Virus record (IMG/VR): IMGVR_UViG_3300032007_000014
Length of the DNA: 64,000 bases
Source of the DNA: a virus
Taxonomy: Duplodnaviria > Caudoviricetes
Reading direction: 5' to 3' (one strand)
The position numbers and the translations under genes were made by a program. This document shows positions 1-64,000 of this stretch, piece by piece (within the stretch, counting starts at the first letter, position 1; each line of letters opens with the position of its first letter). The notes below the pieces were generated by a model. The model did not search any database. It was not told the DNA's origin and saw only the letters and a list, made by a program, of their open reading frames with translations.

Positions 1-31
1 AGGGAACTATGCTATCATAGCATAGTTCCCT
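1..31. promoter_or_regulatory. Palindromic leader element (15-bp arms, CTAT-C-ATAG core) upstream of the tail-collar gene
   Basis: AGGGAACTATGCTAT-C-ATAGCATAGTTCCCT is a perfect inverted repeat ending 32 nt before the ATG at 64. It has the same core as the elements at 58403, 59180 and 60748. Confidence 0.55.
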
Positions 32-63
32 ATTCAAAATCAACTCTTAAGGAGGGATAAATC

Positions 64-588
64 ATGGCATTCAATAAAAAATCTCTTCCTATTGATCTAC
101 CAACAGGAGGGAATGTACCTATCGGTACGATCATATTTTTCACCAACACAGCAACCATGCTCTCTAATTTGCAGATCAAGAATTGGCTTGTAGCAAATGG
201 CGCATCGATCAAGAAAGCAACATATCCAGATCTGTTCACCGTGATCGGATACATCTATGGAGGAAGTGGAGATAACTTCAATCTTCCTAAACTCACGGAT
301 GCAAGATACATCCGAGGTGGAACCTCTATCACGACTGCTATCGCAGCAAGTCTTCCGAATATCAAAGGACATGCTGGATGGTTCAATGTCTGGAGATCTT
401 GGAATACCGCTAATCTTGGTGGTGCATTCTACAACACCACTATTCGTGGTAGATCTGGAGAAGAACATGCTGGAAGTGACCACGAAAGAGATCTTCAGTT
501 TGACGCATCGAAATCCAACTCCATCTATGGAGGGACAACTGTTACTCCATTGAGTATCCAGTTGGTTCCTCTCATTCGAGCATGGTGA
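64..588 (+). CDS. Phage tail collar domain / tail fibre tip protein
   Basis: PIGTIIFF...WLVANGASIKKATYPDLFTVIG..YGG...FNLP matches the tail collar pattern; the C-terminal LPNIKG...FDASKSNSIYG motif is typical; SD AAGGAGG. Confidence 0.85.
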   Translation: MAFNKKSLPIDLPTGGNVPIGTIIFFTNTATMLSNLQIKNWLVANGASIKKATYPDLFTVIGYIYGGSGDNFNLPKLTDARYIRGGTSITTAIAASLPNIKGHAGWFNVWRSWNTANLGGAFYNTTIRGRSGEEHAGSDHERDLQFDASKSNSIYGGTTVTPLSIQLVPLIRAW

Positions 589-625
589 TATCACAACAAC
601 CAACCCAATAACAAGGAGCACATAC

Positions 626-1348
626 ATGCGTATCAAAAATGTCTACAGTTATGATCCAGAAACATTCGAGTATCGTGGAATGATACCAACACAACTGGAT
701 CCTCGTGAATCCGAATTGCAACAGAGAGACATCTGGCTTATACCTCCGAACACAACAGAAGTTCCGCCAGATCTCAAGTCCCTCAAAGAAGGATGTGTCT
801 TCATCTTCGTACCATCCAAGAACAACTGGATCTCTATGGAAGACCATCGTGGTGTGGACGTGTATAATGCACTCACCCATGAGTTCACCAAGATCAAAGA
901 TCTTGGTCCTATTGAAGAACCTATCTTCGAAACAGACAAGCTTCCATATCCAAGAGATCTCATCATAGTTCTGGATTGGAAAGATGGGAAGTTTGTGGTG
1001 GATTCTCAGAGAGACATGATTGTTGATTTCATTAATCAGAACCACAAGACTCAGAGAGACATCAAACTCCAGGAAGACATCAAAGATGACAACGGTGTCT
1101 CTTTCAAGACAGATCTTTACTCTTGTTCTGATTACGAACGAGTGATCTCTCTTGATCTGTCTATCGACAACTGGATCTCCTCTGATGGAACCATCGTTCA
1201 CATGGACAAAAACAAAGCAAAAGAGATCCTTCAGAAAATCCAGACACGTAAAGCAACCTTGGTTGCTGATTGCGTAGCTGTGATTGAAAGAACCAAGGGT
1301 TACACAAGTGATCAACTCATCCATGAGTTGGAGATTATTATTCGATAA
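626..1348 (+). CDS. Tail fibre assembly chaperone
   Basis: VYSYDPETFEY...WLIPPNTTEVPP...W..MEDHRG..VY...DLGPI pattern of tail fibre assembly proteins; follows the collar gene; SD AAGGAG. Confidence 0.75.
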   Translation: MRIKNVYSYDPETFEYRGMIPTQLDPRESELQQRDIWLIPPNTTEVPPDLKSLKEGCVFIFVPSKNNWISMEDHRGVDVYNALTHEFTKIKDLGPIEEPIFETDKLPYPRDLIIVLDWKDGKFVVDSQRDMIVDFINQNHKTQRDIKLQEDIKDDNGVSFKTDLYSCSDYERVISLDLSIDNWISSDGTIVHMDKNKAKEILQKIQTRKATLVADCVAVIERTKGYTSDQLIHELEIIIR

Positions 1349-1360
1349 CGTTATAAAGAT

Positions 1361-1393
1361 ACTCTCAGATGGGAACAAGTCCCATCTGAGAGT
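1361..1393. terminator. Intergenic hairpin between convergent genes (likely bidirectional terminator)
   Basis: ACTCTCAGATGGGA-ACAAG-TCCCATCTGAGAGT. Confidence 0.65.
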
Positions 1394-1486
1394 TCTTCAT
1401 TTTATGCAATTTTAGGTAAGGAAAATCCTTGACTTTGTTATCACAACTCAGCGTATTTGGATCATCCTGATACCTTCAGTTGATGC

Positions 1487-2269
1487 TTATTCTTCTTGAT
1501 CAGAAGCAGCCTGATAATCGAACACATGTTCGATAGTGGACTGCTGGATACAACGTGTGGTTGTACCATCAAAGAAGAATGTGAACAGATGAGTTGGATA
1601 TCCAACTCTTGCGTCATCACCAAGAATCACTTCCATGTTCTCAATGAAGAAGCTGAATTCGTGGACATTCTCATTGTCACTTGCAACAGTGCATTCCCAC
1701 ATGACCAATGGTCTGGATGCAGAAAGAACAGGTGCGTTCACTTTGATGTTTCCGTCATCATCTTCACTGAACACAGTTCTGAACTTACTTCCTATTGCAG
1801 GGAATGTCAGACTCTTTGCATCTTCATTGGATTCAGTTGGATCTGCAACTGGAGCAAGTGTTTCATACGACAACGGACCGAACGCAACACCACTCGCAAG
1901 ATCAGTAAGTTTCTGTTCCAGAACAGCAATCTTGGTAAGGAAGTCAGCTTTGTTGACTTTATTACCAACCTTCCTCTCAACATAGCTTGCAGATACAGAT
2001 CCTTTGTTCTCGTGAGCAACGGTCACACCTGTGGTAGATGAGATTGTCTTGCTCAGAGCATCGAGAAGATCCGACTGAAGGACAAGCTTAGGAAGAGAAC
2101 TTAGTGCAACACCAAGTGCATTGAGGACACCCACAGTGAGTTCGTGAGGAGTACCAGTTGAGATCTGATACTTGTATACTGTTGATCCACTGGATGTGTC
2201 AGCAAAGAGATATGCGTGTCCTGAAGGGATCTCAAGTGATGTGGAATCAATTACCACGACTGCAGACAT
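1487..2269 (-). CDS. Putative virion fibre/decoration protein
   Basis: 260 aa; the N-terminal ~110 aa align with the N-terminus of 2359..3381; SD GAGG. Confidence 0.55.
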   Translation of the reverse strand: MSAVVVIDSTSLEIPSGHAYLFADTSSGSTVYKYQISTGTPHELTVGVLNALGVALSSLPKLVLQSDLLDALSKTISSTTGVTVAHENKGSVSASYVERKVGNKVNKADFLTKIAVLEQKLTDLASGVAFGPLSYETLAPVADPTESNEDAKSLTFPAIGSKFRTVFSEDDDGNIKVNAPVLSASRPLVMWECTVASDNENVHEFSFFIENMEVILGDDARVGYPTHLFTFFFDGTTTRCIQQSTIEHVFDYQAASDQEE

Positions 2270-2358
2270 GAGTTATCCTCCATGATAAATTTTTGAAGTA
2301 AAGAAAGGAAGGTGTGGTGTAGCCACCACACCTTCCTGTAGTGGACTCATATGATTGA

Positions 2359-3381
2359 TCAGAGAACGATCCAGTTAGTGTCGGCTTCGACGTATAGGAA
2401 CGTATAGTTCTCCACATCGATGGCGATACCATCGCCGTCAATACCGATGGCGCAGGGGTTGGACGATCCAAGGATCGTGTCGGAACTGCCGGAAGCCAGG
2501 ACAACCTGACGATCAGCGCCGCCAACAACTGTCGTGATGCGGATGACAGTGCCATCAGCCGGAGCATCGGGCAGAGTCAGCGTGCATTCGGTGCTGACGA
2601 TATAGTGGTTGTCGATGGCGAGATCGACGGCCTGCGGTGCGAGAGCCGTACCTTCATCGACATAGACGATCGCGTCGATGTTTTTCTTCTTGGCCAGCTC
2701 AGCGTCCACATAGGACTTCATGTAGCCGGAAGTGCCCAGCTGTTCCCACTTCGTGCCGTTCCATGCGAATTCCGCATCGATGGTCTCGTCATTGGTGGAA
2801 TCATTCTTGGTCACGAACCAGACATCGCCGACCACAGGTGCCGGATCATCCGTTGATGCGGGCAGATCAGCAACGTAGGTCTTGATGCCTTTGTAACGGA
2901 ACACCTGCGAAATCGCAGATGAAATAGCGGATTGAACTTCCGAATATTCGGGATATGCCGCGAGTTTGCTGATTTCGGAATCGCTCACCAAACTCTTGTT
3001 GGTGACTTTGTCAACTTTGGCGGTATCCAAAGAAGCCAGAGCATCAGCAGTAGCTTGCTTTTCAGCAAGGAAGACTTTCTTGTCGACTTTGCGGTCGGCA
3101 AGGGTTTTGGCGTAGGCAGAGGAAGCCTTTGCACCAATGGCGATGGAAACGCCGTCAACGCTTGCGACAGATTTGGAAACAGCAGCGGTGACGTCCTCTT
3201 CAAATGCCAGAGCGGGAAGTTCGGCTGCGGCGATGCCAAGAACTTTCAGAACAGATGCGGCGATCTCGGTCGAAGAGCCGGAATGATCTTTCGAATAGAA
3301 CTTGGAGTCATCGGTGTAAATCAGAACGAGGTTTGCAGCCGGCGTGTACTCCGAAGGAGTAACAGAAATAAGAGATGACAT
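2359..3381 (-). CDS. Putative abundant virion fibre/decoration protein
   Basis: 340 aa; AKVDKVTNKSL, FRYKG...VGDVW...WNGTKWEQLG and TLPDAPADG modules are common in phage fibres; GC-rich codon bias; SD GGAGG. Confidence 0.65.
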   Translation of the reverse strand: MSSLISVTPSEYTPAANLVLIYTDDSKFYSKDHSGSSTEIAASVLKVLGIAAAELPALAFEEDVTAAVSKSVASVDGVSIAIGAKASSAYAKTLADRKVDKKVFLAEKQATADALASLDTAKVDKVTNKSLVSDSEISKLAAYPEYSEVQSAISSAISQVFRYKGIKTYVADLPASTDDPAPVVGDVWFVTKNDSTNDETIDAEFAWNGTKWEQLGTSGYMKSYVDAELAKKKNIDAIVYVDEGTALAPQAVDLAIDNHYIVSTECTLTLPDAPADGTVIRITTVVGGADRQVVLASGSSDTILGSSNPCAIGIDGDGIAIDVENYTFLYVEADTNWIVL

Positions 3382-3406
3382 GAATCCTCCATTTTGGATG
3401 CACTAA

Positions 3407-5200
3407 TTAAAGCACAATCCAGTTGCTTGCAACGCTGTCGTAGACCAGTGTATAAACAGCGTTATTAACGATGATGCCATCTGGAGTAGTTCCGACTTCA
3501 AGAGGCAGATTACTTCCATCGATGGTAGCGGGCGCAGGTGCGAGCACCTGCATGTTAGATGAACCAGTCGAAACATTCAGCTGAATCAACTGACCATCCG
3601 TAGGATCGGCAGGCAATGATGCCGTGAACGGAGCTGAAGCAATGTAGCGCTTGTCAGCTCTCAATGTGAGAACTTCAGGTGTTTGTGCAGTACCACTTCG
3701 GATGAAGATAACTGTCTGAACATCTGTTCTCAATTGAGCGATCATTCCTGTCAGGGATTGAAGTTCAGTATTGAGATCGTGCACTTGTACATGATCCCAA
3801 TGGTGTGCTTGTATCTCTGCTTCGATCTCCGAGTTCAAACCACCCCAAGAGGTGGGAACTTGGTTGCGGATCGCATCGGAACATCCTGCAAAACACTGGG
3901 ATGTGTTCGTCCACGCAATCCTGGTATTCTCCCATAGCTTGGAAGCTGGGACTGTACCAGTCAACCCTTTACAGTTGGTGAACGCATGATCCATGCTGAT
4001 CGAGTGACCAACAAATCCCTGAGTCGGGATCAGTTTTGCAACGTCTCTCACCAGATTTGCACACCAAGCAAAGACGTAATAATTGGATCCGTCCTTTGTC
4101 ATGCCTGGAATGATAAAGTCTGTGGTTGTGAGAGCAGCGCATTCTGCAAAGAATGCTGTGGTCGTACGGCATGCATTCGAGATGTTCTTAACTCCCGTGA
4201 CTTGTACAAGGTTCGTGTCACCCAAGAAAAAGGATGACAGATTGAACGCGTTCGTGAGAACGCATTCGGATGCCGTAACCTTGAGAAGTCGAAGAGCAAG
4301 AGCTGCGAATGAAGCATGATTGGTCACATGACTGGAGATTGGGAGATCTTCCTCGATACATCTTGACATAAGGTTATACGTCAAGTTGTCTCTGCTACTT
4401 TCCCATTCAGTTGTGAATCCAAAGTACTTTGTACCGTAGATCTTGACGATGTACCGATCCGATACCTCATAAGTATGCTCAAGTTTGTAGACATATTCCG
4501 TGTCATCCAACTTGGCACAACTTGATGGAAGCTCAGATACAATAGTAACGGATCCGTCACCCCAGTCGATGATGAGATCTGACTCATCAATCGGAGTGCA
4601 GGATCTTAACAACGTTCGATGTGTCATCTGTGCTGGAACTGCAATCCTGTATTTGAATCCAGTGACAGGATCAGTATCACCCGCAGCGATAGCTGTGTCA
4701 TTCGGGAAGACTTCAAACGCGGTGTAGTCTTTCCCATATGCACGAATCGCTTCGTTGAATGCGGTGATGTCTAGCTTGGCAGCTTCCGCAGCGAGAGCAC
4801 GCTCTCGTTCAACGCGGATCAGTTCAAGCACATCCACTGTCAACGCATATCCAGACAGATCAACGTGTGTCCCTAAGAACTCCCACTCATCTCCATTCCA
4901 TGCATACTCGGCATTTTCATTACCGAGATCATCTTCTCTCACTGTGTAGGTGTGCCCCACAACAAGATTGGTCGAAGGAAGATCTTGCATGGATTCAACC
5001 ACACCCATCCACTTGAACACGGATGAGATCATGCGGTTGATCTGAGATTGATTGTAGTAGTAGTCAGGGTTGACCATTATTGACCCATCGGCAGCGTTGA
5101 TCAGTGTCGTTCCATCAACGGGTGGAACGATCTTCGAAGCAAGCATCACCTCATCTAAGGTGTAGTTGCTCGAAGTAAAGCTGTCGTACATTATGAGCAT
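3407..5200 (-). CDS. Virion fibre protein with inserted PKD-like and BspA-like leucine-rich repeat region
   Basis: Shares the FKWMG...WNGDEWEFLG module and the C-terminal ...NWIVL domain with 2359..3381; centre has IDWGDGS...HTY (PKD-like) and F..C..L repeats. Confidence 0.6.
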   Translation of the reverse strand: MLIMYDSFTSSNYTLDEVMLASKIVPPVDGTTLINAADGSIMVNPDYYYNQSQINRMISSVFKWMGVVESMQDLPSTNLVVGHTYTVREDDLGNENAEYAWNGDEWEFLGTHVDLSGYALTVDVLELIRVERERALAAEAAKLDITAFNEAIRAYGKDYTAFEVFPNDTAIAAGDTDPVTGFKYRIAVPAQMTHRTLLRSCTPIDESDLIIDWGDGSVTIVSELPSSCAKLDDTEYVYKLEHTYEVSDRYIVKIYGTKYFGFTTEWESSRDNLTYNLMSRCIEEDLPISSHVTNHASFAALALRLLKVTASECVLTNAFNLSSFFLGDTNLVQVTGVKNISNACRTTTAFFAECAALTTTDFIIPGMTKDGSNYYVFAWCANLVRDVAKLIPTQGFVGHSISMDHAFTNCKGLTGTVPASKLWENTRIAWTNTSQCFAGCSDAIRNQVPTSWGGLNSEIEAEIQAHHWDHVQVHDLNTELQSLTGMIAQLRTDVQTVIFIRSGTAQTPEVLTLRADKRYIASAPFTASLPADPTDGQLIQLNVSTGSSNMQVLAPAPATIDGSNLPLEVGTTPDGIIVNNAVYTLVYDSVASNWIVL

Positions 5201-5315
5201 AAATGTACCCTCACGTATATAAGGTTAAAACCTAAAAATTTTCAAGTGCTATAAAATGGATGACGGTAGAAGGAGAAAAGAGAGGATAAGAGCCACACAA
5301 AGTGGCTCTTATCCT

Positions 5316-5675
5316 TTAGAAGTCATCAACTGTGTCGCTGCTAAAATGAACGCACGACTCGTGTATCATCCCGTGATACTCGATCGTAAATTTGATCCCA
5401 AGGCATCTCTGAGGGATGCACTCTGTGAAGCATTCATTGGGGTCAATTGTAGCTTCATATGCCATGTTGTATCTGGCTAAAGCTTTCTTGATCAATTTCA
5501 CAGACAGTTCAATGATCTTGTTTCGATCATCGAGTGAGATGTACTGATTACGATAAGGAAGTTCGACCTGCTGATCTAACTCAAAGTCAGCTTCTCCCAT
5601 CGCCATGTTGAAATGGCACCATTCTCTCACTCTCTTACGAAACTTCAAGTACTTATCCAACAGATTCCGAAACAT
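5316..5675 (-). CDS. Hypothetical protein
   Basis: 119-aa ORF with SD AAGGAG, followed by a hairpin near 5287-5312. Confidence 0.65.
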   Translation of the reverse strand: MFRNLLDKYLKFRKRVREWCHFNMAMGEADFELDQQVELPYRNQYISLDDRNKIIELSVKLIKKALARYNMAYEATIDPNECFTECIPQRCLGIKFTIEYHGMIHESCVHFSSDTVDDF

Positions 5676-5733
5676 GCGAGTCTCCTTTTCTTTGTTGGAC
5701 GTGTTCTGGTATAGAATGGATCGACTAGATGTG

Positions 5734-6285
5734 TCACTGTTTTAAGACTTTGATGTTGTCTTTGATGAACTTGTTCACATCAATGTTGATGATCGTACAG
5801 ATGTTCTGATTGCTTTCGTTCATCAGTGCGATCGAAGGATACTGCTGTCCATTCATCTCAACATATCCTTCTGTATGATGATAAGGTCGATAGACCTTGA
5901 TGTCCATCTGCATCTTGGAGAAGATGTCTTCGATGTTTGTGAGAATATCTCCTGTGGGATCGATGTTGGTTCGAATGAACATGTTTGCATTCCCACAGAT
6001 GGGAGAGTTCATGTGTGAAAAATGCGGTGCTTTTGCAACGAACATTCCACTGTATCCGAAGAACAGTTCATTGCACTTGGTGCACATCATGAACACACCA
6101 ACGTATCCATTGTTCCCATACATACGCTGATAGATCTTTGGTTTGTCATCGATCAGATTATTGTGTTGGAAGATGATTGGTTTCATCCTCTTTCCACAAC
6201 AAGGACAAATGACATTGTAAGAACCATTGAGATTCTCTTCACCGTATACATTTGTTGTTTTCATTTTGAACTGGTCTCCCATCAA
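5734..6285 (-). CDS. Hypothetical zinc-ribbon protein
   Basis: CPCC...CTKC pairs; start uncertain (ATG at 6264 is an alternative). Confidence 0.55.
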   Translation of the reverse strand: MMGDQFKMKTTNVYGEENLNGSYNVICPCCGKRMKPIIFQHNNLIDDKPKIYQRMYGNNGYVGVFMMCTKCNELFFGYSGMFVAKAPHFSHMNSPICGNANMFIRTNIDPTGDILTNIEDIFSKMQMDIKVYRPYHHTEGYVEMNGQQYPSIALMNESNQNICTIINIDVNKFIKDNIKVLKQ

Positions 6286-6682
6286 CCTGATTGCAGATCT
6301 CTTTCAACTTGGTTGCATCTGCATTGTTGAAGTTCTTGAAGAGCTTGTCATTCTCTTTCATGTTGCGTTCGTTCATCGCACGTTCTCTCTGTCTCTGAAC
6401 GTTGCTCTCTTTTCTACTATCACAGTAGACACCAAAGAGTTTCTTACAATGTGTGCAGATGCACACTGCAAGTTTGAGATAAGCAACCATCGATTGTTCA
6501 AGGAAGAAGATTGCTGGAGTGAAGAATACACCTGATGAGGGATCATCGAACTTCTGTAGCACTTTGACATGCTCGTTAGAATGTTTCAATTCGAACTCTT
6601 TGCACAGAGGACATTTGTCAAATCCATTGTTGATGATTTGATCAAACTCCTTACAACTTACTTCAATGATATCCATAGACAC
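6239..6682 (-). CDS. Hypothetical zinc-ribbon protein
   Basis: CPLC...CTHC pairs; SD AAGGAG before a GTG start. Confidence 0.6.
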   Translation of the reverse strand: MSMDIIEVSCKEFDQIINNGFDKCPLCKEFELKHSNEHVKVLQKFDDPSSGVFFTPAIFFLEQSMVAYLKLAVCICTHCKKLFGVYCDSRKESNVQRQRERAMNERNMKENDKLFKNFNNADATKLKEICNQVDGRPVQNENNKCIR

Positions 6683-6898
6683 GTACTCCTTTCATTAGGT
6701 TGTATTAGATGTACTGTTTGTGTAATTCAATATCACAATTTCACCACTATGTTATGCGCAACAGAAGTGGGATGGCCAATAACCTGGTCTGTTGCCCAGG
6801 GAGGGCCCTTATAGATAGAGATTAATATAGAGATAAGATATAGATAATAAGAAATATATCTTAGATCTATAAGAACAATAAGAGAATAGAACAACAGA

Positions 6899-6934
6899 GA
6901 GATGATGGATGCACTATAGTGCATCCATCATCTC
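6899..6934. repeat. Perfect 36-bp palindrome inside an AT-rich, purine-skewed non-coding tract
   Basis: GAGATGATGGATGCACTA|TAGTGCATCCATCATCTC, no spacer. Confidence 0.9.
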
Positions 6935-7181
6935 CTTCAATAAGTAATGAATATGAATAAATGAAATAAGGAAATACCTAATAGATAAATGACTAATAGA
7001 ATGAATTGATTATAATCAATAAAAGAAGATAATGATGAAATAGAACAATAAGAACAAAAGAATAACCAATGCATAAAATGAACAACAAACAACAACATCA
7101 TAAACAAAAAAAGAAAAAGAAGAAAGAACAGTGATGACATCACCTATCCATTGGAGGATAGATGACATCATCACTGTTGGG

Positions 7182-7742
7182 TTAATTGTTTCCATTCCAC
7201 TGATTGGAAGCAAGTTCCATCAGTTTAAGGAAGTTCATTTCGTTGAAAATGTTCTTACGAAGTGCATAGGCATCAATGAAACGAATATCATCGATACCTT
7301 CGAACTCATCCGAAGACACCTCCTGGAACTTGGCTTTCATCTGATCGATCTTCTCCTGTGGGACACCATGGACATTACCATAGTTATTCCTCATGATAAT
7401 GATACGAACGATGCACTTGGTGCGACGAGCAATGCCAAAGTAATGCTTACGTTCCCACTTCGTGAGATTCGTATTCGTAACGATGACATTAACTCCGTTG
7501 GAGAGATCACACTCTGTGCTTTTCTGGCACTCTGCATGATACTCCGCGAGTTTCGAAGGATCGAACTTGTATTCCTTCGTTGTAGCATCGACGAAATACT
7601 CATCCGTTTCGCGAAGAACCGTGAGGTTCTCGTTACGACGATCTCTCCGTAGATCGAGGAACTCCTTGAGTTGATGTCCAAGTGTGGACTTCCCAGAGCC
7701 AGGCAATCCGATGATGAGACAGAGACAGGGTTTCTTTTTCAT
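7182..7742 (-). CDS. P-loop kinase (AAA_33 / polynucleotide-kinase-like)
   Basis: LIIGLPGSGKST Walker A, ETDEYF, VIVTNTN and RNNYGNVHGVP motifs; SD GGAGG before the ATG at 7742. Confidence 0.8.
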   Translation of the reverse strand: MKKKPCLCLIIGLPGSGKSTLGHQLKEFLDLRRDRRNENLTVLRETDEYFVDATTKEYKFDPSKLAEYHAECQKSTECDLSNGVNVIVTNTNLTKWERKHYFGIARRTKCIVRIIIMRNNYGNVHGVPQEKIDQMKAKFQEVSSDEFEGIDDIRFIDAYALRKNIFNEMNFLKLMELASNQWNGNN

Positions 7743-7782
7743 TTTATACCTCCATTGTTGGTTATTGTTTCTGTTCATCCGT

Positions 7783-7790
7783 GTAATATA
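7783..7790 (-). promoter_or_regulatory. phiKZ-type early promoter motif TATATTAC
   Basis: Exact match on the minus strand about 40 nt upstream of the 7742 start, with an upstream T-tract; the motif recurs before many minus-strand genes. Confidence 0.65.
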
Positions 7791-7860
7791 TGCTTGTTAT
7801 AAGTCGATTAACAAAAAAAATAACTACTACTCACTAGGTGTAGTGAGTAGTAGCTGTAGT

Positions 7861-8247
7861 TCATAGAAAACATGGACAGAATGGAAACACTGATTCTGTT
7901 TCAGCAAGATGAACATCGATACGGTGCCTCCGATCCATCGTGCGAACTCCGATCGTACGATATATCTCGTACGATATGAACCAATCTTCTTTGTTCTGTG
8001 GATCACGGACATTTACGACAAGTTTCATCTTATGACTGGGTTCCTTTGGTTCCCATTTGAATTTAACATCGAGTGGTATCAATGGACGATATTTGTTCCT
8101 TTCTTTGTAGTACTTGACAAAGTCAGAATGATATCTGTCGAGAATCTCTTTTGCTTTAGGATAACTTTCCACGGGACATACTTTCACCCAAGGATTATCC
8201 TTATTCCATTTGCAGTATTCTGTGATGACAATAACCCATCTTGACAT
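7861..8247 (-). CDS. Hypothetical protein
   Basis: 128-aa ORF, SD AAGGAG, hairpins on both sides. Confidence 0.65.
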   Translation of the reverse strand: MSRWVIVITEYCKWNKDNPWVKVCPVESYPKAKEILDRYHSDFVKYYKERNKYRPLIPLDVKFKWEPKEPSHKMKLVVNVRDPQNKEDWFISYEIYRTIGVRTMDRRHRIDVHLAETESVFPFCPCFL

Positions 8248-8332
8248 GTTAACTCCTTGTGTTGAGAATTTAAGTTAAGTTGTGAGAGAGATAGAGGAGG
8301 GATAGTTGTTCCCTCCTCTATCTCCTTGTTGT

Positions 8333-9097
8333 TCAGACATCAAGTCTTTCGCCTTGCTTTCCGTAATGGAACTTGTCGATCATCCCATCTTCAACGAAAT
8401 CTCTTACCATCTCTTCGACAGTAAGGATATCGATACCCTTGATGGTTGCTTTGTGCAGATCAAGTGCATTCTTGTATACCTTGCTGTAAGTGGGAGGTAA
8501 GAGATCCGTGTGTTCCACATACTTCTCTTGGATGTGCTGGAGAGCAGTGGATGCAACCACATGGATCAGGTGATCATTGAGATGTTCACCCGTGTGTTGA
8601 TGGATCGTGTGCGCGATGGCTTTCTCGAACAGCATGATCGTAGACAACCTGTGGGGAGAGCTACGATCTGCTGTTGCAAGATAATCCGAGTAAATGTTAC
8701 GCCAGGGTGTACCATACGCAACCTTACGAACATACTTCTTGGAGTCACGATGATCAATGATCGATGTGGTGATGTTCTCCACAGCTTCTGGTGACAGCAT
8801 CTTGTGGAGTTCACGTTCCACGATGTAGGAGGAGTAGATCTCATGATCTACTCTCCCCATGCTCATAAGAGCACTATCATGATACATACAAGCGACCACA
8901 AGTTGACGAACATCAAGATCTGGGTTCTCCAACTTGACAATATCCAGAGCAGTCTCGATCACATTGTGAATATGAGTATTCCAACCATGATCGAGATCGT
9001 TGAGTGGATAGTGCAATCTTGCAAGTGTTCCGATCTTCACAAGGACTTCGTCATCCTTGATCAGATCGTAGACAAGATCTTCCTTTTGGTTCAACAT
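8333..9097 (-). CDS. HD-domain phosphohydrolase
   Basis: H...H (DHGWNTH), MYHD, DHE..S, DHR and ADR residues in HD-superfamily order. Confidence 0.8.
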   Translation of the reverse strand: MLNQKEDLVYDLIKDDEVLVKIGTLARLHYPLNDLDHGWNTHIHNVIETALDIVKLENPDLDVRQLVVACMYHDSALMSMGRVDHEIYSSYIVERELHKMLSPEAVENITTSIIDHRDSKKYVRKVAYGTPWRNIYSDYLATADRSSPHRLSTIMLFEKAIAHTIHQHTGEHLNDHLIHVVASTALQHIQEKYVEHTDLLPPTYSKVYKNALDLHKATIKGIDILTVEEMVRDFVEDGMIDKFHYGKQGERLDV

Positions 9098-9106
9098 GAG
9101 ACTCCT

Positions 9107-10498
9107 TCACTTGTTGGTGATGACTTTGGAAGCGTGGATGAACAGGTCGAATGCTTCGAGAAGATCGTAGATGTCGTTCCCGAGGTTATTGAGATGAACC
9201 TTCTCATCGTTCCCGATCTGACCCCATCCGCGATCCACGATGCAACTCGTCCAGAACTCCGGACAGTACTCCCAAGGAGTGAGCTGATCGATATTGTTGG
9301 ACAGAAGATTGCGGACATTCCGATACACGTAGGTGACATACCGGAGACATTCCTTCGCAGTCGGAGGATGGATCTCGAAGACGATGTTGCAGATCTCTTG
9401 TGCGAGACGATCGATCTGTTTGTCTTTGGCGTTAATATCTTTGATCTTGATGTGATCAAGCTCTCTGGTTGTGAATGCCGAGATTTTGGAGCGAACTTGC
9501 ATGAAGGGAGTGAACTCCTCTTCTTCATGTTCGATGAGCTTCGCCCATGCCTCAACTTCGGGCGGGATAGGAGCTGACTTGTCCGCGTGCATGAGGATCG
9601 TGATGAGCTGATCCACATTCATGGCTTTATCAGGGCCATCATTCTTGTTGCACGGACATTTGTCGCAGTCCGGATGGATGTCGTTCTTCAGATGGGTTTT
9701 GATTTCTCTGTTCTTGTTGTTCATGCGTTCTTTCTCCTTTTCTTTACGTTTTTTGGTTTCTGATAGGAATGTCGCGAGAACTTTTAATGAACGAGTTCCC
9801 GTTGATCTGTCAAGTGGATCAGGTTTCTTTCCGCGTTCGCACCAGTGATGATCGTACATAAAGTTCATGATAATTTCGTCATTCTTGGCGTAGCCGTTCA
9901 TGAAGTTCTCAATGTACAATTTAGCCAGTTTGCCATCCTGGTAAGATTCACCGAACACAGTTTCACAGATGTATCTCGCGAGAAGTTCTTCTTTGGAATC
10001 CCCGTTATCCAACAATCCATCAAGTTCAGCAACGATGAACTTATTGAAATTGTCGAGATAGCCGATGATTCTGAACAAACAATCGAGAGTGTTCCTGTAA
10101 TCCTTGACGAATTTGGATACCGGTCTGTTCTCTGTGATTTCACAGAGAAGCTGATCTTCGAAAACGTCATCGAAGAATGTATCGAGCAGAATGTGTGCAT
10201 CCGCCGAACTGACTTCAAGGTCACTGAAATTTGTGGCAAGATGATAGCGGTATATTTCAGACAAGAATCCGAGTTCATTGATCTGAATATACGACTGAAG
10301 ATGAAACACAACATGTGCGATGAACGATGCCAGCATGTAACCAGTGGATCTATGCTCCCGTTGATCCGTGCCGTGTTCTTTGAACCAATCATCCACTCGA
10401 TCAGGATCGAGATCCATCTTGGTGATGACGTCAAGAGTTTTTCGATAGTCTTGGACTCCTTTAGTCAATCGATTTGCTTTGATTTCATTTAATTTCAT
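9107..10498 (-). CDS. Hypothetical early protein with internal repeat
   Basis: 463 aa; NRLTKGVQDYRKTLD and NRPVSKFVKDYRNTLD are repeats; SD GGAGG. Confidence 0.65.
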   Translation of the reverse strand: MKLNEIKANRLTKGVQDYRKTLDVITKMDLDPDRVDDWFKEHGTDQREHRSTGYMLASFIAHVVFHLQSYIQINELGFLSEIYRYHLATNFSDLEVSSADAHILLDTFFDDVFEDQLLCEITENRPVSKFVKDYRNTLDCLFRIIGYLDNFNKFIVAELDGLLDNGDSKEELLARYICETVFGESYQDGKLAKLYIENFMNGYAKNDEIIMNFMYDHHWCERGKKPDPLDRSTGTRSLKVLATFLSETKKRKEKEKERMNNKNREIKTHLKNDIHPDCDKCPCNKNDGPDKAMNVDQLITILMHADKSAPIPPEVEAWAKLIEHEEEEFTPFMQVRSKISAFTTRELDHIKIKDINAKDKQIDRLAQEICNIVFEIHPPTAKECLRYVTYVYRNVRNLLSNNIDQLTPWEYCPEFWTSCIVDRGWGQIGNDEKVHLNNLGNDIYDLLEAFDLFIHASKVITNK

Positions 10499-10604
10499 TG
10501 AACCAACCTCCTTCTATTGGTGTTGAAAATTTTGGTGTTTCTGAGATGATAAGTCAAGGATTTTCCTTGATTAAATTTATCATTTCAGACTTCGTTTCAG
10601 ATAA

Positions 10605-10654
10605 GTAATATATGGATTCAAATCCGTTGAAAATGTGAAAATGACTGTAATATA
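10605..10654 (-). promoter_or_regulatory. Two tandem TATATTAC early promoter motifs
   Basis: Exact matches at 10605-10612 and 10647-10654 upstream of the 10498 start. Confidence 0.6.
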
Positions 10655-10700
10655 GGCATTGACCATGCTCTAAAGTCTTCAACCAATAAAAGGAGAATCT

Positions 10701-11144
10701 ATGAGTGCTGTAAGGTTCATTTATGATGGATCTTCTGGTCGGTGGCAGTATGTGATAGATAGTGGGAAACACGAAGGTACCTCTATTCAAATGATTCAGG
10801 TGAACTACTTAGCAGAGTTGAGAACTCTGCAAGAGAGGGATGCCTTAGTCATGGTGAGATATGCGTATCTGGATGATCCTACTGTCGACGTTGGGTGGGC
10901 TACGTATTACTACGACAAAGCAGCTTCAGTATGGAGGAAGTTCGCAGAACAAGAATCCATGGATGGGGTTGTGGAGATTCCAGAAGATCTTCTGGATCAG
11001 TATGCGACAAAACAAGAGCTTGCTCAGACAGCATCCACCATTCGACAAGAACTATCCGTCGAACGAGAGCGAATCGATGCAGTCGAAGACTATCTCAGGG
11101 ATTGCGACACACCTCTCAGGGAACTGGGAAGGTTGATCGGTTAA
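10701..11144 (+). CDS. Putative virion fibre-associated protein
   Basis: DDPTVDVGWATYYY...WRKFAEQESMD resembles a motif in phage fibre proteins; C-terminal coiled coil; SD AAGGAG. Confidence 0.55.
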   Translation: MSAVRFIYDGSSGRWQYVIDSGKHEGTSIQMIQVNYLAELRTLQERDALVMVRYAYLDDPTVDVGWATYYYDKAASVWRKFAEQESMDGVVEIPEDLLDQYATKQELAQTASTIRQELSVERERIDAVEDYLRDCDTPLRELGRLIG

Positions 11145-11160
11145 ACCAGGAGGTCGTCCT

Positions 11161-11628
11161 ATGATTACATTGAAACAAAAACTGAATCAGCTCATCACCC
11201 AACTCAAAGCAACACATGCTGATATTATCGAAGCATTGAACGAAAAAGGTGTTGTTGTAGATGAGTTGGAAAGCAATGCAAGTGTTGCTCCGCTTATACG
11301 TAAGATCTTCCAGAGTGACTGGGAGTTCTTCTTCAATTTCAAAGAGATCGATCAGTTCGGACAACCGCGTACACGTCAGTCCGGACAACAGGCTGGAGGG
11401 TTTTATCTCTTTCATCCTGCATTTGCCTTCGATAACAATTTTCCTTTCATCAACGTGACTCACGTCTATGTACCAACTTGTCCATTAGTTGGTGCATTCG
11501 GACATAATTTTAAACTGGACACTCCCATTGTTTCGGATATGAAAGATCCTGTGATCGAGAAAATATTCGACTTCAAGGAGGAGTCTGTAATAGGAGGTAC
11601 TCTCCATGGCTATGATACACTCAGCTGA
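11161..11628 (+). CDS. Hypothetical protein (fibre operon)
   Basis: N-terminal L...K.DI..AL.EKGV motif; SD AGGAGG. Confidence 0.55.
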   Translation: MITLKQKLNQLITQLKATHADIIEALNEKGVVVDELESNASVAPLIRKIFQSDWEFFFNFKEIDQFGQPRTRQSGQQAGGFYLFHPAFAFDNNFPFINVTHVYVPTCPLVGAFGHNFKLDTPIVSDMKDPVIEKIFDFKEESVIGGTLHGYDTLS

Positions 11629-13702
11629 ACATACGTTCTGCTACATCGATCCTAGCAAGAAATCTGCTCAGGATGCGTCAGCTGGTGATGGATCTTCTCC
11701 AAGTTCTCCATTGCTTGACTTTCCAACCACATTGCAAGACAATGTGATTTATATTGTTCGTAGATCGAACAAGGAATTCCCTGCCATTGTTTCAAGCAAT
11801 ACAAACTCCAGTGCTGTGAAATCCATGGTGATTTGGGGAATGCCAACCCAGAATGATGAACACTGGAGCCTGGTTCCACAGGAGGCAAGGACCGCATGGG
11901 GAGGCGATCCACAGAACTTGCAAGTGTGGCTTAGGTTTGATCAGAACTGGGATCAGCACTCACTTTATCTCCCGAACTGCAAATATCTCGATCTGAGATC
12001 ATTCAACTTCGCGCAGAATGGAGAAACGCACCAGTGGTGCATCTATGTCGCAGATTCATCTGGTCGGTGCAGTCTGTATGTCAACAATGTTCATTTCTTG
12101 ACCTACACAAATGACTTTACTGCTGGTGAAGAACCATTTTCACGGTATCATGGAACACATTTCATCTACATCGCCGGTGGTTCGTATGCACATTCTGCAA
12201 GGTTTCTCAATTCAAGAATCGACTGTACGTGGAATGGAACCTGTGTGTATTTTGGAAGACAGCACAACATTCTGATCAAGAATGTGAAAGTACATACTGT
12301 ACAAAACGTTGATCGCGATGCTGTATTCAGTTGGAACTGGGATGATCGTCTCATTCCAAATGTTGTGATCCAGGATTGCGACAATTATTTCTACATGTAC
12401 AATCGTCATGATTGGTTCATGCAGCCGATCTATGCAGGTACAGTCAGAACTATCACGGCGAAGAACGTGACATACCAGATGGCTGAAAACCAGTACTGGG
12501 TACCTTACGACAACCGTATCCATATCGGAGAATTGTTCAGTCACGAGATCAGATCTCCTGGTTCTGTCATTGAAGACATCACTGTCAATTTCCCTGATCA
12601 GATGGCTGGCGGTTATTTCCCATTCATCCGTCTCAGTTATCGATGCGATGACGCATGGTCGAATGATCGTGATCCGAGTTTTGGACAGTACACAATCGTT
12701 CGAAACATCAATATCACCATGTCAAGGAGTCCTCAATATGGGGATGGAATAAACAACGGTGGTGGATATGTTTGGAATACAGGTAGCAGTAATCGCGGAC
12801 TTCTTCGTCTTACAAGAAGCGACAGATTTGGACGTGTTGCATCATCTGACTATCTGATTCAGAACATCGCCATCATCGCACCTCGTGGCATTGCCATGGT
12901 TCTTGACAATTGTCTTGTTGATATGAAGGACTGCGACATCGAAGGATCTTGCGAGTTCTGCCATTGTGTTGGCAAGATCGGCAACATCACCACATGGTAT
13001 CCCGGATATGGGGTGCTCGATAGTGCTGGTAACATTCTCTACATCAAGAGTATCCAGTGCAACCGCAACAACCCGAGCTGGGAGTACAATGGACAGTATG
13101 CATTGGTTCCTTCCTATGGATCGAACATCTTGGTTGGTTCAACCAATGTGATCTGTATGCCGTCCACCTTCATGAACACGAATCAGACTCGTAAAGAGTG
13201 CTCCTACATCTGCACGAATGACCAGCTTGCAGGCAACTACACTGTCCGCAATTCCTTCACGGATTGTAGAACGTGGTCAGTGAACAGAGTTGGATCAGTT
13301 GGTGGTTGTACGTTGAAACTCTCCAATGAGACAACGGATGACTTCAACTATCCTCTCAAGATCGGTGGCGAACCGTTCAAAGGAATCGCCATTCAGACAA
13401 CGGCAGGATCTCACGTTGCGAAGATCTATGTTGCGATGTATGGATACAATGATTTCTCACAGATCATTGATCGTCTCAACTGCAAGATTACTCTTCCAGA
13501 TGGATCTTTCGTAACAGCTTTCGATGGAAATTGGTATGAAGATACAGAATCCAGTTGGGAGAACATCGAGGGACACACGGTCTATCGCCTCGAGATACCG
13601 TTCGAACTCAGTGAAGCAGGAGAAGTACTCTTTGAGTATTCCTTCTCTTGGTACATGATTGGTGGATCAACTTATCTTGATCCATATCCAGTCATTGTGT
13701 AA
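11606..13702 (+). CDS. Large beta-rich protein, possible tailspike / beta-helix receptor-binding protein
   Basis: 698 aa rich in N/Y/W; N-terminal YIDP...GDGSSPSSP followed by repeated I.NI.I strands; SD GGAGG. Confidence 0.5.
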   Translation: MAMIHSAEHTFCYIDPSKKSAQDASAGDGSSPSSPLLDFPTTLQDNVIYIVRRSNKEFPAIVSSNTNSSAVKSMVIWGMPTQNDEHWSLVPQEARTAWGGDPQNLQVWLRFDQNWDQHSLYLPNCKYLDLRSFNFAQNGETHQWCIYVADSSGRCSLYVNNVHFLTYTNDFTAGEEPFSRYHGTHFIYIAGGSYAHSARFLNSRIDCTWNGTCVYFGRQHNILIKNVKVHTVQNVDRDAVFSWNWDDRLIPNVVIQDCDNYFYMYNRHDWFMQPIYAGTVRTITAKNVTYQMAENQYWVPYDNRIHIGELFSHEIRSPGSVIEDITVNFPDQMAGGYFPFIRLSYRCDDAWSNDRDPSFGQYTIVRNINITMSRSPQYGDGINNGGGYVWNTGSSNRGLLRLTRSDRFGRVASSDYLIQNIAIIAPRGIAMVLDNCLVDMKDCDIEGSCEFCHCVGKIGNITTWYPGYGVLDSAGNILYIKSIQCNRNNPSWEYNGQYALVPSYGSNILVGSTNVICMPSTFMNTNQTRKECSYICTNDQLAGNYTVRNSFTDCRTWSVNRVGSVGGCTLKLSNETTDDFNYPLKIGGEPFKGIAIQTTAGSHVAKIYVAMYGYNDFSQIIDRLNCKITLPDGSFVTAFDGNWYEDTESSWENIEGHTVYRLEIPFELSEAGEVLFEYSFSWYMIGGSTYLDPYPVIV

Positions 13703-13712
13703 TAATCATCAT

Positions 13713-13750
13713 AAGAACAACCTGGTGAGATATCTCACCAGGTTGTTCTT
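13713..13750. terminator. Perfect 38-bp palindrome between convergent genes
   Basis: AAGAACAACCTGGTGAGAT|ATCTCACCAGGTTGTTCTT. Confidence 0.7.
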
Positions 13751-13757
13751 CTTTCAT

Positions 13758-14525
13758 TCATTGCTGATCGTTGTCAGACTCTTTGATGAGAGCATCAACT
13801 TTCATCTTCTCATTGAGCAGACGTCCTGTATCTTCGAGTTTCTTCTGGATGTAATGATCCAGCGTACTGTTCTCGTTAGGACATTCCCACAATGGAAGAA
13901 CGATGGTGCTGTTGTTGAAGATGTTCAATGCTTTCTTGTAGACTTTGTCTTTCAAAGCCTTGTGTTCATCATCACTTCTTGATGTGATGATGGCATTGCA
14001 TCTGGTTGCAGATTGGGTAATGATGCCAATGGTTTTGGCGACGTTCTCCTGATCTTTTCCTTCATATGCAAGCATGATGCAACGAGTTCTTCCATCCATC
14101 CCAGATCCATCCGTGACATAATTGAAGATGTCATCGAATGTAAGGAGTTTGGTTGGGATACGTTCTGTCATATCACGATCCACTGAAGAATACATGTAGA
14201 GATTCACATGATTCTTGTAATCATGGAATCCACATGCATGTGGGTGACTTCCTGAAGGACTGAAGTGACAGAAAAAGAAGAATCTGTCAGAGGATTTCTC
14301 AGCGATCTCTCTACGAAGATCACAATACATGGATGAGATGAAGAAGTTCTGTACAGACATGATCGGAAGATCAGGTACAGACTTGGTCATGTCACAGTAT
14401 TTGTCATACTGTGCATCGATCTGACGAACAAGTGTTTGATACAGGGCGTATCCTGCATGTTCAGTTGGATTAAATGCCCATTTGTAGAGCATCTCTCCAA
14501 GGATGGTGTGAAGCTTTTCTTCCAT
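13758..14525 (-). CDS. Hypothetical protein
   Basis: 255-aa ORF with SD AAGGA. Confidence 0.7.
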   Translation of the reverse strand: MEEKLHTILGEMLYKWAFNPTEHAGYALYQTLVRQIDAQYDKYCDMTKSVPDLPIMSVQNFFISSMYCDLRREIAEKSSDRFFFFCHFSPSGSHPHACGFHDYKNHVNLYMYSSVDRDMTERIPTKLLTFDDIFNYVTDGSGMDGRTRCIMLAYEGKDQENVAKTIGIITQSATRCNAIITSRSDDEHKALKDKVYKKALNIFNNSTIVLPLWECPNENSTLDHYIQKKLEDTGRLLNEKMKVDALIKESDNDQQ

Positions 14526-14612
14526 GTGTTGATTCCTTTATGTTAAAAGAAAGATTGTTCATACTAGGAGACGATAAAGTTCGTCTCCTAGTATGTTGAT
14601 AAGGTGTTAAAA

Positions 14613-15071
14613 TTAAACAGGAATTGTTTCGAATGTCCCGTTCATTTGTCCATTGACATTGGTTCCTGAGATATGTGGACCGTTGTTGAGAACTTGTTCG
14701 TTGACGAAGTCGTGGTAGAGATGTCTGATACGTTCTCTTGTTTTCACGACTGTCATGAACATCTCATTGTTCAGTTCTGATTTCATGCGTCTTCGTTCGA
14801 TCACACTCACGTATTTCACACGTAAGATCCTCATCTCGAATCTGTACGCATGAAGTTTCTTGTGATATTCCTCAAGGATAGGTGAGATGACTTCATTGAA
14901 GAATGTATTGTATGCGTCAGAATCTCCACCATAACGAACATATGTTTCATATGCGACTTCGTGGATGTATTCGAACATGGGAAGAGACAGGATCCACCTG
15001 GTTGGATCTTGCTCGAGTTCTCTCTTCAATTTGTTGGGAAAATGACAGCAATATTCATCATAGTTGATCAT
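14613..15071 (-). CDS. Hypothetical protein
   Basis: 152-aa ORF with SD AGGAG. Confidence 0.7.
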   Translation of the reverse strand: MINYDEYCCHFPNKLKRELEQDPTRWILSLPMFEYIHEVAYETYVRYGGDSDAYNTFFNEVISPILEEYHKKLHAYRFEMRILRVKYVSVIERRRMKSELNNEMFMTVVKTRERIRHLYHDFVNEQVLNNGPHISGTNVNGQMNGTFETIPV

Positions 15072-15151
15072 GGTGATTCTCCTATGTTAGACCTACATAG
15101 GATGGCAAAAAAATAGAAGGATCTCGGGTGAGATCCTCCTATCTTGTTGTG

Positions 15152-15643
15152 TCATTTGATGATGATTTCCTTCGGGGGATCGGGAAGCATCTCTTTCTCT
15201 TCTTCCTGTTTGGGAGGTTCTTCCCAAGTCAGTTTCCGACCACCGAGAGTCTGCTGAGCCATGTTCATTGCGATATTCGCAAGTTGTGATTGGTTGGCGA
15301 ATTGGAACTTGAACGCGAGAGCCATCTGTGTGATGTCGTTGATCGTGACACGTTCCTTGTCTTTGGTGATGTGCTTCCATGCTTCCGCACAGTACGAGAT
15401 CATGAGACGCTGTCTCGAAGAGAGTCGACTTTCTTTCTTGTTGACAAGATCGATCTCTTCGAAGACGTCCTTGATCTTCACGCCTTCGGACTCGAGGATG
15501 TTCTTCATGGTTTCGGCGAAGATCTTCTTGCCGAACTCAATCGGGAATCCATTCTGTTCCTGTTGCTGGTTGGTGGTCTCTTCAGCGGATTCTCTCGGAC
15601 CGAACTGATCAACCTGTTCTTCCATTTTGGTTTCTTCTGACAT
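15152..15643 (-). CDS. Hypothetical protein
   Basis: 163-aa ORF with SD AGGAG and biased codon usage. Confidence 0.7.
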   Translation of the reverse strand: MSEETKMEEQVDQFGPRESAEETTNQQQEQNGFPIEFGKKIFAETMKNILESEGVKIKDVFEEIDLVNKKESRLSSRQRLMISYCAEAWKHITKDKERVTINDITQMALAFKFQFANQSQLANIAMNMAQQTLGGRKLTWEEPPKQEEEKEMLPDPPKEIIIK

Positions 15644-15667
15644 AATTGTTCTCCTGTTGTTGAGAGG

Positions 15668-15964
15668 TTAAGATATTTGAATCCAGTGATTTCCGAAACT
15701 GTACATGGACATTTTTTCTGCCGGGTTTTCTACAACAAGTTCACCATCCATGAAGTGAACATTGATGTGCGTCTGGTTGATTGTGAATTTGCACAAAGCC
15801 ATCAAGAGCTCATCGAGATTATAATTGTTGTTCCATTCGGTGCAGCACATCAGTGCATAAGGAACACCATCTGCATCTCTCAGATGAATCAGAACACCGA
15901 CAGATTTACCATCGGTTCCGTTTGTGAGGTTGATGTTTTGAATGACCGCATCTGTTATTACCAT
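15668..15964 (-). CDS. Hypothetical protein, tandem paralogue of 16032..16364
   Basis: Start at ATG 15964 (SD AAGGAGG); ITDAVIQNINLTNGTDGKSVGVLIHLRD aligns with ISEAIIQNLNLTNGSEGKTIGVFLQIRD. Confidence 0.75.
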   Translation of the reverse strand: MVITDAVIQNINLTNGTDGKSVGVLIHLRDADGVPYALMCCTEWNNNYNLDELLMALCKFTINQTHINVHFMDGELVVENPAEKMSMYSFGNHWIQIS

Positions 15965-16031
15965 TGGGTCCTCCTTGTGTAGATTATGAATATTTAAACA
16001 AGTGGGTGTCAGATACACCCACTTAAATGAT

Positions 16032-16364
16032 TTAGAACACTCTGTTCCAGCGAGGTCCTCTGAGGAGGACTTGTTTGTTTTTCTTGGGTGCGTCAATGAT
16101 CAGACCACCGTCGATGAAGTCTGTCTTTTCCGGATTAGTGATGATGCTGATATAGTCCATTTCGACCATGAACTCGTTCAGCGCTGCAAGAGTTTCTTCC
16201 AGATCTTCGTATTCATCACGAAGCAGAACCATTTGGAAGGTTGCTGGTAATCCGTAGCTGTCTCTGATCTGAAGGAAGACGCCGATTGTCTTTCCTTCTG
16301 ATCCGTTGGTGAGGTTGAGGTTCTGGATGATGGCCTCACTGATTTCATCCCGTGCTTCAAACAT
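16032..16364 (-). CDS. Hypothetical early protein, tandem paralogue of 15668..15964
   Basis: 110 aa, SD AAGGAGG, TATATTAC at 16441-16448. Confidence 0.75.
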   Translation of the reverse strand: MFEARDEISEAIIQNLNLTNGSEGKTIGVFLQIRDSYGLPATFQMVLLRDEYEDLEETLAALNEFMVEMDYISIITNPEKTDFIDGGLIIDAPKKNKQVLLRGPRWNRVF

Positions 16365-16440
16365 AGATACCTCCTTTGAGGTTAAAGTTGAGTAAATGAA
16401 TAATGTGTAACACGTATTGTTACATTGATTATTCGTGTTA

Positions 16441-16448
16441 GTAATATA
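16441..16448 (-). promoter_or_regulatory. TATATTAC early promoter motif
   Basis: Exact match with an upstream T-tract. Confidence 0.65.
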
Positions 16449-16515
16449 TGTTTGTATTCGTTATCAAAAAAAAGAAAAAAGGGACCCATTGCTGGGTCCC
16501 CGCGGATGTCACCGA

Positions 16516-16695
16516 TTACTCGGTGACAGCATCCGCTGCGGCTTCCGCGGCATCGCTGCTGTGTGAGAACAGCTTGATGCCACCGATGACGAGTCCGGCG
16601 ACGACGGCAATGCCGCCGGCCAGCGCGATCATCTCGACGAGGGTGAGGTGTTTCTTTTCGGAAGCGGTGTTGGGGGTGGTGTTTTCGTTTTCCAT
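16516..16695 (-). CDS. 59-aa membrane peptide with a type IV prepilin-like N-terminal motif (not in the ORF track)
   Basis: Manual translation: MENENTTPNTASEKKHLTLVEMIALAGGIAVVAGLVIGGIKLFSHSSDAAEAAADAVTE*. SD GAAAGGA, strongly biased codons, followed by a GC hairpin plus U-tract at about 16466-16500. Confidence 0.75.
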   Translation of the reverse strand: MENENTTPNTASEKKHLTLVEMIALAGGIAVVAGLVIGGIKLFSHSSDAAEAAADAVTE

Positions 16696-16847
16696 GATGG
16701 ACGTCCTTTCGTTTATGAAGATTTAAACACGATACAAGCACACCATATGCTCATATCACCCAAATAATTTATATTCAAACAAAAATGAAATACACAAATA
16801 ATACACACGCATACGCATAACAGCGTATGCGTGTGTCTCTTGTGCGG

Positions 16848-18329
16848 TTACATGTATCCGTCTGAGTAGAACTGTTGAAACTTCTTACTCATACGTTGCA
16901 GTAATGCGAACCTTGCGGTAGCATGTCTGCGATGTGATTCAAGATTCATGTCGAATTGATCAAGATAGATGAGCTCTTCTCCTTCGATCTTTCTTAATCG
17001 TCCAAGCATCTGCTGTGGTAAGATAGGAGCCATCATGCTGATGGTGTTAAGAGCTGTGATCAGCCCTTTCACATCAAGTCCTGTGGATGCCTTCTGAAGA
17101 GTGGATATGATAATGTCGCTTTCTGTCAAGACGTCGTCACTTGAACCTTCGACATATTCATTCACCACTTTATCTTCATAGTGCGACTGTAAGCGTGTAA
17201 CCAATGCTTCAACAAATTGTCTCGTGCACGCAAAGATGAGCATCTTACGTCCAGGTTTGTACCTGTTGACGAAGTATGCGTCAATCTTCGGAATCAAACA
17301 TTCGTCGACATACTTGTTGAACTTTGCCTGTTTTACAAGAAGCTGTCCTTCATATCTTGCATGACTGTATCCACGCATCCGACAGACATGACGTTCCATC
17401 ACTTCCCCACGGTAGCCAAACGTGTAAGTAGTAACGTACTTGTCATAGTTGTTAATGCCATAACGTATTGCGACAGGATAAACCCTATCGAAGATACGTC
17501 GTGCATCACTGTTGGTCTGTGTGAAGGTTGCACTGCTGTACAGGTTGTAGGGAACGTTGACTCTCAGATCAATTTGATTCTGTGCATGGAATGCTTTATG
17601 GACTTCATCGAATATCTTCGTACCTATGCCCAAGTGACGAAAAAGACCATCTAAGTCCATAGGGAGATCTTGATATCCCGAATCTCCTTTACAGAACAAT
17701 CTCATTGTTCCAAGTGAAGCCACGATGATATCTGGCTTATAGTCACTCAACATCAGATCAGCAACAGACTTGAATCCTTCAATCTTGTAGATCCTGTCAC
17801 CGACATCTGTTTGTTCCCTTATACTTTCAATCCACTGGTTGACCAGTCCTTCGACAATAACGATCCCAGCATATCCGAGATTGATCATGGATTTGGTTGC
17901 GCTGTAGGTTTTGCCCTTACCAGTCTGGAGTGCCAAACCTTTCATTCCTGGTGTCTTCTCAGAGCACTTCTTGATGATGTCCACTTGCCACTCTCTGTCC
18001 TTGAATTGTTTGTTCATATGGACATTGATTTTGCGAAGAGGATAATCGTTCAATTTGTGTTCTTCGATTTCAACAGTTGTTTGTTCGCGCAACGCATTCA
18101 CGAAATCATCGAAAAATGCGATGGGTACTTTCAATGAGCTGGTTCTCGTATCATAATGCATGTACTGCTTCTGAATGAACCAACGCTTTGTCCGAGGATC
18201 GTAACCGCGTTCGCTCAACAGCTTTCGAACCAAGTCCCCAGCAATAAAGCCAACAGGACATGTCGGAGGAATGATGAGCTCTCCGTGAGTATATCCCCGA
18301 TACACCCTGATCTTTATGTTTGGTAACAT
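16848..18329 (-). CDS. SF2 (DExH) helicase, phiKZ gp75 position
   Basis: LQTGKGKT, IFDEVH, SAT, TGLDV and QMLGRLR helicase motifs; directly follows the RNAP beta' C-half. Confidence 0.9.
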   Translation of the reverse strand: MLPNIKIRVYRGYTHGELIIPPTCPVGFIAGDLVRKLLSERGYDPRTKRWFIQKQYMHYDTRTSSLKVPIAFFDDFVNALREQTTVEIEEHKLNDYPLRKINVHMNKQFKDREWQVDIIKKCSEKTPGMKGLALQTGKGKTYSATKSMINLGYAGIVIVEGLVNQWIESIREQTDVGDRIYKIEGFKSVADLMLSDYKPDIIVASLGTMRLFCKGDSGYQDLPMDLDGLFRHLGIGTKIFDEVHKAFHAQNQIDLRVNVPYNLYSSATFTQTNSDARRIFDRVYPVAIRYGINNYDKYVTTYTFGYRGEVMERHVCRMRGYSHARYEGQLLVKQAKFNKYVDECLIPKIDAYFVNRYKPGRKMLIFACTRQFVEALVTRLQSHYEDKVVNEYVEGSSDDVLTESDIIISTLQKASTGLDVKGLITALNTISMMAPILPQQMLGRLRKIEGEELIYLDQFDMNLESHRRHATARFALLQRMSKKFQQFYSDGYM

Positions 18330-18399
18330 TGTTTCTCTTTCTGTTGATGATAAGGGAGTGTGGCATTACACCACACTCCCACGGGAAAGTTATGCTTTG

Positions 18400-20355
18400 T
18401 CAGAAGTTGAAGAATCTGTCATTGAAACCATAACCACTTCCTTTGTCTCTGAGAACTGCTTTCGGATCACTGAACAAGCTGTCCATGCGTTCGAATGACA
18501 GTTTCGTAGACAGAGCCGCTTCTGAGATGACGGGACCAAGACCTCCAAAGTTGACGTACTCATCGCCACGTTCCATGACGGGGATGCGATAATCATCTTC
18601 ATTCGTGATCATGAAGCCTCGCAACATCATCTCTACATAGAATAGCTCGATGTTGGTCTTGTGATACAGGAGTTCAATGAAATCTCCGATCAACTTCGAC
18701 ACGGAATGATATTCCTTGATCTGCGTACTGAGGAAGTTCTCAACCGCAGACAAGAAGCTCACCATATCGTCATTTACCACACGATACCTCAGTACAGATT
18801 TGTTGAAGTCAAATCCTTCCAGAGGAATATCCACAGTTTCCGGAGTCACCACAAGTTTCTTATAGTTCTTCCGCATATACTGCAGCATGTAGTTGGACAG
18901 ATATGGCTTGGTGTCACCATCGATCAGATCCAGTACATCACAGACATTTCCATCTTTGACCAACTCAATCTTCTCCACAGCTGAGAATGTTTCACCAGCT
19001 GGGATAGTCTGACGAGTCAAGTCAGTGATAGGTCCGATTGCACTGAGACTGAGACGGATCGATGTCTTCCTCAGCTTTTCAGCCAATGTAACTTGCCACA
19101 TGATGGCGTCGCCATTCTTGATCAGATATCTCGACGCTGCAAGAGGAATGTTATATTCCTTCGTCAACGTCTTGATCAGATGCTTCGTAGACAACACCAA
19201 CTGAGTAACGGACGACACTGTCTTGGTTGCCGAATACACACCGATGTGGATTTCCGGTGGGATATAGACTTGCAACCTCTGATGCATATAACCAGCGCAA
19301 TGTTCACACACTCCGTCGGTATGTCTGCATCCGAATGGACTCCAGATATTCACAACCTTGTCAACGAAGAGATCAATGTTCTTCTTCGTCAACTGGATGC
19401 TATCATCCTCTGGATAGAGTCTCCGTTTTTCTTTCGCAAGCAGATCCTTGTGTTCTTCATCCACTCGGATGTATTTCCCAAGGAAATTCTTCTTATACTT
19501 CTCTTTCAAGAAGACAGGAATTGTCACCTGAGATCCACACCATCCTGGATAAAGTCTTGGAAGCTGAGATCCGACAAGTCGGCATTTTCTTGCAAAATAC
19601 TGAGCAGCTTCAATGACATCCGTATTGAAGAATGCGGCTTTTCTTGCAGACAAAGATTCCGTAGCGAAATCATACACATTCTCCAGTCCACCAAATGCAG
19701 ATGCACTGATGGGATAAGACATCATTTCATCCGTGATGTCGGAACGACAGCCATACATGGCGAACATCTGAGGAAGCTGATTTCGTTTGAGCAACTTCGT
19801 ACGCATGAACGGTTCCAGTACATTGTTTTCAAGAATGCCTTTGGATTGCAGCATTTCATGCAACTTGTTATTGACAACCTCCATCTTCTTCTCAGCGATT
19901 CTGGTACCGAGTCTCGGATCCAGTCGTTCCGATGTAATGTCATGCAAAGGTTTCTGGATGAACAATCTGCTCAAAGACAGAGCATCCAACATGACCTGAT
20001 ACTGTCTCGTATAGTTATACGAGAAGCTGAATGTCATATTCTTGCTCAACCAGATCTGTGCGAGAACTTCCAGATATGGAAGGTTCATATCCAGCACCAA
20101 CTCACTGTAGATTTTGTCACAGCATTCTGCAGTGGTACCGTCATCAAATCCTTCAATCCAGAAGATCTTGTTTTCATCGACAGGGATGTTGAAGTGCACA
20201 TATATCCGCCACAAGATCGCATTGTAGATAGCGATTCTCAATGGCATCAACACGTGATGTCCGTTATCCATGACGATGGTGATTTCACCGGATTCAGGAG
20301 CGAGTTCCTGAATCATTTGTACATTTGTGATCTCTTTGATCGTCAATGTCCTCAT
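18400..20355 (-). CDS. Non-virion RNA polymerase beta' C-terminal subunit (phiKZ gp74-like)
   Basis: ESLSARKA...AQYFARK (bridge-helix-like), SPFGCRHTDGVCEHCAG zinc site, VTQLVLSTKH (trigger-loop-like); synteny. Confidence 0.85.
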   Translation of the reverse strand: MRTLTIKEITNVQMIQELAPESGEITIVMDNGHHVLMPLRIAIYNAILWRIYVHFNIPVDENKIFWIEGFDDGTTAECCDKIYSELVLDMNLPYLEVLAQIWLSKNMTFSFSYNYTRQYQVMLDALSLSRLFIQKPLHDITSERLDPRLGTRIAEKKMEVVNNKLHEMLQSKGILENNVLEPFMRTKLLKRNQLPQMFAMYGCRSDITDEMMSYPISASAFGGLENVYDFATESLSARKAAFFNTDVIEAAQYFARKCRLVGSQLPRLYPGWCGSQVTIPVFLKEKYKKNFLGKYIRVDEEHKDLLAKEKRRLYPEDDSIQLTKKNIDLFVDKVVNIWSPFGCRHTDGVCEHCAGYMHQRLQVYIPPEIHIGVYSATKTVSSVTQLVLSTKHLIKTLTKEYNIPLAASRYLIKNGDAIMWQVTLAEKLRKTSIRLSLSAIGPITDLTRQTIPAGETFSAVEKIELVKDGNVCDVLDLIDGDTKPYLSNYMLQYMRKNYKKLVVTPETVDIPLEGFDFNKSVLRYRVVNDDMVSFLSAVENFLSTQIKEYHSVSKLIGDFIELLYHKTNIELFYVEMMLRGFMITNEDDYRIPVMERGDEYVNFGGLGPVISEAALSTKLSFERMDSLFSDPKAVLRDKGSGYGFNDRFFNF

Positions 20356-22472
20356 GCAGTCACTCCCTCCGTGGTTTCAAGTTCCGGTCTGACATCGAAT
20401 CCAATCGCACCCATGAGATGCGAAAAGATACTGACATTTTTGTTTTCGTCGATGGCTTGTTGTGTCGTAAATTCGAACAATGGTATTTGCGATGGATGAT
20501 CACACGTGAGAAGTTGGAACGCTTCTCTTTTCACCAGATCTGAAGATGCTGATGATGTGCACATCAATCTCGCAACGATCTCACCACCCAACGACATGTT
20601 CAGCATGCAGATCTCATCCTCACCGAATCTCTGAGGAGTTTGTCCGATAGAAGACTGAGATTTCACATACTTGTTGGTTGGTTTGATCGGAGTCTCGAAC
20701 TGAGACACATATGCCATTTCGACAGAGTGGATCATAGCTGATGGGATCTTACCGAGGAGCAGCAGATACTTCGATCCGATAAGACCTTTGGATACAGTTC
20801 TGATATGTTTCTCCACACCGTTCTTATCTTTGACGATATAGTTGATGGGAGATGTCTCAACTCCGTACTTTTCAGCCATGTTGATGATGAACTCTTCTGT
20901 GAAGTTCTTGGTGAATGCGGATACAAGATAAATGCCATCTTTCTTGCAGTCCTCGACAAATTCCCGTTTGTCGTCATCTGTGACGAGCATAGACTTGATC
21001 TTCATGGCATATGCTTCACGATAATCCGCGATATACTGCATGATATACTCGTAAGCTTCTCGCCAATCAGACATTCTCTGTACTTTCTTCACCACTTCAT
21101 CAGAACAACGATTGAAGAATTGCTCATAGAACTGAGACGGATTCATTCGGTTGATCACGGATGCCGGAGTTATGATGACATCAGCTCTGTTGCCAAAATC
21201 ATCAACCGGCATATACTTGTCTGGCCATATGGCACTAACAACGCCCTTGCCACCTTCTCTCCCAGTTAATTTTGAACCCAATGTGATCCCACGTTTGTAA
21301 CCATACGTGATAACCACAGAGATGAACTCAACTGGTTCGCGTTTGTCGATCAACTGAAGTCTTCTTCCGACATATTTTCTCGGAGCAGCCATGCCGATAC
21401 ACCGAGTCACGAGCGTGTTGAACTCGCTGCTCAGTTCATATCCTTCTTCTCTGCATTTCTCCCAGACATCAATGACAGCCTGCCAATAATAACCATGTTG
21501 TTCACGGTATTTCATGAACTGACTGTACACAGATTCTTTTCCTCTGAGATTTCGCAACGCATCGAAGTTGACATAAACATCCACGTCGATCACAGTTGCA
21601 CCAGGTGGTGCTTTGTGTTCCTTATCGTGGAGATACTCAATGTTCTGCAGAGCTTCATTCGTCATGTCAGAAACGAATGTCGTCTTGTTGCGTCCACGAA
21701 GTGCAACCAGAACTCCATCATCTCTGACTGTCTCACCGATGTCTGGAAATGCCTTATAGAAAGTGTCATCTCCATACAGGTTCAGCGGGACATCATCTTC
21801 ACCGATGTTCAACTTCAACTGACAGATCGCTGTGTTCTGTCCAGCATTCGCCAGACTTTCACTGATGATAAAAGCATCCTCAGTGACACCCCATTCTGAC
21901 ATGAACACCACATTGGCGTTGACGCCCATGCAATAATACTCTCCCTTGTGATTGGGAGAGGTCATGAATTTCATGTCTTTGGGAATGAAGTTGTTGACTG
22001 TCAAGTTGTGCGTATTACACGGTGTGTTCATATATCCGAACCCATCGTGCAGCATGGTATAATTGCTTATATCCACATAATGCACTTTGTTGTCGTCCTG
22101 TCCAATATAGACGACAGTATGGGTTGGAATTGTCGTGCTGTCCGCGTTCCATTGCGTCATTTTGAATTTCGGAATGATCGCAATGATGATTGCGTCCTGA
22201 TCTCTGCTGGCATTGTCGAACTCATACTTTCCGAATATGGGTTCGTAACCAGTTGAGATCCTTGGTGGTTCACATCCATCGATAACGAGTGCCTGAGCCA
22301 AATTGCCAGACATCATCATCGTACGCTGAGAACTGCAGTACTGGATATAAGGACCAAGTAATCCTTGCAATCCAAGCAACTCCTGTCTCATCGTCAGATC
22401 TGAACGCATGATTGTGTTGATTTCTTTCATTACACTCTTTCCTGTTGTTAACGGGTTAAAACCGATTGTCAC
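20352..22472 (-). CDS. Non-virion RNA polymerase beta C-terminal subunit (phiKZ gp71-73-like)
   Basis: SSQRTMMMSGNLAQA, EDAFIISES, GSKLTGREGGKGVVS, TPASVINRMNPSQ and QRFGEDE match beta conserved regions; start may be ATG 22430. Confidence 0.92.
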   Translation of the reverse strand: MTIGFNPLTTGKSVMKEINTIMRSDLTMRQELLGLQGLLGPYIQYCSSQRTMMMSGNLAQALVIDGCEPPRISTGYEPIFGKYEFDNASRDQDAIIIAIIPKFKMTQWNADSTTIPTHTVVYIGQDDNKVHYVDISNYTMLHDGFGYMNTPCNTHNLTVNNFIPKDMKFMTSPNHKGEYYCMGVNANVVFMSEWGVTEDAFIISESLANAGQNTAICQLKLNIGEDDVPLNLYGDDTFYKAFPDIGETVRDDGVLVALRGRNKTTFVSDMTNEALQNIEYLHDKEHKAPPGATVIDVDVYVNFDALRNLRGKESVYSQFMKYREQHGYYWQAVIDVWEKCREEGYELSSEFNTLVTRCIGMAAPRKYVGRRLQLIDKREPVEFISVVITYGYKRGITLGSKLTGREGGKGVVSAIWPDKYMPVDDFGNRADVIITPASVINRMNPSQFYEQFFNRCSDEVVKKVQRMSDWREAYEYIMQYIADYREAYAMKIKSMLVTDDDKREFVEDCKKDGIYLVSAFTKNFTEEFIINMAEKYGVETSPINYIVKDKNGVEKHIRTVSKGLIGSKYLLLLGKIPSAMIHSVEMAYVSQFETPIKPTNKYVKSQSSIGQTPQRFGEDEICMLNMSLGGEIVARLMCTSSASSDLVKREAFQLLTCDHPSQIPLFEFTTQQAIDENKNVSIFSHLMGAIGFDVRPELETTEGVTA

Positions 22473-22501
22473 AATCTTATGTGAACTCTCCTAGCACAAT
22501 T

Positions 22502-22509
22502 GTAATATA
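22502..22509 (-). promoter_or_regulatory. TATATTAC early promoter motif upstream of the RNAP beta gene
   Basis: Exact match. Confidence 0.65.
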
Positions 22510-22568
22510 TGCACACTTAGGCTATGAACCTAGTGGCATATTCACAGATTATACAAAGGAAATCAGAC

Positions 22569-22928
22569 ATGGCTGCAGATAGCGAATCAGTAAAACTTTC
22601 TGATCGTTGCGAAGCACGCAAAGGTGACATGTCCGTGGATAATGAACCTTGGAAAAGATTCATTATGGATCACAAGAGATACCTTCTTGGCAAATGCTCA
22701 AAGATGGTATTAGATGTCCACGAAATGTTAAAATATAAATACAGACCTTACGACTTCGCAACGGAAAAGATGGAGATACCGATTGAGTCAACATGGATCA
22801 TGTTGTACATCAACGATATCCCAGGAATCATGGACTTCAATGAATCACTGACATCCATTTTCTCTTTTGATTCAACCATCATCAGCGATCTTTATCGGAT
22901 GTTTGAGTCAACTCAGGAAGAGAATTAA
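22569..22928 (+). CDS. Putative baseplate wedge protein (LysM / T4 gp53-like)
   Basis: YRPYDF.......TWIMLYINDI....DF pattern; ATG 22569 has SD AAGGA, with TATG upstream. Confidence 0.5.
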   Translation: MAADSESVKLSDRCEARKGDMSVDNEPWKRFIMDHKRYLLGKCSKMVLDVHEMLKYKYRPYDFATEKMEIPIESTWIMLYINDIPGIMDFNESLTSIFSFDSTIISDLYRMFESTQEEN

Positions 22929-23593
22929 TTGGACTTTCCTTCAGGTTGCTGAGGAGGATATCCGAATGTAGCGCTCCCACTACGTGGTTCGTGCATTGGA
23001 TACGGTCCACCCATCGCACCACGGAGTCCGTAGTTCGCAACGATGTTGTTCCAATATCCATGCAAGCCGTGGTAATTGAAGGACGGAGTGTAGATCGCGA
23101 ACCCGATGGATATGACCCAGATCCAAGGATAAACATTGAGAAGTTTCTCAACGTTCTTCTTGATTTCTTTGTCAAGTTCTTTCCGACGGTATTCGGTCTT
23201 TTCACTGTATCCGTTCCACTCATCTTGTTTCCAAGATCCATCTCTGATGACGGAGTTCTTGAAGTTCTCGATGAACTGATGGACGAACTCTGTTCCGAGT
23301 GCTGTTTCGATTTCGATCGCACACGCTCTGAGTCGAACCATGAATCGATTCTCGTCGGATTCGAACATGGATGTGAGTTTGCGAATCACATCTTCTTCTG
23401 ACAGTCTGGCTGGATCCATGGTAAAGACCTGGAACATCATGGACTGTTCTTGTTCGACTTTACGGTTCTGCTCGAGTGCCATTTCCTTCAAGATGAAGTT
23501 GTGGACAAGAGCTTTCGCATACTCGTACTGTTGCGTGTATTCCATACTTTCGCTCCTTTTGGTTGACATTGCCTGTAGGTGGATTCGCTCCAC
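22925..23593 (-). CDS. Hypothetical protein
   Basis: About 210-220 aa, start uncertain. Confidence 0.6.
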   Translation of the reverse strand: MERIHLQAMSTKRSESMEYTQQYEYAKALVHNFILKEMALEQNRKVEQEQSMMFQVFTMDPARLSEEDVIRKLTSMFESDENRFMVRLRACAIEIETALGTEFVHQFIENFKNSVIRDGSWKQDEWNGYSEKTEYRRKELDKEIKKNVEKLLNVYPWIWVISIGFAIYTPSFNYHGLHGYWNNIVANYGLRGAMGGPYPMHEPRSGSATFGYPPQQPEGKSN

Positions 23594-23623
23594 CTACAGG
23601 TAGTGCTTTTATTTTTGTTTGCA

Positions 23624-24595
23624 TCACCATGCGTTCGAACCAAACACAATGATGACAGGAACCATACCGTGTTCAGATGCAACAACAAACTTCTTGCCAG
23701 AGTGCAAGTAGTTTCCAATCTTCTTCGCGACATCGGCTTGTTCTGTAAGTTCCGGTGTCTTGATAGTAAGACTTGCTGTAGCGTTTTCGGTGTATTTTGG
23801 TGTCGTCAGTGTGTAGGTCTTCGATGCATTGTGAACAGTGTCTTCTGTCGTGTAGGTGAGTTTCTTTGTCGTGACATTGATTGCTTCTTTTGCCACAACA
23901 TTGATGGTATTGACACAGTTGATGTTGATGATGTCTTGGATCATCTCGATGTTCGAATCGTAGGTATTGTGCATGTGCCACGATGGAACAGTGCTATCGA
24001 GGATGAAGAAGTTACCATCAGTATCTCTGATCTCCAAGAATGAATTCTGTGGACAGATCTTGATGTCGTAACCGTGCACCTCACCATCTGCTTGTGATGT
24101 GTGAATGTGAATGCATTTCTTACCTTCATTCGTGTTAATGTCCACAAAATAAGAGGTAAGATCTGTTGCAAACTTCACAGAATTTCCTTCAACTCCATTG
24201 GGTTGTGCCATGGCAAACCAGCGAAGATGTTCATGTCTTCGAATACCTGGTTCTCTACCAAGTGGAAGCCAATAGAATTTATCAGTTCCTGCATAACAGA
24301 AGATGCGGACCCTTTCTCCCTTGTAAATACAAGGAACAAGCTGATTGTTTCCACCAAGGTAATCACAAGTCAACAGAGTTGTCAACCTGAGTTCAGACTT
24401 GGTTTTTACACCAGTTAAAGGATTTTCGACTTCTGATTTCATGACAGAAGGAACAGGGGAAGGAGGACCTTTGAAGTTTGGCAACAGTTCGGGACAGAAT
24501 GCTTTGATCTCCGAGACAAGACCTGTTTCATTGGTCGTATCACTGATACCAACGTATTCTTCCCATTGTCCGGTTGGTTTAAAATCGTCAGACAT
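23624..24595 (-). CDS. Baseplate central spike-like protein (OB-fold plus beta-helix; gpV/gp5-like)
   Basis: PCIYKGERVRIF...FYW OB-fold signature, then HIHTS..DGE...IRDTDGN and short beta repeats (ININC..TINVVAKEAINVTT). Confidence 0.65.
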   Translation of the reverse strand: MSDDFKPTGQWEEYVGISDTTNETGLVSEIKAFCPELLPNFKGPPSPVPSVMKSEVENPLTGVKTKSELRLTTLLTCDYLGGNNQLVPCIYKGERVRIFCYAGTDKFYWLPLGREPGIRRHEHLRWFAMAQPNGVEGNSVKFATDLTSYFVDINTNEGKKCIHIHTSQADGEVHGYDIKICPQNSFLEIRDTDGNFFILDSTVPSWHMHNTYDSNIEMIQDIININCVNTINVVAKEAINVTTKKLTYTTEDTVHNASKTYTLTTPKYTENATASLTIKTPELTEQADVAKKIGNYLHSGKKFVVASEHGMVPVIIVFGSNAW

Positions 24596-24702
24596 GGTAA
24601 TCCTTTGTATCTGATTTTAAACAAAAATAAAACGGATGGTTGAGAACTCGAGACAAGAGTGTGAATCTCTATTCTCAACCATCCTTACAGGAGTTGTGTT
24701 TG

Positions 24703-25869
24703 TTACACAGCGAGCGGAGCCTGTCCTGCCAGAGGCACTCCACTTGCGGTGCGTCCGGGTGCTGACATGCACGGCAACGTCGGCTGCATGAGCGGGTTCA
24801 TGAGAACCGGACCGGTAGTCGGAAGAATCGGCATTCCGTTATAGGATGCGTTCATCTGCGGCAGCGGAACTCCGGATGGAGTCGTTGTTACACCCGCGGG
24901 GTTCGGAGTCATGAAAGGATTCGTCAGAACACCGGCTGGGAGTGCGTTCTTCGGAACGCCGCCGCTGGACACTGCGCCACCGGGCATCGGAACACTGGAT
25001 CCTTCCGGGATCCTGGACTTCTTCCACGGGAGAGTGGACGCCGGAACAGATTTCTGATTGTCATTCTGCGCGGTGCCGGTCGAGAACCATCCCATCAGTT
25101 TCTGATAGGGTTCGAGATTCTGCAGGTGGTTCTTAAGCAAGGTCGGATGCAGATCCAGATCCGTCGCTTTCTTGACGACGGAAGACATCTTGCTGACTGC
25201 AGCGATCAGAACGTGGAAGATCGCATCCGCTTTCGGAATGGCGACCATTGTTCCGGTATAGGTGAAATGTTCTTCGATCTTGTCCGTACCGAAGACCATC
25301 TGCATGAATCCGCGGAAGACCTCCCAAGAGGATTTGCGGATCTTGCCCTTGAGTTTCTTCTCCAGCTCTTCGTTGAAGATGTCACTCTGCAACTGCGCGG
25401 TATGGGTCTTGTTATCGTAGAAGATATAGCCCCATTCGACAGCCTTGATCTTGTCGATCTCGCCGAGCATCTTCATGTCGATCTTGTCCATGAAGTTCGT
25501 GATGACATCCATGGCCGAATAATCGACATCTTTCTTCTTGCTCGCGGCCGCTTCAACGATCGTACTCAGCGTGTGTTTCAGGATCGAGCCGGGAAACACG
25601 CAGAGATGGTTGAAGAACCATTCGCGTTCATTGTTCTTCGCCAGATTCTCAACCAGAGGATTGAGGATGATGGCATCCGGCATGACAGGCATACCGGACT
25701 TGAACAGAGCCACGCGCATGGCTTTGCCGTTGCTGGATTTGACACCGACCGGCTCATCGTTTGCCGTTTGCATGATGATCTGATCTTTGTCGACATAGTA
25801 GACATTCCCGAGCTCCACCAAGAGCTTCAGAAACTCGTACACGTTCTCGTCGGAAATTTGCTTTTCCAT
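24703..25869 (-). CDS. Conserved-position protein (phiKZ gp70-like) with Pro/Gly-rich disordered C-terminus
   Basis: ILNPLVEN motif; follows the PicA-like gene; GC-rich biased codons. Confidence 0.55.
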   Translation of the reverse strand: MEKQISDENVYEFLKLLVELGNVYYVDKDQIIMQTANDEPVGVKSSNGKAMRVALFKSGMPVMPDAIILNPLVENLAKNNEREWFFNHLCVFPGSILKHTLSTIVEAAASKKKDVDYSAMDVITNFMDKIDMKMLGEIDKIKAVEWGYIFYDNKTHTAQLQSDIFNEELEKKLKGKIRKSSWEVFRGFMQMVFGTDKIEEHFTYTGTMVAIPKADAIFHVLIAAVSKMSSVVKKATDLDLHPTLLKNHLQNLEPYQKLMGWFSTGTAQNDNQKSVPASTLPWKKSRIPEGSSVPMPGGAVSSGGVPKNALPAGVLTNPFMTPNPAGVTTTPSGVPLPQMNASYNGMPILPTTGPVLMNPLMQPTLPCMSAPGRTASGVPLAGQAPLAV

Positions 25870-25894
25870 GATGATTGTTCCTTGTGTTTATGGG

Positions 25895-27538
25895 TTAGAA
25901 GGAGAAATCGATACCACTTAGTGCTGCTGCAGCATTCGGCATGGAACCACCCATCATTCCAGAAGGCATCGCTCCTGGCATATTCGGTGGGAAGGTCGGC
26001 ATACCGAGTGCATTAACAACACTCTTGCCCGTGCACCCTGCGATCAGTTTGTTCAATTCAGCTCCATTACTGATGAACTGCTGATCCGTTCCGATCATCG
26101 GATTGTTCAGCTGACTCATCCGATTCGAAGACTCATAGAATCCACGTCCTTCTGTGGAATACGAGAAGTCTTCGAAATGCAGATCGACGATGGTCTCGCT
26201 GTTTGCATCGTATCTTGCGTGAAGCTGGAAGTCACCACTTGCCGCTTTCAACACCGGGAACAGATTGTTCTCAAGATTGTAGCGGAATTTCATGACTGCG
26301 GCTTCAAGCTGTTGCTGAGCGATCCCAGGATCTGGATTCGGTATGAGGATATCCGCCGGAGGACGGAATTGCCATACACCTTTATCGGATGCAGTGAGAT
26401 CCAGTTTCGGAACGAAGGATGAATACGAGAAGTCGATGTGTGCGAGACCGCATTCCATGGCGATGGAAGTAATTGCCGCAGAAACCATCGACGAATAAGT
26501 CACTTTCGCCGATATCTCCGTCTGAGGAATCACATCCCATTGAGACTCTCTTGCGATCTTTTGGATCACGACTTGAATTCCAGGGAATCTCTGATCGAGT
26601 TCCTGAATGGTGATCGGAACTGTCACATCGATTGCCATCTGTTGCCATGGTTGTCCGGTGGAATGCGGGACGTTATTGGAGAACGTTCTCGTTACATTCT
26701 CCAGAGTATCACTCACTCCGATTGCATTGTCCATCGCAGATCTGGTTGCTTTGTCTGCACTGTTCTCGAGATCGATCGCAGAACCAAGATTCATCACGAT
26801 CTCCTTGAGATGATGCATTGGACTCTTCAACACAGACTGAATGCATGCGGCACCATTGTTCACATTCGCGACAGCTGCTGTTCCTTCAGTGGTCACTCGT
26901 GTTCCAATTCCATTGTCCATATGGACGTTACGAATGACATCACCTGGAGTCATGAGATACGTGTCCACATTCGCAGCCATCATGTCGAGAGAACTGTCGA
27001 TCAAATCGTTATTCACTCGAACATTCGTCTGAGGCATCGCACCCATGGAATTTGCACGATCCATGAAATTGATGAAACAATGGTGCGTGATGTGAAGGAT
27101 GCAGTTCGGATTCATGACCGGATCTGTCGAATTGATAGTGTACTCCACGACTGGAGTGTCCACACACCATCCAGAACAGATCATCCGACTCGGGGATGCA
27201 ATCGCTGCGATATCACCACCGAGATATTTCGGCGCAAGATCGAGGATCAACAAGAACGTCCATGAATTTGAAACAACTCCGGTATCCAACAGGATGCCGT
27301 TTGCCTCAGGTCTGATCGCACATGCGATATCCGGACTCTTGAGATTGTCAGATCTGGTGACTGCTTCCGTCATGCTCACGGACGACGTCAATCTGTCAAT
27401 CATGTTGTCTGTGAAGTTGTAGATGTACGGGCGGATCACTTGTGCACCGAAATTCTTCGGACTGTACAAGAACAGCATGGATCCACCTGCTTGGAAAGGC
27501 CTGAACAATGCGCCAGGCGCCAACGGTTGTTCAAACAT
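25895..27538 (-). CDS. picA: Putative phage-nucleus import factor PicA/Imp1 (phiKZ gp69-like)
   Basis: 547 aa from ATG 27538 (SD AGGAGG); lies between the gp68-like and gp70-like genes; N-terminal QVIRPY and W-T-F-L-L pattern as recalled for the family. The call rests mainly on synteny. Confidence 0.55.
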   Translation of the reverse strand: MFEQPLAPGALFRPFQAGGSMLFLYSPKNFGAQVIRPYIYNFTDNMIDRLTSSVSMTEAVTRSDNLKSPDIACAIRPEANGILLDTGVVSNSWTFLLILDLAPKYLGGDIAAIASPSRMICSGWCVDTPVVEYTINSTDPVMNPNCILHITHHCFINFMDRANSMGAMPQTNVRVNNDLIDSSLDMMAANVDTYLMTPGDVIRNVHMDNGIGTRVTTEGTAAVANVNNGAACIQSVLKSPMHHLKEIVMNLGSAIDLENSADKATRSAMDNAIGVSDTLENVTRTFSNNVPHSTGQPWQQMAIDVTVPITIQELDQRFPGIQVVIQKIARESQWDVIPQTEISAKVTYSSMVSAAITSIAMECGLAHIDFSYSSFVPKLDLTASDKGVWQFRPPADILIPNPDPGIAQQQLEAAVMKFRYNLENNLFPVLKAASGDFQLHARYDANSETIVDLHFEDFSYSTEGRGFYESSNRMSQLNNPMIGTDQQFISNGAELNKLIAGCTGKSVVNALGMPTFPPNMPGAMPSGMMGGSMPNAAAALSGIDFSF

Positions 27539-27569
27539 CGAGACCTCCTGTAATCTTTTTGTTTGAGTG

Positions 27570-28802
27570 TTAATTGTTGAACCAGGAGCATTCATAGTCA
27601 GTGAACACTCCTCTCGAACCCAGAATGGTGTACACAAGATCGGAATAGAGTCTCCTCGTTTTACCATTCTTGTGCATTAGAGTAATATATACATCTTCGT
27701 TAAATGAACGAACTATGCACATTTTCTCTATTTCGACATTGGGTTCGTAACATTGTGCAATAGTAGTCAACTGTTGCATAATGTTATTGAAGATAAGACG
27801 TGGGAATATATCGGTGTCTTTCTTTCCATTGTACACGAGATGTCCCATGTTACAACTGTAGTAGACATTACCGAAGTATGCTTCCCAATTGTCATACGAA
27901 CCTTCAATCTTGAATTCCGTGTAAGGAACTTGTTCGATAAACTTATCCAATCCATAGATCAGTGAATTTCCTAGATCACCGAAGTTGGTCTGGACTTTGT
28001 CTGTCAAACTGAATGCCGCTGGAATGCGGCGAGTGAATGGATGAACACTGAATGTTCCACTCAACATGTTCCTGACATCAGCAATTTGGATCTTTCTGTT
28101 GAGAGCGTTTCGAACATATCCACTTGTTCCGAAGATCTTTGGAGGATTCCAATCTCCAACAATACTTCTACGAATCCATGGATAAATCAATGCTTCATCA
28201 TCCCATGCCAGTGGCATAAGACAACGACCCAGTTCAAAGAACTTGTCCAAGTCTGGATCTTCATGCGCATCAATGATGTGTGCGAGTCCATATGTATCAC
28301 GTGATTCATCAACGAGTTGTTGGAGATCTGGATGATTATATTTCTCACCAGCTCTATCTAACTCATCTAAGAATGCCTCACGTGAAGTACATGCGGAACA
28401 ATAAACTCTTGGAATCGTCCACAATTCTGTAAGAACATCGATGATGTTCTGTGCAAAGTAATGGACAACTACTCTTTCTTTCTCAACAAAGTTATACATT
28501 CTCGATGAGATCGGAATGAGTTCTTTGTCAAGATTCTTTCCAAGAGACCACACGTTGATTGGTTCGAAACCAATGGCAATATATTCGATGATGTTTCCGA
28601 GTATTGACTCGATCACTTTGTATCGATACACGTTGTCGAAAGCACCATCGAATTCTCTCCCAACAGGGAAGAAGATTTCATCTGATCCAACACTGTACCA
28701 GTCATAGTCGAGATTCACACAACGTTGTCCAAAAGTAGAGCAGTCAACTCTTCTTTTGGATTCTGTCCAGCGATCCACTAAAGGTACTATGTCTAAAAGC
28801 AT
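27570..28802 (-). CDS. Hypothetical protein, paralogue of 28856..30100
   Basis: C-terminal TEFKIEG...YSDLVYTILGS aligns with TDFKFTT...YADLVWRLLAS; SD AAGGAGG. Confidence 0.7.
   Translation of the reverse strand: MLLDIVPLVDRWTESKRRVDCSTFGQRCVNLDYDWYSVGSDEIFFPVGREFDGAFDNVYRYKVIESILGNIIEYIAIGFEPINVWSLGKNLDKELIPISSRMYNFVEKERVVVHYFAQNIIDVLTELWTIPRVYCSACTSREAFLDELDRAGEKYNHPDLQQLVDESRDTYGLAHIIDAHEDPDLDKFFELGRCLMPLAWDDEALIYPWIRRSIVGDWNPPKIFGTSGYVRNALNRKIQIADVRNMLSGTFSVHPFTRRIPAAFSLTDKVQTNFGDLGNSLIYGLDKFIEQVPYTEFKIEGSYDNWEAYFGNVYYSCNMGHLVYNGKKDTDIFPRLIFNNIMQQLTTIAQCYEPNVEIEKMCIVRSFNEDVYITLMHKNGKTRRLYSDLVYTILGSRGVFTDYECSWFNN
27682..27689 (-). promoter_or_regulatory. TATATTAC motif inside the 3' end of 27570..28802, upstream of the picA-like gene
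   Basis: Exact match about 145 nt before ATG 27538. Confidence 0.5.
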
Positions 28803-28855
28803 GGGTATTACACCTCCTTTGCTCTTATCATATTACATCGTCAGATTGTAAACTT

Positions 28856-30100
28856 TTATACCAACTGATTGGTCATGATCTTATTAACCAGTCCGACAGA
28901 ACTTGCTAACAATCTCCAAACCAGATCAGCATAGTACACTTCACCTGTGTTCGTATTTCTGACCCACAGTTCTTCTGTCCAAGTTTTCTCCACCTCCATA
29001 GTTAAATGTCTTGGAGTGATGAAACCAGGTTGTTCATATGCGGAGTTAAGAATGTTCTGAACGACATTATCATTGATGTACGTAGTCTTATCATTCACAA
29101 GAGATGTCTCAATGTTCTTGTAAATGATACGTGCATCATAGTATCGATCTTGCATACCATCTCTTGTATTACCAACTGTGGTAAATTTAAAATCAGTTGC
29201 ATTGAAGCTCAAAACATAATCGATCAAACAATCCATTTCGGATGGATCATAATCAGTACTCGCATATTCGGTGAGAATCTGTAACTTACCAGGTTCTCTG
29301 TTGTATCCTTTCGCAGAAAGTCTTTGCGTTACTTCTGGAAGAATGTCAAGGTTGTAGTTAGATGCCAGATGCATGACAAGTTCACTTGCTTTATGTTTCT
29401 TCATGAACCAGATGGATAATGGATCCAGTTCTCTGAACCAGACTCCAACCAATCCAATCCAATCTTCTTTTGAGCAATAGGTTGAACCCATGAGAATGTC
29501 ATAGACATCAGCATCCAATGCTAATGGATTGCATCCACTTTCAGCAACTGTTGTCAATGTTGCAACCACATCTTGTGGAGATGTGTTTCCTAAACCATAG
29601 GCAATGTCCGGCATATAAATACCGTGTCCGTCACCATAGGTCCGAATGAGAACATCCCGTATATAACGAGAAAGAGATTGCACTCCATAGAACTCACAAG
29701 TATCTGGAATGATGTCAGATGTCACCAACAGTTCATTGATGGAATCGACATAAACTCGAGTAGTTGCAAGTCTTGCTTCAGCAATTGGACCAGATGGCAC
29801 GTGGTTGTTATATGTCTTACACCAGATTGGATACATGTCCAATTCTTCATTTGTTTCAGCGTGACGTAAGGTCGTTAGATTGAGAGGACCTCTTGTCATG
29901 AAAACAATTTCTTTGTATACGGTGTTATAGACATAAACGAGTTTGTACTTGTGCCACATCTTGTCAACCATAATGTCACGACCAAGTATCAACTCATAGT
30001 ACCTTCCAGTTGAACTGCTGAAGTTGTGAAATGCTCTCGTTCCAGAGATTATGATATTTTCGACGTATGCCGTAGGCAACTCAAAAATATATTGAATCAT
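28856..30100 (-). CDS. Hypothetical protein, paralogue of 27570..28802
   Basis: 414 aa, SD AGGAG, similar length and C-terminal motifs. Confidence 0.7.
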   Translation of the reverse strand: MIQYIFELPTAYVENIIISGTRAFHNFSSSTGRYYELILGRDIMVDKMWHKYKLVYVYNTVYKEIVFMTRGPLNLTTLRHAETNEELDMYPIWCKTYNNHVPSGPIAEARLATTRVYVDSINELLVTSDIIPDTCEFYGVQSLSRYIRDVLIRTYGDGHGIYMPDIAYGLGNTSPQDVVATLTTVAESGCNPLALDADVYDILMGSTYCSKEDWIGLVGVWFRELDPLSIWFMKKHKASELVMHLASNYNLDILPEVTQRLSAKGYNREPGKLQILTEYASTDYDPSEMDCLIDYVLSFNATDFKFTTVGNTRDGMQDRYYDARIIYKNIETSLVNDKTTYINDNVVQNILNSAYEQPGFITPRHLTMEVEKTWTEELWVRNTNTGEVYYADLVWRLLASSVGLVNKIMTNQLV

Positions 30101-30172
30101 GTCTGTCTCCTGTTAAAAGAAAGTCATATGACACCAGGACCACCAAGGGTCCGGTGTCATATGATCTATCTC

Positions 30173-31765
30173 TTATTCGTAATCCAAAGCAGATTCGATG
30201 AATGCACACATCTGTCCCGTGATTTCGGCGGATATCTCAATGGTTTTCCCATTCAGATCGTCTTCGTTCATCAGATCCCACAAGAACTCCGGAGTGTTGA
30301 ACACCACATATTGTTTCGTGAGATCGTCAACGATCGACTTCATCTGAGAATCCCATTCTCTTCCATTGGAAGAGATGGCACCACCTTCGAACTTGGCTTT
30401 GCAGTTGTGATAACTGTAGCTCGTTCCATAATTCAACAGGAACAAGCTGTCAGCTTCAGACTGCACAACCTTTACATTCGTTGTTGGTGCTGCGGTCAAG
30501 ATATGTCCAAACAGTTTGTATCCATACGAGAATACGATCATTTGCAGCAACGCCACAAGTCTCGTATAATGAATGGAATCCAATGTCAGGATACCACGAC
30601 CACCACCGATGTCTTTTCCGAAGAATCCACAGGTGACGAACCGATTGATCGAGGATGGGAAGATCGGATGTTTCTCAAAGAACTTGAGACATTCCTCATA
30701 TTCCTTCCAACTGATGTCATATCTCAGGAGATACTTGTTGATCACATCAATCACAGATGCCGCAACAATGATCGGCACATCCATTGTCTTGGATGACACG
30801 ATACTGTCGATTTCCATCTGTGCGATGTTACCACCTTCATCACCAGAAGATGCTCCATATGCAACACGCGTTTTCACTTGTTTGCGATTGGAGTTACTGT
30901 CCTGAGTTCCGACAAGAGTTCTCGCGATACTGTCAGAGAACCTCATAATGTTGGAATCATCTTGAAGAAGATTCACATTGATGAAGTTTCTTACCAACAG
31001 ATTGCTGAAGATGATGAACGCTCTGGTCGATGGAGTATATCCACTGAAGATGGCCGCAGGTTTGTCAACACTGCAACATCCATTGACCGTGTGCTTTAGA
31101 TAGAACTGGAACTTGTCAATCAGTTCCTTGAAATGCATTCTGATGATCGGATTCATCAGAACAACGCATTTCATTTCACGATCTCGTTCGATCTTCTTCT
31201 TTCCATCTTCGACAGACTGAACCGATGGGATATTCGCCATCAGTTCACCAAATACAGGAGCCATCATCTTGCACAGATATGCAACAACGATCAGTTCCCG
31301 CATTTCAGGTTCCTGGAATGTCAGCTCTGCTGTATCCTGAGGACGTTTCCCAAACTTGCTGGTATCGCCCATCTTGATGAATGCTTTGGAATATGAATCG
31401 AACTTCTCGATCAGTCCCAAATCATTGATCAGTTTCAGATAACGTTCACCAAGACTCTCGATGAATGCCGATATTGCAAGAGGACCTTGATCCTTTGGCA
31501 TGTCATGCTTGATTGCGCTGTTGATGTTGCAGAAGCACATCAGAACCTGTTTCTGTTCGACATCAGACAGGTTCCTGAGAACCCAGTTGGTTGCATCAAA
31601 GATAGCACCCCAAACCTCTGGTTTCTCACCATCATTGCTGATCTTCTTGTACGTCGAACAATGGAATGTGAGATACGGCTCAATCGCGTCACGTTCTGGA
31701 AGTTCCATTTCTGGATCAAGATAGACAACGATCTGAGTTCCTTCAACTTTTGGCCTAAAAATCAT
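30173..31765 (-). CDS. Non-virion RNAP promoter-specificity subunit (phiKZ gp68-like)
   Basis: 530 aa from ATG 31765 (SD AAGGAG); helical; TAELTF...E..EL......KMMAPVFGE pattern; synteny. Confidence 0.65.
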   Translation of the reverse strand: MIFRPKVEGTQIVVYLDPEMELPERDAIEPYLTFHCSTYKKISNDGEKPEVWGAIFDATNWVLRNLSDVEQKQVLMCFCNINSAIKHDMPKDQGPLAISAFIESLGERYLKLINDLGLIEKFDSYSKAFIKMGDTSKFGKRPQDTAELTFQEPEMRELIVVAYLCKMMAPVFGELMANIPSVQSVEDGKKKIERDREMKCVVLMNPIIRMHFKELIDKFQFYLKHTVNGCCSVDKPAAIFSGYTPSTRAFIIFSNLLVRNFINVNLLQDDSNIMRFSDSIARTLVGTQDSNSNRKQVKTRVAYGASSGDEGGNIAQMEIDSIVSSKTMDVPIIVAASVIDVINKYLLRYDISWKEYEECLKFFEKHPIFPSSINRFVTCGFFGKDIGGGRGILTLDSIHYTRLVALLQMIVFSYGYKLFGHILTAAPTTNVKVVQSEADSLFLLNYGTSYSYHNCKAKFEGGAISSNGREWDSQMKSIVDDLTKQYVVFNTPEFLWDLMNEDDLNGKTIEISAEITGQMCAFIESALDYE

Positions 31766-31822
31766 TGAAATTCTCCTTGTATGAAATTTAAGTTGATTTA
31801 CACGAGTTTCCTTCACATATTT

Positions 31823-31875
31823 GTAATATATGCTCATCTGTCGGTTGGACATTGGATTTCAATTCGTGCAATATA
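31823..31875 (-). promoter_or_regulatory. TATATTAC (31823-31830) and variant TATATTGC (31868-31875) early promoter motifs
   Basis: One exact and one single-mismatch match upstream of the gp68-like gene. Confidence 0.6.
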
Positions 31876-31941
31876 TGTTCGGAGTATGTAAAAATAAAAT
31901 ACTCTTGTCCTAGGATAACCTAGGACAAGAGCACTTATTTG

Positions 31942-32472
31942 TCACTTTGATTCTTTGCGATAGATCCACGGTGGAACAGGATTGTCGTCAACCCAAATTC
32001 CTCGTTTCTCATTCTTTGCAACATGTTCGTGGAATCTGATGATATTGCTGACAGGTCTTGTCTGTGGGTAATACCAAGCGTATCCATCAAGCACCATGCG
32101 TTCATTCACACAATCGTTGTCACTGTACATAACACAGATGATGCGATTGTACTTGTCAGATCCAACTCGTTGAAGTGTGATCGTTTTATTTTCAATCAAC
32201 TTGGCGAGATGTTCTTTGCATTTGTGTCCGAACATCTGAGTTGTTTCAGGTGCATCGATTCCATACAGTCTGACTCTGTATGATACTCCTTTGTCTCTCA
32301 CATCCAAAGTATCACCATCAACTACTCTTTCAACGATGATCGGATGATGTTGATATTCAAGAGCTGACACTTGTTTATCAGTTCCTGATGTAAGAATGAG
32401 TGCGAAGAAGATGAATACAATGAACACGACTGCAAACATTGCGGATGTGCTTCCGGTTCCTTTAAGATTCAT
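31942..32472 (-). CDS. Membrane-anchored or secreted thermonuclease (SNase family)
   Basis: VVDGDTL, VRLYGIDAPE, DKYNR and GIW....PVPPWIYR; N-terminal hydrophobic segment; ATG 32472 with SD GGAGG. Confidence 0.9.
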   Translation of the reverse strand: MNLKGTGSTSAMFAVVFIVFIFFALILTSGTDKQVSALEYQHHPIIVERVVDGDTLDVRDKGVSYRVRLYGIDAPETTQMFGHKCKEHLAKLIENKTITLQRVGSDKYNRIICVMYSDNDCVNERMVLDGYAWYYPQTRPVSNIIRFHEHVAKNEKRGIWVDDNPVPPWIYRKESK

Positions 32473-32563
32473 ATGACTCAACCTCCTTATTTTGAAATAT
32501 AAAAGATTGATTAGGGTATCGGGTGAGAGATCACCCGATACCCTGTGACTCATATGATGGCAC

Positions 32564-33160
32564 TTACCAAGGAATGTCTCCTTCGCTCGATGCAGGTGCG
32601 GACTGCTGTGGAGCAGGACTTCCACCACCTGCATTTCCGCCGCCGTTACCACCACGGTTGTTCGGATCGAATTTCTCGTCACACCACGGAAGCATGGCGT
32701 ACGTACGATCGAGCCACTGTTCGATAACGTCGAGCTGGACTCCGCTCTTGCCGGCTTCGCTCATCGGATCAGCTCCGATCGAAACACCGCTCTTGCCTTT
32801 CAGCAGGAAGTCGAACGACATGTTGTTCCTGCAGTTGGTCAGGATCAGATGGTAGCACATTTTGCTGTCCTTCTGAAGAGTGATGACCCAGTCAAGGACG
32901 AACTGCTTCGTGTTGGGATCGAAGCGTTCCGCTTTGATTGGAATCTTCGTATCCGGCGCAGATTCACGGACCTTCTTGATCAGTTTTCGAAACATGTTGT
33001 ACGTGAAGTCATCCATGCTCGCAGAGAACGGCGGTTTGCCGCCGCCTTTCGTGAACACGGTGATGTGGATGTTTCCGCGGAATGGTTTGATGGACAGGGT
33101 TTCTCCGGACTGACGATTCTGGATCGACAGTGGACGGAAGTACGGGCGATCTTCGTTCAT
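32564..33160 (-). CDS. phiKZ gp67-position protein, probable single-stranded DNA-binding protein
   Basis: Beta-rich core, Gly/Asn/Pro linker and terminal EGDIPW resembling the bacterial SSB tail; biased codons. Confidence 0.55.
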   Translation of the reverse strand: MNEDRPYFRPLSIQNRQSGETLSIKPFRGNIHITVFTKGGGKPPFSASMDDFTYNMFRKLIKKVRESAPDTKIPIKAERFDPNTKQFVLDWVITLQKDSKMCYHLILTNCRNNMSFDFLLKGKSGVSIGADPMSEAGKSGVQLDVIEQWLDRTYAMLPWCDEKFDPNNRGGNGGGNAGGGSPAPQQSAPASSEGDIPW

Positions 33161-33191
33161 GATGATTGACTCCTATAGTTGGGTTGTTTGT

Positions 33192-34052
33192 TCAAAGTGT
33201 ATAAGGTAGTGTGAAATTGTTTTTTGATAATTTGTCCATCACGTAGTCACGTGTGCGGAGGTTCAATCCACCCAATTCACACATCTCAATGAATGCTTTC
33301 TTTTCCTTTGGTTTGAGCGTTCCTTTGATCAGATCCTTATCACCAAGTAGTATCAATGACAAAGGATAGAACGGAATGTTCCTATTCTTGAAAACAGATT
33401 CAGAGAGTTTATCCCTATCGTTCTCAATTACAGCTCCAGTGAAACTCTTGAAGATTGCACCAGTCAGTTCTCTTCCTCCAAACATAAAGTAATCCAGTGG
33501 ATAATGACTCATCAGTAAAACACGATGCTGTCCACCAGATGATTTATGTCCTTCAGCAAGTTTCTTATAACTTGGTGTGTTTGCTTCAATGTGTTGTAAA
33601 ACAACGTTGATCGTTGGACAATCGTTCTGAAAGTACGATCTTGTTGGGAACTGTTTCTTGAACATAGCAAGTGCATCTTGTATTTTCGCCTTCTCAATGG
33701 AATCCCTACTCTTGAGATACTGTTGTGGTATCATTCTCGAATAGGTCTCCGTGTAGAAAACAATGAACTGAGCGACTTGCTTGTTCATCAGATACAAGTT
33801 TTCACTCAGTTCAGTCATGATTCCTTGCATATCTTCATTGACAACATCAACAAGTTGTTGGAGTTTCTTGTTCTTATCCCATCTGTTTCGGATGAGAGTT
33901 TCGACATTGATGTAGATCAAATACCCTTTCGGATACTTGTTCTTCTTGATGTACTCCAACATCTTGTCAATGACAATTGTCGTACCAAAGGAATATCTGC
34001 CCTCCTCAACACGAGAAGGGCTTTTGAACATGTTCAGTGGGAAAAATCCCAT
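33192..34052 (-). CDS. phiKZ gp66-position protein, possible FEN/PIN-like fold
   Basis: IYINVETLIRN, MSHYPLD and LGDKD motifs; synteny. Confidence 0.5.
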   Translation of the reverse strand: MGFFPLNMFKSPSRVEEGRYSFGTTIVIDKMLEYIKKNKYPKGYLIYINVETLIRNRWDKNKKLQQLVDVVNEDMQGIMTELSENLYLMNKQVAQFIVFYTETYSRMIPQQYLKSRDSIEKAKIQDALAMFKKQFPTRSYFQNDCPTINVVLQHIEANTPSYKKLAEGHKSSGGQHRVLLMSHYPLDYFMFGGRELTGAIFKSFTGAVIENDRDKLSESVFKNRNIPFYPLSLILLGDKDLIKGTLKPKEKKAFIEMCELGGLNLRTRDYVMDKLSKNNFTLPYTL

Positions 34053-35221
34053 TAGACCTTCTCCTTGTTGAGTAATTTGTCACATGTAGTGAGAACTGAT
34101 GTAACATCCTGGAGGGTGACATTGTTGTGACATTTTTGCGCAATTGGAAGAATCAATTCCCCGAGATTTCCAGGAGTAATAACGGGTAATTCATCCAATT
34201 CTGTATTCACGTTCTCGATGACTTGTTCTTTGGTTGAGATGATGTTCTTGTCAATCACAACATCCTCGTACTTTGTCCTTGCATATTGTGAACATGCTTC
34301 AGTCAATGACGCATCATCCGATATCAATCGGATGTGTAACTGATCCACTAACTTTGGCTTGTTCTCTACAAGTGCGTCATACCAATGTTGAAATCTCACG
34401 AACTCAGTTCCATCTGTACCATCCTTCAATCGAATGGTCTTGAATGGACATGCGTCTTCATTCACAATGAATTCACATGAGAAAACACCATCTCGTTCTC
34501 TGATGAAGCAGTATCCTTTCTTGGCATCTTCTTCACCATGCGCAAAGCAGTCAAATGATCCGATGGATATAACACCAGATGCAGTTGCAACTGCTTTATG
34601 AACATGTCCTGACAAACAGATACCATGTGGAATGATCTTCTCTTTCAGAACATTGGCGTATAGCACGTTCTTAGGAGTAGGTATCCCTTCTGGTAACATG
34701 AAGTCGAGATATCCATGATTGATCAGTATGTCAACGGAAGATAGTTGATTGTCTCGCAACAACTTCTCCATCTCTTCAATTTGATTCTCATATGGTAAGT
34801 TATCGGGAGTGTACATGACCCATTTGTCAACGGACTCGATATGTTCAAGTCCCATGGTTTCATATACCTTGACAACATCCAAATCTTTGTATCGTTTGTT
34901 GAAGAAACGGCATTGATTGCGATCATGTGTGTATGTTCCTCGAATAACTCTGATCAAGAATCCATACTCCAATGCCATCGCAACGAGATCATCAATGATC
35001 GTTACTGCGATGATACTGGATTCTGTATTCATGGTTAGAAGAGTATCGAAGAAATCACCACATACAAACAATACATCAACTTTGTCTTCATCATCAGGTT
35101 TCTTCCGAAGTCTTGGATACAAGTATCTCTTTAACTTCAGATAGAGTTCTCTGGTTGACATACGTGGATTTCCAATATGCACATCTGCGATGGCAATGTA
35201 GTTGTGAGAGATCACTCCCAC
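34052..35221 (-). CDS. SbcD/Mre11-like metallophosphoesterase nuclease
   Basis: ADVHIG, GDFFD, GTYTHD, NHG and SGHVH motifs. Confidence 0.88.
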   Translation of the reverse strand: MGVISHNYIAIADVHIGNPRMSTRELYLKLKRYLYPRLRKKPDDEDKVDVLFVCGDFFDTLLTMNTESSIIAVTIIDDLVAMALEYGFLIRVIRGTYTHDRNQCRFFNKRYKDLDVVKVYETMGLEHIESVDKWVMYTPDNLPYENQIEEMEKLLRDNQLSSVDILINHGYLDFMLPEGIPTPKNVLYANVLKEKIIPHGICLSGHVHKAVATASGVISIGSFDCFAHGEEDAKKGYCFIRERDGVFSCEFIVNEDACPFKTIRLKDGTDGTEFVRFQHWYDALVENKPKLVDQLHIRLISDDASLTEACSQYARTKYEDVVIDKNIISTKEQVIENVNTELDELPVITPGNLGELILPIAQKCHNNVTLQDVTSVLTTCDKLLNKEKV

Positions 35222-35832
35222 TCCATATCTTCAGTCATCTGAGCAGGTGATTCTTCAGATGACTCATGTCGTTCGATCTTGTTCACTTGTTCAGCATAAG
35301 CACGTTTCTGTTCATCCGTATATGTTCCAGAATTGGCTTTACGTATGGCTGCTACAATAGCATCCTTAACGATACCAGTTCTGTCATTCATAGGAGTTGC
35401 AGATCTAGTTGTATTCATGAACATGGTCATCAGATCAGAAGCATTGCCTCCAAGTTGACCGATCTCCACAACGGATTTGAATACAGGAGGAAGTTCTGTG
35501 ATAAGTTTGTGCTTCTTCTTATCACCAGGCCAATACACACCTTGTTCACTGTTATCGTACTCTCCATAGGAGATGATCTTCAGTGGATGGTACATACTGA
35601 ACTTCATCTGATATTCCATTGTCAACTTCTGAAGTTGCTCTTCCGTGAGACGTTTGAACATCTCTTTGTTGAACAAGGGAAGGAAATGCTTAGCTTCCAC
35701 TTCTGTAATGACGTTCTTACCAGGAAGGACCTCGTTCAAGAACTGCGAACAACTGTCGAGTAATGTATCGTGAGGTTTTGCTCCCTCACCATCATCGAAC
35801 TCTCTCATACGACGTTCTTGTTCAGGAGTCAT
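35212..35832 (-). CDS. Conserved-position hypothetical protein
   Basis: 206 aa, overlapping neighbours within the core block. Confidence 0.65.
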   Translation of the reverse strand: MTPEQERRMREFDDGEGAKPHDTLLDSCSQFLNEVLPGKNVITEVEAKHFLPLFNKEMFKRLTEEQLQKLTMEYQMKFSMYHPLKIISYGEYDNSEQGVYWPGDKKKHKLITELPPVFKSVVEIGQLGGNASDLMTMFMNTTRSATPMNDRTGIVKDAIVAAIRKANSGTYTDEQKRAYAEQVNKIERHESSEESPAQMTEDMEWE

Positions 35833-36242
35833 GATAACACTTCTCCTTCCGCATGGATGGTGAAGTCACCATCTGCGTTAACTTCGATCATGTGTCTGCG
35901 ACAGATCGGCTGTCCATTGTTGTCAGAGATATCGATCGATATGGAGTATTTGCCAGATCCATCGGTCTCTTCTTCATAGGTGGCGTTGACATTGTACTGC
36001 TCTGGAAAATAATGATCCATAGCAACCTTCAGTCGATTGCTTATCTCACGACACAGATCATCAGGTGATTTTCCATATACAGCTTCCAGTTCTCGGAATG
36101 AGATCATCTCATCTTCAAGTTGACTGCTGGTTGCACCAGGATTGGCGAATGTCCAGCGAATCAGATACAGTGCAACATCTGTGGGAGATTTCAGTATCCC
36201 ATGTGTTGCATTGTGGAATGTAGGAACAACAGCAGATCCCAT
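35829..36242 (-). CDS. Putative baseplate wedge / sheath-initiator protein (gp25-like)
   Basis: VPT.....G......SFREL...YG......EI...L......YF pattern; 137 aa. Confidence 0.5.
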   Translation of the reverse strand: MGSAVVPTFHNATHGILKSPTDVALYLIRWTFANPGATSSQLEDEMISFRELEAVYGKSPDDLCREISNRLKVAMDHYFPEQYNVNATYEEETDGSGKYSISIDISDNNGQPICRRHMIEVNADGDFTIHAEGEVLS

Positions 36243-36731
36243 TTATTCATCCTTCTCTGTTGTAGTGGTTATGGTGTCATACAATCTCTCGATCTCAACA
36301 AGATGCGGACGTATTTCATTGAAGAGTTCTTTGAGATTGTCCATGTCGAAGTTGCTCGTGCGAACATAGATTGCATCCGACATATTGATCGGTGCAATAG
36401 ATATGTCGCAGATTCTGTATTTGTCATGGACACCCATCTTAACCTTGACACCTTTCACAACATCTTCACGATGGATAGGTTTCTCAACGATAAGATAGGT
36501 TCCATTCTGGAATGTCTGGACGATGTCTCCAGTATCGGGTTCTTTACAAGGATTGTCTCCAAGTAATGCGTTGATCTTCCCGATGTCGAACATCTCGTCA
36601 ACCAGACACACGTTCGTTGCGGCTCCTGCCAGACTGAGCCACCGAAGCATAGCAGGGATATCCTTTTCAGGATATCGCTGTTGTAAATGTTCGAATGTTT
36701 TGTCTCTTGATAATAGTACACGATGTGACAT
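36243..36731 (-). CDS. Hypothetical protein
   Basis: 162-aa ORF abutting the downstream gene. Confidence 0.65.
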   Translation of the reverse strand: MSHRVLLSRDKTFEHLQQRYPEKDIPAMLRWLSLAGAATNVCLVDEMFDIGKINALLGDNPCKEPDTGDIVQTFQNGTYLIVEKPIHREDVVKGVKVKMGVHDKYRICDISIAPINMSDAIYVRTSNFDMDNLKELFNEIRPHLVEIERLYDTITTTTEKDE

Positions 36732-36840
36732 AGTTGTCTCTTCAGTTGATTCAGGATTTATGTTGATTTAAGCAAAAAAGAAGAACTGACACAACTAGGT
36801 AGGAACAACGTAACCTTAGTTGTATCAGTCCTTTACAGTC

Positions 36841-37500
36841 TTATTCTTCGACTTTCTTCAATGTGCGAATCTTACCCATACGATTGGGTACATCCGTCAA
36901 ATCAAGATTGTCACCATCCTCCGACAACTGACGTTCCAGTTCCTCAGCGATCCATTCTCTCGACGATCTCAACAGAGACAATTCATCAAAGTTGTAGATC
37001 GGATCACCAGATCTGAATGTCCAGCTGATCGGTGCTTCTCTGTCATAGTTGGGATCCAATGTGCTGAAACTTCCGTTCTCCAGAAGTCTTCCAACAACAT
37101 CTTCCTGTGGGAGATCTTGCGGTTCAACACCCCAACCACGGATCATGCCTTCATCATAGAGTTTCCTCATCTGAGGCATGGTCAAGATAGCTTGATACAT
37201 ACACGGAGGTACCTGTTCAAGATCTTCCAGACTTTCGATCGGAAGGATCTTGTTCGGTCTCAATGTCACATCCAATGTTCTTTCGACGGCATGGAATGCT
37301 TCATTGTCACGTGCTGTGATGGTTTGTGTGAATGCGGCATACCTGTCACCCCATACAGACTGTCCGAACAAGACACCAGATCCGTTCGTGTTCCATACAG
37401 AGTTCAGTTTGTCAAGAACAGCTTGCTGTCCATAATTGCCGCCAAGATATGCACCAAGCGGGATTGCTGTTGGCATATCCAAGACTCTCAATACTTGCAT
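36841..37500 (-). CDS. Conserved-position protein (phiKZ gp59-like)
   Basis: 219 aa, SD AGGAGG, P.MRKLY..G.I.GW and DLTD motifs; follows the RNAP beta' N-half gene. Confidence 0.55.
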   Translation of the reverse strand: MQVLRVLDMPTAIPLGAYLGGNYGQQAVLDKLNSVWNTNGSGVLFGQSVWGDRYAAFTQTITARDNEAFHAVERTLDVTLRPNKILPIESLEDLEQVPPCMYQAILTMPQMRKLYDEGMIRGWGVEPQDLPQEDVVGRLLENGSFSTLDPNYDREAPISWTFRSGDPIYNFDELSLLRSSREWIAEELERQLSEDGDNLDLTDVPNRMGKIRTLKKVEE

Positions 37501-37618
37501 TGTGTCGACCTCCTGTGATTGAGTTATTTAAGTCATAATGTAGTTCTTCGACATACAAAATTACAAGGATGGATGGGATTAATTTCCCATCCATCCTCGT
37601 GATATATGTCCAATCACT

Positions 37619-40600
37619 TCATGAGACTTTCATATTCTTCTCACAAAGATCTTTGTACTTCTTCACATCGATCGTGTCATCCTCGGTGAGATACCGATGC
37701 ATACCAATCGATTGTTCTGAAGTGATTTTCACTGCATTGTCCAATCCATTTCCCTGACCACCAAGGAGTGTGCAGATAGGATGCAGTTTCATGAGTTCTG
37801 GAACTAACGCCTGCTCTTTGATGAAAAGCAGGTAGAGTTGGTCACCCATTGGGTTGTTTGCGATCGCTACTCGCTGTACCGTTTCCAGTACTGGACTATA
37901 TCATCAACTCATCGCTGAGTTGGAGCACTTCAACATCGCTTGATGCTTACGTTCACAATGAACTAGTCTCTGAACCTTCTTTAAGCGGCTACGTGAGTCA
38001 TCTTAAAGCTTGGCTGCTGATTACCATACGCAATGTTCCAGATATTGCGGTTAGGCTCCCAGCAATTCACTTTCTTTTCGACATGGGTCACCCCATGAAG
38101 CGACAGTGTTGCAACTATCGAAATCAGCATTTGGCCTTTATACCTGTTCCTTATAAACAGGAGTAGACTATACTTTCACCAACAATGTGAGGGTACCTTC
38201 ATCACACCATAGGTATTCCGTCTCTAGTCGTTGAACCTTAACAACTTGTTGTCAATCATGACACCGTTTGGCTACCGGTTCCACACTTGCAGTGGACACT
38301 TGTTGTTCTTGGCTGCTGATCACGCCATTGTTAATAGATGTGAGAACCTACTCGATTTGAATAAGCTTTTATTTCATCTCACGATCCATCCCGAGACATT
38401 GTTTCAGTCTCACGACACCACTAGGGTTTCTCGGGCTTTAGGGTTTTCCAGCAATTTACGGAAATTCACACACATCCTTCCGGATATATGGGCCCAAGAC
38501 CTTTCGGTCTAAGCAGAAATGCTGTATGGTGTTAATCCAATCGTGTCATCATTCGGATCTGTCTTCACATGAACTGCGAAGAAGAGCTGAACAGCGCCGT
38601 GGCGCAACGTCGGATTCCTTCCACACTTTTGTTACGTGAATTACGACGAACAATTCACTCAATGTTTCCATTGTCTTGATCATGTTTCCATCTCATTGAG
38701 ATGTCAGGTACTTCCATCACCATATCGTCTTGTGATGTACTCCTCGTTAGAGGATGATCGATGTCGCTGTATCCAGTTACCTGGTCTACTCGCTAGCACG
38801 TTTCCCGTTTCCGACGAACCACTTAGCACCACTTTCGTGGCTTTTATTTCAGCTTATGGCATCTTGTTCATTCTTTCAGTCTTTCGACAACATTCACGCT
38901 TATCATTACTGATTACGTTGTAGTTGAACAAGCTTTGGGGATTTCATGCATTTCACCTGATGCTGCAGCACAATGTCACCATTGTACCGTCCTGGTCGAT
39001 TAAAGATATTCGACTTCTCCTAAGAATTCCTTTGGAATGTGTCTCGCATTCTTTGGATACTTGATGGAATATTCCCTCGCAATTCTGTAATGACATCCGT
39101 CAAGGATATCTTTGATATTGTGAGGTTCACATCCAACAATCTTTGCAATGACAGAATGTTTTATATTCTTTTCAAGCAATTGGCATGCTTTATGAACCAT
39201 TTCATCCGTCATAGCACTATGTTTCAATCCAGTCTTCAAAGCGTGATCCATATTCTCCCAGTTCCACATCCACTCGAGATTAGATGGATGGTTATTCATC
39301 TTATTCCCGTCTATGTGGTTGACTGTATCTTTGTTTTCTGGATTAGGAACAAATGCCATTGCAATTACTCTGTGTGTCTTCGTATACCACACTGTTTTAT
39401 CGTCTCTCGTGATGACAACTTCCGGATAACCATCCGGTGATATATCTTGGTGGAGATTCTGCATCCACCAAGTTGCAAATATGTTACCATCTTCAACTGC
39501 GTAATAATTACTACAGCCAAGAAACGCTAAGTGTTTGTACTGAAGACGCACTTCAGTTCTCCAAGGAGCATTGAAACACCAACCCATTAATTTCTTCTTA
39601 GCAATTTGAACAGGTTTCTTCTCTTCAAACGTGCTAAGATACAAATACGGACCGTCTTTGTACGTAACACCTGTAAGAAGATTCTGTACCACACCATTTG
39701 AGTAAACTCTTATGTGCGGCATGCCGAGATCATCTAGGGTTGTCATTCTCAGTGGTTTGTAGTTGTCATCCATAACTTCCTCCATGACAGGAGTTTACGT
39801 CATAGATAACAACCTGTCTCATTCGTTTAATCAGTTAAGAAGCAACGGAATTCCTTTCCAGGGACTTTCCGCCATTAAGATCTTGATGCACTCATGGATT
39901 GTTTCATCATACGTCACCAGTGCCTTGTTGTAAAGGTACAGTGCCTCATCATTACTCAGCTTTTTGCGTCGTTTCATGAGGTTGATCAGTTCCAGTTTGT
40001 GGTTGGCTACGACCATCCTCCAAGGAAGATGTACTTCGTCAGCCATGTGGTCACCCACAATAGGAACAATGACAGCTCGTGCGCTGAAATGCATACGAGC
40101 AGCCAAGATACACTTACGTATGAATCCTGTCTTTCCGATCAATTTTCCTTTGGTCACGGCATTGACATACTCCAGATAACTCTGATAGGTCATCCACACA
40201 TGTTGTTCAAGATAGTTCTTGTTACTGGTGGGATTGTGGCGATAGTTGTATATCGCATTACCCAACTCAATGCAAGTCTTGAGGATGTGTGTGGATGCAT
40301 CATCGTTGTACGTCATGGTTCCACTCTTGGTCAGAATGTGCAAACTCTGATTCAAGATCGGAATGTGACGCATGAAGATGCAATGTCGATATGTCTTCAC
40401 GAACTCTTCGATGTATTCGTTCTTCTTGGCTTTTGCCCCTCTGTTCAAGGAGAGACAGAACCTGATGATATCATCGAAGTTCTTGTAGAAGTAGTCTGGA
40501 CCTTGTCCTAGTACTCCTGCATAAGGTTCTGGGAGTTCGCTGTCAACATCCAACAGAAGGTCGATGACCTTCTTCTTCCTGGATACGCAACCCATCCATT

Positions 40601-41045
40601 TTCCGAGAACTCGATAAGCTTCCGGATGAAGGAGAGGTGGCATAAACTCAGGAATTTCCAACCAAGCAAGATATCGGATCTCATTGGCAAATGCTGTCCT
40701 TACCTCTGTCTTACATTTCGGACAGATGGTGTGAAGTGCAAAGTTTCCTTTGAGATTACCACAATCGCAACTCGCTATGAAGTTGAGATTGTTGTCACTC
40801 TCTTGGAATAAGATACGCTTCATCAACTCTGTGGAAGAGTCGTTGATTGTACCTGTTTCATCACATCCACATGGGACCACTTGTGCATTGGGATCATTTC
40901 GGAATACCTCATCGAAATCGATGAGTTTCAGCTTGGTGATGGATTTGGTTGTCTTGGGTTGACAGAAGACTTTTCTTTGTTCCGCGAATATGGGATTCCA
41001 ATAATCCGCTTCGCGTTTCGACTTATAGACAAAGTCGTACCACAC
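37619..41045 (-). CDS. Non-virion RNA polymerase beta' N-terminal/catalytic subunit (phiKZ gp55-like), spliced from 4 exons: 41045-39838, 38623-38512, 38134-38117, 37846-37619 (predicted 521 aa)
   Basis: Exon 1 has the CDC...CPKC zinc site and GKTGFIRK...RMHFSARAVI. Exon 2 reads GRNPTLRHGAVQ...PYSISA, exon 3 PNADFD and exon 4 GDQLY. Joining restores LLLGRNPTL and NADFDGD in frame. Confidence 0.92.
37847..38116 (-). mobile_element. Group I intron 3 (270 nt, no ORF), inserted in NADFD^GD
   Basis: Exon ends in U and intron ends in G; P AAUUGCUGGGA, Q AAUCAGCAG, R GUUCAGAGACUA, S GAUAUAGUCC; P1 CGAU/GUCG with U-G pair; CACU can pair with exon-4 GGUG (P10). Confidence 0.92.
38135..38511 (-). mobile_element. 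Group I intron 2 (377 nt, no ORF)
   Basis: Exon ends GCU and intron ends G; P AAUUGCUGGAAA, Q AUCAGCAG, R GUUCAACGACUA, S AAGUAUAGUCU; P1 AGACC-GAAA-GGUCU closed by GCU/GGC; UUGG pairs with exon-3 CCAA. Confidence 0.92.
38624..39837 (-). mobile_element. Group I intron 1 (about 1214 nt) carrying an HNH homing endonuclease 5' of the ribozyme core
   Basis: P3 UCAGGU/ACCUGA, P7 GAUCA/UGAUC (AUCGAUCAUCC...AAACAUGAUC), terminal G at 38624. The exact splice points are inferred from frame and the U|...G| rule. Confidence 0.85.
39000..39773 (-). CDS. Intron-encoded HNH homing endonuclease
   Basis: THRVIAMAFVPNPENKDTVNHIDGNKMNNHPSNLEW (HNH_3); NUMOD4-like N-terminal segments; C-terminal HTH-like tail; GGAGG precedes ATG 39773 (alternative start 39785). 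Confidence 0.92.
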   Translation of the reverse strand: MDDNYKPLRMTTLDDLGMPHIRVYSNGVVQNLLTGVTYKDGPYLYLSTFEEKKPVQIAKKKLMGWCFNAPWRTEVRLQYKHLAFLGCSNYYAVEDGNIFATWWMQNLHQDISPDGYPEVVITRDDKTVWYTKTHRVIAMAFVPNPENKDTVNHIDGNKMNNHPSNLEWMWNWENMDHALKTGLKHSAMTDEMVHKACQLLEKNIKHSVIAKIVGCEPHNIKDILDGCHYRIAREYSIKYPKNARHIPKEFLGEVEYL

Positions 41046-41087
41046 GTTGAGCCTCCTGTGAAAAATTAAAGTCTTGTTGAAGAGATC

Positions 41088-41124
41088 GGATCACGGAGGA
41101 GGTATTTCTCCTCCTCCGTGATCC
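41088..41124 (-). terminator. Hairpin downstream of the chimallin gene
   Basis: GGATCACGGAGGAGG-N7-CCTCCTCCGTGATCC. Confidence 0.65.
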
Positions 41125-41152
41125 TCGGTTCAGTTATGCACTGGCTCGTTCA

Positions 41153-42742
41153 TCAGTAGATGAACGGATTCGTGGCATCCCAGCCACCGACATTGCCCTG
41201 GCCGACGCCGAAGCCCAGACTGCTGAGAGCATTGTAGTTGTACGCCGAGGCGAGGCCCGTGATGTCGTACACCTGGTTGCCGTTCAGGTAGTCGTAGGTC
41301 AGATGCAGCGTCTTGCCGATCGCCTGAGCGATGGCGGAGAAGACGTTCGGATCGATGACCGCTTTGAACGTCATGTACAGGGATTCGGTTCCCTGCGGAT
41401 AATGACGTTTCACGTTGGCCAGCGTCACGCGCGGATCCATCTGGATCTGCAGGAAACTGGTCAGTTCCGAAGTGCGCGGAATGTCGACCGCGAGACTCAG
41501 GAAGTCGATCGACCGAGAGTCGACAGTCTCCTGGTTGGACTTGGTCACGACGCCGTCGAAGGAGCGGTAGCACTGGATGAACGGACGAACGTTCGGGCCA
41601 CCGATCGGGGTCTTCGTGAACGTGGACATGGCCGCCAGGAATCCGGCGCCGCTGTTGGCGATGAGGTTGTTGATCGCACCGATCTTGGCGCGGCCTTCCT
41701 GAATGTCGATCGCGAGAAGCGGTTTCATCGAGGTCAGGTACTGAGTGAAGAACTCATTACGCTGCGCGATGTCCTTGGCGAACCAGGGCTGGCCGTTCTC
41801 GTCGGTGATCAGGCGGCCGACGTTCGGAGAGTTCTTGGCGAAGCTGGAGAACTGTGCCATCCAGCCCTGCTTTTCGATGAATCCTTCGATCGCCAGACTG
41901 ATGCCGGTCGCGAGGATCGCGGGCGACTTGAAGTCGGACACGATGTCGGTGATCACGGTCATCGGGAGATACTTGACACCACCGAGAACCGGCTGCAGGC
42001 CGTTCATGCTGACATTGGGAGCCAGGATGAAGGTCGTGTATCCGGTGACGGCGAGAATCGGAGTCTTCTCGACTTCGGGACGGCCATAGCCGAGCTGATT
42101 CGGTTTCTGGCGGGTCGTGTAGAGAATCAGACCGATGTCATCGCGAGCGGGGATGTCGTGCGGATTCCGCGCGGAGATGAACTGACGGACGGCGTTGATG
42201 TCGGCGGACGCGACGAAGTCGCCACCGAAAGCATCGACCGTGACATTCGCCAGATTGGGATCGACCTGCGCATTGATTTCGTTGCGGATGTGGGTCGCCA
42301 TCTGGTTGGCGCGGGAATACATGCCGGGACGGACGACGATGCACTGATCGATCGCGATGCTGGCGTTGATCAGTTTCATGCGCTGATCGATGTCCTTGCG
42401 CATGGCGGCGACGGGGAGATCACCGGTGTTCTGATAGGAGGAACTGAAGATGAGCGCGATGCCGATCCGATTGTACGAGATCACGCAGGCCTCATAGTTC
42501 GTTCCATTGATGCGTTCGAAGTGCGCATCGAAGCCGGCTTTGACCAGCAGTTCCTTCACGGTGTCGAGATACTTCTGGCCTTCGGCATCCAGGTTGGACG
42601 GAGTGGCCAGACTGCCCAGCAGATCGAAGATGTTCTTCGCGCTGCTCGGCTGCGCCGCGGTCTCGGTGTTGGTCGGGTTGGGGTTGCTTCCTGCTTCGCT
42701 GGCGTTGCCACGATGCATGGAAATGGTGGATTCGTTTGCCAT
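41153..42742 (-). CDS. chmA: Chimallin (phage nuclear shell protein, phiKZ gp54-like)
   Basis: Immediately upstream of the gp55-like RNAP subunit; very strong codon bias (abundant protein); SD AAGGAGG; P..VITDI, W...F, IDIQEG and DSRSIDFL motifs plus low-complexity termini fit the family as recalled. Confidence 0.75.
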   Translation of the reverse strand: MANESTISMHRGNASEAGSNPNPTNTETAAQPSSAKNIFDLLGSLATPSNLDAEGQKYLDTVKELLVKAGFDAHFERINGTNYEACVISYNRIGIALIFSSSYQNTGDLPVAAMRKDIDQRMKLINASIAIDQCIVVRPGMYSRANQMATHIRNEINAQVDPNLANVTVDAFGGDFVASADINAVRQFISARNPHDIPARDDIGLILYTTRQKPNQLGYGRPEVEKTPILAVTGYTTFILAPNVSMNGLQPVLGGVKYLPMTVITDIVSDFKSPAILATGISLAIEGFIEKQGWMAQFSSFAKNSPNVGRLITDENGQPWFAKDIAQRNEFFTQYLTSMKPLLAIDIQEGRAKIGAINNLIANSGAGFLAAMSTFTKTPIGGPNVRPFIQCYRSFDGVVTKSNQETVDSRSIDFLSLAVDIPRTSELTSFLQIQMDPRVTLANVKRHYPQGTESLYMTFKAVIDPNVFSAIAQAIGKTLHLTYDYLNGNQVYDITGLASAYNYNALSSLGFGVGQGNVGGWDATNPFIY

Positions 42743-42848
42743 GATTTGCCTCCTTAAGGTTGGGTTGTTGGCATTCTTTGTGTACACGACGTCTTTTGAA
42801 GTTAGTTCCTAACGACTGGCTAGGTCGTCAGGTTTTGGCTTCAGTTCC

Positions 42849-42856
42849 ATAATATA
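42849..42856 (-). promoter_or_regulatory. Early promoter variant TATATTAT upstream of chimallin
   Basis: One mismatch to TATATTAC, followed by a structured leader (hairpin at about 42808-42832). Confidence 0.5.
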
Positions 42857-42950
42857 TATCCGTTCACTTAATGAGAATTTTCCTGAGTTCGCATAGAGTG
42901 TATGGACTTTGTAATAAAATACCATGCTTTCTCAGAGAGGAAATCAAACC

Positions 42951-44111
42951 ATGCTTGATCGCATTTTGTCTGTACTTCCTCGTGGAAATCAGAAAAATCC
43001 TGTTGTGTATCAACGGATGATCGATACAATCAATTTCAGACTGGATATCCAGAAGAACAAGTTCTTACTCGGACATCCTGTTCAAACATCTGGAATTGAG
43101 TTGATTCGATTTCTGATGCTCAATATCGATCTTGAAGAGATTCTTTCGTACTCTTCTGATATCGATAGATTCACGAACATCATTGACTTTGTTGAATCTA
43201 CATTCAGAGGTGCGTTCGATCCAGTTTACAAAGGACGTATTGAGAGAGGATTGTTTACTGCTCGTGATGGAGGACAGAATATACCAGAGTTCATCATGAA
43301 CACTGAATATATCAACAAGTTCGATGAGTATCCATTTGACAAACCATATGTCGAATGGAAGAAACTTCGAGCTGTTCGCATAATCCATCACGATTCACTT
43401 GAATTGGTGTCTGATCTCCACAATTGGGCGATCAAATTCACCAAAGACATTCCGTCATATATGCTCTTCAGCATAGACATCAGAACACTTGTATTCAAGT
43501 GGGTGAAGTATGTTGAGTATTGCAGATACATCGATCAAGAACCCGATGATCGTGAGTTCTTGAAAACCAGTGAAATTATCCATTGGCATGATGATCTGTT
43601 CAACATCTGGCTGATTAACATCATCAATCAGTATCTCCAATTGAGATCTGATAATGAAGAGAACAATCAACCAGGATTCACCGCATACATTGATCCATTC
43701 ATCATTCGTGATGAACAGGTTCAATATGCTTTCGATGATCTTGGCAAGTTCATAGATCTTGCTAAAGATGGAGCAGTGCGTGTTCAGGATATTCTTGATA
43801 CACGTTGGATCAACAATCGTACTGTATCTGAAATGATCAAAGAACAACAAGAACAAGTTGCTCTTCCTGAAATCAGACAGTATCGTTGGTTGGACATCAT
43901 CCGTTGGATGCCTTATCTCAGAATGATTCTTCTTCTGAACAAGTTCTATCCGAAGGTTGGTCTTACCAAGATGATTGTTGAACGTGGACGAGACATCATG
44001 AACAGAGATCTGAAATTTCAGAATCTCTCCAACAATCTGTTGACCTCTGAAGCGAAGAAGAGATTAGCTATCTCTCTGCAAGAGATCAATGATCTTGTGA
44101 ATGAGTCGTAA
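42951..44111 (+). CDS. Conserved-position hypothetical protein divergent from chimallin
   Basis: 386 aa from ATG 42951 (SD GAGG), with TATG upstream. Confidence 0.7.
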   Translation: MLDRILSVLPRGNQKNPVVYQRMIDTINFRLDIQKNKFLLGHPVQTSGIELIRFLMLNIDLEEILSYSSDIDRFTNIIDFVESTFRGAFDPVYKGRIERGLFTARDGGQNIPEFIMNTEYINKFDEYPFDKPYVEWKKLRAVRIIHHDSLELVSDLHNWAIKFTKDIPSYMLFSIDIRTLVFKWVKYVEYCRYIDQEPDDREFLKTSEIIHWHDDLFNIWLINIINQYLQLRSDNEENNQPGFTAYIDPFIIRDEQVQYAFDDLGKFIDLAKDGAVRVQDILDTRWINNRTVSEMIKEQQEQVALPEIRQYRWLDIIRWMPYLRMILLLNKFYPKVGLTKMIVERGRDIMNRDLKFQNLSNNLLTSEAKKRLAISLQEINDLVNES

Positions 44112-44198
44112 CGTACTCTGTATGGATGTGCACCCATAGAGACTTGCGTCTCCGTGAGTACAATCTATATAATGAGTATCTCTTGTAAAATAATACAA

Positions 44199-44234
44199 CA
44201 AGTAGAGTCGGTCAGCAATGACCGACTCTACTTG
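44199..44234. terminator. Hairpin between convergent genes
   Basis: CAAGTAGAGTCGGTCA-GCAA-TGACCGACTCTACTTG. Confidence 0.7.
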
Positions 44235-44243
44235 CTTATTGTT

Positions 44244-45626
44244 TCAGATGATTTGATTCATGTGGTTCAGCAATACAGTTGCATTGCATCCGAATGATGG
44301 CATCAGTGGATTGTCAAGCTGTTGTATTTCATACGTCACAGCTTCGCATGTACAATTGAGACACGCATATCCGAACTTGTCATCATAATGATACTTCACT
44401 GTTGTTCCTGGAAGGAAGGTGAACGGTCTTGCATTCTTCCAATCAAAACAAAGTGATGTTCCTTGGAATCGGAACAACTCGCTCTGTAAGGAATATGGAT
44501 TCCCGTGATTCCTTCTGAATTGGATATTGATGGTGGATGTTGAAACGGGATCAGATGGTTTCACCACATAGTTGATGACATTGGCAACAACGGAGTAAAG
44601 TTCATCTGCTTTGTTGATCTTCATACCATCAATGAGAGTCTGATCCATCTGTGTATTGTATGCAGTTGGATCGTTCTCAGAACCAAGGTCAGACCAATTC
44701 TTCTCAACCACATCTGTATTGCACAGGATCTCATATTTACCTGCACCAGAACCAGAGTTGGAGAACCACTTGTACCACTTACTGTATTCTGACTGATGTG
44801 AGAACTTGTTAAGTCCTTCAAAGTTCTTCTGACCAACGTAATAGATATCAATGAGATTCAAATCAATTGGTCTTCCGAATCTTGGGAAGATGAATAGAAC
44901 ATCATCTGTGATGTAGTAACAGAATCCATGTGCGTAAACACCATACCCTGGTGCTTTCTGGTAATAGTTCATTACCTCACACATCCCCATGGAAGGTGGA
45001 ACATAGAAGTTCGTGTAGACTGCCGTATTGTCAGGAGGGCTGATCACAGCTTTCTTGATACCAAACACATTGGCTGTATATTCCAATATGTTCTTCATGG
45101 TAGCTGTTGTCGCCATGAAATTCACACGGCGTTTCCTCATCTGAAATACAACATCCGAAACCAACTCAATCTCCACTTTGAAGTAGGTTCTATCAGTATC
45201 CTTTTCAGAGCGTTCGGATGGTTCCAATCTGTCAGCAGGGAATTGCTTGAAGATATCTGGATTGGTCATGAGGATCGCTCTGAACTTCCTTGAGAAATAA
45301 GGTTTCTCAGGGATAAAGGATGCAACTGTTGGATCGAATGCAGTGAACTCAAGAAGGCATTGAAGATCTTTCCTTGAGTTATAAAGAACAATGTAGGTGT
45401 TCTTCGGTACTTCGCATGTCATCGTGATCTTATCAGCATAATTCAAGATGAACTGCTGTTCGATCTTGATATTCTTGATATTCTTACTCATGGTGACATT
45501 GAAGCTTGGCTGAGATGGTGATGAGAACACCGCCCATACATTGATAACTTCGGACGCATTACCAATGTTATCGACAAGTTCACTCACCTTGGTAGCCAAC
45601 TGTGGGCTTAAATGAGTCAACATCAT
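44244..45626 (-). CDS. Putative baseplate hub protein (phiKZ gp101-like)
   Basis: Q.F..NYAD.I.M, PPDN...Y....VP.......YYQ...YGVY..G...Y and W.NARP....PG patterns; last gene of a structural operon. Confidence 0.5.
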   Translation of the reverse strand: MMLTHLSPQLATKVSELVDNIGNASEVINVWAVFSSPSQPSFNVTMSKNIKNIKIEQQFILNYADKITMTCEVPKNTYIVLYNSRKDLQCLLEFTAFDPTVASFIPEKPYFSRKFRAILMTNPDIFKQFPADRLEPSERSEKDTDRTYFKVEIELVSDVVFQMRKRRVNFMATTATMKNILEYTANVFGIKKAVISPPDNTAVYTNFYVPPSMGMCEVMNYYQKAPGYGVYAHGFCYYITDDVLFIFPRFGRPIDLNLIDIYYVGQKNFEGLNKFSHQSEYSKWYKWFSNSGSGAGKYEILCNTDVVEKNWSDLGSENDPTAYNTQMDQTLIDGMKINKADELYSVVANVINYVVKPSDPVSTSTINIQFRRNHGNPYSLQSELFRFQGTSLCFDWKNARPFTFLPGTTVKYHYDDKFGYACLNCTCEAVTYEIQQLDNPLMPSFGCNATVLLNHMNQII

Positions 45627-46093
45627 TTCTTAGATCCTCCTCCATCGAGAAGTGATAGGATAATATCTGTGATGGATTTCGGTGCAGGAGGTCTCTTCAT
45701 TTGACGTCTTCTCTTTTCAACTCTGTCCTGCATGATCTTGTAGGTTTCTTTTGCATGTTTCATGAATGACATCTGTTCGACATCTCGTGATTGATTGATG
45801 TATTCTTCATATGTCTCGATGTACATACGAAGAAGTTCTGTAATCTCGAACACATCATCTCGATTGTACAATGAAAACTCTGTTCCGTTGGACATCATGT
45901 CGATGATATAAGAGATAGGAACCATGGAGATACATTTGTTGTTCTCATCCATAGGTCCTGGTGCATACACCGGAGGTGGTGCATCTTCTTTCAAAAAGAG
46001 AGGATGAATGACTGGTTGATATGTCTCGTTTACGATAACTTTGAAGTTACGTTTGTTGATCATATCAGCGATGTCTCTGTAGATGATAGGCAT
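45623..46093 (-). CDS. Hypothetical (probably virion-related) protein
   Basis: 156 aa, 4-nt overlap with the downstream gene, SD AAGGA. Confidence 0.6.
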   Translation of the reverse strand: MPIIYRDIADMINKRNFKVIVNETYQPVIHPLFLKEDAPPPVYAPGPMDENNKCISMVPISYIIDMMSNGTEFSLYNRDDVFEITELLRMYIETYEEYINQSRDVEQMSFMKHAKETYKIMQDRVEKRRRQMKRPPAPKSITDIILSLLDGGGSKK

Positions 46094-46128
46094 GATTTTA
46101 TCCTTTGTTTTAAGTCATAAGATAGAAG

Positions 46129-46162
46129 CAGACAGGTAGAGGAATATTCCTCTACCTGTCTG
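46129..46162. terminator. Perfect 34-bp palindrome
   Basis: CAGACAGGTAGAGGAAT|ATTCCTCTACCTGTCTG. Confidence 0.65.
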
Positions 46163-46172
46163 TGTAAAAGGT

Positions 46173-47651
46173 TTATTCGTAGATTCCTTGTTCTTTCCGA
46201 ATGTACTCAACTGCTTTCATTGCGAGGAACATGTACAGAGGCATCTTGTAGAACTGTTCTATGGGAGGAAGGTTATACACCTCTTCGATGCACTTGTGCA
46301 ATGCTTTCAAGTTGATAGCACGTTCGGTAAGGAATGTCTTCACAAGTTCTTCATGTTCTGTAGAACCTGAGAAGATGAAGGAGAATCCGCCTGCAGATCC
46401 AGCACCATCAGAGAACGCACTTGTGTTGAAGAACAGGCATTCATGATAATGTGGATGGAGGTGAATCAGAAGATCTCCGATCATATCGTTGGATGGATTC
46501 GTTTCTGTGTCAAGGATATCTCCACCATCTCCTTCATTGTCATCACAATCTTCCGATGAACAAATGTCATAGAGAGATGGTGAATCAATGAACTCGGTGT
46601 ACTGCTTGTTAAGCAGAGCATTGAGTCTGGTGTAAGTAGATCCAACTGTAAGTGTCTTGACAGTGATCTCAGTTGGAACTGCTTGAAGTGGAATAGTTTC
46701 CTTGATGAACGCACGCCAGATATTCACATCCATGAATGGAGCATCTTCCATGAACTGGATCGGGAGACCACCCATGTTCCTGTAATCCACAATCTGGTGA
46801 ATAAAATCCACCATGTAAGGATCGTAGATACCATCGGGTCTCATGATCGATCTGTAGATCTTGCGTTCATAGAACTTGCTCATGTAGTATGATGTCATCT
46901 GGTAGTAGCTCTTGTGCAAGAAACGAAGTTCAACTGCTTCATCATGAAGAAGCAATGCACCTGGTTCATTCAGAAAACGTTTCTTGTCGAACCAAGCTTC
47001 ATCTCTCACTCGCTTATCAAGTGCTTCCTGCATTTCATCTGTCATGATGTTAGTCATCCAGAAATGAATGCGGAAATACGTTGATGAACGAATAGCTGTG
47101 CGTTCCGGAATCTCATCGATTGTCATCAGACCAATAACACCAGTATCCACTTCCATAGTGAATCTGTCACCTTGTTCAGGTCTGAATCCAGGATAGCAGA
47201 TTGCTTCACCTGTTAGTCTGCTCTCTTGACCATTCTCTCTGTCGTGTTCATACGAGAGTGCTGAAGTGAGACGAACTTCAAATCCGTGAATTCGAAGATA
47301 CGAGTAATGTACATCGTTCATATCGAACTCAGAGATCTTGTTCTTTCCACCAATATCTGTTTCAGGATTCTGATCCTTGTAGTATGTAACCACAAGAGGA
47401 GATCCTTCAGCAAAACCCTTCATGTACTGAACAATGGAAGCCCTTCTATCAACGTTGATAGCCTGTTGGTTGTTGAAGGTGCTTTTGACATATGTGCGTT
47501 TCGCATACATGTCATCAGGCTGTGGAAGTACTTCAGGGATTTTAGTCAGATTCGGATGTTCTTTGGTATCAACATTCGGTTCCAACTTACTCTCATTGAC
47601 AGGAGATGATTTCAGAGCGGATGGATTGTTCTTTTCACTTGCAAATGCCAT
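46173..47651 (-). CDS. Virion structural protein (neck/head-tail, phiKZ gp99-like)
   Basis: EGSPLVVTYY, TGEAICYPGFRPEQGDRF and YDPYMVDF motifs recalled from phiKZ-like structural proteins. Confidence 0.55.
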   Translation of the reverse strand: MAFASEKNNPSALKSSPVNESKLEPNVDTKEHPNLTKIPEVLPQPDDMYAKRTYVKSTFNNQQAINVDRRASIVQYMKGFAEGSPLVVTYYKDQNPETDIGGKNKISEFDMNDVHYSYLRIHGFEVRLTSALSYEHDRENGQESRLTGEAICYPGFRPEQGDRFTMEVDTGVIGLMTIDEIPERTAIRSSTYFRIHFWMTNIMTDEMQEALDKRVRDEAWFDKKRFLNEPGALLLHDEAVELRFLHKSYYQMTSYYMSKFYERKIYRSIMRPDGIYDPYMVDFIHQIVDYRNMGGLPIQFMEDAPFMDVNIWRAFIKETIPLQAVPTEITVKTLTVGSTYTRLNALLNKQYTEFIDSPSLYDICSSEDCDDNEGDGGDILDTETNPSNDMIGDLLIHLHPHYHECLFFNTSAFSDGAGSAGGFSFIFSGSTEHEELVKTFLTERAINLKALHKCIEEVYNLPPIEQFYKMPLYMFLAMKAVEYIRKEQGIYE

Positions 47652-47658
47652 AGCTCAA

Positions 47659-49074
47659 TCATCCTCGTTTTTCAACCAACAGATTGCACATAAGAACTCT
47701 GAATTGAGTGAAATGTGTGATCTTCGGTTCAGTACATTGTGACAACACGAATCTGTAGACACGTTTGACATTCTTGTTCTTGATCTTCAAGACAGAACCA
47801 TCGAATTCGAGAAGAGATGGATCCACTTGCATATCGTCGGCGAATACACCAATGTGATAAGGGAATCCAATCTCCAGACATTTGGCTCCGTATTTTTGAT
47901 AAGAAGCAAGGACTTCTGGAATCAATGCATATCCAGGAATGTCAGTGGAGATGTCGATGTCCGTTGTCCTGTTCTCATCATCCACATTGTCAAGAGTGAT
48001 GATACCAACGAAGAAAGGATGGTATTTCCTCTTGAACAAGATAGATGTTTGTTGAACAGTCCAATCATCCCACCATGGATAGTGGACACACAGAGGTTTC
48101 TTGGTGGAAGCTTCTTGTTTCTTGTACCACGTATCCACGGCTATGTTTTGCCATCTGATATTCCCTTCGTTGTGAATCCTATATTCAGGATCCACAGGAA
48201 CATAATCAAATGGAATCAGATAATTGTTGACAGTTTCAGGGTATTCAAGAAGAACTCTATCCACCTTGGCAAACTGACAAGTCACATTGAAATTGACAAT
48301 GAACTTTCCAGTCTGTCCGGCATCAGGTGCTTCTTGACTGCATTCGATCTGGAAGATAGCATTCTTTTGATTGTGCTGAATCACACACTCTCTGTCATTC
48401 ATCTCGACTCTTCGATTGGTCGTCAAATTGATCTGACCTTTCGAATTCTTGTACAACCACTTGAAGTATTCGGTTTTATCGATTCCTTCCATCTGGCTGA
48501 TGACATAGAGAGTGTTGAGGATCTGGACAGGGACTGGATAATCATACACCAGATCGAAGTATTGGACCATTTCACCATTGGTAAAAGTTTGGAACAATCT
48601 TGACAATGTTTCAGTTGCTGTTGTGTTCGATGTAAAGATCATCTGAACTTCCATCGTGAAGTTAGCAGCAACCACATGTTCTTCCAACAATGTCCTCACA
48701 TCTGCATTGGAGAACACGGGATAAACTGTATCTTTTGTCCAGTCCAACCAAGGTTTCTTTGTCTTGGTTTGGTGACCACCTGTGATCAAGGTATTTCCAT
48801 TCCCAAGATCAATGGTCGTTCCATTTCCTTCCCATTTATTCTGGGACATGTTGTAACTTGGAGTGAGCGTTGCAATACATCGATCACGATTGATTTTCGC
48901 ATTGCTATCATCATCCACAGACTTGGATGTGGCACGTGTATCGGATTGCATATCAACGTTGACAAAGGTATGATCCCTTCCCAACTTCTTGATAATCAAT
49001 CCAAGTAGCTGTTGTGCACATGCTTCGTAGATATGATTTTGTTGCTCACGCACGTTCGTTATAAGCTTGAGCAT
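47659..49074 (-). CDS. Virion structural protein (phiKZ gp98-like)
   Basis: 471 aa; YDYPVP, LEYP..VNN.LIP and P.WDDW motifs; operon position. Confidence 0.5.
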   Translation of the reverse strand: MLKLITNVREQQNHIYEACAQQLLGLIIKKLGRDHTFVNVDMQSDTRATSKSVDDDSNAKINRDRCIATLTPSYNMSQNKWEGNGTTIDLGNGNTLITGGHQTKTKKPWLDWTKDTVYPVFSNADVRTLLEEHVVAANFTMEVQMIFTSNTTATETLSRLFQTFTNGEMVQYFDLVYDYPVPVQILNTLYVISQMEGIDKTEYFKWLYKNSKGQINLTTNRRVEMNDRECVIQHNQKNAIFQIECSQEAPDAGQTGKFIVNFNVTCQFAKVDRVLLEYPETVNNYLIPFDYVPVDPEYRIHNEGNIRWQNIAVDTWYKKQEASTKKPLCVHYPWWDDWTVQQTSILFKRKYHPFFVGIITLDNVDDENRTTDIDISTDIPGYALIPEVLASYQKYGAKCLEIGFPYHIGVFADDMQVDPSLLEFDGSVLKIKNKNVKRVYRFVLSQCTEPKITHFTQFRVLMCNLLVEKRG

Positions 49075-49215
49075 CGTGGTTTTCCTTTAGGTTTACGTTA
49101 CATACGATGGTCGGATCACCTAATTCATATCTGTATTTTGATATGATCAAGTCTATAATTATGCGTAATTGTTTTAGTCTAAGGCTTGTCCACACTAACA
49201 CTGGAGGTGACTTAA

Positions 49216-50616
49216 ATGCCTATGTTTGATCTAACGGCAAGTATGGAGGATGTCAGACTTGCCACAAAAACTGTGAACTTCAATACGGACACATTATTCG
49301 ACTACCAAGTTGGTTCGGTCGAGAGAGGAGTAGATGGTAAGTTCTACCTGAGTGGTGGATATGGACCATCTCTCATCGGAGGTATTGCAAAACCAGGATA
49401 CTACAAATCCACTCTCATGGGTTCGTTCGCCGCAAGAATCTCGGCACTCTATCAGGTCCAGGAATTCATTCTCGACAGTGAGGATGCAATCTCTCGTGAC
49501 AGAGATCGTCTCGTTAGATTTGCTGGAGAACACAGTGGTCTCATTGATGCTGACAAACAGATCATCTGTCTGGATGGTACATCAGAATACGACGTCGATC
49601 ATCTCTTGAAGTTTGTTCAAGAGATCTGCGAGAACAAGAAGAAACATGCGAAAGATCTGATGATCACAACTCCTTTCCACGATGCAGCGTGCAGTGGAAA
49701 AGAACTTCGTATGCTTGCACCAACGGTGTTGTTCGTTGACTCTCTCACAGAACTGCATTGCTTGGATGAAATGAAGATCGTTGATGAAGGTCTTGATTCC
49801 AGCAAAGCCACAACCATCGCCATGCGCGATGCACTGAAGAAGACTTATCTTCTCAGATGGCTCAAGAAACTTGCTGTTGAATACAACATCATTGTTGTGC
49901 TTACGGCACACTTTGGAAAGAAGATCGACATCGATGGTGGATATGGTCCTACTCCAAAAACCATGCAGTTCATGCAGGCTGACATGGCAATCAAAGGTGT
50001 TGGAAGCAAATTCACCTTCCTGACGTCACCGCAGGTCAACATCGATTCTTGCAAAGTTTTGCAGGATGATTCAAAGCAATGCTGGTATAAGTTCGGTGAC
50101 ACCGGACCTATGGATGTCAATGAGTTGATCGTCAAGATCCAGCGTTGCAAGAATAACAATGCTGGAACCATGCAACCTTACATCGTCAGTCAATCCAATG
50201 GATATTTGGAAGATGCAACGAATTTTCATTATACCAAGACAATTGGCAAGATGTTTGGTCTTTCTGGAAATATGACAACTTGTTCGCACACTCTTGTTCC
50301 TGACAAAACCATGACAAGGAACAGCATGCGTAAAGTCATCGGAGAAGATTACAGGATTCACAGAGCATTCCAGTTGACGGCACAACTTCTGTACTTGCAG
50401 AGGAATTGGAATATCAATGAACTGTTCCCACACAATGTGGAACCAGAGAGATTCTGTGATTTCATTCTCAGCAGCAAAGATCCTTACACCAAGGATATGA
50501 TTCTTGAATCAAGGAGTTACTGGCTTCCGAAGGAAATCAAGTCAGAAAGACCTTACATGTCCTTGATGGATATTCTTGAGTTGATCAAGAACAACAGCAA
50601 ACCTCTCGTGAAGTAA
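49216..50616 (+). CDS. DnaB-like replicative helicase of RecA fold (phiKZ gp118-like)
   Basis: G...RGVDGKFYLSGG, Walker A AKPGYYKST, LDSE, FVDSLT, LTAH and RCK motifs. Confidence 0.75.
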   Translation: MPMFDLTASMEDVRLATKTVNFNTDTLFDYQVGSVERGVDGKFYLSGGYGPSLIGGIAKPGYYKSTLMGSFAARISALYQVQEFILDSEDAISRDRDRLVRFAGEHSGLIDADKQIICLDGTSEYDVDHLLKFVQEICENKKKHAKDLMITTPFHDAACSGKELRMLAPTVLFVDSLTELHCLDEMKIVDEGLDSSKATTIAMRDALKKTYLLRWLKKLAVEYNIIVVLTAHFGKKIDIDGGYGPTPKTMQFMQADMAIKGVGSKFTFLTSPQVNIDSCKVLQDDSKQCWYKFGDTGPMDVNELIVKIQRCKNNNAGTMQPYIVSQSNGYLEDATNFHYTKTIGKMFGLSGNMTTCSHTLVPDKTMTRNSMRKVIGEDYRIHRAFQLTAQLLYLQRNWNINELFPHNVEPERFCDFILSSKDPYTKDMILESRSYWLPKEIKSERPYMSLMDILELIKNNSKPLVK

Positions 50617-50628
50617 CAGGAATGGAAC

Positions 50629-50847
50629 ATGAATCAAGAGAAACGAAGACAACGGGCGAAAGAGAAAGCCCGATTGAACAGAATTCAACGGAACAAACCA
50701 AAACAGAATCCATCACGACCTGCTGGTTTGTTCACAAAACAAAAAGTTGTGAGAAGAGCAATGAAAACATTCAGCATCGCTGCATTGTTGATGATATTGC
50801 TCGGATCCATCGCAGTAATCTGCACCTTGCTTCGACTTGCATTTTGA
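50629..50847 (+). CDS. Small membrane protein (basic N-terminus, one C-terminal TM segment)
   Basis: 72 aa; FSIAALLMILLGSIAVICTLL is hydrophobic. Confidence 0.55.
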   Translation: MNQEKRRQRAKEKARLNRIQRNKPKQNPSRPAGLFTKQKVVRRAMKTFSIAALLMILLGSIAVICTLLRLAF

Positions 50848-51026
50848 TAATCCTTGTTACAATATTCTTAACAGGATGTTGTAGTGTTGGATTGCATATT
50901 GACAAGTATGGAGCAAGAATTGGAAAAGAAAAGATAGAGAGTTATGAAGATGAAAATGGTTCCGTGTATTTGTACATGAAATTCACTGGAATTGGATTCT
51001 TCTGGTATCCTATCTTTGGAAGATGA
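50844..51026 (+). CDS. Possible small lipoprotein
   Basis: TTG start overlaps the upstream TGA (TTGA); IILVTIFLTGC lipobox; lacks a basic n-region. Confidence 0.4.
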   Translation: MIILVTIFLTGCCSVGLHIDKYGARIGKEKIESYEDENGSVYLYMKFTGIGFFWYPIFGR

Positions 51027-51077
51027 TCTACAAAAGCTAACACACTCCAGGAGTAATCCTGGAGTGTGTTAGTAAGT

Positions 51078-51839
51078 TTATTCTTTGTCTTTCACTTTGT
51101 CAGCAACTGCAGACACAGTATCAACCACAGTTCCTGCAACACCACCTTGTGCTTTGTACTTGGTGTATACTTTGATCACGACAAGTACAAGAACAACAAG
51201 AGCAAGCAATGCAAGAACAACGTATTTCACGATGACCTTGATGTTACTCATGGATGATGTTACTGTGGTACCAGCAGTGTCAACTGTTTTCACAACAGCT
51301 TCTTTGGTTGCTTCTGCAACAGGTGGAACGATCTTCGGAGCAACTTCAGCAGTCTTGTCAACAATCTTGTCGATGCCTGTTGAAGATGGTTCCACTTCAG
51401 GAGGTTGTGATCCTGATCCTGTGGCAGCACCAATTGTCTTGGTTGCTGTTGGTTGTGGTTCAGGTGCAGTGCGAACAAGGTAATTCTTTGCAAGAGCAAT
51501 TTTGACTTCAGCAGGAACTTTGTCAGATGTCATGACACTCTCGACATAACCTTCATTCAACTGAGGTCCTGATTTAAGAGTGTTAACTCTCCCAGTTCCT
51601 CCAGTTGTTGCGACCAAACCACCACCTGTTGAACTTTGTGTTGTGAAACTACAATTGCCTCTGATAGAAGCAGTTGTTATTTCAGATTGTCCGATACGGA
51701 CACCAACAGGTGTTCCATACACTGGCACGGTGGCATCCAGACCAATGGCTTTCAGTTCTGTGAACACATTGTGTCCACAACCACCGCACATCAGCATGAT
51801 GGGAGTAAAACAAAGAAGCATTTTGAACAAATTCTTCAT
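51078..51839 (-). CDS. Lipoprotein with C-terminal TM helix (unimolecular-spanin-like architecture)
   Basis: MKNLFKMLLCFTPIMLMCGG-C signal, beta-rich domain, P/T linker and YVVLALLALVVLVLVVI TM; SD GGAGG. Confidence 0.55.
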   Translation of the reverse strand: MKNLFKMLLCFTPIMLMCGGCGHNVFTELKAIGLDATVPVYGTPVGVRIGQSEITTASIRGNCSFTTQSSTGGGLVATTGGTGRVNTLKSGPQLNEGYVESVMTSDKVPAEVKIALAKNYLVRTAPEPQPTATKTIGAATGSGSQPPEVEPSSTGIDKIVDKTAEVAPKIVPPVAEATKEAVVKTVDTAGTTVTSSMSNIKVIVKYVVLALLALVVLVLVVIKVYTKYKAQGGVAGTVVDTVSAVADKVKDKE

Positions 51840-51947
51840 TTGACACCTCCCTTTATGAGTTCCATTTTAGCAATATTCTCCAAGGAATTTCCACGGATAT
51901 TTGTTCTACGAACCTGCTAAAATGTTAGGTGTGATCGGATGGATTGC

Positions 51948-53135
51948 TTATCCAGCCGTTGTAAGAAGATACTGACCAAAGGTGGTCGGAGGATTGGTGA
52001 CATCCTTCATCCCTTTAAGGTTAGCACCTTCTTTGATCTTCGCTTGTTTCAACATGGTGTAAACCATGCGAGACATGATCTGCGATCCTGTGTTGATGAA
52101 CTGACAACCCTGTGAGAACTTCCTGAACCCATTGGAGATCTCAGTGAACATGCGTCTGTTCTGAGGATTGAAATCATTCTGCTTGATGTTGTCGAAGAAC
52201 TTCGACATTTTCTTGGAATTGTTCGAGAGAGCATTGGAATAGCTGTTGACACTTCCGAGCACATCAGCAGAGTTGTCGATACAAGCATCGAGAACTTTCG
52301 GATTGAAACCAAGTTCTTTGGTTGTCTTGTCAACTTTTCCAATCACATTGAAGTCAAACTTCAGATTGGAGATGCCGGTTTCATCAACATCGACGGTGAC
52401 GAGACCTTTCGGATTTGTGATGCCTTCGAATGCTTTTCCAAGAGCCACGACTGTGTTGATCGCCATGTCAAGTTTCTTCTGTGAATCTTCATCACCCTTG
52501 ATGGTGTTCACGAGATCTTTCGGATTGATCATGGACACATATCCACAGAACTTGAACAAGAACGGTTCGCACATCTTGTCAAACTTGACAATGACAGCAC
52601 CAAGTGCACCGAAATCTTTGAGTTCAAGTCCATCGTGAAGAACAATGGTTTCGAAATGTTTTTCATCGATGATCGATGCATCGTAGCTGACTTGTGCCTT
52701 CTTGAAAAGGTTCAGCATTCTCCGATTGGATGAGAACAGACCGAGAATCCAATCGAGAAGTTTCTTGAAGAACTCTTTGATTGTGTCAAGGAATCCTTCT
52801 GTTGCTGCTTCGATGGATGCATCGAGTTTATTCAGAACTGCGTCTTGGAGTTCAGCAGTACCGTACTTCTCAGGAGAAATATCGATACCGAATGACTCCA
52901 TAGAGGAAGTGAATGCATTGCTGAGTCCATTCAGTGATGCAACAACTGCTGCAGTCACACCGTACTCACCAATGGCTTCCTTTGCAATCAAACAGTCATT
53001 GATCACTTGAATCTGTTCATCCAAACGGTTCTGAAGTTCATTCAGTTCTTGTCCGTTCATGCTGAGAGATTCAAGTGAACTGATGATGTTCTGTTCTTCG
53101 AGGGACCCCCCCATCATCTCATTCTTGAATTTCAT
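51948..53135 (-). CDS. Internal head (inner-body family) protein
   Basis: Repeated S/A-x-E protease-site motifs (SLE, SME, SIE, ATE) followed by the amphipathic GFLDTIKEFFKKLLDWILGLF helix typical of phiKZ head paralogues. Confidence 0.7.
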   Translation of the reverse strand: MKFKNEMMGGSLEEQNIISSLESLSMNGQELNELQNRLDEQIQVINDCLIAKEAIGEYGVTAAVVASLNGLSNAFTSSMESFGIDISPEKYGTAELQDAVLNKLDASIEAATEGFLDTIKEFFKKLLDWILGLFSSNRRMLNLFKKAQVSYDASIIDEKHFETIVLHDGLELKDFGALGAVIVKFDKMCEPFLFKFCGYVSMINPKDLVNTIKGDEDSQKKLDMAINTVVALGKAFEGITNPKGLVTVDVDETGISNLKFDFNVIGKVDKTTKELGFNPKVLDACIDNSADVLGSVNSYSNALSNNSKKMSKFFDNIKQNDFNPQNRRMFTEISNGFRKFSQGCQFINTGSQIMSRMVYTMLKQAKIKEGANLKGMKDVTNPPTTFGQYLLTTAG

Positions 53136-53214
53136 TTTGTGACAATTGCTTGTGTTTAATGGGATTAAAAAGTGAGATAGGACGAATTCCTATCTCACTT
53201 GTATAGTGTGTGAT

Positions 53215-55674
53215 TTAGTACTTCATACGAAGCTGAATGTTCCACTCAGCACATTCCGCTTGTGTTGCAACAGGGACAGATTTGCTTCCATATTCAGAAG
53301 CAGCAATGTCTCCTGTCATTCCAACAAGCAATGCAGCATTATCTGCAGAGATCACGACAGAGACTGTATCACCATTGTCATCATAGGTGAACTCTCTCCT
53401 GTAATACTTGTAAATGTTGCTGCTTGTGAGAGTAACATTCGCCTCCGCGTCAGCATCTGCGACTTTCACATACCACGTCAGTGGCAGATACAGACGAATG
53501 ACCTTGTATCCGTTGGATGTTGTTACACCAACTTGGACGTGACTCAAGAAACTTGATTCCGTATCGGATTTGTTGGAAACAATTGGATTGATGACAACAT
53601 CACCAATTCCATATCCATACGTGCTCTGAGCTGTGTTGCAGATCAAGAGTGCATCAATGGAAACGTTACCGATTGCCAGATTGTCGACAACATACTCGGG
53701 AAGTTGGAAGTCGATGTAGTTCGGACCACTTGTCTTACTGAAGCAGCATTTGCATGCAACTTCGCTCGTCAAGTAGGTGCGGTTGGCAAGAATCGGTGCG
53801 AAAATATCTTCTTTACCGATCTCTTTCCAGTCGCCCCAAACAACAGACTGATTTGTTCCATTGAACTCGTAGTACGTATCGCTTGGAATGGCTTCGCCTA
53901 TCAGTGCTGAGACATCGGCTTCTTCATAAGTTCCAGGAGTTGATCCTTCCGTGTAGTAGACAACACCTTCTTCGAAGGTTTCTGCAGAAGTCAGGACGTA
54001 TTCATCGGTGAACACGTTATTACCGATTCGTTGCAACACCGCACCAGAATCATCATCGATGTAAGTCTGATAATATCTGTACGGTATGTTCACGATGGCT
54101 TCTGCATCGATCTCAGAAGAAGTCTTGAGTTTCACGGATTGAACTGTGAGCTGTCCTTTACCGCACGGTGTCTTCCCATACATGCCGAGATAGCCCGCAG
54201 CATTGCCTGCACTGAGACGAACACTTTGTTCGTCATCATTGTTATCAGTGTAGACAAATGTCATCCCAAAATACTCGTTCGGAACAGCAGGCTTGAGATA
54301 GATGTGTCTGGAAGGAACATGTGCGGGCACGTGATTCAGATAGTAGATACCTTGTTCGGTCTCTGTGTCCAAATCCCTGATCTCGTAGATCGTCTCTTCA
54401 GACATCGGATCTTCCGGATCATAATTCGGATTCGATGTTCCAACTTTGTCACGGATCGCCATTTCTGGATAGATACCGACGTATTCCAGTACGGAATCTC
54501 CCAGATAGGGATGTGAGTGGATCATCGAGTACACGTCATCATGATCGTGATCGAGTGGTGAGTACAGTTCATCGTGCGTGTGAACAGCAGGTGCTGCACC
54601 CACATCCTGGTAGGTATGAGTGTGCACAACGGCTGCGAAGATAGAACGAAGAGGATTGACTGCAGAAGGTCCTGTGATGGACTCTGCATCCTCGTAATAC
54701 GTTCCAACGATCGCAGTACCAGCTGTGACAGTTGCTTCAGAGAATGTGTCTGTTGTATCGTCATACGTGTAGTACGTCTTACCTTCGACGAACTCAGCAT
54801 CCGATGTGATAGTTTTCACTGTCACATAGGAGTAACCGAAACACGAATAGACGGTGTCGTACAAACTCCTGAAGTAACTGTATGCAACAACGTGCTCGGA
54901 GTCTGCTGTTGCAGGAATGTTGGATGCAGTCACAACATGATCTCTATGGACAAACAATCCAGGGTGAGCCGATGCACTCGCATCATGGATCAACAATGAA
55001 TCATTTGTCAGAATGTCATCATGAGAGTGAACTTTGTCAGCATATCTCCCATCGTGGTTGTGACCAGCGTATTCCTGATAGAACGCGAGAATTCCTGCAG
55101 TTGTTGTGATCATGTTTGCGGCATTTGCAATCTCACCCTTGTAATCACTCGTGAGAGCATTCAAAGAGATGTACAGATCATTGTGATTGTGATTCAGATA
55201 TGCCGCATAAAATCCAGCAATCTGAGTCGCTGAAACGATTTTGTCAGTTCCAGTTGTCACAAGATCATCCACAATTGCAGATGCTTGCAAGTACTCAGTA
55301 TGTGAGTGAACAAGAGGTGCGTACAGTGTGTTGTGATTGTGTCCCAGATATGCCTGATACACATCATACACTGCTTTCTTAGATGCGACTTTATCCGAAT
55401 CTGTTGACACGTCGTAAGAAGTGTACGAATTCGTTACATCAGAAAGCTGGACGTAGTAATTCGCATGTGCGTTAGGATCCGCCATGTGAATAACAATGTC
55501 ACTTGAAGATGAGCCACCTCCACCACCAGTGATCAATTCACTTTTCAGGACATACTGCGGATGTGGATTGAGGGTGATGTTGTTCGCATCCGTTTCAACC
55601 ATATGGTCTTTCAATTCATAAGAAGTTGTAAGACCGGCTGGTTTCCTCTTACGAGAAAAAGAAAGAGTTGCCAT
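53215..55674 (-). CDS. Tail fibre protein
   Basis: 819 aa; HPQY, many H-x-H repeats, VASKKAVYDVY and repeated T...F.EG..YY modules. Confidence 0.7.
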   Translation of the reverse strand: MATLSFSRKRKPAGLTTSYELKDHMVETDANNITLNPHPQYVLKSELITGGGGGSSSSDIVIHMADPNAHANYYVQLSDVTNSYTSYDVSTDSDKVASKKAVYDVYQAYLGHNHNTLYAPLVHSHTEYLQASAIVDDLVTTGTDKIVSATQIAGFYAAYLNHNHNDLYISLNALTSDYKGEIANAANMITTTAGILAFYQEYAGHNHDGRYADKVHSHDDILTNDSLLIHDASASAHPGLFVHRDHVVTASNIPATADSEHVVAYSYFRSLYDTVYSCFGYSYVTVKTITSDAEFVEGKTYYTYDDTTDTFSEATVTAGTAIVGTYYEDAESITGPSAVNPLRSIFAAVVHTHTYQDVGAAPAVHTHDELYSPLDHDHDDVYSMIHSHPYLGDSVLEYVGIYPEMAIRDKVGTSNPNYDPEDPMSEETIYEIRDLDTETEQGIYYLNHVPAHVPSRHIYLKPAVPNEYFGMTFVYTDNNDDEQSVRLSAGNAAGYLGMYGKTPCGKGQLTVQSVKLKTSSEIDAEAIVNIPYRYYQTYIDDDSGAVLQRIGNNVFTDEYVLTSAETFEEGVVYYTEGSTPGTYEEADVSALIGEAIPSDTYYEFNGTNQSVVWGDWKEIGKEDIFAPILANRTYLTSEVACKCCFSKTSGPNYIDFQLPEYVVDNLAIGNVSIDALLICNTAQSTYGYGIGDVVINPIVSNKSDTESSFLSHVQVGVTTSNGYKVIRLYLPLTWYVKVADADAEANVTLTSSNIYKYYRREFTYDDNGDTVSVVISADNAALLVGMTGDIAASEYGSKSVPVATQAECAEWNIQLRMKY

Positions 55675-55696
55675 GTTCTAACTCCTTAATGAATGA

Positions 55697-58270
55697 TTAA
55701 CCAACGCAGATCATGTACCATGAAGAACCATCGGATTCTAGTGGTATGTAAGTCACGTTGCTGTTTGTAAGGGTTGCAGCGTAACTGTACGAACCCCACA
55801 CGATGTTTACAGTTCCTGCACCGTGAACTTCGACATTCACTCGACATCCATCCATGACGGATGTTGGTGCCGGAAGTGTAACGGTGATAGTTCCAGATGC
55901 GTTCGTGCACTTGATGGTCGGTTCACAGTATTTGAGATATCCTTGTATGGTAGCCGCAGTGACATTTGAAGCTGTCTGGAACGTACGTTTTGTTTTCGCA
56001 AAACGAGTCCACGCGTACCATGTGGTTGATCCGTATCTTGTACGATACCACATGTTGTTGTAGCTATCCTTGCTGATCAGGATCTGCACGAGAACTGTGT
56101 CATTCTGTCCGCCTGCTGCAGTTGCTGATCCAGAAATTGTTGATTCTGTTATAACAATGACAGTAGACCGCTGAGCAACACCACCACCATCCTGAATCGG
56201 ACCATGGGTGCATGATTGTACATCATAGATACCAGTGGTGGTGAGCGTGTCCAAATCAACGGCATTGTTTCCATTGTTTCTTGCAGCACCGTACAAAAGA
56301 CCTTTTGCCTGCAATGCAGATGCCAACTTATTCAATGCATTGATTGATGGAGCACGATTGATTATTCCAGTCATGCCGACATAATTGGAGCCATTTGAAG
56401 CAGTGAGTTGTATAGCGTGTTCTCCATTTGTGTCGGTATAGTAGAAGACTTCTCCATAATAACTGGAAATATTCGAACTCGTGAGAGTCACGTAGCTGTG
56501 GTAACTCTGAATGAGTTCTCGTTTGAGCATATACTGCTTATGGACATCATTGCTTCCATATGCATTTTGCGAAATATGTCCATTTGCATAGACGTACAGA
56601 TCGTAAACTGCTTTTGCAGAAGCAATCTTGCCATTTGCATTGGAACCAGAAGCAGGTAATGTTGTGGTTGCAGCATCGTATGAAGTGCTGTATGTGTTAA
56701 CCACCTGACTCCATGGGATATACTGACGATGCGCTGCATCGTGAGTGTTAGCAGTCCATGTTTTTGAAGTGGAACTTCCGGTGTGATCAGTCAGTCTTGT
56801 ATTGACTGCATTAAAGTTCGGCAATGTGTAGCTGTTGTACAGATCGTACACTGCTTTCGCTGATGCAACTTCACCGTAATACGTGGTGCGAATATTCGCA
56901 TCACTCGGTGTAGACGGTTCACTCTTCGCAACGTCGTACGTGTTGACAACTTTGCTCCACTGCACGTACTGCGGGTGTGCGAAGTCACTTCTGTTTGCAG
57001 TCCATGTCTGTTTCGTTGCACTTCCAGTGTGATCCGATACGAGATCAATGATGAAGTTGTCACGTTGATCAACGTATATTTCCAGATCAACAACTGCTTT
57101 GGTAGAAGCAGGCGTGTCCTTCATTTCCTTCAGGTGAACAGAAGTACTCCACCTGCCACCTTGACTGTCAAGTGCTGATTTGTCGTGCCAACTGGCGTTC
57201 AGTTCATCATCCCTGAGATACATTGCGTGTTCATCAGGAGTGAATGTTACTGTAACACTCGATGCTACTGGTCCAGCAAAGGTGACGACATCACCAGCAT
57301 TGACTGCACGGATCTTCGCGCCATTGTTGACAGAATTGACACGTAGTGCACCACTAAGATAATTCCCATTCGCATCCTTGGCGTAGATGTATCCAGCTTG
57401 AGGAACAACATAGGAACCATTTGATCTGATGACACTTGCAACATTGGTCTGATCAGCAAGTCTGTGCTCTGCGAGTTGCAGTTGCAATGCACTGATCACT
57501 CCATCGTAATTCTGGAGCGTATCCATCTTCCATTCATAGATGGGATTTGCTGTGGTTGATCCTTCAGCATCCACGATCTCGAACAGATAGATCATTCCAC
57601 CAATGTAGTTGCCATTGATGTCAATGTCAGGTGCTGTCTGTTGTTCATAGGTGTCTGCACCAGATTTGAACAAGACTTTACCATGACCTCCCCATTGTTC
57701 CAGTCCGATCTTCGTTCCAAGACTGTATTGACTTGGATTCGGCAACTCCAGTTGGTAGTCACCGAATGACTCATACATGGTGTTGGGAAGAGCATATTTG
57801 TAATTGGCATCTGAGTTGGATGATACGATATTGCGATCGATGATCTTTCTGATCATGTTACCACCAAGGGTGTTCCAAGGTGACCATGTGATCGTACCAC
57901 CAGCTGTTGCTGAATATCCAACACGAGTGTAAGGTGTTGGATCGTTGACATTGTCTGGGTACACGATCTGTCTGATACGAGGTATTGCAGAAGATTCCTG
58001 ATTGACCGCATGGTATACAGACATGACGTGGATGTAACCAGTTGGATCCGATATCGGAGGTCCATTCACGATCGTGCTATCAACACGACGAAAACATGCT
58101 TCTGTGATGCTGTTGAGATCTGTGTTACTCGCAAGTGGTTCACCTTTGAACAGGTTACCCATGGCATACATGGTGACGCCAGTCTTTTGCTTCGTAAGAT
58201 TATCAGCATTCATCACATGCACATCATCACTCATGTTGGTCACGAGAGGTGATTTCATGGATTGATTCAT
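55697..58270 (-). CDS. Tail fibre protein
   Basis: 857 aa; HPQY/HRQY/HKQY and ASAKAVYDLY repeats; DLDTLTTTGIY...W..W knob motif. Confidence 0.75.
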   Translation of the reverse strand: MNQSMKSPLVTNMSDDVHVMNADNLTKQKTGVTMYAMGNLFKGEPLASNTDLNSITEACFRRVDSTIVNGPPISDPTGYIHVMSVYHAVNQESSAIPRIRQIVYPDNVNDPTPYTRVGYSATAGGTITWSPWNTLGGNMIRKIIDRNIVSSNSDANYKYALPNTMYESFGDYQLELPNPSQYSLGTKIGLEQWGGHGKVLFKSGADTYEQQTAPDIDINGNYIGGMIYLFEIVDAEGSTTANPIYEWKMDTLQNYDGVISALQLQLAEHRLADQTNVASVIRSNGSYVVPQAGYIYAKDANGNYLSGALRVNSVNNGAKIRAVNAGDVVTFAGPVASSVTVTFTPDEHAMYLRDDELNASWHDKSALDSQGGRWSTSVHLKEMKDTPASTKAVVDLEIYVDQRDNFIIDLVSDHTGSATKQTWTANRSDFAHPQYVQWSKVVNTYDVAKSEPSTPSDANIRTTYYGEVASAKAVYDLYNSYTLPNFNAVNTRLTDHTGSSTSKTWTANTHDAAHRQYIPWSQVVNTYSTSYDAATTTLPASGSNANGKIASAKAVYDLYVYANGHISQNAYGSNDVHKQYMLKRELIQSYHSYVTLTSSNISSYYGEVFYYTDTNGEHAIQLTASNGSNYVGMTGIINRAPSINALNKLASALQAKGLLYGAARNNGNNAVDLDTLTTTGIYDVQSCTHGPIQDGGGVAQRSTVIVITESTISGSATAAGGQNDTVLVQILISKDSYNNMWYRTRYGSTTWYAWTRFAKTKRTFQTASNVTAATIQGYLKYCEPTIKCTNASGTITVTLPAPTSVMDGCRVNVEVHGAGTVNIVWGSYSYAATLTNSNVTYIPLESDGSSWYMICVG

Positions 58271-58350
58271 TACTGGTTCTCCTTACATTATAAGGGTATT
58301 ATAGTGGTTTAAACTAGTCATAGATATGGTCGGAAGTGCCTTGTTGAAGG

Positions 58351-58383
58351 GAGAACAGAGTACCAAAGAGGTACTCTGTTCTC
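58351..58383. terminator. Hairpin preceding palindromic leader A
   Basis: GAGAACAGAGTACC-AAAGA-GGTACTCTGTTCTC. Confidence 0.55.
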
Positions 58384-58402
58384 ATGAGAATTTGGAACTT
58401 TA

Positions 58403-58430
58403 TCAACATAACTATTCATAGTTATGTTGA
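58403..58430. promoter_or_regulatory. Palindromic leader element A
   Basis: TCAACATAACTAT-TC-ATAGTTATGTTGA, 37 nt before ATG 58468. Confidence 0.65.
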
Positions 58431-58467
58431 AAATTCACAACCAAGAATAACAAGGAGATATCACAAC

Positions 58468-59124
58468 ATGGCATTCCCAACTAAAGTAATTCCATTCTCG
58501 GAAGCATGTGTCACCTGGTTAAATCAGACATATGCACCAAAAATACATGAACATGATCAGTATATGCTGAGAACTGAGAACGCTGGAGGACACGAACCAG
58601 ATTGGGATCATACACTTGTGTTAGAAGGTCCAACTACTTGGAATGCTTATCACAAGACAAATAAAGTATATAAAATCAATGCACCTGGATTCATATTTGT
58701 GACCTTCACAACAAGTCAATTGGATAATGATGACTATCTTGTTTTACTTGCAAGCAAGGAAGATTATCTATATGCTGATGGTACTTATACAGCATGTCAA
58801 AATCATGCTGTAGAATATATGTCCACCACTAGTAATGGTTACGGTCACTCAGCTCAATTTGTACATATCACACCAGGTACATCAACTTACATGAGAATCG
58901 CAGTTGATTCTCCTCCAAATGGAAGACACACTCTATTGTTCATTCCAGATAAAGGATTGACAACACTGCAGTTGAGTGGATGTATTACTTCTATAGATAC
59001 ATCCACATATGACGGAAATAGGGTATTCAGTCGTTTTGATTATAATCCTAGATCAACGTTAAATCAAATCAAAACAAATCTTTTATCGATATTTGCGGGT
59101 GATTGGAGAACAAATTTTGCATGA
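58468..59124 (+). CDS. Fibre-tip/accessory virion protein, paralogue of 59685..60710
   Basis: MAFPTKVIPFSEAC..WLNQTYA..H.H..Y, YKINAPG, PGTSTYMR and IFAGDW are shared with the paralogue; SD AAGGAG. Confidence 0.7.
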   Translation: MAFPTKVIPFSEACVTWLNQTYAPKIHEHDQYMLRTENAGGHEPDWDHTLVLEGPTTWNAYHKTNKVYKINAPGFIFVTFTTSQLDNDDYLVLLASKEDYLYADGTYTACQNHAVEYMSTTSNGYGHSAQFVHITPGTSTYMRIAVDSPPNGRHTLLFIPDKGLTTLQLSGCITSIDTSTYDGNRVFSRFDYNPRSTLNQIKTNLLSIFAGDWRTNFA

Positions 59125-59179
59125 CTTGTGATAACAACCTCATGGGAGTCGTGCGCTCCCATGAGGTAAAATTCACCAA

Positions 59180-59206
59180 TCAACATTGCTATGATAGCAA
59201 TGTTGA
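59180..59206. promoter_or_regulatory. Palindromic leader element C
   Basis: TCAACATTGCTAT-G-ATAGCAATGTTGA, 23 nt before ATG 59230. Confidence 0.65.
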
Positions 59207-59229
59207 ACATAATTGAAAGGGTTGTTATC

Positions 59230-59655
59230 ATGGCAACGTCAGTATCTATGTTGGAAACAAAGTTGAGTCGAGCAACTACAAGATGGATCCTGAACAAATT
59301 TACTTACAATGGAAGCAATGATAATGGATGTTTCAGAATATGTCTTGATGGCTATACTGAACAATGGGGAACTGGAACATCTAACAATGTCACATTCCCT
59401 AAACCATTTCGAGATAATGAACATGTGCATGTTGATGTAACCAGTATATCAAATGACAATTTGATATTTTCAGTACATCATGTTACGAGTACTGGATTCC
59501 AAGTTGATGCAATTAAGATACTTAATTCAATTCCAGTCTCTCTTGCCAATGTTGAAAGTTTTGCATTCATGTGGAAAGCAATTGGATATACGTCAATAGA
59601 CAATCCTGATGGAAATGTATTAGAATCACAAGAAGATACGAGAGGTCCACAATAG
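59230..59655 (+). CDS. Stand-alone tail-fibre C-terminal (lectin-like) domain protein
   Basis: DGYTEQWG....VTFPKPF...STGF...WKAIGY is a widespread fibre-tip domain pattern. Confidence 0.75.
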   Translation: MATSVSMLETKLSRATTRWILNKFTYNGSNDNGCFRICLDGYTEQWGTGTSNNVTFPKPFRDNEHVHVDVTSISNDNLIFSVHHVTSTGFQVDAIKILNSIPVSLANVESFAFMWKAIGYTSIDNPDGNVLESQEDTRGPQ

Positions 59656-59671
59656 GACCTCTCGTATCTTC
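59632..59671. terminator. Hairpin between convergent genes, overlapping the TAG stop of 59230..59655
   Basis: GAAGATACGAGAGGTCC-ACAATA-GGACCTCTCGTATCTTC. Confidence 0.65.
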
Positions 59672-59684
59672 AATCTATCTCTAA

Positions 59685-60710
59685 TCAATATGCTACATTT
59701 GCAGATGCAGTTGGTTGAACAAAAGTTGTCGTCAAGTTGTATGACGCACTTATACGAGCTGAGTTCACTATCCAAGCTATACCATCAGGAGGATCAGCTT
59801 GACCAGTTCCTCTTGGGTCACTCCAATAATAAACAGAGTGATCGCTGTACAAACATATTCTCCAAATTCCATCATACTTGCACATAATGTAATTGGTTCC
59901 ATTGTAGAACCACATTCGGTTGTCTCCAGTTGCTACTGGATCCATCATGTGCAATCGATAACCATTTGACCAATTTCCTGATGTCAAGTATGTTATCTTT
60001 GGTCGAAGTATGTTAGTTTCTTTCAACGTCGTGCCATTGAAATTGTCAGTCCAATCACCTCCAAATATACTACTTCCAAGAGATAAGAGTGATCCAAGTC
60101 CACTGCTGTTGTGAGATGAAATCTGATTCTCACCTCTAGCAACTCTGGTGAAATACGAAGCTTTCGGAATACTTGTTGACAATCCTTTCATCGGGACGAA
60201 CATTAGTTTCATATATGTTGATGGAGTTGACGCATCACATACTCTGAGATATGTTGATGTTCCTGGTAGGATAGGGAATGCGCAATTTGTATACCATTCT
60301 CCATCTACAGTACCATACAGTTTACATCTCTTGTTTGCATAGTGAGGTCTCGTGTAACTTCCAAAATTACTAGCTTGTTGTTGATGACGTACCAAGTATC
60401 CTGGGTGACTTGCAACCAGATACCACCAGTCTATCTCGTCAGCGTATCCATCATAGGTACTTTCAGTCTATAGATATCCAGGAACATTTATCTTGTAAAT
60501 AGTTCCTGGATTGGCCGCCCAGCTTCCATCAGTTGTTTCCATGAACACCATCCTCGTGAAATCAGGCATGCTTGCTGATGGATCAAACAGACCAGTGATG
60601 TCACTCGCTTTCAAGTATTCCGAATGACTGTGATTCTTCAATGCATATGTCTGGTTTAGCCAGTTCTTGCATGCTTGTGAAAGAGGAATAACTTTTGTTG
60701 GAAAAGACAT
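59685..60710 (-). pseudogene. Fibre-tip paralogue interrupted by a single in-frame TAG at 60468-60470 (nonsense allele or read-through)
   Basis: ORFs 60468..60710 and 59685..60395 are in the same frame: ...YKINVPGYL*TESTYDGYADEIDWWYLVAS... Homology with 58468..59124 continues across the stop. Confidence 0.75.
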
Positions 60711-60747
60711 GATGTGTCAACTCCTGTTTTCATAGTTTTCTGTAAAT

Positions 60748-60775
60748 TCAACATTACTATGAATAGTAATGTTGA
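60748..60775. promoter_or_regulatory. Palindromic leader element B
   Basis: TCAACATTACTAT-GA-ATAGTAATGTTGA, 37 nt before the minus-strand ATG at 60710. Confidence 0.65.
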
Positions 60776-60843
60776 CACATCTGTAAAATAAAATCAAGGA
60801 TCTACCTTGCCTAATAAGCAAGGTAGATCCTGTAGAATATGTT

Positions 60844-61233
60844 ATGTACAGGCCAAATTCAAGGCATGTACAAGAGTACATCAGATCATCCAACAATTCA
60901 ATTTCAATATCAAGGAGTAATCAAATGGAACGACTCAACTGTTTGTTTCCAGGTGTGGACTTTGTCCAGTACATCGAACCTGATCTTTCAGAAACCACTG
61001 TTGATGGTGGTACCACGATCATTTACGATCGTTTCACAGAAGGTCTTGGTCTCAATCCAGAAACAGGTGCAATGGATGTGGAAGTACCTGTGTACATCCG
61101 CAAGACAACCATCATTGTTGAAGGAAACGTCACAACCATTCGGAAACAAAAGACGTACGCAAAATGGAGTGAGCGTGAAACAGCCACATACGTGGGTGTG
61201 AACAACGAACTGAAAAAATATTCTGTTCGTTAA
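60844..61233 (+). CDS. Hypothetical protein
   Basis: 129-aa ORF; start uncertain. Confidence 0.55.
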   Translation: MYRPNSRHVQEYIRSSNNSISISRSNQMERLNCLFPGVDFVQYIEPDLSETTVDGGTTIIYDRFTEGLGLNPETGAMDVEVPVYIRKTTIIVEGNVTTIRKQKTYAKWSERETATYVGVNNELKKYSVR

Positions 61234-61282
61234 CTCCATTCCACGGTTCTGGTGTACACTGAGCCGTTTCTACATAAATCAT

Positions 61283-61320
61283 GTTGAAGGGGAGAGCGGA
61301 TATCCGCTCTCCCCTTCAAC
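61283..61320. terminator. Perfect 38-bp palindrome between convergent genes
   Basis: GTTGAAGGGGAGAGCGGAT|ATCCGCTCTCCCCTTCAAC. Confidence 0.7.
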
Positions 61321-61332
61321 GCTTATTGATTG

Positions 61333-61920
61333 TCATCTGGACAGCCAGTCGAACAAAGAGGTGATGAGTTCCTGCACTGAACCAACACGCAGAACAAGTG
61401 CCAACGCCATACCAACAACTGTAACGATGACTCCAAGTTTCCAATGATACTTAGATTGTACATCGTCGTGCTCTTTAAGGGCATTCAGTTCTTTCGCCAC
61501 ATTCTTCTTCAATGTATTGACTTCACCAGATACTTGATTGACCTGATCTTTCAATTGCTTTTCAGATGTATCAATCTCTTTCTTAATGGTGTCAACATGA
61601 TTGAGTGCAGAAAGATATTCGTGATTGTGGTTGAGAGCGAATGATTCGCATTCAGCAATACGATCATTGAGTATTGATATATTGTCGACGATTGCCCTGA
61701 GATGTGCGATGTTGGTGACCAACACATCGGAGATACGTTCAACTCTGGATTCAACTGCAGCTTGATGATCTTTCAAAGCTACCTTTAAATCAGAGAGTTC
61801 AGTGGAGTACTTTTTGTACTCCTCTGATACCGCATCTAACAGTTGTTTATAACTGTTGAGTTCGTTTCTGAGTCCTTCTATTGCCGCTGTCCACTTTTCA
61901 TCATTGATAGATGAATCCAT
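61333..61920 (-). CDS. Coiled-coil protein with C-terminal TM segment
   Basis: Long heptad pattern followed by LGVIVTVVGMALALVL; SD GGAG. Confidence 0.65.
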   Translation of the reverse strand: MDSSINDEKWTAAIEGLRNELNSYKQLLDAVSEEYKKYSTELSDLKVALKDHQAAVESRVERISDVLVTNIAHLRAIVDNISILNDRIAECESFALNHNHEYLSALNHVDTIKKEIDTSEKQLKDQVNQVSGEVNTLKKNVAKELNALKEHDDVQSKYHWKLGVIVTVVGMALALVLRVGSVQELITSLFDWLSR

Positions 61921-61970
61921 GATAGGATATCTCCATTGATTAAAAGTTGCTATCAGCGATCAATCGCACA

Positions 61971-62852
61971 TCATTTCACTTTGTCATAAAGCTTGTTGAT
62001 GTTCAGAACAGTATTGTGCTCAAGTGCAAGTTGTCTTGTAGCAGCCATGCTCTGTGCTTCAAAGACCAGAGCAGTTCCTTTCGCCAGCTCACCAAGAGCC
62101 ATGACATCAGCTTTAGCCATGACTGCGTCGTTGGCCTCGATGATGTTGCAGATGCTCTTGAGAACATTCTCGATACGAGTGACAGAAGCTTCCAGTCCTG
62201 CAATTCCTTGGAGATGGGATTCCATGTCCAGCAGAGCAGATTGAGTCATGCGGAACTCTTCCATGGTCTGGTAGGCTTTCACAAAATCAACATTTGTGAC
62301 AGCACCATCTTTGAAATCGTTCTGACATTTTTCAATCACAGGCTGTGCTGCTTTGATGGTTCTTCCAACCACTGCATTGGCTGATGCAACGAGCTGTCCA
62401 GCTTTGCCATCCTCGCGAGAGAGTGACTTGAACACATTGGTGAATGCAACTTCTGCGGTATTCGCAAGATTGGTTGCATTGAGCTTGTTGTAAGCATCCA
62501 GAATGTCCTGACATCCGACCACATAAACAACGTTCATGTTAGCAGGAACAAACATTTGTTGCTTCATGACTTTGTCAAAAGTGAATCCATTGACAGTCCT
62601 CACTTTCAGAACATTGGAGTTCACAAACTCCCTGAGTTCACTCCTTTTCAGAGCTTTCGGGAATTTGGTGAGGTTAGTTCTGAATGTGTTGAGGATGCCG
62701 ATGAATGAATCCGCGACTGACACGAATGCTCTTCCGAGCACATTACCGTTAAGAGCTTCTTGCGAAGCTTCATCCACATTTGCCACAAAAGCAAGGACTT
62801 CGTCAATGCTGGCGAGATACTCCTGCTTTGTTTTTCCTTCCGTGAATTTCAT
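61971..62852 (-). CDS. Putative head protein (phiKZ-like)
   Basis: N-terminal ASQE-A cleavage-like motif; helical; follows an inner-body gene. Confidence 0.55.
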   Translation of the reverse strand: MKFTEGKTKQEYLASIDEVLAFVANVDEASQEALNGNVLGRAFVSVADSFIGILNTFRTNLTKFPKALKRSELREFVNSNVLKVRTVNGFTFDKVMKQQMFVPANMNVVYVVGCQDILDAYNKLNATNLANTAEVAFTNVFKSLSREDGKAGQLVASANAVVGRTIKAAQPVIEKCQNDFKDGAVTNVDFVKAYQTMEEFRMTQSALLDMESHLQGIAGLEASVTRIENVLKSICNIIEANDAVMAKADVMALGELAKGTALVFEAQSMAATRQLALEHNTVLNINKLYDKVK

Positions 62853-63005
62853 GATTCTTCACCGTTTCGTTATAAAAGTTAAAATAGAAATTCGATTCTA
62901 TCCATGACACAGACTAGTGTATAAAATGGTAAAAGAGGGTTGTGTCCAGGCTTTCACCTGGACACAACCTTCACATTACGAGGCAACGATCTGTCTTACG
63001 ACAGA

Positions 63006-64000
63006 TTATTTCTTCTCACCTTCTCCTTCGCCTTCGGCAGGCTTCGCGGGAGCTTTGGCGGCCTTGACGCAGACATAGGCACTGTAAGCCAGCTTGGTCA
63101 AGCAGGTGTTGCCGAATTTGACCATCTTGTCAGCCTGTGCAGCAACCGCCTTCTTGTTCTTGGCGACAGTCTGCTTCTTCTCATCATCGCCAGCGGCTTT
63201 CGCGGACTTGATGGCTTCAGCATATGCCTTGTCGATGGCGTGGGCCAGTTTCTTCAGGTTCTGATCTGCCAGAGCGCCGAGAGCGATCTTGCAAAGAGCC
63301 TGAGCTTTGCCGGCGTCGTAGCCGAGTTCTGCGAAAGTCTTTTCCTCTTCTTTGAAGGGGAACTCGCCGACTTCCACACCGGCGTCGGTGCGCTTGATGC
63401 CGAGAGCTTCGAGGGTCTTGAACTGACTGTCGATGGACTTGAAGAGAGCTTCACCGACATTACCCAGCTCACCTTTTTCGGCAGCGCCGATGGCCGCGGG
63501 CATGGTGGACTGAACGTTGGCCAGAATTGCAGAGATGGCTTTGAATGCATCGCCGCACTGTTTGGCTTGCGCATAGGTCAGAGCTGTGACCTTCTGGTCT
63601 TTCAGTTCTGCGCCATTCAGCGCGCCCTGATTGGCCTCGATGTACTGTTTGTATTTTTCGTTCTTGTCGAGGATGCGTTTGAACCAATCGACGATCGCCT
63701 TCCAGAGTTTCTCAACACCGGCGATGAACGCATTCCATGCATCACGAGCAAGACCTTCGAGACCGGCGACATACTGACCCTTGAGGGAATCCAGTTCGGA
63801 GACGGACTTGCTCTCGAGGGAAGCAATGCTCAGGGCTTCGAAACCCAGGGCGGTGGACAGATCGCCATTGTGGTCGAAGATTGCCATGTTCGCAGGAACA
63901 CAACCGAACTTCTTGATTGATTCGCAAGCAGATGCGATGTTGTCCATCACAGTCTCTGCTTCCGCAGTGCACGCTTCCGCGGCATACAGGTTCTCAACCG
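63006..64000 (-). CDS. Internal head (inner-body family) protein, 5' end beyond the window
   Basis: Frame is open to the window edge; SLE, GLE and GFE motifs followed by WNAFIAGVEKLWKAIVDWFKRIL; paralogue of 51948..53135; strongly biased codons. Confidence 0.75.
   Translation of the reverse strand, partial: VENLYAAEACTAEAETVMDNIASACESIKKFGCVPANMAIFDHNGDLSTALGFEALSIASLESKSVSELDSLKGQYVAGLEGLARDAWNAFIAGVEKLWKAIVDWFKRILDKNEKYKQYIEANQGALNGAELKDQKVTALTYAQAKQCGDAFKAISAILANVQSTMPAAIGAAEKGELGNVGEALFKSIDSQFKTLEALGIKRTDAGVEVGEFPFKEEEKTFAELGYDAGKAQALCKIALGALADQNLKKLAHAIDKAYAEAIKSAKAAGDDEKKQTVAKNKKAVAAQADKMVKFGNTCLTKLAYSAYVCVKAAKAPAKPAEGEGEGEKK

Follow-up and report, generated by a model that had tools for sequence, protein, structure and literature searches.

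How does a phage make the catalytic subunit of an RNA polymerase from an open reading frame that ends ahead of the active-site motifs? The locus considered here lies in a 64,000-nucleotide stretch of DNA, hereafter the window, from a cattle-rumen jumbo phage that is phiKZ-like and has a genome of 238 kb. The reading frame of the polymerase subunit terminates with GIPLLLN and a stop at 39831, and the gene-caller product at the locus is a truncated ORF of 404 aa. The original prediction, made from the sequence alone, had anticipated a truncated polymerase of this kind; it placed three group I introns within about 130 nt of exon and the active-site motif NADFD on an exon of 18 nt. We are highly confident that three group I introns do split the catalytic subunit gene of one RNA polymerase of this rumen jumbo phage. 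The spliced ORF follows 41045–39838, 38623–38512, 38134–38117 and 37846–37619 on the minus strand, giving 1566 nt that encode 521 aa and a stop. In the order of the coding strand, the gene consists of the following parts:

39838–41045, minus strand: exon 1, 1208 nt; assigned to nvRNAP beta'-N as a phiKZ gp55 homologue; ends in ...KGIPLL plus CT.
38624–39837, minus strand: intron 1, 1214 nt; assigned to group I, with an IA-like build; HNH ORF in its 5' part.
38512–38623, minus strand: exon 2, 112 nt; encodes (L)GRNPTLRHGAVQLFFAVHVKTDPNDDTIGLTPYSISA.
38135–38511, minus strand: intron 2, 377 nt; group I, without an ORF.
38117–38134, minus strand: exon 3, a micro-exon of 18 nt; CCA AAT GCT GAT TTC GAT, encoding PNADFD.
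37847–38116, minus strand: intron 3, 270 nt; group I, without an ORF.
37619–37846, minus strand: exon 4, 228 nt including the stop; encodes GDQLYLLFIKEQ...KVS and the stop.

All exon coordinates hold as originally proposed. The insertion sites, all within 130 nt of coding sequence, are LLL^G for intron 1, ISA^P for intron 2 and NADFD^GD for intron 3, where the caret marks the junction. The proposed boundary rule, a U before each intron and a G at its end, is followed at 3 of 3 introns: T ends every 5' exon, and the terminal intron bases at 38624, 38135 and 37847 are all G on the coding strand. The first stop past exon 1 is TGA at 39833–39831, and the first past exon 2 is TAG at 38511–38509. 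Two other kinds of intervening sequence were considered and rejected. An intein does not fit stops that directly follow exons 1 and 2, nor insertions that are missing from RNA. For a group II intron, no group II family matches in the window or the region, and the only ORF encodes an HNH endonuclease.

Exact joining of the exons is observed in rumen RNA. A metatranscriptome contig of 1064 nt (X3 record 15) aligns with 0 mismatches over 1046 bases and follows the path 40519–39837, 38622–38512, 18 nt and 37846–37595, with all four exons joined. It skips 1214 nt, so that intron 1 is removed exactly, and carries exactly 18 unplaced letters between the exon-2 and exon-4 pieces. The letters of the micro-exon are printed in RNA contigs X15 and X23, where they decode to SISA-PNADFD. 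Variant strains in two further studies have RNA contigs that encode ...SISA-PNADFD-GDQ and LLLGRNPTL, with base changes that are synonymous, and in contigs from three runs the exon-4 piece stops at 37846 and continues into the upstream exon. Both predicted joints, ISA^PNADFD^GDQ and LLL^GRNPTL, are represented in RNA contigs. At intron 1 the RNA joint can be placed at either of two adjacent bases, and only one placement leaves U(-1) before the intron together with a G at its end. No exon-skipped joint, in which the 18-nt exon is omitted, is listed in the RNA contigs, which cannot show rare forms.

The RNA data are assembled contigs rather than raw reads, and such libraries can contain DNA, raising the question whether the joined contigs are DNA or transcripts of co-occurring strains that have no introns. 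Intron presence is highly polymorphic between strains, and the strains that gave rise to contigs X15 and X23 lie outside the fetched DNA loci. We nevertheless consider this origin very improbable. The X3 contig is identical to the window over all its aligned bases, whereas every strain-level DNA locus with another intron set departs from it by 2–5% in exon 1 and around the junctions; over the 10 strain-level DNA loci, the next-best identity in exon 1 is 98.2%. Introns are retained in the DNA run X5 and in 10 DNA contigs, none of which is without all introns. Furthermore, intron 2 is found as a circular contig of 373 nt in three RNA runs and not in the DNA run, and therefore the libraries do report RNA. 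The 27-mer spanning the circle junction is absent from the genome, the fetched loci, IMG/VR and the JGI metagenomes; searched separately, its halves gave 0 matches in IMG/VR, and one 18-mer gave 2 chance matches on unrelated JGI contigs. We take the joined contigs to be spliced transcripts of the intron-bearing gene.

Introns 2 and 3 are recognized by the Rfam model Intron_gpI (RF00028; gathering score 50 bits), the search that the original prediction had suggested; intron 1 is not. The match of intron 3 scores 67.1 bits (E 3e-16, 37875–38126), and that of intron 2 scores 45.9 bits (E 7e-10, 38144–38516), just under the gathering score. An allele of intron 2 in a related strain (L016) reaches 51.0 bits, above that score, and an intron at the site of intron 3 in a 47%-identical relative (L010) reaches 79.2 bits. 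Introns 2 and 3 each align to the model over its positions 1–253 and are not near-identical copies of one another. In both, the splice site lies in a P1 fold: GCU^UAGACC with GGUCU-U-GGGC in intron 2, and CGAU^AGU with ACUGUCG in intron 3. The P1 and P9 stems of intron 2 covary between alleles. Of the P1 and P10 pairings that had been proposed for these two introns, P1 is borne out in both, whereas P10 is not: by inspection, a P10 of 4 bp is possible in intron 2, and no clear P10 was found in intron 3. Among relatives, intron 2 is absent from the DNA of two (L015 and L023), and the allele of intron 3 in L015 carries an HNH ORF of 265 aa.

Intron 1 gave no RF00028 match at E ≤ 10, either within a 2.7-kb region or as a 411-nt core alone. 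Three features lie within it:

39775–39781, minus strand: candidate internal guide sequence of intron 1, AGGAAGU; would pair with GCUUCU^U, with U.G at the splice site.
39000–39785, minus strand: HNH endonuclease ORF, 261 aa, within intron 1.
38624–38999, minus strand: predicted catalytic core of intron 1, with P2, P3, P4, P5 and a long extension, P6, P7, P7.1, P7.2, P8, P9 and P9.1.

The missing model match, together with a guide that is only a candidate, would be expected if intron 1 were not a group I intron and instead a degenerate or protein-dependent intervening sequence. We regard this as very unlikely. An unconstrained minimum-free-energy fold of the core gives every group I helix but P7, and P7 (6 bp, GAUCAU/AUGAUC) crosses P3 to form the pseudoknot. 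The P3 and P7 pairings that had been pointed out in this intron are thus present, along with P4–P6, P7.1, P7.2, P8 and P9. The P5 extension is 76–80% identical to those of two RF00028-positive introns of the same genome (L012 and L013). The intron is preceded by U, ends in G and is excised exactly in RNA, and no group II or other intron family is matched. We therefore retain a predicted group I assignment, which rests on the fold, the homology of one domain and the exact excision. The placement of P7.1 and P7.2 between P7 and P3 suggests a build that RF00028 models poorly. When the 5' 880 nt of the intron were scanned, the candidate guide AGGAAGU, with 7 bp, ranked first; it overlaps codons 2–4 of the HNH ORF.

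The protein encoded by this ORF matches Pfam HNH_3 (PF13392) at residues 136–179 with 31 bits (E 2e-07) against a cut-off of 24.8, and related HNH ORFs occupy other introns of this gene in relatives. In PhiPA3, the HNH protein gp210 lies in a putative group I intron of the virion RNAP gene, and its effect on phage competition has been shown (Birkholz et al. 2024, PMC11620839). On this precedent, we therefore propose an analogous role for the intron 1 protein: it is a predicted homing endonuclease that probably cleaves alleles lacking the intron in co-infecting relatives and so drives the spread of the intron.

The spliced protein aligns without gaps over all three junctions with the intact subunits of RTH11, PhiPA3 (gp054) and RP12, gp55-type homologues to which comparison had been advised, and about 15 uninterrupted metagenomic relatives likewise align gap-free across the junctions. 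In the motif alignment, GRNPTLRHGAVQ and PNADFDGDQ are in register with gp55-family subunits. By tblastn, exon 1 is 25–29% identical to RNAP beta/beta' subunits in 205 jumbo-phage records, including PhiPA3 gp054. Exon 1 alone has no Pfam match; an uninterrupted relative (P0009) matches PF00623 at 29 bits. A gp55-type subunit is defined here by homology together with the R-x-P-x-L-H/R and NADFDGD motifs, and the spliced product has both. By its sequence, the spliced gene is the N-terminal beta' module of a non-virion RNAP of the phiKZ gp55 type.

The upstream gene is of interest as context for this identification:

41153–42787, minus strand: upstream neighbor, putative nuclear-shell (chimallin) protein, 544 aa.

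This ORF lies where phiKZ, PhiPA3 and RP12 have their nuclear shell gene. It is 30% identical (E 4e-58) to a protein of a relative (L009) marked PF25677 in a precomputed index. Pfam scans returned no family for either the upstream ORF or the marked L009 protein, and BLASTP against the protein upstream of the RTH11 polymerase gene, annotated as hypothetical, was not significant. We call the upstream ORF a putative chimallin nuclear-shell protein.

An intact second copy of the subunit, which had been named among the observations that would refute the splicing model, was not found. The genome is about 90% complete at 238 kb, and in that part there is no second match to exon 1 and a contiguous NADFDGD is encoded nowhere; the sole other xADFDGD motif is GADFDGD, in the virion RNAP beta' paralogue. 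Junction RNA and covariance-model matches, on the other hand, were both found. That the locus is a decaying relic, holding fragments of a disrupted polymerase gene and not one protein, is exceedingly unlikely: although gene callers show only the truncated 404-aa ORF and exon 1 by itself has no Pfam match, the fully joined message is present in RNA, the exons are in frame, base changes in other strains are synonymous and keep the protein the same, and the genome holds no other copy of the subunit.

For the spliced gene, we propose the following mechanism. Each intron would fold as a ribozyme whose guide base-pairs to the 3' end of the upstream exon, forming U.G at the splice site, and two transesterifications would excise it up to its terminal G. 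The 18-nt exon lies between introns 2 and 3 and would therefore have two parts to play, as 3' exon when intron 2 is spliced and as substrate in the P1 of intron 3. Translation of the joined message would then yield the 521-aa subunit with an intact active-site region, RNPTLRHGAVQ...PNADFDGDQ, including the Mg-binding loop NADFDGD. Excision may be autocatalytic, proceeding without protein helpers, and middle and late transcription would depend on it.

Comparison with relatives shows that introns are present or absent between near-identical strains. Among strains that share more than 95% identity, the introns come in six different sets. In the DNA of an 88%-identical relative (L006), intron 1 is missing exactly at the predicted junction; this DNA and that of L015, which is without intron 2, follow the predicted junctions collinearly with single-base precision. 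The 18-nt exon is kept in L006, where the upstream intron is a different one. In some strains, among them those of the L016 and L017 types, a fourth intron at PNA^DFD divides the micro-exon into two exons of 9 nt. Across the relatives, at least 8 insertion sites fall within 46 codons. In L006–L009 and L011, most introns at other sites are not matched by RF00028 at E ≤ 0.001, and the insertion that relatives have at site B (LRHG^A) cannot be bounded in a way that combines U(-1) with a terminal G. The intron of phiKZ gp55 presents the same conflict, in that U(-1) and a terminal G are not both obtained. Close relatives were found neither by megablast against GenBank phages nor in IMG/VR. For most of the 63 relatives identified, the record shows a truncated ORF of about 375–470 aa.

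A tentative reading of this diversity, to which we give slightly less than even credence, is that the 46-codon loop region is a population-level battlefield of homing introns, with its at least eight sites and six sets. It further holds that the 9-nt exons at PNA^DFD are joined correctly in vivo, which would make them shorter than any viral or bacterial exon so far documented between group I introns, and that the crowding is perhaps tolerated through splicing in the phage nucleus, away from ribosomes.

An essential catalytic loop carried on an 18-nt exon between ribozymes can still be expressed in nature, as would be the loop carried on two 9-nt exons in sister strains, and exons this short mark in practice how small an exon group I introns can recognize. 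The many alleles that differ only in their introns offer a natural system for the study of homing, co-conversion and competition between jumbo phages. Splitting by introns also explains why rumen and gut jumbo phages seem to have truncated polymerases without a catalytic loop.

The closest known system is phiKZ, whose gp55 introns are cited in PMC11512511 and PMC10914365. The phiKZ genes gp55, gp56 (HNH) and gp56.1 correspond to the same gene, are 25–29% identical and lie directly downstream of the nuclear shell gene. There, gp55 ends with ...KAPN+GQLNN and a stop, and ADFDGDQLNL resumes 1.4 kb downstream. The phiKZ intron, with its HNH ORF, likewise lies inside the catalytic loop, and the rumen phage also has an HNH-bearing intron. 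However, phiKZ has one intron, at N^ADFDGD, whereas the rumen phage has three, none at the phiKZ site, and an 18-nt exon. When the phiKZ transcriptome was studied by nanopore (ONT) sequencing, the growth conditions used yielded no evidence for splicing (PMC10914365), in contrast to the joined RNA seen for the rumen phage. In PhiPA3 gp210, an HNH protein in a putative group I intron also adjoins the catalytic aspartates of a jumbo-phage RNAP; it concerns a different polymerase, the virion RNAP, a different subunit and a single intron. Competition has been shown for PhiPA3 gp210 (PMC11620839) and would apply to the rumen phage by analogy.

Compact group I introns are also numerous, together with HNH genes, in essential genes of gut phages, namely the Jug jumbo phages (PMC12880540) and crAss-like phages, with splicing checked by metatranscriptome reads. 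Jug and crAss-like phages belong to other lineages, and the split genes reported for them are terL, nrdD and DNA polymerase; PMC12880540 describes neither an intron cluster in an RNAP catalytic loop nor exons so short. Very short exons have precedents. PMC10136302 recounts the work of Landthaler & Shub (1999) on Staphylococcus phage Twort, in which orf142 contains a 23-nt exon, is interrupted by three group I introns and shows exon skipping. As in the rumen phage, several group I introns are present and two of them flank a very short exon. By the same account, the Twort exon is 23 nt long and is subject to skipping, whereas that of the rumen phage measures 18 nt, or 9 nt in the sister strains, encodes catalytic residues and appears in RNA contigs without skipping. 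In Coxiella, a 34-nt exon lies between two introns of the 23S rRNA. The original description of this locus as an extreme case stands in degree and not in kind, given the precedents of phiKZ gp55 and Twort orf142, and the sister strains are more extreme still.

The ORF that starts at 41045 runs to a stop at 39831, just after GIPLLLN. The original prediction held that this truncated RNAP gene continues downstream through three group I introns. The exons and introns are:

41045-39838, minus strand, exon 1
38624-39837, minus strand, intron 1
38623-38512, minus strand, exon 2
38135-38511, minus strand, intron 2 (377 nt)
38134-38117, minus strand, exon 3 (18 nt, PNADFD)
37847-38116, minus strand, intron 3 (270 nt)
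37846-37619, minus strand, exon 4

Joining the four exons gives a 1566-nt frame of 521 residues, whose product contains ...KGIPLLLGRNPTLRHGAVQLFFAVHVKTDPNDDTIGLTPYSISAPNADFDGDQLYLLF.... The last base of each upstream exon is T and the last base of each intervening stretch is G, and, over all three junctions, the joined protein shows no gap in its alignment with the intact RTH11, PhiPA3 and RP12 subunits, bearing out the predicted coordinates. Gap-free alignment is also obtained with about 15 uninterrupted metagenomic relatives (472-578 aa), one of which, P0009, matches Pfam RNA_pol_Rpb1_2.

The window corresponds to bases 50220-114219 of a 238,219-bp IMG/VR virus record (~90% complete) and is present in public runs from bovine, sheep and other gut metagenomes. 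For the 404-aa exon-1 protein, 205 phiKZ-like jumbo phages have matching RNAP beta/beta' subunits, with 25-29% identity; PhiPA3 gp054, which corresponds to phiKZ gp55, is one of them. Immediately upstream of the gene is an ORF at the nuclear shell position, an order shared with phiKZ, PhiPA3 and RP12:

41153-42787, minus strand, 544-aa ORF at the position of the nuclear shell (chimallin) gene

This ORF is 30% identical to a relative's protein marked Chimallin_Phikzvirus in a precomputed index; Pfam scans returned no match for either protein. The exon-1 matches, together with the shell-adjacent position, indicate that the gene is the N-terminal beta' module of the non-virion RNA polymerase. Just 3' of its stop codon, a long near-perfect hairpin (37530-37629, both strands) is most simply a transcription terminator common to the convergent side; its matches to plant miRNA precursor models are weak and at chance level (29-30 bits, far below thresholds).

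Assembled contigs from three rumen metatranscriptome runs from three studies (X3, X15 and X23) and one DNA run (X5) were aligned to 37500-41150. A single 1064-nt RNA contig in X3 is the fully spliced message: without mismatches, it covers 40519-39837, 38622-38512, 18 unplaced letters and 37846-37595. Its first joint is ambiguous by one base, and the U/G rule selects the predicted junction. Contigs of variant strains in X15 and X23 translate to SISA-PNADFD, with GDQ after it, and to (GIP)LLLGRNP(TL). The nucleotide changes at the X15 and X23 junctions are synonymous, indicating selection on the protein sequence at the junctions. The introns are retained in the DNA run; in each of the three RNA runs, the exons are covered more deeply than introns 1 and 3. 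Because this evidence consists of assembled contigs rather than reads, and RNA libraries can hold DNA, the joined contigs could in principle, though improbably, come from an intron-less strain with identical exons; no such allele occurs among ten strain-level DNA contigs.

Related alleles lack individual introns. In L006 (a relative with 88% amino acid identity) intron 1 is absent and the DNA is collinear with the predicted junction over 15 nt (8 + 7 nt); a different ORF-bearing intron follows at ISA^P, then the same 18-nt exon and intron 3. The L015 and L023 alleles are without intron 2; in both, intron 3 contains an HNH ORF of 265 aa. These natural intron-less alleles fix the intron boundaries. 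We also looked for an intact copy elsewhere, which would leave this locus a relic. The genome has no second match to exon 1 at E<=10 and nowhere encodes a contiguous NADFDGD. Across the six reading frames, the sole xADFDGD is GADFDGD; the 551-aa ORF that contains it has matches among the virion RNAP beta' subunits of other jumbo phages and belongs to a different enzyme.

Introns 2 and 3 match the Rfam Intron_gpI covariance model. Intron 3 scores 67.1 bits (E 3e-16); intron 2 scores 45.9 bits (E 7e-10), slightly below the 50-bit gathering score, and its allele in strain L016 scores 51.0 bits. The P1 and P9 stems of intron 2 show compensatory changes between alleles. Intron 3 exists in two forms, 270 nt without an ORF in the window and 1035 nt with the HNH_3 ORF in L015, where 4122-4909 takes the place of 23 nt of peripheral loop (window 37941-37963). 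HNH ORFs in different introns of the RNAP gene are related, with 69-75% nucleotide identity to the intron 1 ORF.

For intron 1 (1214 nt, with a 261-aa HNH_3 ORF in its 5' part), the predicted P3/P7 pairings were recovered and Rfam Intron_gpI gave no match. Unconstrained folding of the 376 nt 3' of the ORF produces P2, P3, P4, P5 (with a long extension), P6, P7.1, P7.2, P8, P9 and P9.1; a 6-bp P7 (GAUCAU/AUGAUC) crosses P3 in the usual pseudoknot. Two extra helices between P7 and P3 are typical of group I subgroup IA, and we infer that P7.1 and P7.2 cause the model's failure. The P5 extension is 76-80% identical to the corresponding part of two other introns of this genome:

L012 2324-2662 (genome 7823-8161), minus strand, intron between two ORFs at genome 6.6-10.5 kb, Rfam Intron_gpI 52.6 bits
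L013 2102-2540 (genome 123101-123539), minus strand, intron interrupting a DNA polymerase gene of family B (upstream ORF with PF03104), Rfam Intron_gpI 33.7 bits

Where the HNH ORF begins, AGGAAGU is a candidate guide sequence that could pair with GCUUCU^U.

Of the 63 metagenomic relatives (40-88% identity), most have entries as truncated ORFs, which end at different points of the same short region. Exon mapping in fetched contigs locates eight sites of insertion inside a 46-codon stretch: LLL^G, GRNP^T, LRHG^A, ISA^P, PNA^DFD, APN^A (also the phiKZ site), NADFD^GD and NADFDG^D. Contigs encoding an identical 76-aa exon-4 ORF, at 90-100% DNA identity, carry six different intron sets. The LRHG^A insertion scores 31-37 bits on Intron_gpI (L021 974-1348, L017 2350-3871, L009 about 7282-8431), and no protein-preserving boundary choice yields both a preceding U and a terminal G; the phiKZ gp55 intron (L005 13180-14560) shows the same conflict.

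A fourth intron separates GCT from GAC (PNA^DFD, matching window 38126/38125) in five sister-strain loci. In L016, L019, L020 and L022 it is 1008-1010 nt long with a 185-aa HNH_3 ORF; in L017 it is 384 nt without an ORF. Three of these are:

L016 3715-4724, fourth intron
L022 3717-4724, fourth intron
L017 4342-4725, fourth intron

The catalytic loop of these strains thus lies on two 9-nt exons. The intron has a preceding U, a terminal G and a good P1 with GCU; it has no Rfam match, and its P7 looks like GAUCA/UGAUC, resembling that of intron 1. In X15 and X23, RNA contigs contain the loop in its CCGAATGCT+GACTTCGAT version with the two parts joined, and these letters are split by the fourth intron in all six DNA contigs that have them; the exact DNA strain behind this RNA was not found among the fetched contigs. 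The 9-nt exons are likely spliced.

Each of the three RNA runs, unlike the DNA run, has a 403-nt intron 2 contig with a 30-nt overlap between its ends. This gives a circle of 373 nt, whose depth is 6-17 times that of the exon contigs. Of its sequence, 346 nt belong to the window's intron 2 (38149-38494, minus strand) and 27 letters are absent from the genome. These 27 letters parse as a junction of 14 letters ending in G (3' end ...GCAAG) and 13 starting with UA, the latter 5' end, UACUUAUG..., forming a perfect 7-bp P1 with the exon end GCU. DNA alleles of intron 2 differ mainly at these ends. The best reading, we suggest, is that an intron 2 allele with different ends forms a full-length circle; that allele's DNA was not found in the genome, fetched loci, IMG/VR or JGI metagenomes.

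The phiKZ RNAP genes, gp55 included, contain introns (PMC11512511, PMC10914365), and our reading of the phiKZ record places the gp55 intron inside this same catalytic motif (N^ADFDGD). An RNAP intron of PhiPA3 contains a homing endonuclease that mediates competition between phages (PMC11620839). Twort orf142 likewise has three group I introns, with a 23-nt rather than an 18-nt exon, and two introns flank a 34-nt exon in Coxiella 23S rRNA (PMC10136302). In gut Jug phages, the mean is 18.5 group I introns per genome, and their splicing was checked with metatranscriptomes (PMC12880540); mitochondria are known to have very short exons flanked by self-splicing introns (PMC12308204). Given these precedents, the split RNAP gene is a real and striking example of a known phenomenon, not a new mechanism.

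What the first reader, a model, noticed from the sequence alone, without database searches (positions are those of the whole stretch)
58351..60831. Cassette-like fibre-tip genes, each led by hairpin + covarying TCAACAT..CTAT/ATAG..ATGTTGA palindrome
Seen in sequence: three genes (58468+, 59230+, 60710-) share one layout. A strong hairpin is followed 12-21 nt later by a 27-28-bp palindrome with 13-bp arms, then SD and ATG. The arms differ between copies (TAAC/GTTA, TTGC/GCAA, TTAC/GTAA) but always compensatorily, and two copies lie exactly 37 nt from the ATG. A fourth palindrome with the same CTAT-N-ATAG core precedes the tail-collar gene at 1-31, 58 kb away. Inference: a dedicated cis element controls accessory receptor-binding genes, as an RNA or cruciform hairpin, an operator, or a recombination site. 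Sites A and B have a 2-bp asymmetric core in inverted orientation (TC vs GA), the geometry of serine-invertase sites, but no recombinase is seen in the window.
Basis: partly seen in the sequence, partly recalled or inferred. Interest (0 to 1): 0.7.

Follow-up and report, generated by a model that had tools for sequence, protein, structure and literature searches.

The report
Mirror-symmetric phage promoters with flippable cores
The three palindromes are real and belong to a family of twelve perfectly symmetric sites in a giant cattle-gut phage that look like start signals for the phage's own RNA polymerase, placed before swappable tail-fibre-like and head-cargo genes; only their one or two middle bases give them a direction, and these bases are found turned around in some related strains.

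Summary
Observation confirmed. Perfect palindromes lie at 58403-58430 (A), 59180-59206 (B) and 60748-60775 (C), with none expected by chance. Each sits between a strong hairpin and a start codon.

The 238-kb genome is a phiKZ-like jumbo phage. It holds 12 such palindromes, including window 1-31. One strand of each reads TCAACAWTRC-TATG-A, with the G at the dyad. This combines the phiKZ late-promoter TATG (G = start) with the AR9 AACA-N6-T-purine spacing.

Best reading (0.55): back-to-back promoters of the phage's non-virion RNA polymerase, heading promoter-gene-terminator cassettes.

- All 173 arm pairs are Watson-Crick.
- Cores are inverted between strains at five family sites, including a GA/TC core with identical flanks. 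The 7-nt loop of the hairpin beside C is inverted too.
- The genome has no recombinase, so replication template switching is the likely cause of both perfect arms and flips.
- A (9 assemblies) and C (15) never flip. Their TATG points away from the fibre-like gene, into the hairpin.

The element is not specific to fibre genes. The invertase-site and RNA-hairpin readings are not supported.

This scan found the same family earlier on other DNA of this genome (e1-5496567). Transcript start mapping is still needed.

The parts
1..31 (.). Palindrome of the same family (16-bp arms in the genome copy), in the divergent gap between a 214-aa gene (-, upstream of the window) and the tail-collar gene.
64..588 (+). 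Tail-collar domain gene (174 aa)
   Evidence: Pfam Collar E 3.5e-12; PHROG tail collar fibre
55697..58270 (-). 857-aa gene divergent from gene A. It has its own late-promoter-like CCAT-N3-TATG on the - strand at 58319-58329.
58351..58383 (.). Hairpin, 14-bp stem and 5-nt loop, on the far side of palindrome A from gene A; no T tract on either strand
58403..58430 (.). Palindrome A. The dyad TATG is on the - strand (G at 58417). Outward-facing TTATG in both arms (+ strand G at 58426).
   Evidence: identical in 9 assemblies
58468..59124 (+). Gene A, 218 aa, MAFPTKVIP-family paralogue (fibre-tip-like)
59137..59167 (.). Hairpin after gene A, 12 nt before palindrome B
59180..59206 (.). Palindrome B. 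The dyad TATG is on the + strand (G at 59193), 37 nt before the ATG of gene B.
59180..59679 (+). B cassette (palindrome + gene B + hairpin), present or absent between strains and flanked by an AATCAA repeat
59230..59655 (+). Gene B, 141 aa, weak tail-fibre gp53-like C-terminal match
   Evidence: Pfam PF21882 E 2e-4, below cut-off; PDB 4mtm E 0.23
59632..59671 (.). Hairpin (17-bp stem) between the convergent ends of genes B and C
59685..60710 (-). Gene C, 341 codons, MAFPTKVIP-family paralogue, broken here by TGG to TAG at codon 81 (60468-60470) and intact in other strains
60748..60775 (.). Palindrome C. The dyad TATG is on the + strand (G at 60761), pointing away from gene C.
   Evidence: identical in 15 assemblies
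60797..60831 (.). Hairpin (14-bp stem) with a T tract on the - strand. Its 7-nt loop (60811-60817) is inverted in about half of the strains.
60925..61233 (+). 102-aa gene divergent from gene C, conserved in all strains
58567..60642 (.). Hypervariable block (bodies of genes A and C, with or without B), exchanged between strains. It is bounded by the conserved promoter plus N-terminal-codon modules, which are inverted repeats of each other (about 74% identity over 135 nt).
20355..22472 (-). RNA polymerase beta-like subunit of the phage (context for the promoter reading)
   Evidence: Pfam RNA_pol_Rpb2_6 E 3.7e-16

Best explanation
Each palindrome is two copies of one roughly 14-nt promoter for the phage's own non-virion multisubunit RNA polymerase. 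The copies are set back to back so that both share the start position at the dyad. The arms are identical on both strands, so only the 1-2-nt core is asymmetric. The strand with G at the core reads the full consensus TCAACAWTRC-TATG-A (G = predicted +1). The other strand has a pyrimidine at that position.

The element heads promoter-gene-terminator cassettes for accessory virion proteins. A hairpin always lies on the side away from the served gene. I take it to stop transcripts that leave the symmetric promoter backwards, or that read in from upstream.

In this window, B fires into gene B. A and C have the consensus start pointing away from their fibre-like genes, through the hairpin, towards the 857-aa and 102-aa neighbours.

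Perfect arms and core flips are most simply produced by intramolecular template switching at the palindrome during replication, with no recombinase.

Shown here: the anatomy, the consensus, the conservation, the flips, the cassette borders, the absence of recombinases, and the presence of a phage RNA polymerase.

Inferred: polymerase binding, the start at the dyad G, the insulator role of the hairpin, and the flip mechanism.
For: 1. Consensus. All 12 family members carry TATG at the dyad on exactly one strand, with AAC at -11 to -9 in 9 of 12 and AACA at -11 to -8 in 8 of 12. This matches the phiKZ late promoter TATG with G as the start (PMC4666361; PMC12809450) and the AR9 late consensus AACA-N6-T-A/G (PMC5312081; PMC9209446).
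2. Phage type. The phage is phiKZ-like: RNA polymerase beta-like gene, and PhiKZ_MCP and phiKZ_IP genes in syntenic strain contigs.
3. Position. Elements always lie 23-114 nt upstream of a start codon and never between convergent genes. Two of them lie only 7 nt from the preceding terminator hairpin, so transcription must begin within or after the palindrome.
4. A decayed relative. At genome 44841 a non-palindromic relative keeps only the upstream arm plus TATG, in sense orientation 41 nt before a phiKZ_IP-like gene, and it is conserved in three strains.
5. Conservation. A and C are 100% conserved in 9 and 15 assemblies while the flanks carry SNPs and the gene bodies are replaced.
6. Direction matters. 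The 2-nt cores are strongly biased: 30 of 30 assembly-by-site observations at four sites show the same orientation. The 1-nt cores are mixed.
7. Flips without a recombinase.
   - GA versus TC at the 22891 element, with 160 nt of flank identical.
   - G versus C at 36287, 40789, 43831 and window position 16.
   - A 7-nt hairpin loop inverted at 60811-60817.
   - No Resolvase, Phage_integrase or Y1_Tnp in the genome.
   - Template switching is known to homogenise inverted-repeat arms and invert their spacers (PMC8604942, PMC8794818).
Against: No transcript 5' ends were available, so promoter activity and direction rest on sequence alone.

At A, C and two more of the five MAFPTKVIP paralogues, the dyad TATG is antisense to the gene that the layout appears to serve, and this holds in every strain. 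Either these genes use another start or the direction rule is incomplete. Candidate other starts are the arm TTATG at 58426 for A and a conserved CTATGAA 21 nt before the ATG of C.

The palindromes score poorly against this phage's commoner late-promoter-like motif (CCAT-N2-3-TATG-CAATTTG), so they would form a separate promoter class.

A promoter does not need 13-17 perfectly mirrored base pairs.

A G:C pair at the dyad whose orientation is free would also suit a symmetric DNA-binding dimer.
Confidence: 0.55

Rival explanations
1. Symmetric operator: a dimeric phage regulator (late activator or repressor) binds the inner half-sites RCTAT on double-stranded DNA and controls the cassette genes. 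The true promoters are nearby TATG sites.
For: The dyad symmetry is perfect. The core is conserved only as a G:C pair (or TC/GA) whose orientation varies between strains and does not track gene direction in the 1-nt class. Sense TATGs exist beside or inside some elements.
Against: The half-site matches two published polymerase promoter consensus sequences at the exact spacing. Half-site spacing differs by 1 bp between the two classes. The 13-17-bp perfect arms exceed what a dimer contacts. The 2-nt cores show a strong orientation bias, which a symmetric binder would not impose. No candidate regulator was identified.
Confidence: 0.15
2. RNA element: the palindrome is transcribed as a 12-bp stem-loop in the 5' UTR of the cassette mRNAs and acts as a stabiliser, an RNase III site or a protein-binding hairpin.
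For: The hairpins are stable when folded as single strands (-9 to -14 kcal/mol as DNA, z about -7). The arms change in a compensatory way. The distance to the ATG is constant (37 nt) at A and C. For gene A, a + strand TATG at 58328 upstream of the hairpin could give such a UTR.
Against: There is no conserved promoter between the terminator hairpin and the palindrome, and the gap is only 7 nt at two family members. There are no G-T pairs among 173 arm pairs. The loop sequence flips between strains. Rfam gives no match. Template switching explains the covariation without selection.
Confidence: 0.08
3. Crossover sites of a serine invertase (hix/gix-like) that inverts the 2.3-kb segment between A and C to switch fibre genes.
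For: The geometry is 13-bp arms around a 2-bp asymmetric core, with A and C in inverted orientation. The cores do invert in nature.
Against: The genome, about 90% complete, has no Resolvase or integrase domain. The segment has the same orientation in all 8 further assemblies that span A to C. B and six other members have a 1-nt core. The observed flips change only the core.
Confidence: 0.03
4. Functionless or selfish palindromes that persist only because template switching keeps them perfect.
For: Loop inversion also occurs at an ordinary hairpin. The B unit is flanked by a 6-nt direct repeat.
Against: They always lie upstream of starts and never elsewhere. They share a consensus and are invariant across strains whose flanks differ by 3-18%.
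Confidence: 0.05

Closest known systems
phiKZ late promoters of the non-virion RNA polymerase (e.g. P119L; PMC4666361, PMC12809450)
   Same: TATG with G at the predicted start. The phage is phiKZ-like with its own multisubunit polymerase. The elements lie before virion genes. A terminator hairpin close after a start, which gives short RNAs in phiKZ (PMC10914365), resembles the dyad-to-hairpin spacing of about 35 nt at A and C.
   Different: The phiKZ motif is only 4 nt and is not palindromic. Here a 13-nt upstream consensus is mirrored exactly downstream, and the start base lies on the dyad.
AR9 late promoters, AACA-N6-T-A/G (PMC5312081, PMC9209446)
   Same: AACA at -11 to -8, T at -1 and a purine at +1, at identical spacing, in A, B, C and five other members.
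   Different: AR9 needs uracil DNA and reads the template strand, and its promoters are not palindromes. Whether this phage has modified DNA was not tested.
Spacer inversion and arm homogenisation by replication template switching at inverted repeats (PMC8604942, PMC8794818, PMC7202029); small hairpin-loop inversions of plastid genomes (PMC12371153)
   Same: The arms are perfectly matched, arm changes come in pairs, and only the spacer is inverted between close relatives, with no recombinase.
   Different: In those cases the events are treated as mutational noise. Here the inverted spacer is the one asymmetric, direction-giving part of a putative promoter.
Invertible tail-fibre switches of phages Mu and P1 (Gin/Cin with gix/cix sites) and the Hin/hix promoter flip (from my own knowledge)
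   Same: Alternative fibre genes lie beside short palindromic sites with a 2-bp asymmetric core.
   Different: No invertase is present, no segment is inverted, and the sites lie upstream of the genes rather than inside them.

Membership tests
phiKZ-type late promoter | TATG on the non-template strand with G as the start | tested here: met
   TATG lies at the dyad of all 12 elements, on one strand only. The start itself was not mapped.
phiKZ-type late promoter | Phage encodes a non-virion multisubunit RNA polymerase | tested here: met
   An Rpb2-domain beta-like gene lies at 20355-22472. phiKZ MCP and IP genes are present in syntenic contigs. Virion versus non-virion assignment was not tested.
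phiKZ-type late promoter | Sense orientation upstream of the gene it drives | tested here: inconclusive
   B is in sense. A and C are antisense to the fibre-like gene but in sense to the divergent neighbours, 147 and 164 nt away.
phiKZ-type late promoter | Transcription by the phage polymerase from this site | not testable with these tools
   This needs 5'-end mapping or in vitro transcription.
AR9-type late promoter | AACA at -11 to -8, six bases, T at -1, A or G at +1 | tested here: met
   Met in 8 of 12 elements, including A, B and C, on the G strand.
AR9-type late promoter | Uracil-containing DNA and template-strand recognition | not testable with these tools
   Base modification cannot be read from the sequence.
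Serine-invertase crossover site (hix/gix) | A resolvase/invertase gene in the element or genome | tested here: not met
   PF00239 gave no match in the genome (90% complete), while the control genomes were positive.
Serine-invertase crossover site (hix/gix) | The same 2-bp core in all partner sites | tested here: not met
   B and six other members have a 1-nt core.
Serine-invertase crossover site (hix/gix) | The intervening segment is found in both orientations | tested here: not met
   The orientation is the same in all 8 further assemblies that span A to C.
Intrinsic terminator | G+C-rich stem followed by a T tract | tested here: not met
   The palindromes are A+T-rich with no T tract, and the scan lists only the neighbouring hairpins.
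Known RNA family (Rfam) | Score above the gathering threshold | tested here: not met
   The only match is a chance mir-451 hit at 21.6 bits against a threshold of 66.5.
Phage tail-fibre or receptor-binding proteins (genes A, B, C) | Recognisable fibre domain or fold | tested here: inconclusive
   The A-family profile hits the upper fibre of phage 80-alpha, 6v8i, at E 0.0015 over 27 residues. The model has pLDDT 58 and gives weak TNF/C1q-like jelly-roll hits. B matches gp53-like_C below the Pfam cut-off.

The most novel reading that the evidence does not exclude
The palindromes are recombinase-free flip-flop promoters. The palindrome itself, through hairpin-templated replication errors, inverts its 1-2-nt core at high frequency, and this redirects the phage polymerase either into an accessory virion gene or into a terminator hairpin. 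A phage population would then carry many combinations of fibre tips and head cargo as a form of bet-hedging. In most genomes the five MAFPTKVIP fibre-tip genes are parked in the off orientation. In this strain one of them (genome 22086-22859) is turned on.
Probability: 0.25. Interest if true: 0.85.

Novelty: new variant of a known kind. Interest (0 to 1): 0.62.

Why it matters
What gives jumbo-phage non-virion polymerases their specificity beyond the 4-nt TATG is an open question (stated in PMC4666361 and PMC12809450). This family offers a 14-nt natural consensus that joins the phiKZ and AR9 rules, plus 12 natural paired templates that are identical except for the start base.

If the core flips do switch direction, this would be a phase-variation device that needs no enzyme of its own. 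It would act on receptor-binding and injected proteins, so it bears on the host range of rumen phages.

The case also gives a caution. Perfect covariation in a DNA palindrome can come from template switching rather than from selection for a fold.

Tried and rejected
- Nucleotide search of the phage collection found nothing.
- IMG/VR scans for the motif and for the protein family found nothing.
- PHROGs and Pfam left A, C and the 857-, 819- and 102-aa proteins unnamed.
- A two-component model of TATG sites first collapsed. When repaired it recovered a different late-like motif, under which the palindromes score poorly, so they are not ordinary members of that class.
- Contig ends as proxies for transcript starts were rejected. 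Several assemblies simply break at the palindromes (L009, L010, L024, L036).
- Sigma-70-type promoters are not enriched in the region: 18 found against 12 +/- 3.7 expected.
- Stop-codon recoding as the reason for the TAG in gene C was rejected. It is a single TGG to TAG change absent from other strains, and the phage has no suppressor tRNA.
- The integron attC and MITE readings were considered and dropped. There is no integrase, and the position relative to start codons is fixed.
Full report
**What is in the sequence.** None is expected by chance. Each has 13-bp arms. On the + strand the centres are TC (A), G (B) and GA (C).

- The hairpins stand 19, 12 and 21 nt away.
- A and C lie 37 nt from their ATGs and B lies 23 nt from its ATG.
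- The palindrome at 1-31 precedes a tail-collar gene.
- The TC/GA pair is A and C, not A and B.
- Gene C has an in-frame TAG.

**Context.** The window is part of a 238,219-bp single-contig virus genome of 44% G+C. It carries an RNA polymerase beta-like gene. Syntenic strain contigs carry phiKZ major-capsid and internal-head-protein genes. It is therefore a phiKZ-like jumbo phage with its own polymerases. Related contigs come from bovine and rumen metagenomes.

The TCAACAT type occurs five times in the genome. A scan for perfect palindromes found 94, against 1-5 in random sequence. Most are G+C-rich terminator-type hairpins.

Twelve share the core CTAT-(G, C, GA or TC)-ATAG with 13-17-bp arms. 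Every CTAT-N1-2-ATAG in the genome is one of these twelve. Written on the strand that carries G at the centre, they give the consensus TCAACAWTRC-TATG-A:

- T, A, T and C at -1 to -4 are invariant.
- C at -9 occurs in 11 of 12.
- A at -10 occurs in 10 of 12 and A at -11 in 11 of 12.
- AACA at -11 to -8 occurs in 8 of 12, including A, B and C.
- All 173 arm pairs are Watson-Crick, with no G-T pair.

**Comparison with known promoters.** phiKZ late promoters are TATG with G as the start. [quoted passage not shown] AR9 late promoters are AACA-N6-T-A/G with the last base as the start (PMC5312081; PMC9209446).

The half-palindrome satisfies both rules at the exact spacing. Each element therefore reads as two such promoters back to back, sharing the start position. 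Only the strand with G has a purine at +1.

A different late-like motif, CCAT-N2-3-TATG-CAATTTG, is commoner before other genes of this phage. The palindromes would therefore be a separate class.

**Position and layout.** All twelve lie 23-114 nt upstream of a start codon. Six are in divergent gaps and none lies between convergent genes.

Nine have a G+C-rich hairpin 7-41 nt away, always on the side away from the nearest served gene. At genome 40789 and 43831 the gap is only 7 nt. That leaves no room for a promoter upstream of the palindrome, which argues against an mRNA hairpin.

A non-palindromic relative at genome 44841 keeps only the upstream arm and TATG. It lies in sense orientation, 41 nt before a phiKZ_IP-like gene, and is unchanged in three strains. 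This is the best internal evidence that arm plus TATG is a promoter and that the sense orientation is the active one.

**Gene class.** All five 2-nt-core elements precede paralogues that begin MAFPTKVIP. Evidence that these are fibre proteins is weak:

- The family profile matches a fibre protein of phage 80-alpha at E 0.0015.
- A low-confidence model (pLDDT 58) gives TNF/C1q-like jelly-roll hits.
- B matches a gp53-like fibre C-terminus below threshold.

Other family members precede a phiKZ internal head protein, a SUKH-domain protein and tail-collar genes. The element therefore marks accessory virion genes in general, not fibres alone.

**Cassettes.** Against the JGI strain, identity is 97% up to 58566, which is 33 codons into gene A. 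It resumes at 98.7% from 60643, which is 22 codons into gene C. The gene bodies between these points are unrelated. Strains carry A alleles of 32-86% identity and C alleles of 341, 350 or 354 residues behind identical palindromes.

The B unit, 59180-59679, is missing from six of the assemblies that span the locus. It starts at the first base of its palindrome, ends 8 nt after its hairpin and is flanked by AATCAA. It co-occurs with a different A allele (L004) and with an intact C (L020).

**Core orientation in strains.**

| Site | Core state observed |
|---|---|
| A | same in 9 of 9 assemblies |
| C | same in 15 of 15 assemblies |
| genome 45451 | same in 3 of 3 |
| genome 46386 | same in 3 of 3 |
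| genome 22891 (same arms as C) | GA in sense here and in one near-identical assembly; TC in two others, with 160 nt of flank and the protein identical |
| genome 36287, 40789 | G versus C between strains |
| genome 43831 | G versus C between strains |

The 22891 change is a true dinucleotide inversion, not a point mutation.

An ordinary hairpin beside C has its 7-nt loop inverted in about half of the strains. The genome has no resolvase, integrase or Y1 transposase. Replication template switching is known both to homogenise inverted-repeat arms and to invert their spacers (PMC8604942, PMC8794818, PMC7202029). It therefore accounts for the covariation as well as the flips.

**The unresolved point.** At A, C, 45451 and 46386 the consensus start points away from the fibre-like gene and into the hairpin, and this holds in every strain. 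B, 22891 (in this strain) and 43831 (here and in one of two other strains) point into their genes. The strong bias of the 2-nt class (30 of 30 at four sites) against the mixed 1-nt class says that orientation is under selection there. A purely symmetric operator does not predict this. Two readings remain:

- The fibre-tip genes are normally off from the dyad promoter and are switched on by rare flips.
- They use other starts. Candidates are the arm TTATG at 58426 for gene A, and a CTATGAA 21 nt before the ATG of gene C that is conserved across strains.

The dyad starts of A and C would also give leaders of 147 and 164 nt, each with a hairpin at about +35, towards the 857-aa and 102-aa genes. 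This resembles the promoter-plus-5'-UTR-terminator units that give short RNAs in phiKZ (PMC10914365). The 857-aa gene also has its own CCAT-N3-TATG.

**Relation to earlier scan notes.** Note e1-5496567 described nine members of this family in the neighbouring region as mirror-image late promoters with flipping centres. I re-derived the TATG dyad, the consensus and the flips independently. I add the following:

- The three members here.
- The fixed orientation of A and C.
- The contrast between 2-nt and 1-nt cores.
- The dinucleotide inversion at 22891.
- The loop inversion of an ordinary hairpin.
- The cassette borders.
- The point that template switching weakens covariation as evidence of a fold.

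**Verdict.** The element is real, strongly conserved and functional. It is most likely a palindromic variant of jumbo-phage non-virion polymerase promoters. Whether core flipping is a regulatory switch remains open.

Noticed in passing
window 60468-60470: Gene C is broken by a single TGG to TAG change at codon 81. This occurs only in this genome and its near-identical ENA twin. 13 other assemblies have an intact gene of 341-354 aa. The phage has 7 tRNAs and none is a suppressor.
   Followed up: yes
window 60811-60817: The 7-nt loop of the hairpin beside palindrome C is CTAATAA in some strains and its reverse complement TTATTAG in others, with identical stems. This is a hairpin-loop inversion polymorphism.
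   Followed up: yes
One of them is the centre base of the 1-31 palindrome (C versus G). The other (T versus C) lies inside the 819-aa gene.
   Followed up: partly
window 58319-58328: Back-to-back TATGs (CATAGATATG) lie in the gap between the 857-aa gene and gene A. The - strand one has a CCAT-N3 upstream element like this phage's commoner late-type motif. The + strand one could start a long leader for gene A.
   Followed up: no
whole genome (e.g. genome 11336, 137609, 170004, 145476, 179541, 237317): A recurrent non-palindromic motif, roughly GCCATCTTATGCAATTTG, lies 25-50 nt before many genes. It is probably the main late or middle promoter class. TATATTA(C) occurs 34 times (both strands counted), 22 of them intergenic, and resembles the phiKZ early promoter core.
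   Followed up: partly
whole genome: CTAG-containing words are about six-fold enriched in intergenic DNA, meaning they are avoided in coding sequence. Runs of seven or more G or C are almost all intergenic (9 of 10 occurrences, both strands counted), for example paired poly-G/poly-C repeats near genome 4449-4554 and 34357-34564.
   Followed up: no
genome 41898-42277 (L002:5898-6277): A roughly 380-nt ORF-poor stretch with several G+C-rich hairpins lies directly downstream of the dyad TATG of the 41867 palindrome. It may be a non-coding RNA.
   Followed up: no
window 59177-59182 and about 59672-59679: The 500-bp B cassette is bracketed by the direct repeat AATCAA. This may be microhomology used for insertion or deletion, or it may be chance.
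   Followed up: partly
   Followed up: no
L025-L029, L033 (strain contigs): In other strains one to three extra tail-collar genes lie between the 1-31-type palindrome and the collar gene. The collar locus is therefore also a variable cassette array.
   Followed up: no
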